Source of the DNA: Nibricoccus sp.
GTDB lineage: Bacteria > Verrucomicrobiota > Verrucomicrobiia > Opitutales > Opitutaceae
DNA: 64,000 nucleotides
Direction of reading: 5' to 3'
NCBI GenBank assembly: GCA_047602425.1
Contig: JASGHG010000001.1
Coordinates: 3,872,001 to 3,936,000 of the forward strand
Shown here: positions 1 to 64,000 of the stretch, one piece after another
Layout: every line of letters starts with the position of its first letter
How positions within the stretch are numbered: position 1 is the stretch's first letter
Made by a program: the position numbers and the translations under genes
The notes under the pieces: model-generated
The model's input: only the letters and a program-made list of their open reading frames with translations
What the model was told of the DNA's origin: nothing
Database searches by the model: none

Positions 1-3000
1 TTCCCAATGATGCGCATGCGTCCACCTGCGAGCGTGGTGTCGACGTTTTCCTTGTAGATGGGACTTTTCACGGCGACATAAGCGTTCTGCTCGGAAAAGA
101 ACTGCGAGAGATCGCGCGCGTTGGTAGCGTAGCTGTTGCCCGGGGTGTTCCAGTAATTGTTGAAAAGATGCACGTGCCCGTAGGTGCCGGATGGCATGCG
201 CTGATCGCACAGGGTGGACCACCAATTGTGGTGGAGGGTGATGCGGAGCGGTTTGGTCTCAGCGCCGACGCTGCCCGAAATCATGGTGAAGCGGTGATCG
301 GCCTGGGCGGGCGTGTAGTAGAATTCGCCATACGAAACGGTGACGTTGTCGGCGCCGTTGTTGATGTCGCACATGCCGTCGGCGCAATTGAAGAAGGTGC
401 AATGCGTGACGTAGATATTGTTGGCGCCGTCGCGGATGGTGATGCCGTCACCGCCATCGATATAGCGGCCGTCGGTGCCGAGCGTGGTGCCGGGATTGGT
501 GATATTGAGACCACGGATGATGACGTTGGAAATATTGCCGCTGCCGAGATCGAGGCAGCCGATGATAGTGGCGTCGCCGTCGATGCCCTGAATCGTTTTG
601 TTGGAGCGCACGGCGACCTTGCCGCCGGAAAGCGTGAGCGTTCCGGAGATGGTGATGACCGCGGGGGCGGTGCCTTCAACCAAGGTTTTGAATTGCGCCG
701 CAGTGGTCACAACCACGGGTGCAAGTGAACCGCCGCCGGTGGCGGAAGAGGCGAAGCCATCGGGCACGAGCGAGGCGTAGACGGGATTGACCGTGAGCGT
801 TGCGGCAGCGCTGGTGGTGGAACCGGAAGTGTTGGTGATAAGGACACGGTACTGACCTGCCGCGGCTGTTTGGGCCTGAGCGATGGTATAGGATGGATTG
901 GTCGCGCCGGTGATATTGGCGAAATTGGCGCCGCTATCGGTGCTCTTTTGCCATTGATAGTAGAGCGTGGTATCGCCGGTGGCCACGACAGTGAAGGTGG
1001 CTGAATCGCCCACGTTGATGGACTGCGAGGCGGGCGCGGAGGTAACAACAGGCGTGGCGGAACCGGCGACGACGCGGAGACCGAGTATGTTGCTCATGCT
1101 GGAACCGGTGGAGTCCGTCACTGTGTAGGTGAACCGGGCGAGGCCGACAGCGCCAACGGGCGGCGTGAAGGTGGCGGTTTTGCCGTCGGTGCCGAGTGCA
1201 ACCGTGCCGTTGACCGCACCGGAGACGGTGAAGACGGGACTGCTGGTGTAACCGCGGGCAAGAAGCGAAAGGTCAATGGAGACCGTGCCATTTTGCGGGC
1301 AGTCGGCATGCGGAGCGGCCATCCAATTTAGGAAGTCTTCGAGGTTCGTGTAACCGTCGCCATCCGGATCGGCATTGGCTTCGGAGAAATCGCCCGCGGC
1401 GGAGTTGGGGTTGAAGCCCTTCGCTTTTTCCCACCAGTCGGGCATGCCGTCGCCATCGGAGTCGTAGCCGGAGGCGCGGCTGACGGTCGGATAGTTTTCC
1501 CAGCCGCCAACGTCGGTTTCCACGTCGGGGAAGCCGTGTTTGCCAGTCACGCTGCCGCTATAGGTGTAAGTGCCGGTTAGGGTTTCGTTGACGATGCGGA
1601 TGTCGTGGTCGTCGAGCGCGGGCTGGTTGCAACCGACATCGGAGAGGACGCGCTTGTAGGCGTTGCCCGCGGTTTGGGTTGTGACATACGATGGGAAGAA
1701 TGCGGTGGTGACGAAAGTCTCGTAGGTCGGGGTGGGCACGCCGCTGGAAACGGTGTAGCGACGGCCGGTGTCCTGGGTGGTTTCGTCGAAATAACCAGGC
1801 ATGACATTGCCGGCGAAGTAGGCGCGCTGGGAACCGGCGAAGTCATTTTCGTGATTCATCGTCAGGGCGTACTGGAACAGTGTCGTGCCACTTCCAGGTT
1901 TGTAGTAGTTGTTGACGAAGTCCAATTCCTTGGTGCCGCCATCGGTGGTGCGCGAGCCCCAGTTGTAGACAACATTGTTGGTGATATCGAGGCGTCCGGC
2001 AAAGGCGGCGGAGGCGTCGAGTCCGCCAGCGAGCGACCAATTCCGGCCGTAGCAGTGGGCGAGGAGGTTGTGATGGAAACTGCCGATATCCCCACCGATG
2101 GAGGCGGCGTAGCCATGTTCCGTGCCGGCGAGATTGTCGAGGAACACGTAGTTTGGATGCAGGGCTTTGTTGAGGGCCTCCGAGATCAGCGTGTTTTGCA
2201 ACGTGATGTTTTTGGCGGAACGAGAGCTGAAGGCCTCGTCGATCGTCCAACTGATCGAACAATGGTCGATAATGCAATGGCTGCTACCCTGCATGCCCAT
2301 GCCGTCAACCGCCACGGCGACTTGCGCGCTGACAGGAGTGCCACTGGTGCCGTTGCTATTGGTGGAAATCATGACGGTCTCCAGCGTGCGACCGGGGCGG
2401 GAGCGAAGGTTGCGAATAATCACGTCGTCGGCACCGCTGAGACCGATCGTATATTTTTTAATGCAGATGCCTTTGCCGGGAGCGGTTTGACCGGCAAGGG
2501 TGATATAGTCGCTGTTGATGATGATCTTGGAGTTGAGCGTGATGAGACCCGCGATATCGAACACGATCGTGCGCGGCCCGGTTTCCTGTTCGATGGCGTA
2601 GCGCAGGGTTCCTGGGACCGGCGTGTCGGACGTTGTGTAATCGGCAAGCGAAGTCACATGGACGACTTTGCCGCCACGTCCGCCGCGGGCGAAACGACCA
2701 TAACCTTCCGCTCCCGGGAAGGCCAGGTGGCGCGGACGGAAGTACCAGACGGTGCCCTTGCTGACATTGCCCGAGGCATCGATCTCGTCGATGCGCCAGT
2801 AGTAGGTCGCGAACGGATTGGAGGCGGTTGCGGTGTAGCTAGTCGTGGTTTGGTTGCCCTTGAATTCGGCCGAAGCGTGGGTGGCGGATTGAACGGCGGC
2901 TTTGGAAGTCCCGAAATAGACGTCGTGCGAAACGGCCGTGCCGGCGGTGGCGGCAGCCCAGCTCAGCACGGTGGTTCCGCTGTCACAGTCGACATGTTCG

Positions 3001-6000
3001 TCGGCGTCGACGGGGGCGGGGGTGTTGGCGATGCGGGTGGAGTTGGGTGTGTCGATTTCAAAGCCGTTGATGACAACGTTCTTGGTTGTGGCGGTGGACG
3101 TGGTGTCGGCGGCAAAGAGGATCGTGGTGACGTCGGTCGGGGCGCCGACGGTGAATTCCAGATAGGAAATGGGTGCGGTGGTATCGGTGGCGCGTATGGT
3201 CGGCGTAACGGACGTGACATAGGTGCCATTGAGGGAAACCTGGATTGGCGCCATCGAAACAAGCGCAGTCTGGGCGTCGCCGGCGTTGTGGTAGGTGAGC
3301 AAACTATGACTGCCGGGGGCAAGACCGGTGATCGTCATTTGAATTTGGCCCCCGGCATTGGCGACGGCGGGGGCGACAGTCACGCCATCGCTGACGAGCT
3401 TCTGGCCCTCGGTGGTGGTTCCGGTTGCGTAATAGGTAAACGTAAGCCCGGTGCCGCCGGCGGTCTGGGAGGCGGCGGTTTGCGCGAGGCTGACGCTGAC
3501 GGTAGTGCCGGCGGCGGAGGTGAAGGTCTGCGTGACAGAAGCGGTTCCGGTGGTGGAAACGCCCGTGCTGGCTGCGGTGGTCCACTGCGTGTAGCCCGTG
3601 GCGGTGGTCGAGGCGCTGTTTTTGCCTTCGCGGTTGATATCGACCTTGAGCACGTCGGCTCCGCTCGAGCTGGAGGAACCGGAGGAGGATGAAGACGAAG
3701 AGGACGAACTACTGGACGAAGAACTCGAGCTGCTGGAAGACGAGGATGAGGAACTCGACGAAGACGAACTCGAGCTGCTCGATGATGAAGAGCTTGAAGA
3801 AGAGCTGCTTGAAGACGAACTGCTCGATGAAGAAGATCCGCCGTCGACGGTCAGTGTGGCGGCATTGCTGCTGGTGGAACCGGCGGAATTAGTGATAGTG
3901 ACTGTATAATTGGCGGCATCGGCAGCGGTGACTGAAGCGATGGTGTAGCTGCTCGTCGTAGCACTGGGGATGACCGCACCGTTTTTGTACCATTGATAGC
4001 TTAATGTTTGGGCGCCATTGGCGATGACCGAGAAAACGGCTTGTTGGCCGGACGCCAAAGATTGTAAGACCGGTTGGGAATGGATGATAGGAAGCACAGC
4101 GGGTACCCAGCCATCGCCTGCGGCGGTAGCGGGTGTGCTATCGCTCGTGGTGCCGAAGAAATAGGCGGGATTGCGCAGAAGGATGGCTTCGGCGGACGTA
4201 AGCTGGCGGCTGTAGGAAGCCCGCTGACTTATATCGACAGGCGTGGTGCCAGTGAGGTCGGTGGATTGATATTCCCAGTTGCGCGTGTTCGCGATGTAGG
4301 TGGCATTGATGAAGGAGGAAGACCAGCCGACAGCGGAAACATGAGCATCCATCCGGCAATTGATGAAAATCGGATTTCCGTACGTGGTGGCGTCGACGGA
4401 CGTGCGGCCGAGACTGTAACTGAACGAGCTGCCTGACGGGCGGGTAATCGTGCAATCGATGAAACCGAAGCCGAACTTGTTGGCAGGTGTGCGCGCCTGG
4501 GTCAGGTCGCCGCCATTTATGCAACGCAGTTCGCAATTCTTGAACATGGCGGTGCCGCCTCCCCAAACGAAATCGGTGTCGCCTTGAATGAGGCAATCTT
4601 GGAAATAGTTGCCGGCACCGAGTAGCAGCGTGTCTTGAAAACTCTTGATCGTGCATCCGAGAAAACAATTGCGCGCGCCATCGCTCCGCAAAGCCTCGGC
4701 CTGGCCGCCGCCCTTCGGTGTACTATTGTTAATGGTTAGGTTTGCGATGACGAGGTCGTTGCCCTTTGCGAAGAAACTCACGCGCAGGGTGGTGTCGCTA
4801 TTGAGAGGAGCGTTGTTGGGATATTCGACGACGGTTTGGTCGCGGTTTTCGCCGACGAGGGTGATTTGGTGGCGATTGCCGTAGTTAATGATCTCCTCGT
4901 AGATGCCATTGCGCAGATTAATCCGCACCGGCGTGGTGTTGCCCGTCGGGATGAAATCCAAGGCTCCCTGCAACGTGGAGAAATCGCCGCTGCCGTCGCT
5001 GGCCACGGTGAAGGTCGTTTGGGTGGGCACGCTGGTTGGAGCCGAGGACTTCGTGGTGAATGTCCACGCGGTTTTTCCAGTGACGGCGGGCAATGTGGCG
5101 CCGGTGGAGTCGAGGATGGCGCCTGGTTCGATATTTACATAATAAGAAGTGTTGTAACCCAGCACGGTACCAGACTTCAGCGTGATGCGGGCCTCGTTGC
5201 CGACGATCAATACCGGGAAGTATTTATAATTAGTGCTGCCGCCGGAGCCGCCGATATTTTTGGTTTGGTAGCGATAAGCGATGGACGCATTCGTGAACAG
5301 CGTGAGGGCCGCGAGGTCGATCGTTTCAACGACAGAATCGTCCGATGTTTTACGGACTGTAATTTTGCCGGTTTCGCCGAGGCGGGGTGCTGACGTGAAA
5401 CGCACGACAAGTGGCGTGTCGGGATTGATGGCTGTTGCACTGTTGCTCGGTCCGAAAACAACGGTCTGGGCGGTGGAAATACCGACATAAACGACATTGC
5501 TGGTGACCGAACCGGCAGAATTTGACGCCGTTACCGTATAATATCCGGAGTTTGCTGCGGAGAAATTGGAGATTTGGATCGTGTCTGTAGTGGCGCCGCT
5601 GATACCGGAGCCATCGCTCACGGCGGCTCCATTGAGCTTCCAGACGTAAGTTGTGGGAACGGGCGTGCCCGATCCCGCGTCCGCGACCACGCTGATCGAG
5701 GTCGTCGCGCCAGCCGTGACGACGGTGCTCAAGGGCTGGGTGGTGATAACAGGTTTTACGGTAAGGGTCGCCGCGTCGCTCACGGCATCAGGAGGCACGC
5801 CATTCTGAACCTTTACGCGGTAGTAACCGGCATCCGCGGTTTGGACATTGAGGATTTGCAGCTGAGACGAGTTCGAGCCAGGGATATCGGTGAACGTGAC
5901 GTTGTCTGAGCTCTTCTGCCAAGAATAGGTGAGAGGCGAGGTACCACTGGCGACGACACTAAAAGTTACAGTTCCGTTAATGGATGCTGTTTGGCTCACA

Positions 6001-7154
6001 GGCTGGCTGGAAATCCCAGGAGCGACCGCCGAGGAAGAAAGCGAAAGTGCGCACGTGGTGCTGGTTGTCGGTCCGCCCTGACTCGTTACGACCACGTCGT
6101 ACGATCCTTGATCGGCATTTGTCACGCCGTTCAGTACCAGGGTGGCGGTCGCCGCGCTGGGGTTGGCCACCGTATCGATGGGTGCTCCGTCTTTGCGCCA
6201 GCGATAGGCGAGATCGGTGAAAGGACTGGCGAGGCCAACGGTGCCGTTGAGAACCGCCGTCGCGGGGATCGAAGCCGTGCCGCCGGAGACGACAGTCATT
6301 GTCGGTGGCGGCTGGGCTGTGATGGTTGCGAGCGGGAAACGAATGATTTGGAAACCATTCAGGAAATTCTGCCCGCTGGTATGTTTTGACTGGGTGATGA
6401 CGAGCGTACCGGTGCCGTCCGATTTCCCATGAAGAACATTCCAGCCATTGCCGATAGCGATTGGATTTCCATTTGCATCCAGAACCGAAACGGGAGAAGC
6501 CAGACCGGCGCTGAGTGCGGATGCGGGATTTGTGCTCCATACATTGGCAGCGGCCAAAGTAACAGTTGTCCCTTGGTTGGTGGCATTTCCGGAGCCGTAA
6601 AAGTAAACGTCGTAAGCGGCATTCGCGTCGGGAAGGCCGGCGATTGTATAAACAATGGAATTTTCGCCCCGCTGCTGACGCCATGCACTGCCCATCAAGC
6701 CCGCGGGATTGGGGCTCGCGCCGGACTGGCTGACGTTGGATATGCCATCGTTGTTCGACGCGGCGAAATTGATCGTGACATTGACGGTGACCGGACTGGC
6801 GGCGCCTGTTGAATCGACCAGGCTTTTGGGAGCCGCGTAAAGGTTGTAGGTGCCGAGAGCGCTCGCGGCCTTGGGATTTCCGATATTGCCGGGTGGATTC
6901 AGCACCGAGGTGACGGCGGGAAATTCATTCCAAATGATGCCGGTGTTGGTCTGCGCTGCCGCGCTGTAGCTTCCTCCGGCCGGAGGTGCAATTGTGGCCG
7001 TGGCGGCTGCCGCGGTATTGCTGCTGAGATGCACAAAATAGCCGCGTCCGCTTTGGGCATGAACAGGCAACGCGACAAAAACAAGGCCCAGCATTACGAA
7101 GAATGTTTTGGCGATTGAATGAGGATAGGGCCTGGTGGGGACGGTGTGGGGCAT
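1..7154 (-). CDS. Giant secreted multidomain pectinolytic enzyme (Ig-like repeats + CE8 pectin methylesterase + poly-Ser linker + two PL1 pectate lyase domains); 3' end lies outside the window
   Basis: Hand translation from ATG at 7154 (MPHTVPTRPYPHSIAKTFFVMLGLVFVALPVHAQ, signal peptide-like) stays open to the window edge (2384 codons), so it is absent from the ORF track. CE8 motifs NGIYEE, QAEAL, QDTL, GDTDFVWG, LGR (~5010-4090). PL1 motifs AFPGAEGYG..GGRGG, IIDHCSISWTIDE (~2735-1330). Second PL1: DGMCD, TLHHNW, QRMP (~770-1). Ig motifs such as YQWYKNG and YQWQKS. Confidence 0.9.
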   Translation of the reverse strand, partial: MPHTVPTRPYPHSIAKTFFVMLGLVFVALPVHAQSGRGYFVHLSSNTAAAATATIAPPAGGSYSAAAQTNTGIIWNEFPAVTSVLNPPGNIGNPKAASALGTYNLYAAPKSLVDSTGAASPVTVNVTINFAASNNDGISNVSQSGASPNPAGLMGSAWRQQRGENSIVYTIAGLPDANAAYDVYFYGSGNATNQGTTVTLAAANVWSTNPASALSAGLASPVSVLDANGNPIAIGNGWNVLHGKSDGTGTLVITQSKHTSGQNFLNGFQIIRFPLATITAQPPPTMTVVSGGTASIPATAVLNGTVGLASPFTDLAYRWRKDGAPIDTVANPSAATATLVLNGVTNADQGSYDVVVTSQGGPTTSTTCALSLSSSAVAPGISSQPVSQTASINGTVTFSVVASGTSPLTYSWQKSSDNVTFTDIPGSNSSQLQILNVQTADAGYYRVKVQNGVPPDAVSDAATLTVKPVITTQPLSTVVTAGATTSISVVADAGSGTPVPTTYVWKLNGAAVSDGSGISGATTDTIQISNFSAANSGYYTVTASNSAGSVTSNVVYVGISTAQTVVFGPSNSATAINPDTPLVVRFTSAPRLGETGKITVRKTSDDSVVETIDLAALTLFTNASIAYRYQTKNIGGSGGSTNYKYFPVLIVGNEARITLKSGTVLGYNTSYYVNIEPGAILDSTGATLPAVTGKTAWTFTTKSSAPTSVPTQTTFTVASDGSGDFSTLQGALDFIPTGNTTPVRINLRNGIYEEIINYGNRHQITLVGENRDQTVVEYPNNAPLNSDTTLRVSFFAKGNDLVIANLTINNSTPKGGGQAEALRSDGARNCFLGCTIKSFQDTLLLGAGNYFQDCLIQGDTDFVWGGGTAMFKNCELRCINGGDLTQARTPANKFGFGFIDCTITRPSGSSFSYSLGRTSVDATTYGNPIFINCRMDAHVSAVGWSSSFINATYIANTRNWEYQSTDLTGTTPVDISQRASYSRQLTSAEAILLRNPAYFFGTTSDSTPATAAGDGWVPAVLPIIHSQPVLQSLASGQQAVFSVIANGAQTLSYQWYKNGAVIPSATTSSYTIASVTAADAANYTVTITNSAGSTSSNAATLTVDGGSSSSSSSSSSSSSSSSSSSSSSSSSSSSSSSSSSSSSSSSSSSSSSSSSSSSGSSSSSGADVLKVDINREGKNSASTTATGYTQWTTAASTGVSTTGTASVTQTFTSAAGTTVSVSLAQTAASQTAGGTGLTFTYYATGTTTEGQKLVSDGVTVAPAVANAGGQIQMTITGLAPGSHSLLTYHNAGDAQTALVSMAPIQVSLNGTYVTSVTPTIRATDTTAPISYLEFTVGAPTDVTTILFAADTTSTATTKNVVINGFEIDTPNSTRIANTPAPVDADEHVDCDSGTTVLSWAAATAGTAVSHDVYFGTSKAAVQSATHASAEFKGNQTTTSYTATASNPFATYYWRIDEIDASGNVSKGTVWYFRPRHLAFPGAEGYGRFARGGRGGKVVHVTSLADYTTSDTPVPGTLRYAIEQETGPRTIVFDIAGLITLNSKIIINSDYITLAGQTAPGKGICIKKYTIGLSGADDVIIRNLRSRPGRTLETVMISTNSNGTSGTPVSAQVAVAVDGMGMQGSSHCIIDHCSISWTIDEAFSSRSAKNITLQNTLISEALNKALHPNYVFLDNLAGTEHGYAASIGGDIGSFHHNLLAHCYGRNWSLAGGLDASAAFAGRLDITNNVVYNWGSRTTDGGTKELDFVNNYYKPGSGTTLFQYALTMNHENDFAGSQRAYFAGNVMPGYFDETTQDTGRRYTVSSGVPTPTYETFVTTAFFPSYVTTQTAGNAYKRVLSDVGCNQPALDDHDIRIVNETLTGTYTYSGSVTGKHGFPDVETDVGGWENYPTVSRASGYDSDGDGMPDWWEKAKGFNPNSAAGDFSEANADPDGDGYTNLEDFLNWMAAPHADCPQNGTVSIDLSLLARGYTSSPVFTVSGAVNGTVALGTDGKTATFTPPVGAVGLARFTYTVTDSTGSSMSNILGLRVVAGSATPVVTSAPASQSINVGDSATFTVVATGDTTLYYQWQKSTDSGANFANITGATNPSYTIAQAQTAAAGQYRVLITNTSGSTTSAAATLTVNPVYASLVPDGFASSATGGGSLAPVVVTTAAQFKTLVEGTAPAVITISGTLTLSGGKVAVRSNKTIQGIDGDATIIGCLDLGSGNISNVIIRGLNITNPGTTLGTDGRYIDGGDGITIRDGANNIYVTHCTFFNCADGMCDINNGADNVTVSYGEFYYTPAQADHRFTMISGSVGAETKPLRITLHHNWWSTLCDQRMPSGTYGHVHLFNNYWNTPGNSYATNARDLSQFFSEQNAYVAVKSPIYKENVDTTLAGGRMRIIG
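3663..3836 (-). repeat. Poly-serine linker (52 consecutive Ser, Gly, 5 Ser) inside the giant CDS
   Basis: Minus-strand codons at 3836-3681 are all Ser and use TCT, TCA, TCG, TCC, AGC and AGT. Confidence 0.9.
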
Positions 7155-7404
7155 GGCGAGAAACGGTTTATCAATGCGCAAGCGGACCTGCGAAAATTTA
7201 GCTGCGATCTGGCAGTTGGGGGAGGGAGGGGCTGGATGGCCGTGTGAAAAATCACGGCTGGTGATGCACGCTCAGCAAAAGCACAGGCTTGCGGAACGGG
7301 CAACGGGAGCCTAGTTCACATCGTTGACCAAAGTCGGGGAAACACCCCGGGCCTGTCATGGGAAATCCATTTGCGCGAATGAGAGCTGTTCGTAACGTTG
7401 GATT

Positions 7405-8376
7405 ATGAGCGATTTTGTTACCGGCGCCGCTGTCACCGAGGCCAAACAGGTGGTTGAAAAACTGCGTGCCAGCATGCGGCAGACGATCAAGGGCAAGGAC
7501 GAGGTGATCGAACAGGTGCTCGTTTGCCTCCTGGCGGGCGGACACGTGCTGATCGAGGATCTTCCGGGCGTCGGCAAGACCACGCTCGCTTATTCGCTCG
7601 CGCGCTCCATGGACTGCGCGTTTTCGCGCATTCAATTTACAAGCGATCTTCTGCCCAGCGACGTGACCGGCGTGGCCATCTATGACGAGACGCGCAAGGA
7701 CTTTGTTTTCAAAAAAGGCCCGGTCTTTGCGAGCGTCGTCTTGGCCGATGAAATCAACCGAACCACGCCCAAGACGCAATCAGCCTTGCTTGAGGTGATG
7801 GACCGCGCGCGGGTGACGGTCGACGGCGTGGCCCATGAGGTCGGACGGCCCTTCATAGTTTTTGCAACGCAAAATCCCGTGGACTACGAGGGCACCTTTG
7901 CGTTGCCGGAAAGCCAGTTGGACCGCTTTTTGATGTGCCTGCAAATGGGCTATCCGCAGCCGCACGACGAAATGGATATCCTGCGCACGGCGCAGACGGC
8001 TTACGACGAGATTGCGATTAAGCCGGTGGCAACCGGTTCGGAAATCCGACAGCTGCAGGAGGTCGCAAAGCAGGTCTTTGTTGAGGACTCGGTGCTCGAT
8101 TATGTGCTGAAAATCGTGACGGCGACGCGGACCGAGGTGGAATTTCACGCTGGCGTGAGTGTCCGCGGTGGACTCGCATTGAAAATCGCCGCTCAGGCGC
8201 GGGCGCTGGTGCATGGGCGCGACTTTGTGGTGCCTGAGGACGTGAGCGAAGTCGTGGCGCCCGTGCTGGTGCATCGCCTGAGTCTGGTGCGGGCGAGTGC
8301 AGATGCTCTTGAAGAACGACGGACTGTGGCGACGGTGCTGAAGCGAATCGTTGCGTCGATTGCCACACCGGTTTGA
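7405..8376 (+). CDS. moxR: MoxR family AAA+ ATPase
   Basis: Walker A GVGKT, RIQFTSDLLPSD, DEINR, ATQNP, LPESQLDRF. Confidence 0.93.
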   Translation: MSDFVTGAAVTEAKQVVEKLRASMRQTIKGKDEVIEQVLVCLLAGGHVLIEDLPGVGKTTLAYSLARSMDCAFSRIQFTSDLLPSDVTGVAIYDETRKDFVFKKGPVFASVVLADEINRTTPKTQSALLEVMDRARVTVDGVAHEVGRPFIVFATQNPVDYEGTFALPESQLDRFLMCLQMGYPQPHDEMDILRTAQTAYDEIAIKPVATGSEIRQLQEVAKQVFVEDSVLDYVLKIVTATRTEVEFHAGVSVRGGLALKIAAQARALVHGRDFVVPEDVSEVVAPVLVHRLSLVRASADALEERRTVATVLKRIVASIATPV

Positions 8377-8438
8377 AAGCGGACGTGTAACGGAAATTCA
8401 ACTCGCAAAAACGCGGCAAAACCAGAAACGCATCGATC

Positions 8439-9560
8439 GTGAGACGCGCACCCAAAAAACGGAACGTCTGGCAGGATGCCGGCGCAACTGTGGGATTCTG
8501 GCGGCGGGTTTTGTGGGCGCTGATCTTTCCCAAGCGCACACAACGCGTCTCGGCCACGCTGCCGGGCTTGGTGCTGATCGGTTTGGCGGTGGGTGTTGGT
8601 GTGGCGGCCTACAACAGCGCAAGCAATATTCTGTTTGTCACGCTTTCCCTTCTTCTCGGCTGCCTTGTTTTAAGCGGCGTGCTCTCCTGGTTGAATTTTA
8701 GGAGGGTGCATTGGCGGTTGGAAGTAGATTCGCCGATGCGCGCAGGCAGGGAGCAGACCGCGACCATTCACCTGCGCAACGACAAGCGGCTTGTGCCGTC
8801 ACAGGCGCTGGTATTTGAGGTTGCGAGCACGAGTGCGCCCGACTTGCGGGAGATCGCGTTGCGGGACCGGCTCGATCCGCAGGCCGAGGCGCAGCTTTCC
8901 TGGGCGGTCAAACCGCTGAAACGCGGGCGTGAACGGGTGGAGCTTGCATTTGTTGGTTCTTTGTTTCCGTTCGGCTTTTTGAGAAAAAGTTTTGCGGCGA
9001 AGACGGCCTGTGAAGTCACGGTCTGGCCGGCGCCGGTCGAATACCGGCGTTTCCCTGTAGCCGCCTGGCGGCGGGCTCAGCCGGGCGCGCCGATGGCACG
9101 GGCGGGACAAAGCGGCGACTTGCTGGCGTTGCGCCACTACCGTGCGGGCGATTCCCACCGGCAGATTCATTGGAAGGCGAGCGCCCGGTTGCGCCGATTG
9201 GTGGTACGACAGTTTTCAGTCGAAAACGAGGAGAGCTTTACGCTCTGGCTGGATGTTCCCGCGTCGATTTGGAAAAACGCCATGCAGTTCGAAACGCTGT
9301 GCAGTTTCGCGGCGACGCTCGCGGAAGACTTGTTCAAACAGGGAAAGTTGGATGGCGTGGCGTTTGGCGGAGAGCCGGTGGTTCCGGTTCGTGGCGTGCG
9401 CGACTTGGAAGTATTTCTCGATCGGGTGGCTGTTTTGCAGCCGGTGGAAAACGAAACCAGCCCGGCGCGGCCGGCCAACAAAAACGTGCTGTCTTTTTCA
9501 CCTGAAGGCGGCAAGGGGGTGATTGCTTATGTCGATGGCGAAGTCGCGGCCACAGCTTGA
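8439..9560 (+). CDS. DUF58 domain protein
   Basis: LRHYRAGDSHRQIHWKASAR motif, N-terminal TM helices, typical position between moxR and a transglutaminase gene. Confidence 0.88.
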   Translation: MRRAPKKRNVWQDAGATVGFWRRVLWALIFPKRTQRVSATLPGLVLIGLAVGVGVAAYNSASNILFVTLSLLLGCLVLSGVLSWLNFRRVHWRLEVDSPMRAGREQTATIHLRNDKRLVPSQALVFEVASTSAPDLREIALRDRLDPQAEAQLSWAVKPLKRGRERVELAFVGSLFPFGFLRKSFAAKTACEVTVWPAPVEYRRFPVAAWRRAQPGAPMARAGQSGDLLALRHYRAGDSHRQIHWKASARLRRLVVRQFSVENEESFTLWLDVPASIWKNAMQFETLCSFAATLAEDLFKQGKLDGVAFGGEPVVPVRGVRDLEVFLDRVAVLQPVENETSPARPANKNVLSFSPEGGKGVIAYVDGEVAATA

Positions 9561-11688
9561 ACTCGACGAACTCCGGCAGCTCAAATGGCTGCTCGGCGGC
9601 TTGCTGACGTTGATTTCCATCACGTCGTTGCTCTATCTGGAGATCAATGCGTGGGGGTTCCTCGTCGTCAGCGTAGTCCTCGTTCCGCTGGCTCTCGTGC
9701 GACCTGCTTGGGTGGCTCGCGTGCCGTCGTTGGTTCACAAACTGGCCTTCCCCGGCGTCGTATTATACGTGGCATACGATTTCTACGTGCATAGCGAACC
9801 GCTGGCGTCGATGGTGCGGCTGGACGTGCTGTTGCTCTTGTATCGAAGTTGTCACTACCGCCGGCGGCGCGAGGACTTGCAGCTTATCGTGCTCGGTCTT
9901 TTTTTGATCGTGATCGCCGGTGTGATCACGGTGTCAATGGTGTTTGCGGCGCAGATCATTGCCTTTGTCGCTTGCGGGCTGTTGCTGCTATTTGTTGTGA
10001 CGCTGGTCGATGCCCAGGAGGGTGCCAAGGCGAACGAACCGGTGAAATTGAACGAAGCGCCCCGGTGGTCTCACCGGCGTTGGACGGAATTGCTGGCTCG
10101 CGTGCGCGCGACCTGCGACTGGCGGGTTTTCGCACTGGGCGGAGGGCTGTTTCTGGGCTTTGTGCTGATTTCCGGAGTGCTGTTCATGGCGATCCCGCGT
10201 TTCGATTTCAACAGTGGGCTGGCTTTTGACCGCATGCTGCCAAAGAAATCGCACACGGGATTTAGCGATATGTTGAGGTTTGGCGACGTGAACGATATTC
10301 AGCAGGACAACAGCGTGGTTTTGCGCGTGGAAGTGTCGGATCGCGCGTTGGTGCCGACGGCGCTCTACTGGCGTATGGTCGTGCTCGACGAATATCGTGA
10401 AGGCACGTTCCGGATGTCTACCGCATTGAAAGCTTCATCGTTTTCAAGAGAATCAACGGTGATGCGGATCGAAGGTCAGGAACCGCCCGCGCGGAACCGC
10501 CCGGCTTACTGGACGTTTTATCTGGAACCCGTGGCCGGTCGATATTTGCCTCTGACGGGTGGTTTTAGGAGGTTGTCGTTTACCGAGCCTCAATCGGTAC
10601 GTTATGCCCCCCAATTGAAGTTGTTGATGTTCGGCCGCGATCCGGTGGCGATGAAAGCCTACCGGGTGGAAGGCATGAACACGAACGAACAGCTCGCCGG
10701 CATGTTGCCACCGGCGGACTTTAAACCCGAACGGCTGAATCCGGCTTTGTCCGAAGACGATCGGAGCGTATTGCAGAAAACCGTGGCCACGATCACAGGA
10801 GGGGCCACGCTGAATCCTGAGGCGTTTGCGCGGGCGGCGATGATCTGGCTGGCGAAACAACATGGTTACTCTCTCAAATCTTCGCTCCCTGCCGGCCAAA
10901 ACGACCCGCTGGTGCGCTGGCTCGTCTCGCGTGAGCCCGGCCATTGCGAGCTGTTCGCCGCGTCGTTTGCGCTGCTGGCGCGCGCGGCGGGCCATCCGAC
11001 GCGGGTGGTCGCCGGCTACTTGGGCGGCACTTGGAACGACGATTACCTAATGGTGCGGAACTCCGACGCCCATGCTTGGTGTGAAATTTTTATTGGGCAT
11101 GGCCAGTGGTTGCGGGTGGATCCCACCAACGATGGGCCGCGACTGACGGGAGCGCTGCTGGGGCAGTCGACCAACAGTCTGCGCAACGCCGGCAAAACAT
11201 GGGAGGCGCGTTTTGATCGGCTGCGGATGTTGTGGTACCGGCATATCGTGAACTTCGACCAGGCGGATCAGCAGCAGCTTGTGCGACGGCTGAAGGAATC
11301 GGTCGAGGGCACTGGCCGTCAAATCCGCGAGCAAACCATCGCTTTTGTGACAGCCTTGAAAGAATGGCTGGCCCGCCCGTGGAACTTCGGGCGCTGGGCT
11401 CGCATGGCCGTCACGGTGTTATTGGGTGCGTTGTCCGGGTTTTTGATCCTGCGGGCGTTGCGACGAGGCTGGACGCAGTGGCGTTTTTCCAGCGGAAGAA
11501 CAATGGACCCCGTGCGGCGCGAAGCGGGGATTTGGTTACAACGATTGGATAAGTCGACTGAGTTGGGGAATTCCCCTGATGTGCAGTCGCGTTTGCAGCG
11601 GTTGCGTTATGGGCGTCGGGAAACCTGGCCGGAGCCGAAGCCGGTATTTCGCGCTGCCCGCGATCTCTGCCGCGGACGCCGACGTTGA
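9535..11688 (+). CDS. Membrane-bound transglutaminase-like protein (TgpA-type)
   Basis: Multi-TM N-terminus and Cys-His-Asp triad motifs GHCELFA, HAWCE, VDPT. Start uncertain (9523, 9529 or 9535). Confidence 0.88.
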   Translation: MAKSRPQLELDELRQLKWLLGGLLTLISITSLLYLEINAWGFLVVSVVLVPLALVRPAWVARVPSLVHKLAFPGVVLYVAYDFYVHSEPLASMVRLDVLLLLYRSCHYRRRREDLQLIVLGLFLIVIAGVITVSMVFAAQIIAFVACGLLLLFVVTLVDAQEGAKANEPVKLNEAPRWSHRRWTELLARVRATCDWRVFALGGGLFLGFVLISGVLFMAIPRFDFNSGLAFDRMLPKKSHTGFSDMLRFGDVNDIQQDNSVVLRVEVSDRALVPTALYWRMVVLDEYREGTFRMSTALKASSFSRESTVMRIEGQEPPARNRPAYWTFYLEPVAGRYLPLTGGFRRLSFTEPQSVRYAPQLKLLMFGRDPVAMKAYRVEGMNTNEQLAGMLPPADFKPERLNPALSEDDRSVLQKTVATITGGATLNPEAFARAAMIWLAKQHGYSLKSSLPAGQNDPLVRWLVSREPGHCELFAASFALLARAAGHPTRVVAGYLGGTWNDDYLMVRNSDAHAWCEIFIGHGQWLRVDPTNDGPRLTGALLGQSTNSLRNAGKTWEARFDRLRMLWYRHIVNFDQADQQQLVRRLKESVEGTGRQIREQTIAFVTALKEWLARPWNFGRWARMAVTVLLGALSGFLILRALRRGWTQWRFSSGRTMDPVRREAGIWLQRLDKSTELGNSPDVQSRLQRLRYGRRETWPEPKPVFRAARDLCRGRRR

Positions 11689-13707
11689 TCAGCGGCCGGG
11701 TGCCGTGATGATGGCGGCGGCCGGCGGCGCGCCCGCGGGCTTGGCGATGGCGGGTTGCGCGGCGGCGGTTTTCTTTTCGAAATATCTTTTTAAAATCTTC
11801 GCGGCGATCGGCGCGGAATAAAGACCGCCGGCGAACTGCTCGCCGGGAGTATCGCTTTGGATGGCTACAGCGACGGCAATTTCAGGTTTCTCTTTTGGGG
11901 CAAAACAAATGAACCAGGCCACGTTGAGCTTGTTCGCGTATTGTGCCGTTCCTGTTTTGCCGACTACCTGGACTCCGGGAATTTGGTATTCAGGGATTTT
12001 AAAGGTCGCCGCTGCTGTTCCGTGGGTCACACATCCTTCCATGCCATCTATCACGGCAGCATATTGTGCATTGGTTAATCCAATTGGTTCGTTGTTTTGG
12101 ACGCTCGGAACGGAATGATGTTCGAGGGTAGGCTTGGTGAATGTCTGGCGTCGCGCAACAGAAGCGGCAAAACAAGCCATTTGTAGAGGGGAGAGCTGTA
12201 CGAATCCTTGGCCGATTGCCATATTAGCGGTATCGCCAGGAACCCAGCCTTCCTGACGATTTGTCTTTTTCCACGTTGGATCGGGAATGATCATCCGGCG
12301 CGTTTCAGTCGGGAGCTCGATTCCGGTGGGACGGTCGAGATGAAAACGCCGCGCCTCGGCGGCTATAACCTCGGACGTCATTTGCATTCCGTAGGTATAA
12401 AAATAAATATCGCAGCTGTGAGCAATGGCTTCGCGTAGGGCAACAACCCCGTGGCGCGCCAGGCCGTTATCACAAGTCTTGTTGCTGTTGCCGATGCGCA
12501 TGGTGCCAACGCAGTCGACCGTATCTGCATTAATTGAGAGCGATCCGCTGCGCAGACCGGCGATCGAGACAAGGATTTTGAAAGTGGAACCTGGGGGCCA
12601 GACGCCATTAACTGCTCGATTGAGCCAAGCTTTGTCCGCCTCAATCTTATCGGCTGCCGCTTGCGTCAGACGTGGAGAAAATAAATTAAGGTCGTAGTCG
12701 GGCATGCTCGCGAGGGTGAGCACTTCGCCGGATTTGATGTCGATCGCGACTGCGGCACCGTGAAGCTCGTTGGCAGCGAGTTCTTTTTCCGCAAGCTGCT
12801 GAAGATCGATGTCGAGGCTAAGCGTCACGCTCTTGCCTTGAGCCGGAATTTTACGGAACACGGGTGGTTCGACCCGATAACCCGCAGGATCGACTCGATA
12901 CACGACACCACCAGTTTCTCCCTGAAGAAGGTCGTTATATTCGGCCTCGATGCCATCTTTGCCGATGGCTCCGCGAACCTTGAAAGTGTTCTTGTCGTTA
13001 AAAGTGGCTAGATTGGCGGCGTTGTAGTCTTCGTCGGCCTCGATTTCATCGTTGCTGGAAACGTAGCCAAGTACATGAGAGGTCGCTGCGCCGTACGGAT
13101 AGTAGCGTGTACTTGAGGCATACACCTGCAAGGGCGATTTGATCTCAATTTGCTCGAGCAATTTGGCGTATTCGTCCGGGGTAAGATCCTCGATCAACGT
13201 GAAGGGCAGCAGCAGTTCACCGTGGAAATGGCGGTTGAGGTCCTTGGCATCGAGTTTCTCGGTCCGACCGATGATGGCATTGACCCGGTCCAAGTATCGT
13301 TGAACGACGGCGTAGCGGGCGATTTGCGCCATTTGGCCGAGACTTGGGATGTCCTTGTCGCCGAGTTCGCGGTAGTTTTTCCGGATGATCCGGGATTCTT
13401 TCAGGAATTCCTTCCGGAGTTCGTCGAGGTGTAATCTGATGGAAAAACGCGCGCGATTGCCGACGAGCAAACGGCCTTCGCGGTCATAGATGTTGCCCCG
13501 CGCGCCGGGGATTAGGATTCGACGTTGGTTCTGCTGACGCTCGCGCTCGTGATAAATGTCGGTTTTGAAGAGTTGTTGATAAGCAAGGCCGACGACGAGG
13601 GCGATGAGCAGCGCGGCGATGACGAAATAGAAAAACAGGGTGCGCGGGTCGTAGCCCTTGTGGGTTTCGACCAGATTTCCTGAACGCTCGGCAAGATTGT
13701 TGGCCAT
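11689..13707 (-). CDS. mrdA: Penicillin-binding protein 2 (class B transpeptidase)
   Basis: RGNIYDR, PGSTFK (SxxK), SCD, KTGT; follows mreD. Start placed at ATG 13707 (MANNLAERS). Confidence 0.92.
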   Translation of the reverse strand: MANNLAERSGNLVETHKGYDPRTLFFYFVIAALLIALVVGLAYQQLFKTDIYHERERQQNQRRILIPGARGNIYDREGRLLVGNRARFSIRLHLDELRKEFLKESRIIRKNYRELGDKDIPSLGQMAQIARYAVVQRYLDRVNAIIGRTEKLDAKDLNRHFHGELLLPFTLIEDLTPDEYAKLLEQIEIKSPLQVYASSTRYYPYGAATSHVLGYVSSNDEIEADEDYNAANLATFNDKNTFKVRGAIGKDGIEAEYNDLLQGETGGVVYRVDPAGYRVEPPVFRKIPAQGKSVTLSLDIDLQQLAEKELAANELHGAAVAIDIKSGEVLTLASMPDYDLNLFSPRLTQAAADKIEADKAWLNRAVNGVWPPGSTFKILVSIAGLRSGSLSINADTVDCVGTMRIGNSNKTCDNGLARHGVVALREAIAHSCDIYFYTYGMQMTSEVIAAEARRFHLDRPTGIELPTETRRMIIPDPTWKKTNRQEGWVPGDTANMAIGQGFVQLSPLQMACFAASVARRQTFTKPTLEHHSVPSVQNNEPIGLTNAQYAAVIDGMEGCVTHGTAAATFKIPEYQIPGVQVVGKTGTAQYANKLNVAWFICFAPKEKPEIAVAVAIQSDTPGEQFAGGLYSAPIAAKILKRYFEKKTAAAQPAIAKPAGAPPAAAIITAPGR

Positions 13708-13714
13708 GACCGAA

Positions 13715-14236
13715 TCAGAGTCCGCGTTGTTCGCGTCGGAGGGAAACGCCGCAAAGCTCCAGCGAACGTTCCTGCAAGGCGAAGAACCACGGGGCAACGA
13801 TGAGTATCAGCAATTCGGAAACGAGCAATTCGCACAACAGACGCAGGATCATCGCCGGCGGAGCGGGGGAGCGGTGGATGAGTGCGAACGTGATCATCAG
13901 GAAAAGGATGAGATTGGCGATCAGGGCGACAATCACTCCGAAGATGGTTTCTTCGCGAGGAAAGCGTCCCCGGAAATTATAAATCATCGTGTGCGCAATT
14001 GCGAAGAACAGCGCATGAAAACCGAAAGAGACGGCAGCGGAGGAGTCGACGAATAGCCCGATTAAAATCGAGCACCACCAACCCTCGCGAAAACCGAGCC
14101 GCAGCGCGGAGAACGTTACCAGCAACCCGCCGACAAAAACGCTGATATGCAGAGGCGAAAATACGTGGTTAATCTGGCATACGCACGTCCAAAGCACCAA
14201 GCAGCAGCCGAGCAAGATGAAGGTGGCACGCGTCAT
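13715..14236 (-). CDS. mreD: Rod shape-determining protein MreD
   Basis: 173-aa polytopic membrane protein (GLFVD..FG) between mreC and mrdA. Confidence 0.78.
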   Translation of the reverse strand: MTRATFILLGCCLVLWTCVCQINHVFSPLHISVFVGGLLVTFSALRLGFREGWWCSILIGLFVDSSAAVSFGFHALFFAIAHTMIYNFRGRFPREETIFGVIVALIANLILFLMITFALIHRSPAPPAMILRLLCELLVSELLILIVAPWFFALQERSLELCGVSLRREQRGL

Positions 14237-15084
14237 GGTTTCGTGGATACAGAAGCCTCGGCTGTAATCGGCACGAGCACGGCGACTTCCTCGACGGAGT
14301 CGAGACGCGGATCAAGTTTGACGTCGCCGGACTTGAAAAGACCGTCGGTGCTGGGATCGAGACGAACGATGTCGCCGATTTTCAGGCCGGGCGGAAAAAC
14401 GCCGCCCAGTCCCGAGGTGACGAGCCGACGCGGAGCAGAAGGTGTCGCGGTCATTTCGAGCGGAACGAATTCCACCCGACCCATGGCGGGTCCAAACACC
14501 GGATTTTTTCCACCCTGATAACTGAGCGGCCGGCTGTCGCCTTCGATATTCGCGGCGAGTCGCAAACCTGGATTGCTGATCATGAGAACTTCGGACTCAT
14601 AGGCGTGAACCGCGCTGATGTGGCCCACGACGCCGCCAGTAAAAATCACGGGTGAACCGACCGTGATGCCATGATTCGCGCCTTTGCGGATGATCAGGAC
14701 CTGCCACCAACTATTGAAATCGCGACGGACGACGCGGGCGGGCTCGGAGCGGTATTCGGTGCGGGAAGGCAGCTTCAAGAGCTCTTCGAGGCGGGCGACT
14801 TCGCCTTGAAGTGCGGCATTTTGCTGAATGCTGGTCTCGTACTTGGCGTTGAGGTGCGCGAGATCGATGCCGGCCTCGATCAGTTCGTTTTTAGTGCGAG
14901 TGCGCAGCGACCAGAATTCCCGCACATCGCGCACTCCGGACGCGGCGGTATCAATCGGCGCCTGAAATTCGAAAAAGCTCAGGCGCATGTACCGTTTGGA
15001 AAGGGTCGGCACGATCAACCACGCCAGGACGATTATGCCGAGGGTGATAAAAGGTTGGGCCTGATCAAAGCGTTTGGGGAGCAC
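14233..15084 (-). CDS. mreC: Rod shape-determining protein MreC
   Basis: TM helix, coiled coil, GVVG and VTSGLGGVFPPGLKIG motifs. Confidence 0.93.
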   Translation of the reverse strand: MLPKRFDQAQPFITLGIIVLAWLIVPTLSKRYMRLSFFEFQAPIDTAASGVRDVREFWSLRTRTKNELIEAGIDLAHLNAKYETSIQQNAALQGEVARLEELLKLPSRTEYRSEPARVVRRDFNSWWQVLIIRKGANHGITVGSPVIFTGGVVGHISAVHAYESEVLMISNPGLRLAANIEGDSRPLSYQGGKNPVFGPAMGRVEFVPLEMTATPSAPRRLVTSGLGGVFPPGLKIGDIVRLDPSTDGLFKSGDVKLDPRLDSVEEVAVLVPITAEASVSTKP

Positions 15085-15162
15085 GACTGTGCATCCTGTT
15101 TACTTGAGAATCACGTGGAATGGCACGGAAATTCTTCTCAAGATTTCAAACGTAGGAATTGT

Positions 15163-15654
15163 TTACACTCGACCGAGCTTTTGAACGATCGTCGCAATGG
15201 TGCCGCCAAGCACGGTGCCGACAAACGAGAGCGTGACTTCGGTGGGAAGTCCGGCTGCGACATTTAAGATGGCGAGCACGATCGTGGTGAAAGCCGCAAA
15301 CATCAGGACCCATTTCACGACTTCGTCCGAGCGAGTGGTTCGACCCCCACGTAGCGTTAGGAGCGTGACCCGGTTGTTTTCCAAAAGCCCCAGTTTCTCT
15401 TTTGCGCTCAACTTCGTGTCGGCGAGAATCTGATTTCGTTCTTCGAGTAGTTGATTGACTCCGGCGTTTTGCAGGGGAGTAAACGTTGCGGCGATCGGAG
15501 TGCTTTTCACCGACGATTCGGCGGAGGGAGCGGCGAAAAAATGCGCGCCAGGGAGCGCAGAGGGGGCAGGTAGCGGCGCGCCGGGCGGACAACGGGTATC
15601 TTCGGGCGATTCTTCTTCTTCGCGCAAAATAGAAGGTGGACGGAGCAGAGGCAT
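15163..15654 (-). CDS. Hypothetical membrane protein between mreB and mreC
   Basis: 163-aa ORF fills the gap in the same orientation; Pro/Glu-rich N-terminus and two C-terminal hydrophobic helices. Confidence 0.65.
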   Translation of the reverse strand: MPLLRPPSILREEEESPEDTRCPPGAPLPAPSALPGAHFFAAPSAESSVKSTPIAATFTPLQNAGVNQLLEERNQILADTKLSAKEKLGLLENNRVTLLTLRGGRTTRSDEVVKWVLMFAAFTTIVLAILNVAAGLPTEVTLSFVGTVLGGTIATIVQKLGRV

Positions 15655-15716
15655 GTGATTTCGGGGTTTTGAAATTTGCCTCGCCCGGCTGCGCTACTTA
15701 GTCGCGCGTCGGCGCC

Positions 15717-16733
15717 TCAGACGTTCTGCATGACCCAATTCAGGTCATTCAGGACGGCGCCGGTGCCGTTAGCGACGGCGGAGAGCGGGTCGTCGGCAAC
15801 GGTGACGGGCAGGCCGGTCTTTTCGCTGAGCAGGCGGTCAATGCCGCGGATGAGCGAGCCGCCACCGGCCATCACGAAACCGCGGTCAACCAAGTCGGCG
15901 GAAAGTTCAGGCGGACAGCGTTCGAGCGTGGTGCGGACGGCGTCGACGATCGCGCCAATCGTATCGCTGAGGGCTTCGCGGACTTCCTGCGAGGTGATGT
16001 GAATGGTCTTGGGAAGGCCGGCCACGGAATCGCGGCCTTTGACTTCCATTGAGAGCTCCTCTTCGAGCGGATACGCGGAACCGATGCGCATCTTGATCTC
16101 TTCCGCGGTGCGTTCGCCGATGAGGAGGTTGTAGGCGCGCTTCATGTAGTTGACGACGGCCATGTCGAGTTCGTCGCCGGCCACACGTATTGATTTGGAG
16201 AATACAATGCCGGAAAGGGAGATGATGGCGATTTCCGTGGTGCCGCCGCCGATGTCGACGATCATGTTGGCGGCGGGCTCGTCGATCGGAAGGCCAACGC
16301 CAATGGCGGCAGCCATCGGTTCGGGAATCGTGATGACGTCGCGGGCGCCGGCGTGGGTGGCGGAGTCTTTGACCGCGCGTTTTTCAACTTCGGTGATGCC
16401 GGAAGGAATGGCGATAACGACGCGGGGGGCAACGCGCAGGGAATTGTTGTGAACCTTGCGAATGAAGTAGCGCAGCATCGCCTCGGTGACGTCGAAATCG
16501 GCGATGACGCCGTCTTTCATCGGGCGGATGGCGGTGATGTTGCCAGGGGTGCGGCCCAGCATTTTTTTGGCTTCGTCGCCGACGGCGCGAACTTTGCGCG
16601 TGGTGGTATCGAGCGCGACGACTGAAGGTTCGCGGAGGATGATCCCCTTGTCCTTGACGTAGACGAGTGTGTTGGCAGTGCCGAGGTCGATGCCGATGTC
16701 GTTGGAGAAGTAACCGAACAAGTTCGAAGCCAT
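15717..16733 (-). CDS. mreB: Rod shape-determining actin-like protein MreB
   Basis: IGIDLGTANT, RPMKDGVIADF, DIGGGTTE; start ATG 16733. Confidence 0.97.
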   Translation of the reverse strand: MASNLFGYFSNDIGIDLGTANTLVYVKDKGIILREPSVVALDTTTRKVRAVGDEAKKMLGRTPGNITAIRPMKDGVIADFDVTEAMLRYFIRKVHNNSLRVAPRVVIAIPSGITEVEKRAVKDSATHAGARDVITIPEPMAAAIGVGLPIDEPAANMIVDIGGGTTEIAIISLSGIVFSKSIRVAGDELDMAVVNYMKRAYNLLIGERTAEEIKMRIGSAYPLEEELSMEVKGRDSVAGLPKTIHITSQEVREALSDTIGAIVDAVRTTLERCPPELSADLVDRGFVMAGGGSLIRGIDRLLSEKTGLPVTVADDPLSAVANGTGAVLNDLNWVMQNV

Positions 16734-16876
16734 GATTTGTGTAATGCGGCGGCGTTGCGCCCACGGAAAACAATCGGTGTATGCGCTCGCTGTCAAAGGG
16801 GAAACGCAAGTCTTACGCAGGAAAAGAGCTGAAAGCGCAGCTTGACGGTAGTGCGGATTATGCGACTTGGTGAGGC

Positions 16877-19201
16877 ATGTCCACCCACGGAATCCATTTC
16901 ATTCAGGATCTGGCCGTCATTCTCATCGCGGCGGGTGTTGTTGGCTGGATCTGCCAACGGCTCGGGTTGTCGGTGGTGGTGGGTTTTCTTGCGGCAGGCA
17001 TTTTGATCGGGCCGAACACGCCTCCATTCGCGTTGGTCGAGGATATTGGTCGGGTGGATACACTGGCGCAGATCGGGCTGGTGTTCCTGATGTTTTCCAT
17101 TGGGTTGAAGTTGAGTCTGCGGCGTCTTCGCGGGCTGGGCTTTTCGCTTTTGCTGGCGGTGGCGAGCGGTGCGGCGATTATTTTTTATACAACGCGGGTG
17201 GCGGGCGCGGTGGTGGGCTTTGGCGGGAAAGAAAGTCTTTTTCTTGCAGCGATGCTGATGGTTTCGTCGTCGTCGATCATCACGAAAGTGCTGCAAGAAG
17301 CCGGCGCAACCCACGAGCGCGCGGGTCAACTCGCGATGGGCGTGACGGTATTGGAAGACGTCGTGGCGGTGGTGATGCTGACTTTGCTCAATTCCGTGGT
17401 GAAGTTTGGCGGTTTGGGCAACGCGCCGATTGGAACGACGTTGGGCTTGTTTGGCGCCTTTGTGGTCCTGGCGAGTGTTGGCGGTTTATTATTGGTGCCT
17501 TGGTTGTTGAGAAAATTGAGCGTATCCATGGGGGACGAATTGCAGACGGTCGCGCTGGCGGGAATGTTGTTCACCCTGGCGGTTGTCGCGCATTGGGCGG
17601 GTTACTCGCTGGCGCTGGGCGCATTTTTGCTGGGCACGATTGTGGCGGAAACGCCGCACTGCACGCAGGTGGAGCGGACCTTCGAGGGCATGCGCGACGT
17701 ATTTACGGCGGTGTTTTTCGTGGCAATTGGTATGGAGATCGACCTGCGCCTATTGGGCCAGGCGATCGGCTGGGTAATCGGCGTTTCGGTTTTCACGCTG
17801 CTGGTTCGGCCCTTGGCGATGGCAGTTGGACTCACCTTAATCGGTAAATCGGTTCGGGAATCGTTGCAGGTCGGTCTTTCGGTGACGCCAATCGGGGAGT
17901 TTTCCTTCGTGATCGCTCAGTTGGGCGTCGGGGCGGCGGTGGTGCCGGGCAAATTTTACCCGCTGGCGGTGGGAGTGTCGCTGGTCACCACGCTGGCGGC
18001 GCCATTGATCACCCGGCACGCGGCCAAAATTAGTGATTGGGTGATAGTTCGTCAGCCGAGGGTATTCGGTCTCTGGCACGCGTATTATCACACCTGGCTG
18101 GAAAAGTTGCAGGCGCGGCAGAAGAGAAATCTGCTCTGGCAACTCAGCAAAAAACGCCTCGTGCAGGTGGGATTGGAGATGTTGTTTGTCACAGGGTTGC
18201 TGGCATTTTCGGAGCAACTCTGGCGGGCCGGAGAAAAATGGCTGGGCAAGGATTGGCTTTTTCCAAACGGACTCGCGATTTTGTTCTGGCTCGCCATGGC
18301 CTTGGTGGTCCTCGCGCCGTTGGTCGCGATCTGGCGAAATCTTTCCGCGCTGTGTCTGCTTTACTCGCAGGTCTCGACCGAGGGGCACGCGGATGCGCGG
18401 CGGATGCGTCCAGTGTTGGACCGGCTGTTTCGTTTTGTGGTGGGCATGAGCCTTTATGTTTGGCTGTCGACGCTGGTTCCGATGGAGGGTCGCGCGAGTT
18501 GGATCATTATCGGGAGCGGTGCGGTGGCTCTGGGGGCTTTGTTTTTCTTCCAACGCAAACTTGTGTACTGGCACAGCGAACTGGAGATCGGATTGCAGGA
18601 GGTCTTCAATAAAAACGAACACCTTGCGACCGATCTGAACGCGCCATGGCTCCGCCCGCATGGCGATTGGAATTTGAGCGTGATCGACTGCGTTTTGCCG
18701 GACCTTGCGGATGCGCAGGGGCGGCGCATTGCAGATCTGGATTTGCGCGCGCGTTTCGGTTGCACGGTGGTGGGCGTGGTTCGGCAGGGCTTTCTGATTT
18801 CGCTTCCGACGCCCGAAACCGTGCTCTATCCGCGGGACAAAGTCTTGCTGCTGGGAACGGCCCAGCAGGTGGAGGCGGCGCAAAAATTTCTTCGAGCTGT
18901 TTCTGGATCGTTGCCGGCTGCCACCGAGTTCGAGGACGTGCGGATGGAATCGATGTTGGTGCCGACGGGAAGCCCAGCATCGGGGCAGAGTCTCAAAACG
19001 CTTTCACCGGCACAAAAACACGGCGTGCAGATTGCCGGTATTCGCCGTGGCACTACGCGTCTACTCAGTCCGGCAGGCGAGGAGGTGATTGGGGCGGGCG
19101 ATGAACTGCTCGTCTTGGGCTTGCCCGATCGGATCCACGATTTTCGCGACTGGTTGCAAGAGCGATCGCAAAAGGACGCGACAAGCTCGGAGCGACAATA
19201 A
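16877..19201 (+). CDS. CPA2-family cation:proton antiporter with two C-terminal RCK_C (TrkA-C) domains
   Basis: GLVFLMFSIGL, LEDV, LGAFLLG, FFVAIG, GEFSFVI; two RCK_C repeats (LRARFGCTVVGVVRQG..RDKVLLLG and HGVQIAGIRRG..GDELLVLG). Confidence 0.9.
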   Translation: MSTHGIHFIQDLAVILIAAGVVGWICQRLGLSVVVGFLAAGILIGPNTPPFALVEDIGRVDTLAQIGLVFLMFSIGLKLSLRRLRGLGFSLLLAVASGAAIIFYTTRVAGAVVGFGGKESLFLAAMLMVSSSSIITKVLQEAGATHERAGQLAMGVTVLEDVVAVVMLTLLNSVVKFGGLGNAPIGTTLGLFGAFVVLASVGGLLLVPWLLRKLSVSMGDELQTVALAGMLFTLAVVAHWAGYSLALGAFLLGTIVAETPHCTQVERTFEGMRDVFTAVFFVAIGMEIDLRLLGQAIGWVIGVSVFTLLVRPLAMAVGLTLIGKSVRESLQVGLSVTPIGEFSFVIAQLGVGAAVVPGKFYPLAVGVSLVTTLAAPLITRHAAKISDWVIVRQPRVFGLWHAYYHTWLEKLQARQKRNLLWQLSKKRLVQVGLEMLFVTGLLAFSEQLWRAGEKWLGKDWLFPNGLAILFWLAMALVVLAPLVAIWRNLSALCLLYSQVSTEGHADARRMRPVLDRLFRFVVGMSLYVWLSTLVPMEGRASWIIIGSGAVALGALFFFQRKLVYWHSELEIGLQEVFNKNEHLATDLNAPWLRPHGDWNLSVIDCVLPDLADAQGRRIADLDLRARFGCTVVGVVRQGFLISLPTPETVLYPRDKVLLLGTAQQVEAAQKFLRAVSGSLPAATEFEDVRMESMLVPTGSPASGQSLKTLSPAQKHGVQIAGIRRGTTRLLSPAGEEVIGAGDELLVLGLPDRIHDFRDWLQERSQKDATSSERQ

Positions 19202-19225
19202 AAAAGCGCGCTGTTCAGGCGCGCC
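19200..19225 (-). terminator. Intrinsic terminator after tatA
   Basis: Minus strand GGCGCGC-ctgaaca-GCGCGCT followed by a T run. Confidence 0.65.
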
Positions 19226-19252
19226 TTGAAACTAAGTATGTTTTAAGAACGA

Positions 19253-19495
19253 TTAGTTCTTGCCGTCGGTTTTTGGCGAAGCGGCGGGGGCTGCTGGTTT
19301 GGCATCCGCGGATTTTTCGAGCTCGTCGTCCTTCTGCGCCTTTTTGAACTCCTTGATCGACTGGCCAAGTCCTCGAGCGAGGCTGGGAAGTTTGGCGCCG
19401 CCGAAGAGCAGAACGATGATGAGCAGAATGACAATCAGTTCGGTGCCACCGAGGCCAAAAATGCCTGCGAGAGGTGTTGAAGGGAGGCTGTTCAT
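19253..19495 (-). CDS. tatA: Twin-arginine translocase subunit TatA
   Basis: [34 protein letters not shown]. Confidence 0.95.
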
Positions 19496-19562
19496 GTTTA
19501 GGCGAAACTATGCCGTGAGGGCGGTTGAGTAAAGGCGCTAAATGATTTTATCGGTCGTACCG

Positions 19563-21380
<1,818 letters not shown>

Positions 21381-21403
21381 GATGTTGGAAAAATGGGAAA
21401 AAG

Positions 21404-23281
21404 TCAGACAGCCACGGGCAACCCGAAGGGCGCACGAAGCTGTCGTTGTATATCGGTACGTTCCTTTATTAGAGAAATTACGTCGACGTTACTGTCCGCA
21501 CCGTGGGTGGCCAAAGCAAGTTCTATTTGACGTAAACGCGGCTGCAGCGTGCGGTCGCGCAGCTTGCGCAAACCTTCGTTTGCCACCTTTACCGGTTCGT
21601 CAATTTGCGGAATGTCAAAGAGTAACGACGAAACGAGGTTCTTTTCTTCGGCGGATTCGAGCAGACTGTCGAGATGATCGCGACCGGGCCAGGCGTCGTG
21701 TTCGAATTCGTTGAGAAAACGGTTTAAAAGTGCTCCCGACATGTGAGACGTATCGAGCCATTCGAGCGGCACGGTTTGGGCGATGGGTTTGCCGAGAGCC
21801 TCAAAATGCAGACAGAGCAGTAAGAGGTCGCGCTCGATGGTGTGGGTGGACGCCGTTTCAACTGCGGGCGCCAAGACCGGGATGATTTGCGTCGCAGGTG
21901 GCGGGGCGGGGCGGGCGGCCGCGTGGCGGTCGAGGCGGGCGCGGAATTTTTCGAAATCGCCTCGCACGGCGGGAAGCGGCAAGCGGAACACGCTGGCGAC
22001 TTCGCTGAGAAACTCGGCGCGGGCGACTTCCGATTCGGCGGCGGCGATGATTTCGAAAAGCGATTGGGCAGCGCGGGCTTTTTGTTCGCCCGAAGCCTGT
22101 TCGGGCGCAGGGAGAATGCTGCGGCAGGCAAACGTCATCGCGCTGAGAGCGCCGTGCTGCAGTTCCTTGTACGCAGCCAAACCGCGTTCAAGGAACAAAA
22201 GATCCGGATCGATCTTCGACGTGCCGGCGAGCGAGAGGAAACGGATCTCGAGGCCGGCCTTGAGCGCCATGGGCAGGAAGCGCAGCGCGGCTTTTTGCCC
22301 GGCGCTGTCACTATCGAAGAAACATTCGACCTGCGGATGATAACGGCGAAGGAGGACGAGTTGCGAATCGGTGATCGACGTGCCTTGCGGAGCGATGGCG
22401 GTTTTTAGTCCAACGTGCCAGCAGCGCATCGCATCGAGCTGGCCTTCGACCATGACGAACGGATGATTATCGCCAACGGCGGTGCGCGCGCGGTCGAGGT
22501 TGAAGAGCAAATTCCCTTTCGTGAAAATTGGCGTCTCGGGAGAATTGACGTATTTGGCTTCGCGAGCGGGATCGTCGGCCGGCGTGAGATCGGTCTGACG
22601 CGCGGTGAAAGCGACGACGCGGCTCTGGTGATCGCGAATCGGAATCATCAGGCGGCCTCGGAAACGCGGTTTGAGCGAGCCGAGCGCCAAGAGCGAACCT
22701 TCGCGCAGGAAAAAAAGGCCGCATTGGCGCAGAGCGTCCTCGGAAAATTTTTTCTTCAACAAAAGCGCGGCGAGGGTGTTGTCGGCAGGATCGGCCGCGC
22801 CGACTTTGTATTCTTCGCCGAGTTCGGCGGGAAAACGGCGTTTTTCCTTCCAATAGGTGCGCATGAAATCGCCCGTCGGACTGTTGGCTTTGAAAAGCTG
22901 GTGGAAATGCTCGGTCGCGAGTTCGTGGATTTCGAAAATTTCCTGACGCAGCGAACGCTCCTCGCGTGAAGGGCCGGCGCCTTCTTCGTATTCGATCGTG
23001 ACTCCGAAACGTTGGCCGAGCGCCTCGACGGCCTCGGTGAAGTTGAGTTGTTCCGTCTCGCGAACGAACGAAATGATATCGCCGGCCTTGCCGCAGCCGA
23101 AGCACTTGTAGAAACCCTTGTCAGGATCGACGTGGAAAGAAGGGCTTTTCTCTTGGTGAAACGGGCAAAGCCCTTTGAAACGCGCGCCAGCTTTTCGCAA
23201 CGTCGCCACCCGCGAAATGACGTCGACGATGTTCACGCGAAGTTTGAGATCGCGGACGCAGGTGGGCTTGATGGCGGGCAT
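21404..23281 (-). CDS. dnaG: DNA primase
   Basis: Zn finger [29 protein letters not shown]; upstream of rpoD. Confidence 0.96.
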
Positions 23282-23411
23282 GAGCGTGGTTTGGCGCACG
23301 GGTATGGACAGGCCCGGCGAAAAGAAGTTTGCACTTTTAACCGCACGCCGGGTCTGTCAAGAACTGCCCTTCGTAGGAAACAATCTGTTGTTTTCGGCGA
23401 CTCACTTTAAC

Positions 23412-24488
23412 ATGTCTTTTTTCAAAACCTCCCGCTTCGCCTTCCTAAGCGCGATCTGCCTGCTGTTGCCCTTCGTCGCTGCAGCCGCTCCGACCGCCAC
23501 TACTACTTCGGCTCCCGCCGCTCCAACCCAGCCCGCGGCGCCTCAACCGATTTGGGAGGCATCGCTCGCGCATTTCGACGATGGCGCATATGCCGCTCAA
23601 GTGGAGTTGCTGCTGACCAAATTTGAAAACTCCAGCGGCCGAAAAATCGCTCCGGGCGCGAAGAAAAAAGTAGGGTTGAAAATCTATTCTGACTCTGGCG
23701 CCGGGCTCGCCACGCCCGTGCCGCTCGTGAAGGCCGTAATTTCCGCCCTCGAACGCCGTGGTTTCAAGAAAGAGGATATCTTCCTCGTCGGTCTCAATCA
23801 GTTGCGCCTTCGCATGACGGGTTATTTGCCCTCGCTGGTGACGGGAGAGACGCCTTTCAAAGGTCACAAGGTCTACGTGCTCGAATCGGGCAAGTACTAC
23901 GATCCGGTGTGGTTCTACGACAGTCCGTTGCCCGAACGTTTCGACCCGATTTTTGCGCAGAAGAGCGTCGAAGGCGTCGATGCCAACACCACCGTCGACC
24001 AGGACCGCAAGAGTTTCCTCGCCACGCCGCTTTTCCTCGACGCGGATTTTTGGATAAACCTGCCGGTTTACACCGACCATCCGACCCTCGGAATCAACGG
24101 CGCGCTCGTCAACGCCACGCTCTGGAACGCCAGCAATACCGCGCGTTTCTTCCGCAGCGCGTCCAACGCCCCTGCCGCCGTCGCGGAAATGAGCGCGATT
24201 CCCGAACTGCGCCAAACATGGATCTTCACCATCGCGAGCCTCGAGCGTTACCAATACATCGGCGGTCCCTACTTCAACTCGTTGTACACGCTTTCTGAGC
24301 CGAAAATCTGGCTCAGCACCGATCCTGTCGCTCTCGACTCGATCATGCTCGAGCGGATCAACCAAGCTCGCAAAGAAAACGGTTTCCGCGATGTCTCGGA
24401 AGAAATCCGCACGATCGACTTTGCCGAACAGCTCGGCGTCGGCTCACAGAAGAAGATCTCCTCACGCATCATCCGCGTGGGTGAGTGA
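23412..24488 (+). CDS. Secreted DUF362-like protein
   Basis: Signal peptide (MSFFKTSRFAFLSAICLLLP), KVGLK, DFWINLPV, GINGALVN, STDPVALD resemble DUF362. Family call is tentative. Confidence 0.6.
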   Translation: MSFFKTSRFAFLSAICLLLPFVAAAAPTATTTSAPAAPTQPAAPQPIWEASLAHFDDGAYAAQVELLLTKFENSSGRKIAPGAKKKVGLKIYSDSGAGLATPVPLVKAVISALERRGFKKEDIFLVGLNQLRLRMTGYLPSLVTGETPFKGHKVYVLESGKYYDPVWFYDSPLPERFDPIFAQKSVEGVDANTTVDQDRKSFLATPLFLDADFWINLPVYTDHPTLGINGALVNATLWNASNTARFFRSASNAPAAVAEMSAIPELRQTWIFTIASLERYQYIGGPYFNSLYTLSEPKIWLSTDPVALDSIMLERINQARKENGFRDVSEEIRTIDFAEQLGVGSQKKISSRIIRVGE

Positions 24489-24560
24489 AATTTTTCTAGC
24501 CGCCCAAAATGTAAAAATGCCCTTGTCTCCGCCAGGGAGTTGCGTCCTTTTCTAATCGTG

Positions 24561-24935
24561 ATGTCCAACGCTCCTTATTTGCCGATTTTGATCCAGGCTT
24601 TGCTTGCCGCGGTCATCGCCGGCACGGTCATTGGTGCGAGCCATTTCTTCGGCCAGCGCTCCAGGAAAAACGCGATCAAGGATTCCGCTTATGAATGCGG
24701 CATCCAATCGGAAGGCGCTCCGCACACGCGCTTCTCGGTGAAGTTTTATCTCACCGCGATGCTCTTCATCATTTTCGACATTGAAGTCGTCTTCCTGATT
24801 CCCTGGACCTTTGTCTACCGGGAATTTCTCTCGCAACACATCGCGATTCTCGGCCCGATCCTCTTTTTCCTCGGCGTGCTCGTGCTCGGGCTCGTCTACG
24901 AAGTGAAAAAAGGCGCGCTCGATTGGGAAAAATAA
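24561..24935 (+). CDS. nuoA: NADH-quinone oxidoreductase subunit A
   Basis: YECG, KFYLTAMLFIIFDIEVVFLIPW, YEVKKGALDW. Confidence 0.95.
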   Translation: MSNAPYLPILIQALLAAVIAGTVIGASHFFGQRSRKNAIKDSAYECGIQSEGAPHTRFSVKFYLTAMLFIIFDIEVVFLIPWTFVYREFLSQHIAILGPILFFLGVLVLGLVYEVKKGALDWEK

Positions 24936-24956
24936 TCCGCCCGAAGACCCACCATC

Positions 24957-26309
24957 ATGCGGCTCGAAAAAATCATCGCTCGCAGTCGCATCATTGACCT
25001 GCGCAGCGCTGATATGAAGGGCGCATTGCAGGAGCTGCTCGAAGTTTCCGTCAACCGTTTCCCAGATCTAAAACAGGACGTGCTGCTGAAGGGCCTGCTT
25101 CAGCGCGAGAGCACGATGACGACTTATCTCGGCCTCGGCGTCGCGTTGCCGCACGTGCGGGCCAAGATCGGCCGTCGCTACGTGCTCGCCATTGGTCGCA
25201 GCCGCTCCGGCATCCGCCACGACGGCGCGAAGGACGAACCGATTCACCTGATCATGATGCTCCTCGCCGACGAAAAGGCGCGGGATTACCTACAGGTGCT
25301 TGCCTCTGTCGCCCGGTTAGTGAAGGAAGCCGACCTCGTCAAAAGTTTCATCGAGGCCCCGACCGTCGACGATTTATACGACCGGATTTTCGCGGGCTTT
25401 GGCGGCATTCTCTCGCGTCCGGTGCAGGCCCAGCAAAACCGGATCAATCGCATGATGATTCGCGAAGCCCAGCGTGTGGCCGAAGGCGCCTCCTGCGGGG
25501 CAATCATGGTTTTTGGCGATACCTTCGTGGGCGGGCTCGATTTCGACAATTGGTTTTCGAAGAACAAAGCGATCCTCGTCAGTCGCAACCTCATCGAGAC
25601 GAGCGACGAGAAAAACGACTTCGCCGAGCGCATTCAGGTGCGGTCTTTTTCCAATCAACGCCTGGCTCAGCTGCGCAGCGCGATGCTGGTGGCGCTGACG
25701 CGCGGCATCATCACCTTCAACGACCGCGTCTGCTGTCTCGGCGGTGTGGTCGGTAGCAACCAGTTCGACACACTGGTCGTGGTCGACGTGGAACGCGAGT
25801 TCCAGCGCTTGATGACGGGCCGCAACGACCTGCTGCCTGAGGATGTGAAACCCGAGGTCCTGGAGCGTGTGATCGCCGTGGCCACTGAGCTTGCAGTCGA
25901 AGGCCGCGAGGGCCGGCCGGTGGGTTGCCTCTTTGTCGTGGGCGACACCGCGCTGGTCGAAAAACTGACCAAACCGCTCGTGTTGAATCCGTTCTTTGGA
26001 TACAAGGAAGAGGATCGCAACATTCTCAATCCCTTCATGGACGAAACGGTGAAGGAGTTTTCGTCGATTGACGGAGCATTCGTGATTCGTGGCGATGGCG
26101 TGGTGTTGTCCGCCGGCAGCCTCATTCAGGCGACGGACAGCGAGCATACCCTGCCCAGCGGCTTGGGTAGCCGGCACGCGGCCGCGGCGGCGATCTCGGT
26201 TACGGCCGATTGCATCGCGTTGGTCGTTTCTTCGAGCACAGGACAGGTCACACTGTTCCGGCGCGGGGTCATGTTGCCGTTGACTGACAAGAAGATGGCA
26301 TCTTCCTAA
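24957..26309 (+). CDS. PTS EIIA-2 domain fused to a diadenylate cyclase (DisA_N/DAC) domain
   Basis: N-terminus RE..MTTYLGLGVALPH (EIIA phospho-His motif). C-terminus EGREGRPVG, SIDGAF, GLGSRHAAA, VVSSSTG (DAC motifs). Confidence 0.87.
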   Translation: MRLEKIIARSRIIDLRSADMKGALQELLEVSVNRFPDLKQDVLLKGLLQRESTMTTYLGLGVALPHVRAKIGRRYVLAIGRSRSGIRHDGAKDEPIHLIMMLLADEKARDYLQVLASVARLVKEADLVKSFIEAPTVDDLYDRIFAGFGGILSRPVQAQQNRINRMMIREAQRVAEGASCGAIMVFGDTFVGGLDFDNWFSKNKAILVSRNLIETSDEKNDFAERIQVRSFSNQRLAQLRSAMLVALTRGIITFNDRVCCLGGVVGSNQFDTLVVVDVEREFQRLMTGRNDLLPEDVKPEVLERVIAVATELAVEGREGRPVGCLFVVGDTALVEKLTKPLVLNPFFGYKEEDRNILNPFMDETVKEFSSIDGAFVIRGDGVVLSAGSLIQATDSEHTLPSGLGSRHAAAAAISVTADCIALVVSSSTGQVTLFRRGVMLPLTDKKMASS

Positions 26310-26371
26310 AATTTAGGTTGCAGAGGGCAGGGCGGGTCCGTTTCTTCTGACCCCTTAAACAATTTAAACCT

Positions 26372-26536
26372 ATGCAAGAAGTCGTCACCCTGGAATGCAC
26401 CGAAGCCAAAAAGGAAGGTAAGCCCGTTTCCCGCTACCTCACCAAGCGCAACAAGAAGACCGTCACCGAGCGCATCGAGAAGAAGAAGTACAATCCGTAC
26501 CTCAAGCGCCACACGGTCCACAAAGAGATCAAATAA
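26372..26536 (+). CDS. rpmG: 50S ribosomal protein L33 (not in ORF track)
   Basis: Hand translation: [54 protein letters not shown] (54 aa). Confidence 0.95.
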
Positions 26537-26576
26537 GCTTCGGTCGCGGCTTCGTGTGAAGCCACCGCCAATTTTC

Positions 26577-26608
26577 AAAGCCTGCCGTTAAAACGGCGGG
26601 CTTTTTTT
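26577..26608 (+). terminator. Intrinsic terminator after rpmG
   Basis: AAAGCCTGCCGTT-aa-AACGGCGGGCTTT followed by more T. Confidence 0.8.
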
Positions 26609-26643
26609 GTTGGCCCAAATCGCGGCGGCGGCGGTGAGATCGG

Positions 26644-26719
26644 AGGTGGAGCGCATTGACCTCAATGCGTTGGTTCGGGCAACGTTGGCAGAATGCGTCA
26701 AGGTCAACGCGCTTCACCT
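26644..26719. repeat. REP-like inverted doublet
   Basis: AGGTGGAGCGCATTGACCTCAATGCGTT (26644-26671) and its degenerate reverse complement AATGCGTCAAGGTCAACGCGCTTCACCT (26692-26719). Confidence 0.6.
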
Positions 26720-26738
26720 GTCGTTGGGGTACGTGCAC

Positions 26739-26768
26739 AAAAAAGCCCCGGATCGCTCTGGGGCTTTT
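26739..26768 (-). terminator. Intrinsic terminator after pal (possibly bidirectional)
   Basis: AAAAAAGCCCCGGA-tcgc-TCTGGGGCTTTT. Confidence 0.75.
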
Positions 26769-26791
26769 GTATTGAAAATTTGGAGACTGTA

Positions 26792-27337
26792 TTACGGCTT
26801 CACGACTACGAGCTGGCCGCGACGGTCCTTGGCCATTTCGTCTGACGTACCCTTTTCTTTGGCCTCAAGACTGCCTTTGGAAATGGTCTCAACTTTGTCC
26901 TGAGCGACGCCGATCTTGATCAGGTAGGCTTTGCAGGCATTCGCGCGACGATCGCCGAGGCCGAGATTATATTCGGCAGTGCCGCGCCAATCGGCATGAC
27001 CTTCGATCAAGAGGCGTTGGTCGGGATTCTTTTCGAGGTATTCCTTCGCGGCCTGCAGTTTGGCGCGTTCGCTTTCCTTGATGCTCGACTTGTCGAAATC
27101 GAAGTAAACGGGCTGCAGCAAGTCGTAGTTTTTGTTGCCATTCCAACCCGCTTCATCACGTCCTTTGAGCGGAGAATTCGGATCGGTTGTGAAATTCTCA
27201 TTGCCATTGTTGGGCAGGCCTGAGCCTCCGCCAACAACGGTTTGGTCGACGGTCGGGCGTTGGGGCTTCTTAAAGCAGCCGGTGAAAACCACCAGCGTGC
27301 AGGCAAGGACGAGGCAAAGTTTCTTGGAGAGGTTCAT
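26792..27337 (-). CDS. pal: Peptidoglycan-associated lipoprotein (OmpA-like domain)
   Basis: Lipobox FTGC; VYFDFDKS, IEGHADWRGTAEYNLGLGDRRA. Confidence 0.88.
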   Translation of the reverse strand: MNLSKKLCLVLACTLVVFTGCFKKPQRPTVDQTVVGGGSGLPNNGNENFTTDPNSPLKGRDEAGWNGNKNYDLLQPVYFDFDKSSIKESERAKLQAAKEYLEKNPDQRLLIEGHADWRGTAEYNLGLGDRRANACKAYLIKIGVAQDKVETISKGSLEAKEKGTSDEMAKDRRGQLVVVKP

Positions 27338-27406
27338 GAGAAATGTGTCAGTAGGTTGACCTTATTGAGCAATGGGTTTGGGTCGGCAAGTCATTTATCC
27401 AGTCAA

Positions 27407-28291
27407 ATGGACGCCAAAAGCTCCGCAACGTTCCCAATCTGCTTTCTCTTCGACAATGGTTCGCTGAGGCCGACGGCTACATTGAGCTTGCGCAAGACAG
27501 CGGCGGAATTGGCGACGGTGCTCGGAACCGAGGTTCGCCCGGTGTCGTTGTTGCATTCCAGCGCGATCGATCCCGCGAGGTTGGGGGGGCAGCCCGCTTT
27601 GCTGCTGGAGCCGGCCTTGAATGCTTTTTTGGAAACGAACCCATCGGCAGAGGCAGTGATTTTGCCTTTGTTTTTTGGACCGAGCGGTGCGTTGACCGAT
27701 TATGTGCCGGAGCGACTGGCGACACTGGCGAAAAAATTTCCCGAGGCGCGATTGCGTCTGGCGCGTTGGCTGGTCGATGTGAGCGAGCCGGATACGCGCA
27801 TCGCCGAGGCGCTGGAATTCGCGGTACGACAGGTTGTGGCGGAGAAGCGACTCTGGAAGCCGCAAGTCGTATTGGTCGATCACGGCAGCCCGCAGCGCGG
27901 TGTAACCGAGGTCCGTGATTTCCTCGGGCGACAACTCGCGAATTTGCTTGGCGATGCTGTCGAGGCCGTTTCGGTAGCCTCAATGGAAAAACGTCCCAGG
28001 CCGGAATACGCCTTTAACGATCCTTTGCTTGAGGCCCGTCTGCGCACACCGCCGTTTGATCGCGGCGACGTGATTGTGGCGTTGCAATTTCTTTCACCCG
28101 GTCGTCATGCCGGGCCGGACGGCGACGTGTCTATGATTTGTGCTGAGGCGCGCAAAGGCCAGCCGCTCTTGCGCACGCATTTGACCGCGACCATCGCGAA
28201 CGATCCCCGCGTGATTGCCGTCGCTGCGGTCCGCTACCGCGAAGTGGTCGATGCCACTTTGACCTGCTCGCGCACGGCCCCGTCCAGCTAA
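27407..28291 (+). CDS. CbiX/SirB-like sirohydrochlorin chelatase (two-domain)
   Basis: DNGS..SLLHS..PLFFGPSG and DHGSP..FLSPGRHAG; start ATG 27407. Confidence 0.78.
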   Translation: MDAKSSATFPICFLFDNGSLRPTATLSLRKTAAELATVLGTEVRPVSLLHSSAIDPARLGGQPALLLEPALNAFLETNPSAEAVILPLFFGPSGALTDYVPERLATLAKKFPEARLRLARWLVDVSEPDTRIAEALEFAVRQVVAEKRLWKPQVVLVDHGSPQRGVTEVRDFLGRQLANLLGDAVEAVSVASMEKRPRPEYAFNDPLLEARLRTPPFDRGDVIVALQFLSPGRHAGPDGDVSMICAEARKGQPLLRTHLTATIANDPRVIAVAAVRYREVVDATLTCSRTAPSS

Positions 28292-28394
28292 CGGGACGCA
28301 GAGGGCTAAGAGGGCGAACTTGACGCCGACTAACGTTTTTTCCGGACAAATCAGTCCGCACATTCCCGTAGTTCTATTTTAGATGGCGAAAACA

Positions 28395-28421
28395 GTTATG
28401 TCATCCATTAGATGACATAAC
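28395..28421. repeat. Intergenic palindrome family, copy 1
   Basis: GTTATGTCATC-CATTA-GATGACATAAC with perfect 11-bp arms. Confidence 0.8.
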
Positions 28422-28473
28422 ATAATCCCAAGACCAAAAACCACAACGACAGAAAATTGAGGGGCTCTGAATA

Positions 28474-28496
28474 TTTGTAATCTATTAGATGACAAA
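28474..28496. repeat. Intergenic palindrome family, copy 2
   Basis: TTTGTAATC-TATTA-GATGACAAA. Confidence 0.75.
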
Positions 28497-28531
28497 CATG
28501 CTGGGTGATCGAGTACGGGAAATTTGGCGTT

Positions 28532-29179
28532 TTAGGCCATTTTCTTTGGTTCGATCAGGCCGACCTCGAGGGCGTAGCGGGTGAGGCTGGCGACGTCGTG
28601 GAGGTTAAGCTTGCGCATCAGATTGGTGCGGTGGTTGTCCACCGTCTTGACGCTGATGCCGAGCTTGGAGGCGATTTCCTTGGTGCTGTGGCTCTCGGCC
28701 ACGAGTTGGAGGATTTCGCGTTCGCGGTCGGTGAGAAAATCGGCGGTGTTGCTGGCTTGGGGATTGGCGACGACGTTGCGCAGCAGAGCGGCGACGGCCG
28801 GGCCAAAGTAGGTGCCACCGTTCGAGACGGTTTCGAGGCCTTTCTTAAACTCGATAAGGCCGGCGGTTTTTTCGACAAAACCATGGGCGCCGGCTTCCAG
28901 CATTTCGCGGACGAGCACGGGATTTTCGTGTCCTGAAAAAACCAATACACGCAGATTTTTAAATTGTTTGCCGAGGCGGCGGAGCAAATCGACGCCATTG
29001 AGCCCGGGGAGTTTCGCATCGAGCACGATCACGTCGGGTTTGGTCTCAAGACAAAGGTTGTAGGCGCTTTGGCCATCGCCACTCTCGCCCACGAGAAGGT
29101 AGTTGGGGTCGGCGCGGAGGATTTCCACCAACATTTCGCGGATTGCGGTTTGATCTTCGATGATGACGAGTCGTTTCAT
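28532..29179 (-). CDS. NarL/LuxR-family response regulator
   Basis: REC domain (IIED, VLDAKLPGLNG, GFVEK) plus LuxR HTH (LTDREREIL..STKEIASKLGISVKTVDNHR). Confidence 0.93.
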   Translation of the reverse strand: MKRLVIIEDQTAIREMLVEILRADPNYLLVGESGDGQSAYNLCLETKPDVIVLDAKLPGLNGVDLLRRLGKQFKNLRVLVFSGHENPVLVREMLEAGAHGFVEKTAGLIEFKKGLETVSNGGTYFGPAVAALLRNVVANPQASNTADFLTDREREILQLVAESHSTKEIASKLGISVKTVDNHRTNLMRKLNLHDVASLTRYALEVGLIEPKKMA

Positions 29180-29344
29180 AGGGGAGGTTGCGTGCGGAGA
29201 CCGGTTCCCAAAGACTTCGGCGGAAACACCCCAGAATTTTAGTGAAAACTCATTCAACTGCGGGACTTAAAAGAAATTTACAAAAAATTAGCACCCCGAG
29301 CTTCATCTCGCCTTCTTTTGTTCCGTAGCTTAAGCGTGAAGTCC

Positions 29345-29863
29345 ATGAATGCGCTCCTTCGGCTGCGATTTTGGGTGCTGCCTAGCCTTGGCGTGGCCGT
29401 GGCTTGGGCGCGTGCGGCGGAACCAGTCACACCGGTCTCAGAGCGATCCGAAACGAAGCCCGTTGCGGCGTCAACGCCCCAGCCAGTCACGACAAAAGCC
29501 GACGCCAAGACGGTGCCGTCGACCGATGTGAGCCGCGTGCAGGCGTGGAAAGACGCCGAGAAGGTCTCCCAGATGGGCGAGGGGCGGGTCTCAGCGGTTG
29601 GTTCGGGCGGGTCGATGCAACCGGTTTTTGGCGATAATACGATGATCGTGATCAGCAAAATCGCCTACGAAGACCTGAAGCCGGGTATGACCGTGGTCTA
29701 TTTGAATAAAAAAGGACACCAAGTCGTGCATCAGATTTTGGAAAAGAAGGCCAAAGGCTGGCGCGTGCAGGGACTGAACAACGAAATTGCGGATTTGGAA
29801 CTGGTAACGCGCGACAATCTGCTAGGTGTTGTCTATGCGTCATTTGCTGCGGAAGAACCATGA
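29345..29863 (+). CDS. S24/S26-family peptidase-like protein (Ser-His signal-peptidase type)
   Basis: Signal/TM N-terminus; GSMQP, LKPGMTVVY, VVHQI, QGLNN..D resemble SipW/archaeal-type signal peptidase boxes. Confidence 0.68.
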   Translation: MNALLRLRFWVLPSLGVAVAWARAAEPVTPVSERSETKPVAASTPQPVTTKADAKTVPSTDVSRVQAWKDAEKVSQMGEGRVSAVGSGGSMQPVFGDNTMIVISKIAYEDLKPGMTVVYLNKKGHQVVHQILEKKAKGWRVQGLNNEIADLELVTRDNLLGVVYASFAAEEP

Positions 29864-29902
29864 TCTTTGTTCTCTCCCGGAAGGGCTCCCGCAAGTTTTC
29901 GG

Positions 29903-29977
29903 TGGTGGGTTGGCCGGGATTCGAACCCGGAACCAACGACTTAAAAGGACGCTGCTCTACCGTTGAGCTACCAACCC
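29903..29977 (-). tRNA. tRNA-Lys (anticodon TTT)
   Basis: Minus strand GGGTTGGTAGCTCAACGGTAGAGCAGCGTC-CTTTTAA-GTCGTTGGTTCCGGGTTCGAATCCCGGCCAACCCACCA: cloverleaf, TTCGAAT T-loop, encoded CCA. Confidence 0.95.
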
Positions 29978-30206
29978 AGCGACCATCCGAAAGGGCGACG
30001 TGAATACGTTTCAGCCGCCACGTTTTGCAAGGATTTTTTAACAGAATTGCAGGAAAGAGTGCACAGAATTATCTGGCCGAGGTCAGACCCCTGCGTTGAG
30101 CATCGGCCCCAATCCTCAGGATCCGATCGCGTAATTATATTTAACCGTCCAACTTCAAAAAGTGGGAACAATCGAAAAGTATACCCATCACACTTCCGTT
30201 GATCGC

Positions 30207-30809
30207 ATGTCAACGAAAGCTCAAGAAGTGGCCTTTGATCGTGTGCTGGTCGACCGTTTTAAGAACGGCGACCAAGCGGCATTTAACGAAATGGTTTCGC
30301 GCTACTGGGACCGCATTTATGCAATGGTTCATCAGCTTTTGCGCAACCAGCAGGACGCCGAGGAGGTTACACAAGACGCATTCATCCGGGCGCATCGCGG
30401 CCTCGTGAATTTTCGCGGCGACGCGGCTTTTTCCACCTGGCTTTATCAGATCGCGACGAATCTCGCGCGCAACCGGTATTGGTACTGGTGGCGGCGCAAG
30501 CGCGACAAAACCGTTTCCTTTGACCAACCAGTAAGCGACGACAATGACACGCCCCTTAGCGATGTTTTTACGGCGGAGCTTGAAACTCCCGAAGATGCAA
30601 CCGTGACGCAGGAACTCGTGGACCGCGTTGCGGTCGGGATGGAAAAGCTCGGTACGAAACACCGCGAAATTTTAATCCTCCGAAATGTCAAGAACCTGTC
30701 TTACGAAGAAATTGCCACCATTCTCAACATCTCGGTCGGAACCGTCAAAAGCCGCATTGCGCGGGCCCGCGAGGCGCTGAGAGCCAAACTAGGAGCTGAA
30801 TTCAAATGA
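30207..30809 (+). CDS. ECF RNA polymerase sigma factor (RpoE/SigW-like)
   Basis: DAEEVTQDAF, FSTWLYQIATN, LSYEEIA..ISVGTVKSRIARAR. Confidence 0.93.
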   Translation: MSTKAQEVAFDRVLVDRFKNGDQAAFNEMVSRYWDRIYAMVHQLLRNQQDAEEVTQDAFIRAHRGLVNFRGDAAFSTWLYQIATNLARNRYWYWWRRKRDKTVSFDQPVSDDNDTPLSDVFTAELETPEDATVTQELVDRVAVGMEKLGTKHREILILRNVKNLSYEEIATILNISVGTVKSRIARAREALRAKLGAEFK

Positions 30810-31570
30810 AAGACAACCGATTCATCGAGCTGCTCAACCTCTACGTCGACCAGCAGCTGACCGCGGCCGAAGCCACCGAGCTGGAAACCGAAATCCAGCG
30901 GGTACCGGACCGCCGTCGCACCTACCAACAGTACTGCCGCATGCAGAAGGCCTGCACCCAGCTTTTTGAACAGGACCGCCAGGCTGCACCTTCGACTTCG
31001 AAATTCTCCCGCGCCCTCGCGGATGCCGATCGCAAAGTTATCGCTTTTCCCGAACCACGTCGTGTCTGGCTCCAGCGCGGGCTTTACGCCACGGGTGTCG
31101 CGGCGATGGCCGCTTGCGTGGCTTTGGTGTTTTTCCGCGCGAGCCCTGTTGCTCCGCAGAATGTTGCCGAACAACCCGCCAAGCCCGAACCGCGTGCGGT
31201 TGCGACCGTGGTTGCCAAAGCCGAAACTGCTGCTCCCGTCGCGGAAACCGTGCAGGCTGTCGCCATTCCTCCGGCCGATCCGCAGACCCGCGAAATGCGC
31301 AAACTCTACTACGCCGTGCTGCCGGTTCGCCAGTTTGTCCCGGTCAACGCGATTACCACCAACGGCGAGCAGGCCGTGGCCGAGGAGCGTCCTGACTTCA
31401 GCTGGATGAAAAACATGGAGTTCGCTCCGTTGCGTCCGCTTAGCGCGGAGACACTTTTTAGCGAAACCAACGGACAGAACCAGCAACCGAATCCTTCGTT
31501 CATCGGCACCCGCCATCCCGTGCAGCTGCCATATGAGAACTCGGCATTTCAGTACCAGAAGGGGAACTGA
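30806..31570 (+). CDS. Putative anti-sigma factor
   Basis: Overlaps the sigma stop (ATGA); anti-sigma-like N-terminus (ELLNLYVDQQLT), one TM helix, extracytoplasmic tail. Confidence 0.75.
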   Translation: MKDNRFIELLNLYVDQQLTAAEATELETEIQRVPDRRRTYQQYCRMQKACTQLFEQDRQAAPSTSKFSRALADADRKVIAFPEPRRVWLQRGLYATGVAAMAACVALVFFRASPVAPQNVAEQPAKPEPRAVATVVAKAETAAPVAETVQAVAIPPADPQTREMRKLYYAVLPVRQFVPVNAITTNGEQAVAEERPDFSWMKNMEFAPLRPLSAETLFSETNGQNQQPNPSFIGTRHPVQLPYENSAFQYQKGN

Positions 31571-31603
31571 TCCCGGGAACCAAATTTGGTTGTCTTGTCT
31601 TGC

Positions 31604-31630
31604 AGGGCCCGGTTCGACCGGGCCCTTTTT
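31604..31630 (+). terminator. Intrinsic terminator after the anti-sigma gene, convergent with mutS
   Basis: AGGGCCCGGT-tcg-ACCGGGCCCT followed by TTTT. Confidence 0.8.
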
Positions 31631-31633
31631 CGT

Positions 31634-34186
31634 TTACAGCAGGCTCAACTGGGAATCGTCGACCGGCTTGACGGAAATCTTCTTTTTCGGAGCGGCCTTG
31701 GGCGCTGGCAATTCCACGGCAGTGTCGTCGGATTCGAGTTTGGCGAGGATAGTCTTAGCACGATCGATCACGCTGAGCGGCAGGCCGGCGAGGCGGGCGA
31801 CTTGGATTCCATAGCTGCGGTCAGCTGCGCCTGAAACAACGCGGCGGACGAACACGATGTCGTCATTCCATTCCTTCACGGCCACGGAGAAGTTGCGCAA
31901 ACGGGACAAATGTTTTTCGAGCTGGGTGAGTTCTTGGTAATGCGTGGCGAAAAGCGTGCGCGGACCGCGGACGGGATCGCGGTGGAGGTGTTCGATCACG
32001 GCCCACGCGATGCTCAAACCGTCGTAGGTCGAGGTGCCACGGCCGATTTCGTCGAGAATGATCAGGCTGCGTTCGGTGGTGTTGTTGAGAATATTGGCGG
32101 TTTCGTTCATCTCGACCATGAACGTGGAATTGCCACGCGCGAGATCGTCGCTGGCGCCAACCCGTGAGAAAATGCGGTCGACCAAGCCGACACGACAGCT
32201 TTTCGCAGGAGTCCAGCAGCCAACCTGCGCCATCAAAACGATCAAGGCCACTTGGCGAATGTAAGTAGATTTACCGGCCATGTTCGGGCCGGTGATAAGC
32301 GCGATCTGGACGTCATCTATCGAAAGTGCAGTGTCATTTGGGACGAATTTCTGGTTCCCCCCGGCGCTAATGGTGGAAAGACGGAGCATTTGCTCGACGA
32401 CGGGGTGGCGACCTTCGACGATTTCGAGGACGTCGTCGTCATCGAGTACGGGCCGGCAATAGTCCCATTCGCGGGCGAGCATGGCCCAACCGGTGAGGAC
32501 GTCGATTTCGGCGAGCGCGTCGGCCGTTTGGGCGAGGGCGACCGATTCGTCGAGGACGGCGCTGACAAGTTGACCGAATAATTCGAGCTCGCGGGCTAGG
32601 GCGTTTTCCTCGGCGTGGAAAATTTCCTTCTCCTTTTTCTTCAGATCCTCGGTGACATAGCGCTCGCCACCAACGGTGGTCTGGCGGCGGATGTAGTCGG
32701 CGGGAACCAGATGGAGATTCGCTTTGGTAACCTCTATATAATAGCCAAAATTATTCGTGAAACGGACCTTTAGGCTCTTGATGCCGGTTCGTTCCTGTTC
32801 GCCGCGCTCAAGGTCGGAAAGCCAGGTTTTATTGTCGCTCGTGAGAGAGCGCATGCGGTCGAGTTCGGCATCGTAACCGGCGCGGATGTAATTGCCATCC
32901 TGCAAATCGGCGGGCAGTTCGTCGGCAAGCGCGCGGGTGAGCAAGTCGCGCAGCTTGGGCAGATCGGTGATACGAGTAGCGACTTCAACGATAGCGGGGC
33001 TGCCGATGGCGGAAAGTTCGGCAACGATGACCGGCAACTGGGCCAGCGTGTCGCGCACGCCGCCGAGTTCGCGCGGATTGCGCAGACGGTTTTGCAGCCG
33101 GCCAAGGATGCGAGGGATGTCGCGAACTTGCTGGAGTTGCTCGCGGAGCGAGGCGATTGACGTCGAGTGACTGATGAAATCGCCGACGAACGTCTGACGC
33201 CGGGTGATTTCAACGAGGTCGAGCGTGGGGGCGGCGAGCCAGCGTTCGAGCAGACGCGCGCCGGCGGCGGTGACCGTGCGATTGATCGAGTTGATCAACG
33301 ACCCGTCGCGCTGGCCGCGGGTGGACTCGAAAATTTCCAGATTGCGCAGGGTTGCTGGATCGAGAAGCAGGGTTTTGGCGCTGCGGTATTCCTGGAGGCC
33401 GCGAAGGTTTTCGGGTTTTGCGCAAAGATTTTCCGTTGCGTAATAGACGAGTGCCCCGGCGGGGCCAAGGCCTGGATGATTTTGAGCGAGGCCGAAACCT
33501 TGGAGGTTTAAAACTCCGAGTGCAGTGGCAACCGTGCGCGCGCCATCGGACGTTTCGAAATGATAACCGGGGAGGTCTGTAACCAGGCGGCTGGAACAAA
33601 AATGGTGCAACGCGTGCAGCCCGGTTTGTTCATGCGGTGCGGTGCGCCAGTTTTCGACCGCACCTTCAATGGCGATCACCTCGGCGGGATCGAGCGCGGT
33701 GAGGACAGGCAGGAGATTCTCGATGCGGGGATCGCTGGCGATTTTGAATTCTCCGGTGGAGAGATCGAGCCAGGCGGCATGGAGGCCTGCTTTATCGCAG
33801 GAGATTGCGCAGAGGTAGTGGTTGCGCGCGGCGTCAAGTTGGTTGGCGGCGAGCGTCGTGCCGGGACTGAGGATGCGTGTAAGCTGGCGTTTGACGAGCT
33901 TACCGGGTTTGGCTGGTTCTTGTTGATCGCAAATGGCGACCTTTTTGCCGGCGGCGAGGAGTTTGGAAATGTAGTTGTCGGCCGCGTGATAGGGCAGGCC
34001 GGCCATGGGGGTTTCCTGACGCTTGGTCAACGTGAGCCCGAGGAGACGCGACGCGATTTCGGCGTCCTCGAAGAACATTTCATAGAAATCGCCCAGTCGG
34101 AAAAGCAGCAGCGTGCCGCGCGGCAGCCCACGCTTCACCTCAAAATACTGCTGCATCATCGGGGTCAGTTTCGTCTCCGAACTCAT
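31634..34186 (-). CDS. mutS: DNA mismatch repair protein MutS
   Basis: TPMMQQY, GDFYEMF, GPNMAGKST, STFMVEM, DEIGRGT, SYGIQVA. Confidence 0.97.
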   Translation of the reverse strand: MSSETKLTPMMQQYFEVKRGLPRGTLLLFRLGDFYEMFFEDAEIASRLLGLTLTKRQETPMAGLPYHAADNYISKLLAAGKKVAICDQQEPAKPGKLVKRQLTRILSPGTTLAANQLDAARNHYLCAISCDKAGLHAAWLDLSTGEFKIASDPRIENLLPVLTALDPAEVIAIEGAVENWRTAPHEQTGLHALHHFCSSRLVTDLPGYHFETSDGARTVATALGVLNLQGFGLAQNHPGLGPAGALVYYATENLCAKPENLRGLQEYRSAKTLLLDPATLRNLEIFESTRGQRDGSLINSINRTVTAAGARLLERWLAAPTLDLVEITRRQTFVGDFISHSTSIASLREQLQQVRDIPRILGRLQNRLRNPRELGGVRDTLAQLPVIVAELSAIGSPAIVEVATRITDLPKLRDLLTRALADELPADLQDGNYIRAGYDAELDRMRSLTSDNKTWLSDLERGEQERTGIKSLKVRFTNNFGYYIEVTKANLHLVPADYIRRQTTVGGERYVTEDLKKKEKEIFHAEENALARELELFGQLVSAVLDESVALAQTADALAEIDVLTGWAMLAREWDYCRPVLDDDDVLEIVEGRHPVVEQMLRLSTISAGGNQKFVPNDTALSIDDVQIALITGPNMAGKSTYIRQVALIVLMAQVGCWTPAKSCRVGLVDRIFSRVGASDDLARGNSTFMVEMNETANILNNTTERSLIILDEIGRGTSTYDGLSIAWAVIEHLHRDPVRGPRTLFATHYQELTQLEKHLSRLRNFSVAVKEWNDDIVFVRRVVSGAADRSYGIQVARLAGLPLSVIDRAKTILAKLESDDTAVELPAPKAAPKKKISVKPVDDSQLSLL

Positions 34187-34286
34187 GAAGCGGAAACGCT
34201 CACGCAAAGACGCCAAGTCGCAAAGGAAAAAGTGAGTTGGGCGAAAAGAGTTTTTGCGACGACCTTAAATTTGTTTTTGCGGAAAT

Positions 34287-34313
34287 AAAAAAGGCCGGCA
34301 TAAAGCCAGCCTT
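34287..34313 (-). terminator. Intrinsic terminator after the binding-protein gene
   Basis: Minus strand AAGGCTGGC-tttat-GCCGGCCTT followed by TTTT. Confidence 0.7.
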
Positions 34314-34355
34314 CTTACCTTGCGGAAATCTTAATGCAGTTGGTTAAGCAGCGCC

Positions 34356-35240
34356 CTACTTCAATCGTTTCCAGTTTGCCGTCGTGGCGCTGATGAAGCC
34401 GGATTCTTTGTAGGCTTTTTCAAAGCGGCCCTCGGCACGGAGGGCCTTGAGGCCTTTTTCCAGCGCAGCGAAAATCTCCTTGGAATGCGGGAGGTCTTTG
34501 TTGATGTACCAGGACCGATTGTCGTTGATGGCAACTTTGAGGCCGGGAATCGGAACGAGGCGTACGCCGTTCGCTTCGATGCTGAGGTCGGGCTTGGCGG
34601 AGAATTCCTGAAGGGTAAAATCGGCGCGGCCTTTTTCAATCATGAGGAAAACGTTTTCGATGCGCGCGGGTTTTTCGATGCTCTTGGGATGAAGCTGCTC
34701 CAATAAGTCAACATCCAGACCCCACGGCGAAGGGATGGCGCCGACAAAATTTTTCAAATCGTCCAGACTTTTGACCTTGAGCGCGGCTTCGTTGGTGGAA
34801 AGCACGTAAAGGCCTTTCTCGAATTCGCCAATGCGAATCACAGGATCGGTCTTTTGGACCTTGTCGCCATACTCGGCGATTTCCTGGTCCCAAATGGTTT
34901 CGGCGGAAAGATCGGCGTGGCCGAGGGCGGCTTCGACCTTCGCGCGTTCATAACCGGGATAAAGAGCCAATTCGTAGTCGAAATCCAGACCGCCGGCCTT
35001 CAATGTTTGAAGCAGAAGGATCAGATCGACCACCGGACGAATGGCGTCGGGGTTTTTGTACTGATCAATTTTTTCCCAAGGCGTCGTGGCATTCCACCGA
35101 TTGAATGCTCCTTCGATGCGGGAATCGCCGACGGCGATTTTGAGATGCGTTTTGGCCTGCAAGGAAGAGGAGAGAAGGGCGGCCGCGAAAACGAAGAGAA
35201 CGCTGCGTATCACGAGACGCGCCTGACCGGATATTTTCAT
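34356..35240 (-). CDS. Periplasmic substrate-binding protein (PBP type 2, family 3-like), with no transporter genes nearby
   Basis: Signal peptide; SLDDLK, MIEKGRADF, ALEKGLKALRAEG. Confidence 0.72.
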   Translation of the reverse strand: MKISGQARLVIRSVLFVFAAALLSSSLQAKTHLKIAVGDSRIEGAFNRWNATTPWEKIDQYKNPDAIRPVVDLILLLQTLKAGGLDFDYELALYPGYERAKVEAALGHADLSAETIWDQEIAEYGDKVQKTDPVIRIGEFEKGLYVLSTNEAALKVKSLDDLKNFVGAIPSPWGLDVDLLEQLHPKSIEKPARIENVFLMIEKGRADFTLQEFSAKPDLSIEANGVRLVPIPGLKVAINDNRSWYINKDLPHSKEIFAALEKGLKALRAEGRFEKAYKESGFISATTANWKRLK

Positions 35241-35301
35241 GGTGGGAGTGGATTGTTGGGGTTGAGGTTTGACCGGACCGAACGCCGTGCCGGTCCTCCT
35301 T

Positions 35302-35328
35302 ATATCGGCAAGCGACAGGCATACTTTA
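35302..35328 (-). promoter_or_regulatory. Putative sigma28 (FliA)-type promoter
   Basis: Minus strand TAAA-N15-GCCGATAT, about 60 nt upstream of ATG 35240. Confidence 0.6.
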
Positions 35329-35468
35329 AGGCGGGCTGGCCAACAGATCGGACTTAAGTGTCCGGAGTAAAAAGGCATGCGTGGTTGTGAGGCTGATTTT
35401 GCGCCGCGCTAGCCGCAGAATATTCTTCACACCGGGCAAGCGAGGCCTGAGTTTCCATCGTTTTTAAC

Positions 35469-36239
35469 ATGACTCTCTTTCATCGCGACCTTGGTGGTGC
35501 AGGAAATCCGCCGCTAATCGTTTTGCACGGTTTGCTTGGTTCGTCGCGCAATTGGCAATCGACTGGCGCGGATTTGGCGAAGCGTTTTCACGTGTGGGCC
35601 CTCGATCTGCGCAATCACGGACGGTCGCCCCACGCGGACGAAATGACTTTTCTGGCGATGGTTGCCGATGTGTTGGCATGGATGGACGGGCAGGGGATGG
35701 ACCGGGCCTCGATCATGGGACACAGCATGGGTGGCAAGGTCGCGATGTTGCTCGCATGCCGGCATCCTGAGCGCGTGGAAAAACTCTACGTGGTCGATGT
35801 GGCACCGAAGGACTATGCGCTAATGGGGCACGCCAACGATTTTGCGGCACTCAACGAACTCGACCTGCGCACATTGCAATCCCGCGCTGAGGCGGAGATG
35901 CGCTTTGAATCGCGCGTGCCGAGTTTCGGCATGAGGAAGTTTCTTGCGACCAACTTGGAACGAGATCCAGAAACGAACGCATGGCGCTGGATCGTGAACC
36001 TCCCGGTGTTGACGGCGACGTTGCCTGAACTGGCGAAAAACTCCTTGGTATCTGGCGACCGGTTCGACGGTCCGACATTGTTTATAAATGGCGGCCGTTC
36101 ACACTACGTAGAATCGACCGACCACGCCGCCATCAAAACACATTTCCCACAAGCCCGCATTGAGGTCGTCGAAAACTCCGGACACAATCCGCATATGGAC
36201 GGACGGGTCGAATTCGTGAAGCACGTGTTGGACGAGTGA
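35469..36239 (+). CDS. Alpha/beta hydrolase (YbfF-like esterase)
   Basis: HGLLGS, DLRNHGRS, GHSMGG nucleophile elbow, GHNPH. Confidence 0.9.
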   Translation: MTLFHRDLGGAGNPPLIVLHGLLGSSRNWQSTGADLAKRFHVWALDLRNHGRSPHADEMTFLAMVADVLAWMDGQGMDRASIMGHSMGGKVAMLLACRHPERVEKLYVVDVAPKDYALMGHANDFAALNELDLRTLQSRAEAEMRFESRVPSFGMRKFLATNLERDPETNAWRWIVNLPVLTATLPELAKNSLVSGDRFDGPTLFINGGRSHYVESTDHAAIKTHFPQARIEVVENSGHNPHMDGRVEFVKHVLDE

Positions 36240-36264
36240 TTCTCCGCTGGGGAAGGAGGCGCAG

Positions 36265-36280
36265 TGGCATGACGTATGCT
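36265..36280 (+). promoter_or_regulatory. Putative sigma54 promoter
   Basis: TGGCATGACGTATGCT with correct GG-N10-GC spacing, 57 nt upstream of ATG 36338. Confidence 0.55.
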
Positions 36281-36337
36281 AATTGAAGCTATTAATTAAA
36301 CTTAACAACCCCACCTCAGGATTCTTCTCTTTTCGCC

Positions 36338-37039
36338 ATGAACACCGCCGCTCTCACTCACACAGGTAGTTATATTTTCGCAGAGTCGTTGGAGTCGCAT
36401 CCTCCTCTGCGGGCGAGCGACATGAGCAACGGATTTATAACTATTTCCAAACAATCGGGTTCTGGCGGATCCAGTTTTGCCCGGATGCTGGCTCGTCACC
36501 TGAATGCCGAGGCGCCGGCGGGAAAAACTTGGACGGTGCTGGAAGGCAATCTGGCTGCCCGTCTCTTGGAAGAATGTTCGATGCCGGCGTATTTATCGCG
36601 CTTTTTGCCCGAAGATAAGACCCCGGAGCCCCATGCCTTCATTGGCGAAATGATCGGATTACACCCGAACATTTGGAATTTGCTGGAAAAAACCAACCAG
36701 GCGATGCGCGAAATTGCCCGCCGCGGAAACGTGATTCTTGTGGGGCGCGGAGCTAATTTCGCGACGGCGGAGATTCCCGGCGGTATTCACATCCGGCTCG
36801 TGGCGCCACCGGAAAAGCGCGCCCGCTATTTTGCACAGCTCTACGACGTAACCGAAGAGGAAGCCCGGGCAATCAACGCCAAGCGGGATGCCGCGACTCG
36901 CCGATATGTCAGCGCGAATTTCAACGCGAACATCGAAGACGTTCGCGCTTACAATCTCGTGCTCAACACATCTCAGGTGCAGTTGGCGGAAGCAGTCGGA
37001 ATGGTCTCCGGGCTTTTGCACAAACGGCAACCGATTTGA
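36338..37039 (+). CDS. Cytidylate kinase-like family protein
   Basis: ITISKQSGSGG, VILVGRGA, IHIRLVAP, YNLVLNT. Confidence 0.83.
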   Translation: MNTAALTHTGSYIFAESLESHPPLRASDMSNGFITISKQSGSGGSSFARMLARHLNAEAPAGKTWTVLEGNLAARLLEECSMPAYLSRFLPEDKTPEPHAFIGEMIGLHPNIWNLLEKTNQAMREIARRGNVILVGRGANFATAEIPGGIHIRLVAPPEKRARYFAQLYDVTEEEARAINAKRDAATRRYVSANFNANIEDVRAYNLVLNTSQVQLAEAVGMVSGLLHKRQPI

Positions 37040-37071
37040 GCCGGAGACGCACGGCGAGGATTGCCGTACCA

Positions 37072-38319
37072 TCAGATAAAGCCAAGGGGCTTGTATTCCT
37101 TGCCAAGAACACTGGTTGCGGGACAGTGCAACCACCGATCCAAGATCGTGGCATACACCTGACGAAAATCGGTGCTGAAAGTGAGGTCCTGATTTCGTTC
37201 CAATTTTAGCGAGGGAGCTGTCCCATGCAGTCCGGCTTTCAGGCCGGTGCCCATGACAAACAGCGGTGCTGCGGTGCCGTGATCGGTGCCGTGGCTTTCG
37301 TTTTCCATCGGCCTGCGGCCGAACTCCGAGAACGTCGTGGTCAGCACCTGGCCATCGAGCTTATGGGCTTCGAGATCCTTCTGAAATGCCGCCAATCCTT
37401 CCGAAAGTGTCCGCAATAGATTCTGGTGCTGGTTGAGTTGGTTGGCGTGAGTGTCGAACCCGCCGAGAGAGACAAAATAGACGCGGGTCGAAAGGCCGGC
37501 GGCAATCAGTGCGGCGACATTGCGCAGCGACTGGGCAAACGGATTCCCGGGATAATTCGTGGCGGGCTGATACGCACCGAGCACCTTTTGCACGCGTTTT
37601 TCCGTCACCAAGGCGTCCATCATCGTCTGTTTGAGGAACGAAGCGTTGTCGTTTTCAGGGTGGTCGTGATGCACGAGATTTTCCAGCAGGCCGAGGTTTT
37701 GGCTGTTGCCCTGGCGATTGTATTGGTTCGGGTTGAATCCGAAGGTGGGATGTGAATGTTCGGCGAGGAAGGCGCCGGGCACTTCGGCGCTGAGGTGAAC
37801 GGCGGCAGGGTCTATGTTTTCGACCGGCATGCCGGCGCAGGTATTGTCGAGGAATCGGCCGAGCCAGCCGGTAGAGACAATCTGGTCGCTGTCGCTCGCG
37901 CTTTCCCAAATGTCGGTGGAGCGAAAATGGCTGCGGTTCGGATTGGGATAACCGACATTTTGGACAACACCGAGTTTCCCGTCCTGGAACAGGGCGTGAA
38001 GTTCGTTGCAGGACGGATGGAGGCCAATGGTATCCGAAAGGCGCAGCACTTTTTCCTTGGGAATGGCGAGTCCGGGGCGGAGTTGGTAATAGTTGGCGTC
38101 CTCGAACGGGATGACTGTATTCAAACCGTCATTACCGCCGGCGAGTTGGACGAGCACGAGGATGCTGCGATCCTTTTCCGGCGCCGGAGTCTGGGCGAGG
38201 GTGGATTGAACGAGGAAATCGGGGGCGAAACGGCTGAAGGCGAGCAAACCAATGCCCGTTCCGGTCAGCCGAAAAAATTCGCGGCGTGTGGTCGGTAAAA
38301 CGTTGGCGGGATTTTTCAT
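37072..38319 (-). CDS. DUF1501 domain protein (Tat-exported)
   Basis: TTRREFF Tat motif; LAGGNDGLN, RSHF, GGFDTH, SEFGR, GTDHG. Confidence 0.9.
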   Translation of the reverse strand: MKNPANVLPTTRREFFRLTGTGIGLLAFSRFAPDFLVQSTLAQTPAPEKDRSILVLVQLAGGNDGLNTVIPFEDANYYQLRPGLAIPKEKVLRLSDTIGLHPSCNELHALFQDGKLGVVQNVGYPNPNRSHFRSTDIWESASDSDQIVSTGWLGRFLDNTCAGMPVENIDPAAVHLSAEVPGAFLAEHSHPTFGFNPNQYNRQGNSQNLGLLENLVHHDHPENDNASFLKQTMMDALVTEKRVQKVLGAYQPATNYPGNPFAQSLRNVAALIAAGLSTRVYFVSLGGFDTHANQLNQHQNLLRTLSEGLAAFQKDLEAHKLDGQVLTTTFSEFGRRPMENESHGTDHGTAAPLFVMGTGLKAGLHGTAPSLKLERNQDLTFSTDFRQVYATILDRWLHCPATSVLGKEYKPLGFI

Positions 38320-38326
38320 GTTTGGT

Positions 38327-39850
38327 TCAGCAGAGTTGATATTCCGGGGACTGGAGAAGGGCGATGATGGCGTTTCTCACCCGATCGTTGCGCTGGTTTG
38401 GAGAGCCCGCGGCGATAAAGTTGCGGAGCTGGGCGCGAAATTCGTCCACCGGCGCGACGGGAAGAAAAGTTTGCAGAATGGAGTCGGTTGCTTCTTTGGG
38501 ATTTCCGCCGGAAATCGTTTTAAGACGCTCCGGCTCGACGGTAAAGTGCACGCGTCCTTCAGCGCGCGCCGCGGTTAGCTCGGCTTGTTCGTCGGCGTTG
38601 AGATTGGCTTCGTTGATGGGATAGAAAAGACTTTGAACCAACTGACGGCGGGCGCTGAGCGTCGACGAGTTAATCCAATGTCTACCGCCAACCCAGCCGC
38701 GTACGTTGGGAGGGGTGAAAAGAGTTTGTCCCATCTGACGCAGACTGCCCAGGACGCGGCGTGCGAGCGGCGCGATGTCGAGCTGGAGATCCTGGACAAG
38801 GCCGAGGTAAAATTGAATCGGGCTTTTGATATAGTTGCCGCGGAAGGCTGGATCGTAAAACAAGCGGCTGCCGAAAAACCGATGGGCGAGCGCGCGCAAG
38901 TTGCTCTGCTGGCTTTGCCACCAAACGCCGAGCGTTGCCAGCGTGTCGGCGGGCAGGGGAGTCTCCGAAAGATAAAAGCGGGCCATTTCCCTCGGCAGAA
39001 ACAAACCCGCGGCGGGGAGCTTGTATGCGAGATCGATGACCTCGTCGCCATCGAAGCGGCCGGAATGGCCAAACACCGTTTTGCTCCCGGTGTCATGCTG
39101 TTTCGCCGCGAAACGAAAATTGCCGAACTGTTGTCGATATCCAGTGAAAGCGCGCGCAGCCTGCTTGATGTCCGCCTCGGTGTAATTTCCCTCGCCCAGC
39201 ACGAACAATTCGAAGAGCTCGCGGGCGAAATTCTCGTTGGGCGCGTCTTTTTTGCTCTCCTGCAAATCGAGATACTGAATCATTGCCGGGGAGCGAGAAA
39301 CGACTTTTGCGAGCGTTGGCGCCGGGCCGAGACTGTACTCGCGCAAACGCGCGAAATGGTCGTGGATCAGCGCGGCGTTCCGGACTTTTTCGAAACTGAC
39401 GACATAAATATCGCTGAGAAATAAAATCCATTTCTCAAGAGCGGCATTTCCGGGGATAGCGGCGAATTGCAGCCATCGCACTGCCATATCGGACAGTGCT
39501 TGTTGGGAGCGATCCCGTGCCTCTTTTTGCAGCAGGCGTTTTTCCTCGGGCGAAGCTGCCCGGAGTTTTTGCGTGAATTCCTGGGTGTCCTCCTGCAGCC
39601 CTTCGATCAGCTTAGGCTTTGGGGATGGTTTGGCTTCACGCGGGAAAAGGCGGTCGAGCGTCGCAGGCAGCCCGTCTTTTACCGCTCGCGCAACTTCCTC
39701 GGCCGGGGCGGACCAGGCCACGCGGCGAAGCAAGTGGCGCGCAGTTTCTTCATTCCACTGTTCGGCAGGCAGCGGCTGCCAAGCCTCTGTCGGAGTTGGT
39801 TTTTCTGCGAACGCGACAGCGGGGGTCGGGTTGGGAGAGGCTTTTTCCAT
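38327..39850 (-). CDS. DUF1800 domain protein
   Basis: HLLRR, PAMIQYLD, PNENFARELFELFVLG, ARAFTG, PPNVRGW, SPEYQLC. Confidence 0.9.
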   Translation of the reverse strand: MEKASPNPTPAVAFAEKPTPTEAWQPLPAEQWNEETARHLLRRVAWSAPAEEVARAVKDGLPATLDRLFPREAKPSPKPKLIEGLQEDTQEFTQKLRAASPEEKRLLQKEARDRSQQALSDMAVRWLQFAAIPGNAALEKWILFLSDIYVVSFEKVRNAALIHDHFARLREYSLGPAPTLAKVVSRSPAMIQYLDLQESKKDAPNENFARELFELFVLGEGNYTEADIKQAARAFTGYRQQFGNFRFAAKQHDTGSKTVFGHSGRFDGDEVIDLAYKLPAAGLFLPREMARFYLSETPLPADTLATLGVWWQSQQSNLRALAHRFFGSRLFYDPAFRGNYIKSPIQFYLGLVQDLQLDIAPLARRVLGSLRQMGQTLFTPPNVRGWVGGRHWINSSTLSARRQLVQSLFYPINEANLNADEQAELTAARAEGRVHFTVEPERLKTISGGNPKEATDSILQTFLPVAPVDEFRAQLRNFIAAGSPNQRNDRVRNAIIALLQSPEYQLC

Positions 39851-39859
39851 GCCTAGACA

Positions 39860-39885
39860 GACGGGTGTTTTTGCGTCTTGTTACA
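39860..39885 (-). promoter_or_regulatory. Putative ECF-sigma promoter of the DUF1800-DUF1501 operon
   Basis: Minus strand TGTAAC-N16-CGTC, ending 9 nt before the ATG. Confidence 0.45.
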
Positions 39886-39998
39886 AAAATAATAACACCC
39901 ATAAGCGCTGCTTTTTGACGCCGCATGTCGCTGCCGCTCCAAAAATTTGAGGCTTCAGGGGCCCGAACCATTGCGATGTCGAGCGATCCGAACCGAAG

Positions 39999-41147
39999 CT
40001 AGATTCCGAGTTGCGTTTTGTACACGCGAGGGACGCGTTTTGAGACGGAGCACAACGTTTCCCACGGAATCGTGTCGGCCCAGCGGCTGAATTCGGCGAT
40101 GGTAATCTCCGCGTTGCCTTGTTTGCCGAAAAGCACGGCTTGATCGCCGCGGGTGACACCGGGAACGTCCGTTACGTCGACGATAGTTTGATCCATCGTC
40201 ACGCGGCCAAGCACGGGGCAACGGGCGCCGCGAATGATCACTTGGGCTCGATTGCTGGAAGCGCGCAAAATACCGTCGCCATAGCCAGCGGTGAGCACGG
40301 CTATGCGAGTGTCGCGTTTCAACGTGTAGGTGCGTCCGTAGCTGACCGTATTGCCGGCTGGCAAATCTTTCACAAGCCCGACGCGTGTTTTGAAGCTAAA
40401 GACTGGTTCGGTGTGGACCTGCGCGAGAAGTGAGTTGGGGCGGGGCAATACGCCGAATTGGAGCAGGCCAATGCGCACGGCGTTGAACGGCTGCGAACCT
40501 TCCAGCGTTTCGAGGCCAGCGCTGCTGTCCGCATGCACGAAGAGCTGGTCGAGGCGAATGCCCGGGCAGCGTTGCAGTGCGGCGAGAAAACGTCGGCGTT
40601 GTTCGGCGGTGAAGGCAGGATCGTCGTCGGGGCTGCTGAAATGCGTGAATACCCCGGCCAATGTGACGTTTGGCGCGGCGACGATTTCGGCGTAAAGTTT
40701 TTCCGCCTGCTCGTGCCACACCCCGACCCGGCCCATGCCAGTATCGATTTTCAAATGGACGGCGATCGGGCGGCCAACGGACTGGCCGAGCTGGTTGAAA
40801 CGTTGGACCTCGTCACTGGTTGAGACGGTTGCAGTGAGATCGTATTCGGCGACGTAGGCATCTTCCTCGGGCAGGAGAGGGCTGAGCAGCAGGATGGGCC
40901 AGCCTGGACCAATTTCGCGCAGCGCCGCGGCCTCGGCGATATTGGCTACGGCGAAGAGATCGGCACCGGCATGCATGAGGCGTGCGGCGGCCTGCTGCAA
41001 GCCGTGGCCATAGGCGTCGGCTTTCACAACGGCGACGTAACGCATGTGTTTCGGCAATGAGGCGCGGATGAGACGAAGATTGCGCTCAAGGGCGGCGAGA
41101 TCGATTTCGGCCCAGCAGCGGAGCGGCAGACGCGAGAGATTTTGCAT
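39999..41147 (-). CDS. alr: Alanine racemase
   Basis: AVVKADAYGHG, HLKIDTGMGRVG, SYG, GYGDG, GRVTMD. Confidence 0.95.
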   Translation of the reverse strand: MQNLSRLPLRCWAEIDLAALERNLRLIRASLPKHMRYVAVVKADAYGHGLQQAAARLMHAGADLFAVANIAEAAALREIGPGWPILLLSPLLPEEDAYVAEYDLTATVSTSDEVQRFNQLGQSVGRPIAVHLKIDTGMGRVGVWHEQAEKLYAEIVAAPNVTLAGVFTHFSSPDDDPAFTAEQRRRFLAALQRCPGIRLDQLFVHADSSAGLETLEGSQPFNAVRIGLLQFGVLPRPNSLLAQVHTEPVFSFKTRVGLVKDLPAGNTVSYGRTYTLKRDTRIAVLTAGYGDGILRASSNRAQVIIRGARCPVLGRVTMDQTIVDVTDVPGVTRGDQAVLFGKQGNAEITIAEFSRWADTIPWETLCSVSKRVPRVYKTQLGI

Positions 41148-41149
41148 GA

Positions 41150-41824
41150 TCAGGAAGCAGTTGGCGCGCGATGAACCTGCGGCGTCCAAGTTTGGTACAC
41201 GGGTTCTTCGTGCAGAAAGGCGTCGGGTTCGGCCGCAGGAGCGAACAAGTCGATATCGACCAAGGGCGGGAGCAGCGCCTCGAGCGAGTAGGGGACCGTC
41301 TGGAGTTGCGTGGGCGGTGTGGACCACGCGCGGAAACCCTCAGGCGTGAACAACACCCCTGACAATGCCGCCGTGGGAATGCGTTTTAAGGGAGAAATGT
41401 TTCCGGCAGAATCGACGTCGACGTGGTGCCAGGAATCGCGACGGGCATCGGCGACGATTGCGAATTCGCGTTTGTTCTGGATGAGTGCGAGCTGTTGCGC
41501 GACGACCGTGAGTCCGCAAAACGCATAGGCTGGCCGCTTGCGCAGCATGCTCCACGTCCGCAGCGCCACGGCGGCGGTGCGAATGCCGAGGACCGAGCCG
41601 GGACCATCGCAAAAAACAAAAGCGTCGACCGAATCGAGCGACACACCGGAGCGGGTAAGCACGTCATTGACGACGGCGAAAATCTGTTCACCGGCCTCGC
41701 CAGTCTTGGCAGACCAGACGGGCTCGCGGTTTTGTTGCCATACCGCGGCCTGCACGACGGTTGAGGACGAATCGATCAGCAGGATCGTCGGGTGCAGGTC
41801 GAGCAATTGGCGAAGGGACGGCAT
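41150..41824 (-). CDS. tsaB: tRNA t6A biosynthesis protein TsaB
   Basis: LLIDSS, GPGSVLGIR, DARR. Confidence 0.8.
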   Translation of the reverse strand: MPSLRQLLDLHPTILLIDSSSTVVQAAVWQQNREPVWSAKTGEAGEQIFAVVNDVLTRSGVSLDSVDAFVFCDGPGSVLGIRTAAVALRTWSMLRKRPAYAFCGLTVVAQQLALIQNKREFAIVADARRDSWHHVDVDSAGNISPLKRIPTAALSGVLFTPEGFRAWSTPPTQLQTVPYSLEALLPPLVDIDLFAPAAEPDAFLHEEPVYQTWTPQVHRAPTAS

Positions 41825-41983
41825 GGCGCAGGTTTGTGATGTTTGTTATTCATAACGACTCGGGCGGCGAGGGCGAAATGCGGTGTCGTTGGCGCTCTGC
41901 AATCCGGGCTAGCCAGCCGTTAAACCACTTGCCACCCCGCGCGGCGGTTGGTTGGCTCGGCGGTTTCCAAAATTTCATTCCAC

Positions 41984-44752
<2,769 letters not shown>

Positions 44753-44914
44753 CCATTTTTCCGGGCATATTTTCGCGACGTCGTCGCTCGCCAGCGGGCC
44801 GCTGGCACGGCGGACGTGCGAGGATTTGGAAGTTGTTAGCTATTAAATGGTAAAGGCGTGCGTCTTCGCCTCCCAGCTGCACGGCCTATCTTCAGTCGGA
44901 CCGGACAATCTGTC

Positions 44915-44941
44915 TTAAAAATACCTAAGATACGCCGATTA
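44915..44941 (+). promoter_or_regulatory. Possible sigma28-type promoter of the hybrid kinase
   Basis: TTAA-N15-GCCGATTA upstream of ATG 45008. Confidence 0.4.
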
Positions 44942-45007
44942 AACGTAATGGCGCGCCTCTACATCGGGCCGATACATCGGCTTTCGATCAATTGAGGCGC
45001 CCCTTGC

Positions 45008-49144
<4,137 letters not shown>

Positions 49145-49212
49145 GTCCAAATTTTTAGTGTTACTTAAGACATTAAAAAACAAAAAGAAGCGAAAATTAA
49201 CGATTCAATCTT

Positions 49213-49234
49213 TACTTAGGACATGTCCTAAGTA
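49213..49234. promoter_or_regulatory. Perfect 22-bp palindrome upstream of cysH (candidate operator)
   Basis: TACTTAGGACATGTCCTAAGTA; a similar half-site TACTTAAGACAT lies at 49162-49173. Confidence 0.6.
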
Positions 49235-49253
49235 GGTTCAGCGAACCTAATTC

Positions 49254-49973
49254 ATGTCCAATCTTGTTCCTGCGCCTATTTCCACCACGCCCGACCTCGA
49301 AAAAACTTCCGCTGAAGAACGGGTTCGATGGGCGGTGGACACCTACGGCGACGGCTTGGTGCTGACGACCAGTTTTGGCATTCAAGCGGCGGTGATGTTG
49401 CATCTGGTGACGCAAGTTGCGCCGAAGATTCCCGTGATTTTTATCGATACCGGTTACTTGTTCCCGGAAACGTACCGATTCGCGCGCGATCTCACGGCCC
49501 GGCTGAATCTGAATTTGAAGAAATATGTGCCGGCATCGACCGCGGCTGAGCAGGAGGCGCTGTTTGGCAAGGAATGGGAACAGGGCGTGGAAGGACTGAA
49601 ACGCTATAATTTCCTCAACAAAGTCGAACCAATGGACCGCGCCATTCGCGAACTCGGCGCCACGGCCTGGCTGGCGGGCTTGCGACGTTCACAATCGAGC
49701 ACTCGCGAGGCGGTGAAAATTGTTCAACAGCAAAATAAAATCGCCAAAATTCATCCCATTGCCGACTGGGACAACAAGCGCGTGCATCAATATCTCACCA
49801 AATATGAGCTGCCTTATCATCCGTTGTGGGAAGAAGGCTATGTCTCGGTGGGCGACTGGCACAGTACGACCAAGCTACTCGATGGCATGAAGGAAGAAGA
49901 CACGCGCTTTGGCGGCCTCAAACGCGAATGCGGCCTCCACGAAGTTTCCGGCCGCACGGATTTTTCGATTTAG
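49254..49973 (+). CDS. cysH: Phosphoadenosine phosphosulfate (PAPS) reductase
   Basis: [33 protein letters not shown]; lacks the CC/CxxC Fe-S motifs of APS reductases. Confidence 0.92.
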
Positions 49974-52015
49974 GGCGTAAGCTTAAACTGCGGGTGATCT
50001 TCGATGCTCTGCGCGAAGGCGTGTTTGTCGTCCTCCGACAAATGGGCGGGATATTTGGAGCTGCTGCGGCGCCAGCGCGCGAGCCACTCGCTGTCGAGCA
50101 ATTTAGGTCTGGCGGGATGTTCGTTTGCGCCGCTGATCCGGTTGAAGGCCACGGTTGTGCTGGCTTTGGGACCGGTGCCGAGGCCTTCGCCCACGAAGAA
50201 ACCGGTGCTCAGCAGGGCGACACGCACGGCCGTCGCGGCGGAATAAGTGTAGAGCTCCGTCGACTTTGAACCGCAGTGTTGGACGATGCGGGCAAAAACC
50301 TCGGACGTCCAAAGCGCGGAGTCGGTCTTGGCGGAAAACGGATCGTAGAAAATAAGGTCGGGCACGGCCGCTTCTTCCAAGTACTCGAGGAAATCGCCCG
50401 CGAGTAGTTCCCACTGCATCAAGCCGGATGCGTGCGACCAGCGGCCATTGGCAAGAATCGCATGCGGTGCACCGTGTCGCAGATGGAGAAAGTGCGAAGC
50501 GTGGCGGGAGGCGAGTTTGAGCGGATCGAGATCGCATTCGAAACTGACCAGCCGAAGCGGACGCACCGCATCGGGGCCTTTTGCGGCGAGCGTTTGCTCG
50601 AAGCATTGGAGCGCGGCCATAGCATTGGAGGCGGCGCCGAGGCCGACATCCCAGATCACCAATTCGGAACTGTTCTCGCCGGAAGGCTTGAGCAAACGGT
50701 CGGCAAGGTGGGATTGCTCGATGTAGAGCCGGTTGGCTTCGTCGTGCGGGGCGGAAACGGAGTGCATCACTTCACCGGAGCTAACCTGTCGAATGCTGGA
50801 AAATCCCTGGGGCGATGTGATCATTTCATAGTCGCCGAGTTTCCGCCGGGCCGTCGAAGTGCCGCGCGTTTTCTTTGGGTGCAGGCACGGGTTGTCCTCG
50901 TCATTGCGCATGAGTTCGGGCCGTTTGCGTTCGTAGTAGGCGGGAAATTCGTTTCGCAAAATGCTCTCTCGCATCTCGCGCATGAGACGGTGATAAAACG
51001 CGATGTTGTGGGTGGCGAGGAGTTGCCAGGCGAGCATCTCGTCAGCTTTGACTAGGTGGTGAATGTAGCCGCGCGAATGATTGCGGCAGGTATGGCAGTC
51101 GCAGCGGGCATCGAGCGGCTCGTCTTGAAATTTGTAGACGGCGCGACGGAAGTGCATCCGGCCATGCGAAGTAAAGGCGGTGCCACGTTGCGCGAGTTGC
51201 GAGGGGATGATGCAATCGAACATGTCTACACCGCGGTGGACGGCTTCGAGAATGTCGATCGGTGTTCCTACGCCCATCAGATAGCGTGGCAAATGGTGCG
51301 GCAGGTGATCGGTGGCGAGATCGGTGAAACGATAGCGTTCTTCATGCGTTTCTCCGACGGCAAGCCCGCCGATGGCGAGTCCGTCGAACGGTAGTTTGCC
51401 GAGAAAAGCGGCGCTTTTTTTTCGCAACTCCGGATGGCAGGCGCCCTGGACGATGCCGAACAACGCCTGCGGGGAATCGCCACGGGCGCGCAGCGAGCGC
51501 TCGGCCCAGCGATGCGTGAGATGCATGGCGGCCTCGGCTTGTTCATAGGGAGCGGTTGAGGGAATGCACTGATCGAGCACCATCATGATGTCGCTGCCGA
51601 TGGCCTTTTGCATCTCGATGCTGGATTCGGGCGACAGGAGATGAACGGCGCCATCCACGTAACTCTTGAAACGCGCGCCGTCCTCGTTCATCACGCGGTC
51701 GCTGGGCAGGGAAAAAATCTGGAAGCCGCCGGAATCGGTGAGCACGGGTCCATCCCATTTCATAAACCTATGAATACCGCCAAACGCCCTGAACACCTCG
51801 GGACCGGGACGGAGCATCAAGTGATAAGTGTTGGCCAGCAGGACGGTGGAACCGGTGGCCTTGAGGCTTTCAGCGGTTTGTCCCTTGACGGTGGCTTGGG
51901 TGCCGACCGGCATGAAAACAGGGGTTTTGACCTCGCCATGGAGCGTTTGAAAGGTTGCCGCGCGGGCCTTGGAACCAGTGGACGTGTTTTCGAGTTTAAA
52001 GTTGAGACGGGACAT
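49970..52015 (-). CDS. tgt: tRNA-guanine(34) transglycosylase fused to a C-terminal MnmC2/MnmD-like SAM-dependent methyltransferase
   Basis: aa ~1-370: [47 protein letters not shown], Zn site CDCHTC..H. aa ~395-681: [51 protein letters not shown]. Confidence 0.9.
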
Positions 52016-52183
52016 GTTTGACGAGGCGTGTAGTCAGGTGTCGATCCCTGATAAAATAAACGCGTTGGCAGGCTGTTACACGGAGGGCAGTTGGCCAATG
52101 GAAATCTATTTCGTGCTGAAACGGGTTGTCGCCCGCGAGCCGTGCTGGCAGTTTCGTACGTTTACTCACAATGCGTTCCGCCA

Positions 52184-53434
52184 ATGATTTCGATTCCTGA
52201 ATTGCTCGCCCCTGCCGGGGACTGGAAAAGTCTCGACGCCGCGCTCGATGCCGGCGCGGACGCGGTGTATTTTGGTGTGCGTGGCTTCAACATGCGTGCG
52301 GCGGCGAAAAACTTTACGACGCGAGATCTGCCGAAGATCGTTGCGCGCTGTCACAAGCGAAAGGTGCGGGCTTATCTTACGCTCAACGTTGTGGTATTTG
52401 AGCGTGAAATGGTGGCGTTGCAGCGCTTGTTGAAGGCGGCGAAAAAGGCGCAAATCGACGCGGTCATTGGTGCGGATTTCGCGGTACTGGCGGCGGCGCG
52501 AAAACTCGGCCTGCAAGTCCACGCCTCGACCCAGATGTCGGTCGCGAATTCGGCGGCAATTGCATTTCTTCACGGGCTGGGCGTGCGGCGTTTCGTTTTG
52601 GCGAGAGAGTGTTCGATCGAGGACATTCGCAAGATCAAGCAATCCCTGCGAACGGCCCTCGGGAAAAAGGCCGACGCTGTGACGATCGAGGCGTTTGGCC
52701 ATGGCGCGATGTGTGTCTCGATGAGCGGACGTTGTTTCCTATCCAATTTCGAAGGCGGAAAATCCGCCAATCGCGGCGAGTGCTCGCAACAGTGTCGACG
52801 GGAGTATCGCATCGTGGAGACACGTGCCGGTCAGGAATGGACCTTGGGCAAGGACTATATTCTCAGTCCAAAGGACCTTTGCACCCTGCCATTTCTGGAA
52901 AAACTGATCGACGCCGGCGTGGGCTCATTGAAAATCGAGGGTCGAAATCGCGGTCCGGAATATGTTTCGACGGTGGTCGGCGCTTATCGCCGGGCTTTGG
53001 ATTTTTACGCGAAAAATCGAGGCAAACGTGGGTGGTTAAACCAATTCGAAGAGCTAAAAACTTCGCTGGTAAAGGAAGTGGGCGATGTCTACAATCGGGG
53101 CCTCTCATCAGGTTTCTATTGTGGAAAGCCGATCGGCCAGTGGAGCACGAAACCCGACAATGCGTCGCCGATGCGGAAGCGTTTCGTCGGCACCGTGGTG
53201 AATTATTTCAAGAAACCCGCCGTGGCTGAGATTGCAGTGCAAGACGAACCATTTGGCATCGGCGATGAACTTTTCGTCGAAGGCCACACGACCGGCTTTT
53301 TCCGGCAAAAAGTGGAATCGCTTCAGATCGATTCGCAGCCGGTCGACAAAGCCCCCTCAGGCGTTCACGTCGCCCTGCGCGTCACCGAACCAGTCCGTAG
53401 AGGCGACAAGCTCTACGTCATGCGCGCGAAGTAA
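52184..53434 (+). CDS. Peptidase U32-family Fe-S protein (TrhP-like RNA hydroxylation protein)
   Basis: ELLAPAG, GADAVY, HASTQ, HGAMC..SGRC, NRGECSQQCR, SPKDL, LKIEGR; C-terminal beta-barrel. Confidence 0.87.
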   Translation: MISIPELLAPAGDWKSLDAALDAGADAVYFGVRGFNMRAAAKNFTTRDLPKIVARCHKRKVRAYLTLNVVVFEREMVALQRLLKAAKKAQIDAVIGADFAVLAAARKLGLQVHASTQMSVANSAAIAFLHGLGVRRFVLARECSIEDIRKIKQSLRTALGKKADAVTIEAFGHGAMCVSMSGRCFLSNFEGGKSANRGECSQQCRREYRIVETRAGQEWTLGKDYILSPKDLCTLPFLEKLIDAGVGSLKIEGRNRGPEYVSTVVGAYRRALDFYAKNRGKRGWLNQFEELKTSLVKEVGDVYNRGLSSGFYCGKPIGQWSTKPDNASPMRKRFVGTVVNYFKKPAVAEIAVQDEPFGIGDELFVEGHTTGFFRQKVESLQIDSQPVDKAPSGVHVALRVTEPVRRGDKLYVMRAK

Positions 53435-53512
53435 CCACGTTGGCTGATCTCGGCCGTTCCTACCACGGCTCAACATTGGCCTATAGCCCCAGGAGCCCAG
53501 ACCCCGCAGAAA

Positions 53513-53615
53513 GTTTGTCATCTATTAAATGACAACGGGGTTCGGTGCTGCATTTTTACCTGCGAAAAAGATTTTTTGTGACCGAACGTTGGTTGTCATT
53601 TAATAGATGACAAAC
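53513..53615. repeat. Palindrome family copies 3 and 4, forming a 103-bp element with 24-bp perfect terminal inverted repeats
   Basis: GTTTGTCATCTATTAAATGACAAC (53513-53536) is the exact reverse complement of GTTGTCATTTAATAGATGACAAAC (53592-53615). Confidence 0.8.
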
Positions 53616-53696
53616 CCACGTGCGCGGCGGGCATCTTTTTTAAAGGAAGTGCGGCTCGTGATTTTTGATGTTGGCGAAAGTCTCTTCAGCTTCGGT

Positions 53697-54569
53697 CTAG
53701 GCGCGGCGGAACTTTTTTGCGATGGCGGCGATGAAGGCGGGGCTTGTACCGCAGCAACCGCCGATGAAATTAGTGCCGGTGGCGACGACTTCGGCGGCTT
53801 TGTCCGCGAAAAATTCCGGAATCGCCGGATAAACGGTCTGGCCTGCGACGATTTCAGGCAGGCCGGCGTTGGCTTTGATCCAAACGGGCAGGGTGGTTGC
53901 GGCGCGGAGGCGTTTGGCAATGCTCAGATAGCCTTCGATGCCGCGTCCGCAATTCGCGCCGACCGCATCGACTCCCGCTTCGGTGAGTGCGGCGACGGCT
54001 TCTTCGGGCGTGGCGCCCATCATGGTGCGGTCGCGTTGCGCGCCGGAATCGAAGACGAGGCTGGCGATGACGGGCAAGCCAGAGGCTTTCGCGGCGGCAA
54101 TGGCGGCGCGGGTTTCATCGAGATCGGCGAACGTTTCGAGCAGAATCGCGTCGGCACCGGCGGCGGCCAGGGCATTGATTTGTTCGGCGAACGTGGCGCG
54201 CAATTCCTCCTCGGTGGCTTCACCCATCGCGAGCATTTTTCCGGTTGGACCCACGGACGCAAAGACCAGGGCTCGGCCGGCCGCCGCACGCTTGGAAATT
54301 TCCACGCCTGCCTTGTTGATGGCGGCGGTTTTGTCTCCAGCATTGTGATCGGCAAGGCGCATGCGGGTTGCGCCAAAGGTGTTGGTTAGAATCACCTGGC
54401 TGCCCGCGTCGACGTAGGAGCGGGCGACTTTTTCCACTCGGTCCGGATGTGTGAGATTCCAGAGATCCGGACATTCGCCGGCGCCGAGGCCTTGGGCCTG
54501 AAGTTGCGTGCCCCAGGCGCCGTCGGTAATGACTGGGCCGGGAAGGAGTTTGGCGATGAGGGGATGCAT
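53697..54569 (-). CDS. Homocysteine S-methyltransferase family protein (stand-alone Hcy-binding domain)
   Basis: DGAWGT, TNTFG, SVGPTG, GANC, NAGLP, GGCCGT. Confidence 0.9.
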   Translation of the reverse strand: MHPLIAKLLPGPVITDGAWGTQLQAQGLGAGECPDLWNLTHPDRVEKVARSYVDAGSQVILTNTFGATRMRLADHNAGDKTAAINKAGVEISKRAAAGRALVFASVGPTGKMLAMGEATEEELRATFAEQINALAAAGADAILLETFADLDETRAAIAAAKASGLPVIASLVFDSGAQRDRTMMGATPEEAVAALTEAGVDAVGANCGRGIEGYLSIAKRLRAATTLPVWIKANAGLPEIVAGQTVYPAIPEFFADKAAEVVATGTNFIGGCCGTSPAFIAAIAKKFRRA

Positions 54570-54620
54570 GACTATTCGAGACGGAGGAACTTGAGAGGTT
54601 GAGGGGGACGTGGAGGAAAA

Positions 54621-54869
54621 TTATTGGCGCGATTTATTTTGTTTAGCCCGGATGACACAGGCCACAAGCGCGATGCCCGGCGCCCAGACGAGGGCGATAA
54701 AACCGAGGTGGCGCGCACCGGCCACGACATGTGAGAACACGGAATGGTCGCTTCCGAAGAGGGGCCCGAGCAAGGGGAAACTCACGGCGCCGACCAGTGC
54801 GCCACCGCCAACAACGGCGAGCAGCCAAACAATAAAGTAAACAGCCCAATGGCTATCTCGCAGTTTCAT
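54621..54869 (-). CDS. Small hypothetical membrane protein
   Basis: 82 aa with two hydrophobic helices; start overlaps the stop of the upstream gene. Confidence 0.6.
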   Translation of the reverse strand: MKLRDSHWAVYFIVWLLAVVGGGALVGAVSFPLLGPLFGSDHSVFSHVVAGARHLGFIALVWAPGIALVACVIRAKQNKSRQ

Positions 54870-55393
54870 TTTTCGACACGGTATTTCAACAGCAGGGTAT
54901 CGGGCGAAAGATTTTCCCGGGCCAGCAGCTTGAGTTGGGTTGAAGTGCGGCGAGCGAGGAGGGGAATGCCACCGCCGAAAAGAAGCGGTTCCACCGTGAG
55001 CCAGAATTCATCGATGAGAGCGGCCTCCAGAAAAAGGCTGTGGATTTGGGAACCACCCAAGATCGCACAACGTTGAAAACCGCGAGCGTGGAGAGTGGCC
55101 ACGAGTGCAGCGGGTTGGCTGGCGACAAATTCCAGTTTACCCGGCGTGGCATCCCGAACAAAAGCATCGGGCGAACGCGTGACCACGACGCGCAGGCGTT
55201 CCGGCATGAGTGACGCGCGAATCATTTCGCGGGCCGTGCGGTAAGTTTCTCCGCCCATCACGCAGCAATCGAAATCGCGCAGCGCTTCTCGGAACCACGT
55301 ACGATCTGCTTCCGACGCAAAAGCGCTTCCGGGCATGTCGTGCCTGGTGATGAAGCCGTCGAGCGATTGGGCGGCAATGAGCGTGAGACGCAT
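54866..55393 (-). CDS. Dihydrofolate reductase / RibD C-terminal-like protein
   Basis: [39 protein letters not shown]. Confidence 0.85.
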
Positions 55394-55477
55394 AGGTGTG
55401 GTTATGCGTGCTTGGCTCCTGGGCACAAGTCCCCTGTTTTGCTGTCCGAGGGGAACGTTTGCGTTAAATCACGACTT

Positions 55478-55493
55478 TGGCACCCGCAGTGCT
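55478..55493 (+). promoter_or_regulatory. Putative sigma54 promoter of gmd-fcl
   Basis: TGGCACCCGCAGTGCT with GG-N10-GC spacing, 38 nt before the ATG. Confidence 0.45.
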
Positions 55494-55531
55494 TGCGCAA
55501 AGACGGCGGGTTCCACAACGTTTTATATTTC

Positions 55532-56551
55532 ATGAAAAAAGCACTCATCACGGGCATCACTGGACAGGACGGCAGTTATCTCGCGGAACTACTTTTATCC
55601 AAGGGCTACGAGGTTCACGGCGTGATTCGTCGTGCGTCGACGTTCAATACCAGCCGCATCGATCACCTTTATCGCGATCCGCATGTCAACGATGTGCGCC
55701 TTTTCCTGCATTACGGTGACCTTGCCGATTCCGTGCAGATGGTGAAGTTGCTCTATCAACTGCAACCGGATGAAATCTACAATCTCGGCGCCCAATCGCA
55801 TGTGCGTGTTTCCTTCGATGTGCCAGAGTACACGGGCGATGTAGTGGGTCTCGGCGCTCAACGTATTCTTGAGGCCATTCGTGAAGCCGGCCTCGTGGAA
55901 AAATGCCGTTACTACCAAGCTTCCTCTTCCGAAATGTTCGGCAAAGTTCAAGAGGTTCCTCAAACGGAAAAAACGCCTTTCTGGCCCCGTTCGCCCTACG
56001 GCTGCGCTAAAATGTACGCCCACTGGCTCACGGTTAATTATCGCGAGTCTTACAACCTCCACGCGAGCAGCGGTATTCTTTTCAACCACGAGTCTCCCCG
56101 CCGTGGCGAAACATTTGTCACCCGCAAAATCACCCGCGCGGCAACGCGCATCAAGATGGGCCTTCAGGAATCTCTTTACCTCGGCAATCTCGACGCCAAA
56201 CGCGACTGGGGCTACGCCAAGGAATACGTCGAGATGATGTGGGTCATGCTTCAGCAGGACAAACCCGACGATTACGTCGTGGGTACCAACGAAACTCACA
56301 GCGTGAAGGAGTTTTGCCAGGTTGCTTTTGCCCGCGTCGGACTCGACTGGGAAAAGTACGTCAAATACGACCAGCGCTACGAACGTCCGGCTGAAGTGGA
56401 TCTCCTCATCGGCAATCCGGCTAAGGCCAAAAAGCAGCTTGGTTGGGAGCCAAAGGTTCGGTTCAAGGAACTCGTGGAGCTGATGGTCGACCACGATCTT
56501 GAACTCGCCAAACGCGAAGCGAAAATCGCCGCCATCGACGCCAAACCATGA
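55532..56551 (+). CDS. gmd: GDP-mannose 4,6-dehydratase
   Basis: [41 protein letters not shown]. Confidence 0.97.
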
Positions 56552-57483
56552 AAATTTTCATCGCAGGCCACAAAGGCATGGTGGGAAGCGCCCTCGTGCG
56601 CCGTTTCAAAAACGAACCCGGCGTCACACTCGTCCTCCGCGCGCGCCAGGAACTCGATCTCACGTCGCAGGCCCAGGTTGACGCGTTTTTCGCCGCGGAA
56701 AAACCGGACATCGCCTTTGTCGGCGCGGCCAAGGTCGGTGGTATCCACGCCAACAATACCTATCCGGCCGAGTTCATTTACGAAAATCTCGCCATCGCCT
56801 CCAACACCGTGCACGGCGCCTACAAAGCCGGCGTGAAACACCTCTTCTTCCTCGGCAGCTCCTGCATCTACCCAAAGCTTGCGCCCCAGCCGATGACCGA
56901 GGACTGCCTGCTTACCAGTCCGCTGGAGCCGACTAACGAAGCGTACGCCATCGCCAAAATCGCCGGGCTCAAGCTCTGCCAATATTACCGCAAGCAATAC
57001 GGCGTGCTATACCATTCCGGCATGCCGACGAATCTCTACGGCCCGGTCGACAACTATCATCCGCAAAATTCGCATGTGCTTCCCGCACTGATCTCGCGTT
57101 TTCACGCAGCCAAGGAGGAGAAACTCCCCGAAGTCATCGCTTGGGGCACGGGCAAACCGATGCGCGAGTTCCTGCACGTCGACGATCTCGCCGACGCCTG
57201 CGCCTTCTTGGTGAAACTCGAAAATCCGCCCGACTGGATCAACATCGGCACGGGTATCGATGTCTCGATCAAGGAGCTGACCGAAACCGTCGCCACCGCC
57301 ATCGGCTATCAGGGCCGCATTACGTGGGACACGACAAAGCCTGACGGCACGCCGCGTAAACTCATGGATGTTTCCCGCCTGACTGCTCTCGGCTGGAAAG
57401 CGAAAATCTCTCTCCGCGACGGCATCGCCAAAACCTACGCTTCTTATCTTGCCGAAAAAGCCGCCGGAACGCTGCGCAGCTAA
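56548..57483 (+). CDS. fcl: GDP-L-fucose synthase
   Basis: [38 protein letters not shown]. Confidence 0.96.
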
Positions 57484-57581
57484 GATCTTTGAATCTTTGA
57501 CCGCAATGCCCGCCTACGCGCTTTTCGGATCGTGGTGAGGCGGTCGCGCTTCATTTCCATCGCACCGGACACTCCGCCCTT

Positions 57582-57618
57582 CAAACCGTTTGTCATCCAT
57601 TAGATGACAAGCGGTTTG
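57582..57618. repeat. Intergenic palindrome family, copy 5 (extended arms)
   Basis: CAAACCGTTTGTCATC-CATTA-GATGACAAGCGGTTTG. Confidence 0.8.
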
Positions 57619-57727
57619 GGCCTATCGGATCGTTGTCTATGGAGGTCTGTGGTGAGAGAATAAGAGGTTTATAAACGTCGACTGGACAAAATGCTTCTTT
57701 GGGTTACGGTGACGCTCGTTTCCAACC

Positions 57728-57811
57728 ATGTCCGCTCTACGCTCCATTATTATTGCGATTAGCAGCTCGATTATTTCGGGCCGCGGGCCCGGGCATGGAA
57801 ACAGCGCGTAA
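57728..57811 (+). CDS. Ile-rich attenuator leader peptide of cimA
   Basis: MSALRSIIIAISSSIISGRGPGHGNSA*, six Ile codons (all ATT). Confidence 0.75.
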   Translation: MSALRSIIIAISSSIISGRGPGHGNSA

Positions 57812-57837
57812 TCGCAAAACGCACTACGATTTTCCTG

Positions 57838-57867
57838 AACCCGGGCCTGCAAAAGCCCGGGTTTTTT
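57838..57867 (+). terminator. Attenuator terminator upstream of cimA
   Basis: AACCCGGGC-ctgcaaaa-GCCCGGGTT followed by TTTT; its 5' arm can alternatively pair with GGCCCGGG (57786-57793). Confidence 0.8.
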
Positions 57868-57916
57868 ATTCTCCACACTCTAAATTTCTCTCGTAACACT
57901 TCCAACATCCCCGCCC

Positions 57917-59488
57917 ATGAAATCCAATCAAGTCCTCATCTACGACACCACTCTTCGCGACGGCACGCAGGGCGAAGGCATCAGCTTTTCCGTGACGGAC
58001 AAACTCCTCATCGCCGAGAAGCTCGACCAATTCGGGGTGGACTACATCGAGGGCGGGTTCCCGGGATCCAACCCGCGCGACATAACCTTTTTCCAAGAGG
58101 TAAAAAATCTCCGCTTGAAGCACGCGAAGATCGCCGCCTTCGGTTCGACCCGCCGCGCAGGAGGAAAAGCCTCCGACGATCCGCAACTCCGCACGCTCCT
58201 CGACAGCGGCGTGCCGGTCATGACGCTGGTGGGCAAAACTTGGACGCTCCACGTCACCGAAATCCTGCGCACGACGCTCGAAGAAAATCTCGCGATGATC
58301 GAAGACTCGATCGCATACCTCGTCGCCAATGGTCGCGAGGTCGTGCACGACGCCGAGCATTTCTTTGATGGGTACAAAAATAATGCCGACTACGCGCTGC
58401 GCACGCTCGCAGCGGCGTTGAAGGGCGGAGCCAGCAACCTCACGCTTTGCGACACCAACGGCGGCACGATGGTCGACGAATTCAAGGAAATCGTCGGACG
58501 CGTGGTGAAGGAATTCGGTGCGGATAAAGTCGGCGTGCATTGCCACAACGACAGCGGCCTCGGCGTCGCCGTCTCGCTCGCGGGTATCGCCGCCGGCGCC
58601 ACGCTCGTGCAGGGCACGGTGAATGGTTATGGTGAGCGCACCGGCAACGCCAATCTCATCACCATCCTGCCGAATCTCTTCCTCAAGATGGGTCGCACCG
58701 CGCATTGCGCGCCCAACCTTGGCCAGCTGCGCGAGCTCTCGCTCTATTTCGATGAATTGGCGAACCTGCGTCCAGATACCAAATCGCCTTATGTCGGCGC
58801 GTCGGCGTTTGCGCATAAGGGCGGACTCCACGCCAACGCCGCGCAAAAAGTCAAAAGCAGCTACGAGCACATCGATCCGGCGCTTGTCGGCAACCGCACG
58901 CGCGTGCTCGTTTCCGATATGGCCGGCCGCAGTAGCGTCGCGATGAAGGCGAAGGAACTCGGTTTCGATCTCGACGAAAAATCACCCGCCATGAAAGGGC
59001 TGATCGACGAATTGAAGGACCTCGAATTTCGCGGCTATGAATTTGAAGCCGCCGATGCCTCGCTCAAACTCCTCCTCGCAAAATGGCTTGGCCATAAAAA
59101 ATCGTCATTCGAACTCGAATCGTATCGCGTGATCGTCGAGCGCCGCGGGCCGGAATCGAGTCTTGTTGCGGAAGCGACGGTTAAACTCCGCATCAACGGC
59201 GAAGTTGTTCATACGGTCGCTGAAGGCACCGGCCCGGTCGGCGCGCTCGACAAGGCTCTGCGCCTTGCCCTCGAGGGCGTTTTCCCGTCGCTGAAGGCCA
59301 CGCGCCTGACCGATTACAAGGTCCGCATCCTCGACAGCCGCCAGAGCGCCAATGCCCGCACCCGCGTCCTGATCGAGACGACCGACGGCCATTCCATCTG
59401 GGGAACGGTTGGTGTGAGCGACAATATCATCGACGCCAGCTGGGAAGCCTTGCGCGACGCCGTCGAGTACAAGCTCCAGCAGGGTTGA
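57917..59488 (+). CDS. cimA: Citramalate synthase
   Basis: DTTLRDGTQ, GGFPGSNP, DAEHFFDG, HCHND, GYGERTGN, AHKGGLH, C-terminal regulatory domain (GPVGALD, DYKVRI). Confidence 0.9.
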   Translation: MKSNQVLIYDTTLRDGTQGEGISFSVTDKLLIAEKLDQFGVDYIEGGFPGSNPRDITFFQEVKNLRLKHAKIAAFGSTRRAGGKASDDPQLRTLLDSGVPVMTLVGKTWTLHVTEILRTTLEENLAMIEDSIAYLVANGREVVHDAEHFFDGYKNNADYALRTLAAALKGGASNLTLCDTNGGTMVDEFKEIVGRVVKEFGADKVGVHCHNDSGLGVAVSLAGIAAGATLVQGTVNGYGERTGNANLITILPNLFLKMGRTAHCAPNLGQLRELSLYFDELANLRPDTKSPYVGASAFAHKGGLHANAAQKVKSSYEHIDPALVGNRTRVLVSDMAGRSSVAMKAKELGFDLDEKSPAMKGLIDELKDLEFRGYEFEAADASLKLLLAKWLGHKKSSFELESYRVIVERRGPESSLVAEATVKLRINGEVVHTVAEGTGPVGALDKALRLALEGVFPSLKATRLTDYKVRILDSRQSANARTRVLIETTDGHSIWGTVGVSDNIIDASWEALRDAVEYKLQQG

Positions 59489-59586
59489 ACGACCGGCGCC
59501 AAGAGGCGCCTTGCTGTGTCAATTGGCGTGCATTGACAGTTCCGGGCCGTATGATCCGGACCGTTACACATCCTTTTTGACTCAAT

Positions 59587-60150
59587 ATGGCCGACACATT
59601 CTCTCCTTTCTCGGGCGCGCTTCTCATGTGCATCGATTTTCAGGCGGTATTCCTGAAATCCGTTGCCAACAGCGAACAACTGCTCAAGCGCAGCAGCTTC
59701 GCCATCCAGGCCGCCAAGGGTTTTGGGATGCCGGTTGTATTCACGGAACAAGTACCGCAAAAACTCGGCGGCACCGTTCCCGAACTGCTCAAGCTGGCGC
59801 CTGGCGCGAAGCAACTTGGAAAAACGAATTTTTCCGCGATGGCCGACGACGGCATTCGTGACGCGATTCGCGCAATGGACGTCGAACACCTCATCATTTG
59901 TGGCCTCGAAACGTCGGTCTGCGTTTACCAAACGGCCCTCGACGCGCTCGACGCCCAATTGCAGGTCACGATTCTCTCCGACGCGATCAGCGCCCGCCGT
60001 CCGGACGATGCGAAGACGTGTCTCGATGCGCTTAGGGCTCGCAATCACGTGTACATTCTTCCGTCCGAAACTGTTTTCTACTCGATGATGCAAGATGTGA
60101 AACACCCCTTCTTCAAAACCTTCACTCAACTCGTCAAAGACCATGCCTGA
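59587..60150 (+). CDS. Isochorismatase-family hydrolase
   Basis: IDFQ, TEQVPQKLGGT, KTNFS, GLETSVCVYQT. Confidence 0.87.
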   Translation: MADTFSPFSGALLMCIDFQAVFLKSVANSEQLLKRSSFAIQAAKGFGMPVVFTEQVPQKLGGTVPELLKLAPGAKQLGKTNFSAMADDGIRDAIRAMDVEHLIICGLETSVCVYQTALDALDAQLQVTILSDAISARRPDDAKTCLDALRARNHVYILPSETVFYSMMQDVKHPFFKTFTQLVKDHA

Positions 60151-61132
60151 GGAAACGCTTCTCTCCGTGCGCCTGCTCAAGGCGCTTGAAAACGGCACCG
60201 GCCAACCCTTCGCCAGCGTGTTGCTCCTGCGACGGCTCACGGCGAAAACCGCCTCCAACGGGAACCCTTTCCTCAGCATCGAACTCGGCGATCGCTCCGG
60301 CACGTTTTCCTGCACCATCTTTGCCGATCATCCGCAATTCGAGCTTCTCAAGTCTCTGGCGGAAGGTTCGGCCATTCGCGTTGCGGGAAAAATCGATTAC
60401 TACCAAGGACGTCTTTCGCCGAAATTGCATAAGCTCGCCGCGCTTTCCGACGAGGAACTCGCGGCGCCCGGCATGCTCGACAACCTTGTTGAGGCAGCGC
60501 CCGAGGATCCGGAGGCGATGTGGACCGAATTCAACGCCTTTATCGACGCCATCGGTCACGATGAACTCCGCATGACGGCCCGCGCCGTTTTTGAGGAGAT
60601 TGGCGATAGCTTCCGCACCGCTCCCGCTGCTGTGGCGATGCATCACGCCTATCGTCACGGTTTGCTCGAACACACGCTACACATGGCGCGCGCGGCGAAG
60701 GCATTGCTTCCGCTTTATCCCGAGGTTCACGCCGACCTCGCGATGACCGGTATCCTGTTACATGATACAGGCAAAGTGGTCGAATACGAAGGCTCGCTTT
60801 CGACAAAACGCAGCCGCAAAGGCCAGTTGCAAGGCCACGTGGTCCTTGGCTACCAGATCGCGCGCAAAGCCGGACTGAAGGCGAAACTCGCCCCCGACTT
60901 GCTCGAACGGCTTGAGCACATTGTGCTCAGCCACCAAGGCGAACCCGAATGGGGCGCGGCCGTTTACGCTGCGACGCCCGAGGCCGTGTTTGTATCCATG
61001 GTCGACAACCTCGATGCCAAGATGGGCATGGTTCAACGCGCCCTGCGTCAGACCGATGAAAGCGAAGAATTTTCCGAACGCCTTCCCGGCCTGAATAGCT
61101 CGCTGCTTGTGACAAAACCGATCGCCAAGTGA
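60143..61132 (+). CDS. YhaM/Cbf1-like 3'-5' exoribonuclease (OB fold + HD domain)
   Basis: OB fold (LGDRSG), HHAYRHGLLEH, LLHDTGK, HIVLSHQG, DNLDAK. Confidence 0.87.
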   Translation: MPEETLLSVRLLKALENGTGQPFASVLLLRRLTAKTASNGNPFLSIELGDRSGTFSCTIFADHPQFELLKSLAEGSAIRVAGKIDYYQGRLSPKLHKLAALSDEELAAPGMLDNLVEAAPEDPEAMWTEFNAFIDAIGHDELRMTARAVFEEIGDSFRTAPAAVAMHHAYRHGLLEHTLHMARAAKALLPLYPEVHADLAMTGILLHDTGKVVEYEGSLSTKRSRKGQLQGHVVLGYQIARKAGLKAKLAPDLLERLEHIVLSHQGEPEWGAAVYAATPEAVFVSMVDNLDAKMGMVQRALRQTDESEEFSERLPGLNSSLLVTKPIAK

Positions 61133-61252
61133 TGGCTGTAAAACCAGCTACTAGGTTCAATTGGCTCGACTTCTCCCGGGAGGTAAGCGTGATTGGTTCG
61201 GCTCGCATAGAAAACCATTATCTAGCTCCTAACAGTTACATTTTCATTAAGT

Positions 61253-61657
61253 ATGAAACCACGACCGACTTCAGTCAGCATTATCGCCTGGATATTAATC
61301 GTGATCGGAGGCCTCTCCTTCATCACTAGCACGCTGACGATAAATAATCCAATGGTTCGGGACCTTATGAGCAAAAGCCCTATTCCAGTGCCGATTCAGT
61401 TTGTGATGATGTATGTCGGCCTTGGCGTAAGTATTTTGTCGGGAGTTTTTATGCTAAAAGCCAAAGCTTGGGCCCGGATGCTTTACATTGGATGGAGTTT
61501 GATTGGATTTACCATAAGCTTCAGTACATCCCCAATGAAAGCGGCAATCATTCCTGGGTTCATTGTATTTTTGATCATCGCGTTTTTCCTGTTCCGTCCG
61601 AAGGCAAACGAGTTTTTCTCGCAGGCGATTTCTCAAAATGACAGGCCGAGTTTTTAG
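61253..61657 (+). CDS. Hypothetical membrane protein
   Basis: 134 aa with about four TM segments; DNA visibly more AT-rich than its neighbours. Confidence 0.7.
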   Translation: MKPRPTSVSIIAWILIVIGGLSFITSTLTINNPMVRDLMSKSPIPVPIQFVMMYVGLGVSILSGVFMLKAKAWARMLYIGWSLIGFTISFSTSPMKAAIIPGFIVFLIIAFFLFRPKANEFFSQAISQNDRPSF

Positions 61658-62069
61658 CATTCTTTGTTATATAGTCGCTGGTTTTTTTGTATACTTGATT
61701 TCGTTTTTAGGCTTCGCAAAAATGCCGTCGATAGCCGTAAAATCGGTGTTTCTCGCGGGGTTTTCCATTCCTGCGATGATTGCACTTTTTGCTGGATTCG
61801 CGTGTGATCAATTCCGCCACAAACTGCGTGATGCCGGAATCGTGTTTTTGTCCGCGTCCGCAATGACAATATTTGTGGTGCTTACGCTTGTCTGCCTTCA
61901 GACGACGGAGGAATTCAAGAAGCTAGCCTCGCCGGAATCGCTAGATTTTTTCAGCGACTATTGGTTCGGCACTGCATTTTTATTAGCGATCGTTTTGATC
62001 GGGCTGGCCGCATTGCACAAGGGATATATGTCACGCAATGGTCCAAGAGAAAATGGTCATCCAAGATGA
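61638..62069 (+). CDS. Hypothetical membrane protein
   Basis: 143 aa with about four TM segments; overlaps the previous ORF. Confidence 0.65.
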   Translation: MTGRVFSILCYIVAGFFVYLISFLGFAKMPSIAVKSVFLAGFSIPAMIALFAGFACDQFRHKLRDAGIVFLSASAMTIFVVLTLVCLQTTEEFKKLASPESLDFFSDYWFGTAFLLAIVLIGLAALHKGYMSRNGPRENGHPR

Positions 62070-62184
62070 AGGAACGGTTGTATCGATTTTTTACCTACTG
62101 ACGATTTTTGGACAAAAAAGCGCGAGGCGTGGGGTTGGCATGCGGTAAGCAACAGCGAGAGGTGTTATGAAACTTCAATAATAT

Positions 62185-62234
62185 AGCCCTGCCCGGTGGT
62201 GCTCAGAAGCCTGCCGGGCGGGGCTGAGTTTTTT
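62185..62234 (+). terminator. GC-rich hairpin with T tract between convergent genes
   Basis: AGCCCTGCCCGG..CCGGGCGGGGCT-GAG-TTTTTT. Confidence 0.55.
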
Positions 62235-62277
62235 GAAGGCCGTATATTCGCCTTCCCGCTGGCACCCAGATCAACGG

Positions 62278-63312
62278 CTACGGTTTATTGGGGTAGGCCG
62301 CGCGAAAGACCTTGAGGCGATCGCCGGTCGGAGGATGAGTGCTGATATAACGGGGCGGGACGCCGTGCTTTCGCGTGGTTTCCATGCGTTCCATGATGTC
62401 GACGAAGCGGTGAAGCGGAATTTCGGCCCGTTGCATGGCGCGAAGCGCATATAGGTCGGCCTCAGTTTCGAAATCGCGGGAATATTTTTTGGAGGTCAGC
62501 AAAAGCGGCAGAGTGCCGGCGATATTGGTGACGGCGGAGGCGTCTCCGAGCAACGAAACTGCAAAGACGAACGCGGCTGAATCCTGCAACAGCATGCGAA
62601 CCGCGTGGTGGTTTTCGCAGTGGCCGATTTCGTGGACGAGTACGGCCATAAGTTCGTCATCGTCTTGGGCAAGATTAACCAGTCCGTCCGTGAGGATGAG
62701 CGTGCCATCGGGGAGGGCGAAGGCATTGGCGGAATCGTCGGCCATGCGGCGGAGGATCAACTTCAGCGGTTTCCCGGTGTAACCGGTGGCGGAAAGCAAG
62801 GAGGTAAACGACGTTTGGAGCTCCTGCTGGCGTTGCCAGCCCAGCGCGGAATAGTCGAAAACGCGGCGATCCAAAACCTGCATCGTATGCAATGAAATGC
62901 GTTTTTCGACGGTAGCCGGGATTGCGCCTGCGATGTGCGCAGCCAGACGGGGCAGTGAAAAGTAGAAAGCGCCGACGAGGCCTGTGACGAGCACGAGGGT
63001 CGCGGCCGCGACCAGGCGCGCCCGGGCTTCGAGGCGTGTAATGATTTTGTCGATACGCGAAGACTTGGCGCTGGCTAATTGTTCGAGTTGGACGAAGGCC
63101 TCGACGTCGGTGACCTGGCAGCGTGCGCCTGCCGGAAGTCGGAGAAACCGAGTGGACTGACCGACGGCGGCGGGGAAGCCAACCAGGTCGCAAGGCAAGC
63201 GCAGATTGACGCTTTCACCTTTGATCAGCCAGACGTCACCCTCGCGCGAAAGTGTCGCGGGGTGAGGAAGGGTGTTCCGGCCATCGAAATAGTGAACGGG
63301 AATCGTGTTCAT
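62278..63312 (-). CDS. M48-family metallopeptidase
   Basis: ANAFALPDG, HEIGH, YSRDFETEAD, STHP; start ATG 63312. Confidence 0.9.
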   Translation of the reverse strand: MNTIPVHYFDGRNTLPHPATLSREGDVWLIKGESVNLRLPCDLVGFPAAVGQSTRFLRLPAGARCQVTDVEAFVQLEQLASAKSSRIDKIITRLEARARLVAAATLVLVTGLVGAFYFSLPRLAAHIAGAIPATVEKRISLHTMQVLDRRVFDYSALGWQRQQELQTSFTSLLSATGYTGKPLKLILRRMADDSANAFALPDGTLILTDGLVNLAQDDDELMAVLVHEIGHCENHHAVRMLLQDSAAFVFAVSLLGDASAVTNIAGTLPLLLTSKKYSRDFETEADLYALRAMQRAEIPLHRFVDIMERMETTRKHGVPPRYISTHPPTGDRLKVFRAAYPNKP

Positions 63313-64000
63313 AAGCCGATATCGAAGCCGAGGAAATCGGTCGCCGCGTCGCCGAGGGCAGCGCCTTTGTTGGTGCCGAGTTGTTCGATTTTGTCCAGAT
63401 TGCCGTCGGGCCAGATTTCGAGGCACGAGAGAGTGTAGCGCGCGAGTCGGACGGAGGCCCAGGGAAAGGCGAGACCGAGCGTTCCGATGACAGCGGCGGC
63501 GTTGGTGAGCTGGATTTTTAAGTAGGTGCCGAGCGCCATGCGTGCGTGGAATCGGTGGCCATCAAGCCAGGTATTGTTCCAGACATGGTTGAATTTTTTA
63601 ACGCGCACAATCATGCGCGAGAACCAAAAGACGCTGATCGAACCGACGCTGCCGAGCATCAACCAGTTTTCATTGAAGTCGGCGCGGGTTTGGCCGGTAT
63701 TCACGGCGATGATGCCGAGGGTCATGGAGAGTGCGATGAACCAGGCGATGAAAGGGAGAACGCCAACGAAATAAAAACCGTAGAACGTGCTCACTTTGCC
63801 ATCGAAATGGAAAACGCCGTCGCCGAAGCGAAGGCGGTCGATGGCGAATTGTTTTCTTTTGTACGAGAAATACGGATACAGTCCGCCGAGGGTGATCACG
63901 CACAGGATGGGCAGCACCACAAAGTTGAGGAAAGCGCCGGGATAGTAGGGCCGGTAGCGGAAGGCGAGGCCGCGGTGGACGGTGTTGCGGGCGTTGAAGG
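63309..64000 (-). CDS. YjgN/DUF898-family membrane protein (5' end outside the window)
   Basis: ITLGGLYPY, TLGLAFPWASVR, C-terminal ALGDAATDFLGFDIGL; typical pairing with an M48 gene. Confidence 0.85.
   Translation of the reverse strand, partial: FNARNTVHRGLAFRYRPYYPGAFLNFVVLPILCVITLGGLYPYFSYKRKQFAIDRLRFGDGVFHFDGKVSTFYGFYFVGVLPFIAWFIALSMTLGIIAVNTGQTRADFNENWLMLGSVGSISVFWFSRMIVRVKKFNHVWNNTWLDGHRFHARMALGTYLKIQLTNAAAVIGTLGLAFPWASVRLARYTLSCLEIWPDGNLDKIEQLGTNKGAALGDAATDFLGFDIGL

What the first reader, a model, noticed from the sequence alone, without database searches (positions are those of the whole stretch)
49970..52015. TGT fused to an MnmD-like aminomethyl N-methyltransferase: candidate new tRNA wobble modification
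Seen: a complete bacterial-type TGT (D94, D148/C150, V220, D267, Zn ligands C305/C307/C310/H336) joined in frame through a basic linker to a domain carrying MnmC2/MnmD motifs ([34 protein letters not shown]). Established: bacterial TGT inserts preQ1 (7-aminomethyl-7-deazaguanine) at G34; MnmC2/MnmD methylates the aminomethyl group of nm5(s2)U34; N-methyl-preQ1 is known from phage DNA. Inference: both domains act at position 34 and preQ1 carries the same kind of primary aminomethyl group, so the fusion could insert preQ1 and N-methylate it, giving methyl-preQ1 tRNA instead of queuosine. The conservative alternative is a bifunctional Q34/mnm5s2U34 enzyme. Either would be an unusual system.
Basis: partly seen in the sequence, partly recalled or inferred. 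Interest (0 to 1): 0.82.

Follow-up and report, generated by a model that had tools for sequence, protein, structure and literature searches.

The report
Extra Tgt fused to amine methyltransferase
One gene joins an extra, altered copy of the enzyme that swaps the base preQ1 into tRNA to an amine methyltransferase; it sits beside the normal enzymes and probably makes a methylated base not yet reported in RNA, though this is untested.

Summary
Real: a 681-aa minus-strand ORF joins an intact bacterial-type Tgt to an MnmC2-fold methyltransferase. The fusion is named in one sentence of a 2023 preprint, and this scan noted it before in other genomes. Three results narrow its function. (2) Fused Tgts form one clade that keeps the preQ1 pocket but replaces two arginines (Z. 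mobilis R286/R289) kept in 72 of 72 ordinary Tgts; their role in reading U35 is partly recalled. (3) Thirteen Acidobacteriota genomes carry it although MnmG was found in none and MnmE in one, so the usual MnmC2 substrate should be missing there, yet the domain stays under purifying selection. Best reading (45%): preQ1 insertion at a site ordinary Tgt does not serve, then N-methylation. Against: MnmM is absent from all 29 carriers tested, which fits an ordinary mnm5s2U role (20%). No biochemical evidence found.

The parts
49970..52015 (-). Whole gene: Tgt paralogue fused to an MnmC2-fold methyltransferase, 681 aa (P0001)
50906..52015 (-). Tgt domain, residues 1-370: catalytic D94/D267; base pocket D148, C150, Q190, G217-L218-A219-V220, E222, M247; Zn site C305/C307/C310/H336; residues aligned to the Z. 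mobilis dimer interface K44, F84, Y317, H320, E326
   Evidence: Foldseek TM-score 0.94 over the Z. mobilis chain; VIA Z 50.3, rmsd 1.9, 365 aligned
51182..51217 (-). Clade-specific segment after the nucleophile, D267[12 protein letters not shown]273, Q276 and R277 stand where Z. mobilis has R286, R289 and N290
50840..50905 (-). Basic linker, residues about 371-392, low model confidence
49973..50839 (-). MnmC2-fold SAM methyltransferase, residues about 393-681: D456, G458, G460, N464, E493, D541, D558, F560, W569, R598 align to E. coli MnmC2 E64, G66, G68, N72, E101, D156, D178, F180, W189, R217; M417 replaces Y28
   Evidence: VIA best methyltransferase matches 3vyw Z 23.9 (rmsd 2.9, 240 aligned) and 2qy6 Z 22.7 (rmsd 2.6, 224 aligned)

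Best explanation
An accessory two-step RNA-modifying enzyme. Step 1 (inferred from intact residues): the Tgt paralogue excises a guanine and inserts preQ1, which the host makes with QueC/QueF. Step 2 (inferred from the changed segment; weakest step): it does so at a site the housekeeping Tgt does not serve, most simply G34 of a tRNA without U35. Step 3 (inferred from fold, catalytic residues and gene distribution): the fused domain uses SAM to N-methylate the primary aminomethyl group of the inserted preQ1, giving N-methyl-preQ1 as the end product. Ordinary queuosine is still made on tRNA-Asp/Asn/His/Tyr by the stand-alone Tgt, QueA and QueG. Shown here: anatomy, paralogy, residue pattern, co-occurrence and purifying selection. 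Not shown: any activity, substrate or product.
For: Second Tgt in 21 of 21, 8 of 8 and 11 of 12 carrier genomes. QueF in 41 of 41; QueA in 29 of 29 tested. Thirty fusion-type Tgt domains lie on one side of a branch against 39 ordinary ones, SH-aLRT 100 (quick tree). Catalytic and pocket residues invariant in 111 of 111 close homologues and in 19 of 19 diverse ones for D94, D148, C150, Q190, G217-E222, M247, D267 and the Zn ligands; C158/V233 equivalents mark a preQ1-type pocket (PMC3660597; PMC5699537). Both arginines kept in 72 of 72 ordinary Tgts, in 0 of 135 fused proteins and 1 of 71 fused metagenome loci. R286 lines a cavity joining the ribose-34/phosphate-35 pockets in one dimer form (PMC5395182). 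In one Acidobacteriota order 13 of 50 genomes carry the domain; MnmG reaches the cut-off in 0 of 32 and MnmE in 1 of 32, while the paralogue TrmFO was hit in 32 of 32 (two confirmed). There the methyltransferase keeps its motifs (12 of 12 full-length) with pN 0.04-0.09 against pS 0.28-0.66 in 5 pairs. The proposed amine-activating base D178 of MnmC2 (PMC3648344) is kept as D558. Where split, the two ORFs overlap in the same order (L023, L058).
Against: No experiment. That R289 reads U35 is recalled (Xie et al. 2003, not seen); five paper searches and six paper look-ups gave no open text for it (65, 66, 75, 76, 102, 106). K52, which does contact U35, is kept as K44 in close homologues. One fused locus keeps both arginines (L218) and L109 keeps one. 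MnmM was found in 0 of 29 carriers against 6 of 25 non-carriers, and in this genome the fused domain is the only MnmC2-like protein beside an intact mnmE-mnmG operon; both fit an ordinary MnmD role. 27 of the first 29 carriers have MnmG. The Acidobacteriota are mostly fragmented assemblies of one order, their completeness is not displayed, and their fusions are close kin, so they count as about one event. No conserved neighbours point to a target.
Confidence: 0.45

Rival explanations
1. Ordinary MnmD on a carrier: the methyltransferase converts nm5(s2)U34 (ammonium route of MnmEG) to mnm5(s2)U34, and the Tgt half is a redundant Q-pathway enzyme or a tRNA-binding aid. The domain might also act on both amines.
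For: Only PF05430 protein in this genome, which has mnmE-mnmG and no MnmM or MnmC1 hit. MnmM 0 of 21 carriers against 6 of 25 non-carriers in the family, Fisher p 0.025 but kin are not independent. Closest solved folds are MnmC2. The preprint treats the fusion as an MnmC2 type.
Against: Kept intact and under selection in 13 genomes where MnmG was not found. Scores 71.7 against the 136 cut-off that stand-alone MnmC2s next to MnmC1-like genes pass (137-141 bits in 3 of 4 checked). Y28 is replaced by M in 12 of 12 fused domains aligned. It does not explain an invariant catalytic Tgt with a changed segment. The preprint's survey only covered genomes that have MnmA, MnmE and MnmG, so it could not see the exceptions.
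Confidence: 0.2
2. One reading: the fusion acts on the same GUN tRNAs and diverts part of them to N-methyl-preQ1, in competition with QueA (for example when cobalamin-dependent QueG is limiting).
For: preQ1-type pocket and K44/D254 kept; passes the TIGR00430 equivalog cut-off; one member keeps both arginines.
Against: A second Tgt and QueA are almost always present. A new Tgt domain would not be needed to reach preQ1-tRNA that the ordinary Tgt already makes. The two arginines kept in 72 of 72 ordinary Tgts are lost.
Confidence: 0.15
3. Different order or target class: the methyltransferase acts on free preQ1 and the Tgt inserts the methylated base, or the pair modifies another RNA, DNA or a protein, as the Tgt relatives DpdA and Cap10 do.
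For: Tgt-fold paralogues change target (7ui4 DpdA Z 26.4, 9ntn Cap10-CdnD Z 19.7; PMC5699537). Patchy spread over four phyla, with a same-genus genome lacking it. Q149 replaces a pocket-adjacent Glu.
Against: The domain is about 45% identical to tRNA Tgts and far from DpdA (15%). No shared neighbours across 29 loci. Not found in viral contigs or as a fusion on plasmids. MnmC2 acts on tRNA-bound amines.
Confidence: 0.15

Closest known systems
TGT/MnmC2 fusion type listed in 'Alternate routes to mnm5s2U synthesis in Gram-positive bacteria' (bioRxiv 10.1101/2023.12.21.572861; passages read; supplement S3 closed)
   Same: Same domain pair, PF01702 plus the COG4121 MnmC2 domain.
   Different: One sentence in the main text, no function tested, and no remark in the passages found on paralogy, the arginine change or carriers lacking MnmEG.
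Bacterial tRNA-guanine(34) transglycosylase, Tgt (TIGR00430; Z. mobilis 1ozm, 1q2r; E. coli b0406)
   Same: Fold, catalytic Asp pair, guanine/preQ1 pocket, Zn site and dimer residues.
   Different: Separate clade; R286, R289 and N304 equivalents replaced; nearly always an extra copy; tied to a methyltransferase.
MnmC2/MnmD nm5(s2)U34 methyltransferase (NF033855; A. aeolicus 3vyw, E. coli 2qy6/3awi)
   Same: Fold and SAM/catalytic residues.
   Different: Below the family cut-off, Y28 to M, partner is Tgt not MnmC1, and present where MnmG was not found.
Phage DpdA/DpdM system making mdPreQ1 in DNA (bioRxiv 10.1101/2023.04.13.536721; passages read)
   Same: Would give the same base, N-methyl-preQ1, by insertion followed by methylation.
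   Different: DpdM is a DUF3109 metal-binding protein, not an MnmC2-fold enzyme; the target is DNA.

Membership tests
Bacterial Tgt (Q34-forming) | TIGR00430 score above cut-off | tested here: met
   446.4 against 306.75
Bacterial Tgt (Q34-forming) | Catalytic D102/D280 and pocket D102, S103, D156, Q203, G230, L231, A232 (PMC5699537) | tested here: met
   D94, S95, D148, Q190, G217, L218, A219, D267; invariant in 111 of 111
Bacterial Tgt (Q34-forming) | preQ1-type C158/V233 and the Zn site | tested here: met
   C150, V220, C305/C307/C310/H336
Bacterial Tgt (Q34-forming) | Conserved R286 and R289 after the nucleophile (empirical family trait in this sample; role in U35 reading recalled) | tested here: not met
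   Q273 and Q276; ordinary Tgts 72 of 72, fused proteins 0 of 135
Bacterial Tgt (Q34-forming) | Exchanges G34 in U33-G34-U35 tRNAs | not testable with these tools
   Needs an enzyme assay
MnmC2/MnmD | NF033855 score above cut-off | tested here: not met
   71.7 against 136; 3 of 4 stand-alone comparators pass
MnmC2/MnmD | MnmC2 fold with E101, D178, F180 and the glycine loop | tested here: met
   VIA Z 23.9 to 3vyw; E493, D558, F560, G458, G460
MnmC2/MnmD | Co-occurs with MnmE and MnmG, the source of nm5U34 | tested here: inconclusive
   Met in this genome and for MnmG in 27 of 29 carriers; not met in 13 Acidobacteriota carriers, MnmG 0 of 13 and MnmE 1 of 13
MnmC2/MnmD | Methylates nm5(s2)U34-tRNA | not testable with these tools
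   Needs an assay or complementation
DpdM preQ1 methyltransferase | DUF3109 family with a CxxxCxxCC motif | tested here: not met
   Pfam gives only PF01702 and PF05430; no such motif in the C-terminal domain; definition

The most novel reading that the evidence does not exclude
A clade of Tgt paralogues has been retargeted to G34 of a tRNA without U35 (an A35 or C35 anticodon would suit Gln in place of Arg; this is inference), and its fused MnmC2-fold domain writes N-methyl-preQ1 there. That would be a new tRNA nucleoside and the first natural 7-deazaguanine at the wobble position outside the Asp/Asn/His/Tyr set.
Probability: 0.35. Interest if true: 0.88.

Novelty: new variant of a known kind. 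Interest (0 to 1): 0.7.

Why it matters
Bacterial Tgt is defined by its U33-G34-U35 target and its product flows only to queuosine. A second, horizontally spread Tgt with a changed target and its own capping methyltransferase would add a nucleoside and a branch to 7-deazaguanine chemistry in RNA, show MnmC2-fold enzymes switching base, and correct the annotation of well over a thousand proteins now called plain Tgt. A Tgt with another recognition sequence would also be useful for RNA labelling. The claim is directly testable with one gene in laboratory E. coli and LC-MS.

Tried and rejected
Assembly or frame artefact: rejected. Fusion replaces the Q route: rejected, since queA, queG and a second tgt are present. 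QTRT2-like dead subunit: rejected, catalytic residues are invariant. Operon link to the divergent U32 gene or to cysH: not shared by the other 28 loci (flanks only 1.5 kb for 21 of them). The single-sequence fold of the methyltransferase was useless (pLDDT 37.7) and was not searched. The genome-contig scan was dominated by ordinary Tgts (72 of 80) and was used as the control set instead. No relative in viral contigs; no full-length match on plasmids. No RNA holder listed. Myxococcota-centred sample: only 1 of 91 genomes had the fusion-type domain; 5 weak hits, four scanned as stand-alone MnmC2-like. No QueH in this genome. My first guess that the MnmM ORFs were MnmL fusions was wrong: 3 of 3 checked are MnmC1-like/MnmM fusions. 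Paper searches for methyl-preQ1 in tRNA gave only phage DNA and synthetic chemistry papers. Two recalled paper ids led to unrelated papers and two were not held. The careful tree did not finish; the quick tree is cited. Not tested: MnmA, MnmL, QueD, QueE; QueA and QueG in the 12 further Acidobacteriota; QueG outside this genome; protein complexes.

Full report
Observation. The window holds a 681-aa ORF on the minus strand, 52015 to 49970. Residues 16-364 match Pfam TGT and 524-624 match Methyltransf_30. The Tgt part passes the TIGR00430 cut-off (446 against 306.75); the C-terminal part matches NF033855 MnmC2 over 413-623 but below cut-off (71.7 against 136). A model from a 19-sequence alignment (pLDDT 88.5, pTM 0.58) shows two domains and a loose linker. 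It matches Z. mobilis Tgt (VIA Z 50.3, rmsd 1.9, 365 aligned) and Aquifex and E. coli MnmC2 (Z 23.9 and 22.7), ahead of spermidine synthases at 17.5 and below. The fusion is common: 1662 proteins matched the C-terminal region, and the 120 listed all carry both domains, named where labelled as Opitutaceae or Verrucomicrobia proteins.

What is in print. A 2023 preprint lists TGT among four further MnmC2 fusion types in one sentence; its survey was limited to genomes with MnmA, MnmE and MnmG (passages read; its supplement S3 is closed and may hold more). I reached it through earlier notes of this scan, and at least seven notes describe the same fusion elsewhere, several already calling it a second Tgt (read after my own tests). 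Searches on the fusion and on methyl-preQ1 listed no functional study; subscription papers are mostly not covered.

It is an extra enzyme. This complete genome (one contig, 99.97%) has a stand-alone tgt, queA, queG, queC and queF, and no queH. In the same family 21 of 71 genomes carry the fusion, all 21 also have an ordinary tgt, and the same-genus genome lacks the fusion. In a phylum-wide sample only 2 of 121 had two Tgts. Eight carriers from named records (Verrucomicrobiota, Riflebacteria, Acidobacteriota, Myxococcota) have two Tgts in 8 of 8, and 11 of 12 further Acidobacteriota do (the exception G230 is fragmented, two second copies are partial, and G239's fusion is cut between contigs). 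QueA was found in 29 of 29 carriers tested, three of them in pieces, and QueF in 41 of 41.

The Tgt half is a distinct paralogue. In a quick IQ-TREE tree 30 fusion-type domains fall on one side of a branch against 39 ordinary Tgts, including the partners from the same genomes (SH-aLRT 100; no outgroup). The catalytic and base-pocket residues listed in PMC5699537 (section read) and the preQ1 determinants C158/V233 (PMC3660597, passages) are invariant in 111 close homologues. What differs is the segment after the nucleophile: PSQLAQRG here against PTRxxRNG-like in ordinary enzymes. Both arginines (Z. mobilis 286 and 289 by the alignment) are kept in 72 of 72 ordinary Tgts from many phyla and in 13 of 13 more. 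Both are kept in 0 of 135 fused proteins, 0 of 40 fusion-type genome loci (five of these repeat loci, and L109 keeps one) and 1 of 71 fused metagenome loci (L218). N304 also becomes Arg or Lys and E157 mostly Gln. [quoted passage not shown] That R289 bonds to U35 is my recollection of the Tgt-RNA crystal structure and was not confirmed in any text I could open. K52, which contacts U35 (bioRxiv 10.1101/2020.09.01.277731, passage), is kept in close homologues but often replaced by Arg or Ser in distant ones. So a changed RNA target is a reasoned inference, not a result.

The methyltransferase half. It keeps the residues that PMC3648344 (passages) assigns to SAM binding and amine activation: E101, D178 and F180 align to E493, D558 and F560, and D558 and F560 are the same in all 12 fused domains aligned. 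It differs from true MnmC2 by Met for Tyr28 in 12 of 12. Three of four stand-alone comparators pass the NF033855 cut-off and lie beside MnmC1-like genes. In two Myxococcota loci the gene is split into overlapping ORFs in the same order.

Does it need nm5U34? In this genome mnmE and mnmG form an operon and the fused domain is the only MnmC2-like protein; MnmM and MnmC1 were not found. MnmM occurs in 0 of 29 carriers and 6 of 25 non-carriers; three of those six were checked and are MnmC1-like/MnmM fusions. This exclusion favours an ordinary MnmD role, but the sample is small, kin are not independent, and 19 of 25 non-carriers have no MnmM hit and at most a weak PF05430 hit. MnmG was found in 27 of the first 29 carriers (23 above cut-off, 4 in pieces). 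One exception, G186, also lacked MnmE, so I searched its order: 13 of 50 genomes (completeness filter 85%) carry the domain. I gave 32 of these 50 (all 13 carriers and 19 others) to the MnmG and MnmE models. MnmG passed in 0 of 32 and MnmE in 1 of 32 (G230). All 32 gave the weak partial hit typical of TrmFO (two confirmed) and 31 gave a partial GTPase hit (taken as EngA/Der, not checked), so random incompleteness is an unlikely cause. The 12 full-length fusions there are intact in both halves. In five pairs the methyltransferase shows pN 0.04-0.09 against pS 0.28-0.66, like the Tgt half (uncorrected proportions). An MnmC2-type enzyme maintained without the known source of nm5U34 needs another amine, and the one its own Tgt partner would supply is preQ1. 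Caveats: one order, related sequences, mostly metagenome assemblies, and an unknown route to nm5U cannot be excluded.

Mechanism and odds. Most likely (0.45): the paralogue inserts preQ1 at an RNA site that the ordinary Tgt does not serve, and the fused domain N-methylates it, while queuosine is made as usual. Rivals: ordinary MnmD on a redundant Tgt, or dual use (0.2); competition with QueA on GUN tRNAs (0.15); methylation of the free base or a non-tRNA target (0.15). N-methyl-preQ1 is known from phage DNA, made by DpdM of an unrelated family (passages). There is no conserved neighbourhood, no viral or plasmid copy was found, and no expression data were available.

Verdict. The architecture is on record and has been seen repeatedly by this scan. 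The paralogy, the arginine switch and the survival without MnmEG are not in the text I could read, and they make an undescribed modification more likely than not in some form (about 0.6 for N-methyl-preQ1 in tRNA or another RNA, adding the first rival on GUN tRNAs). Novelty: new variant of a known kind. Interest 0.7.

Noticed in passing
L001:1459-2595 (G000:C1:3678984); also L114-L117, L133: The housekeeping Tgt of this genome and of same-family genomes has lost two or all three of the Zn-binding cysteines, whereas the fused paralogue keeps the full site.
   Followed up: partly
G186 and its order: An Acidobacteriota order in which MnmG was not found in 32 of 32 genomes and MnmE in 31 of 32; how these bacteria modify U34 is open.
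   Followed up: partly
L118:307-1953, L119:283-1929, L120:1489-3213: MnmC1-like FAD oxidoreductase fused to MnmM in same-family genomes that lack the Tgt fusion; a fusion type also listed in the 2023 preprint.
   Followed up: partly
window 52184-53434 (+): U32 peptidase-family gene, divergent from the fusion; best NCBIfam match TrhP (197.7 bits, far below the 534 cut-off); not a shared neighbour in other loci.
   Followed up: partly
G000:C1:2388522-2391778 and 2425174-2431080: Two large tRNA arrays (16 and 22 genes) in nearly the same order, suggesting a duplicated or mobile tRNA cluster.
   Followed up: no
L134 (G033:C111:317-1441): Sole Tgt of a same-order genome has a changed pocket loop (Gly in place of the Val233 region), resembling queuine-using enzymes (the resemblance is recalled).
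   Followed up: no
L218: A fused member that has both arginines, a possible reversion and a natural control for specificity tests.
   Followed up: no
window 49254-49973 (+): PAPS reductase (cysH) ends overlapping the fusion's stop codon by 4 bases, convergently.
   Followed up: no
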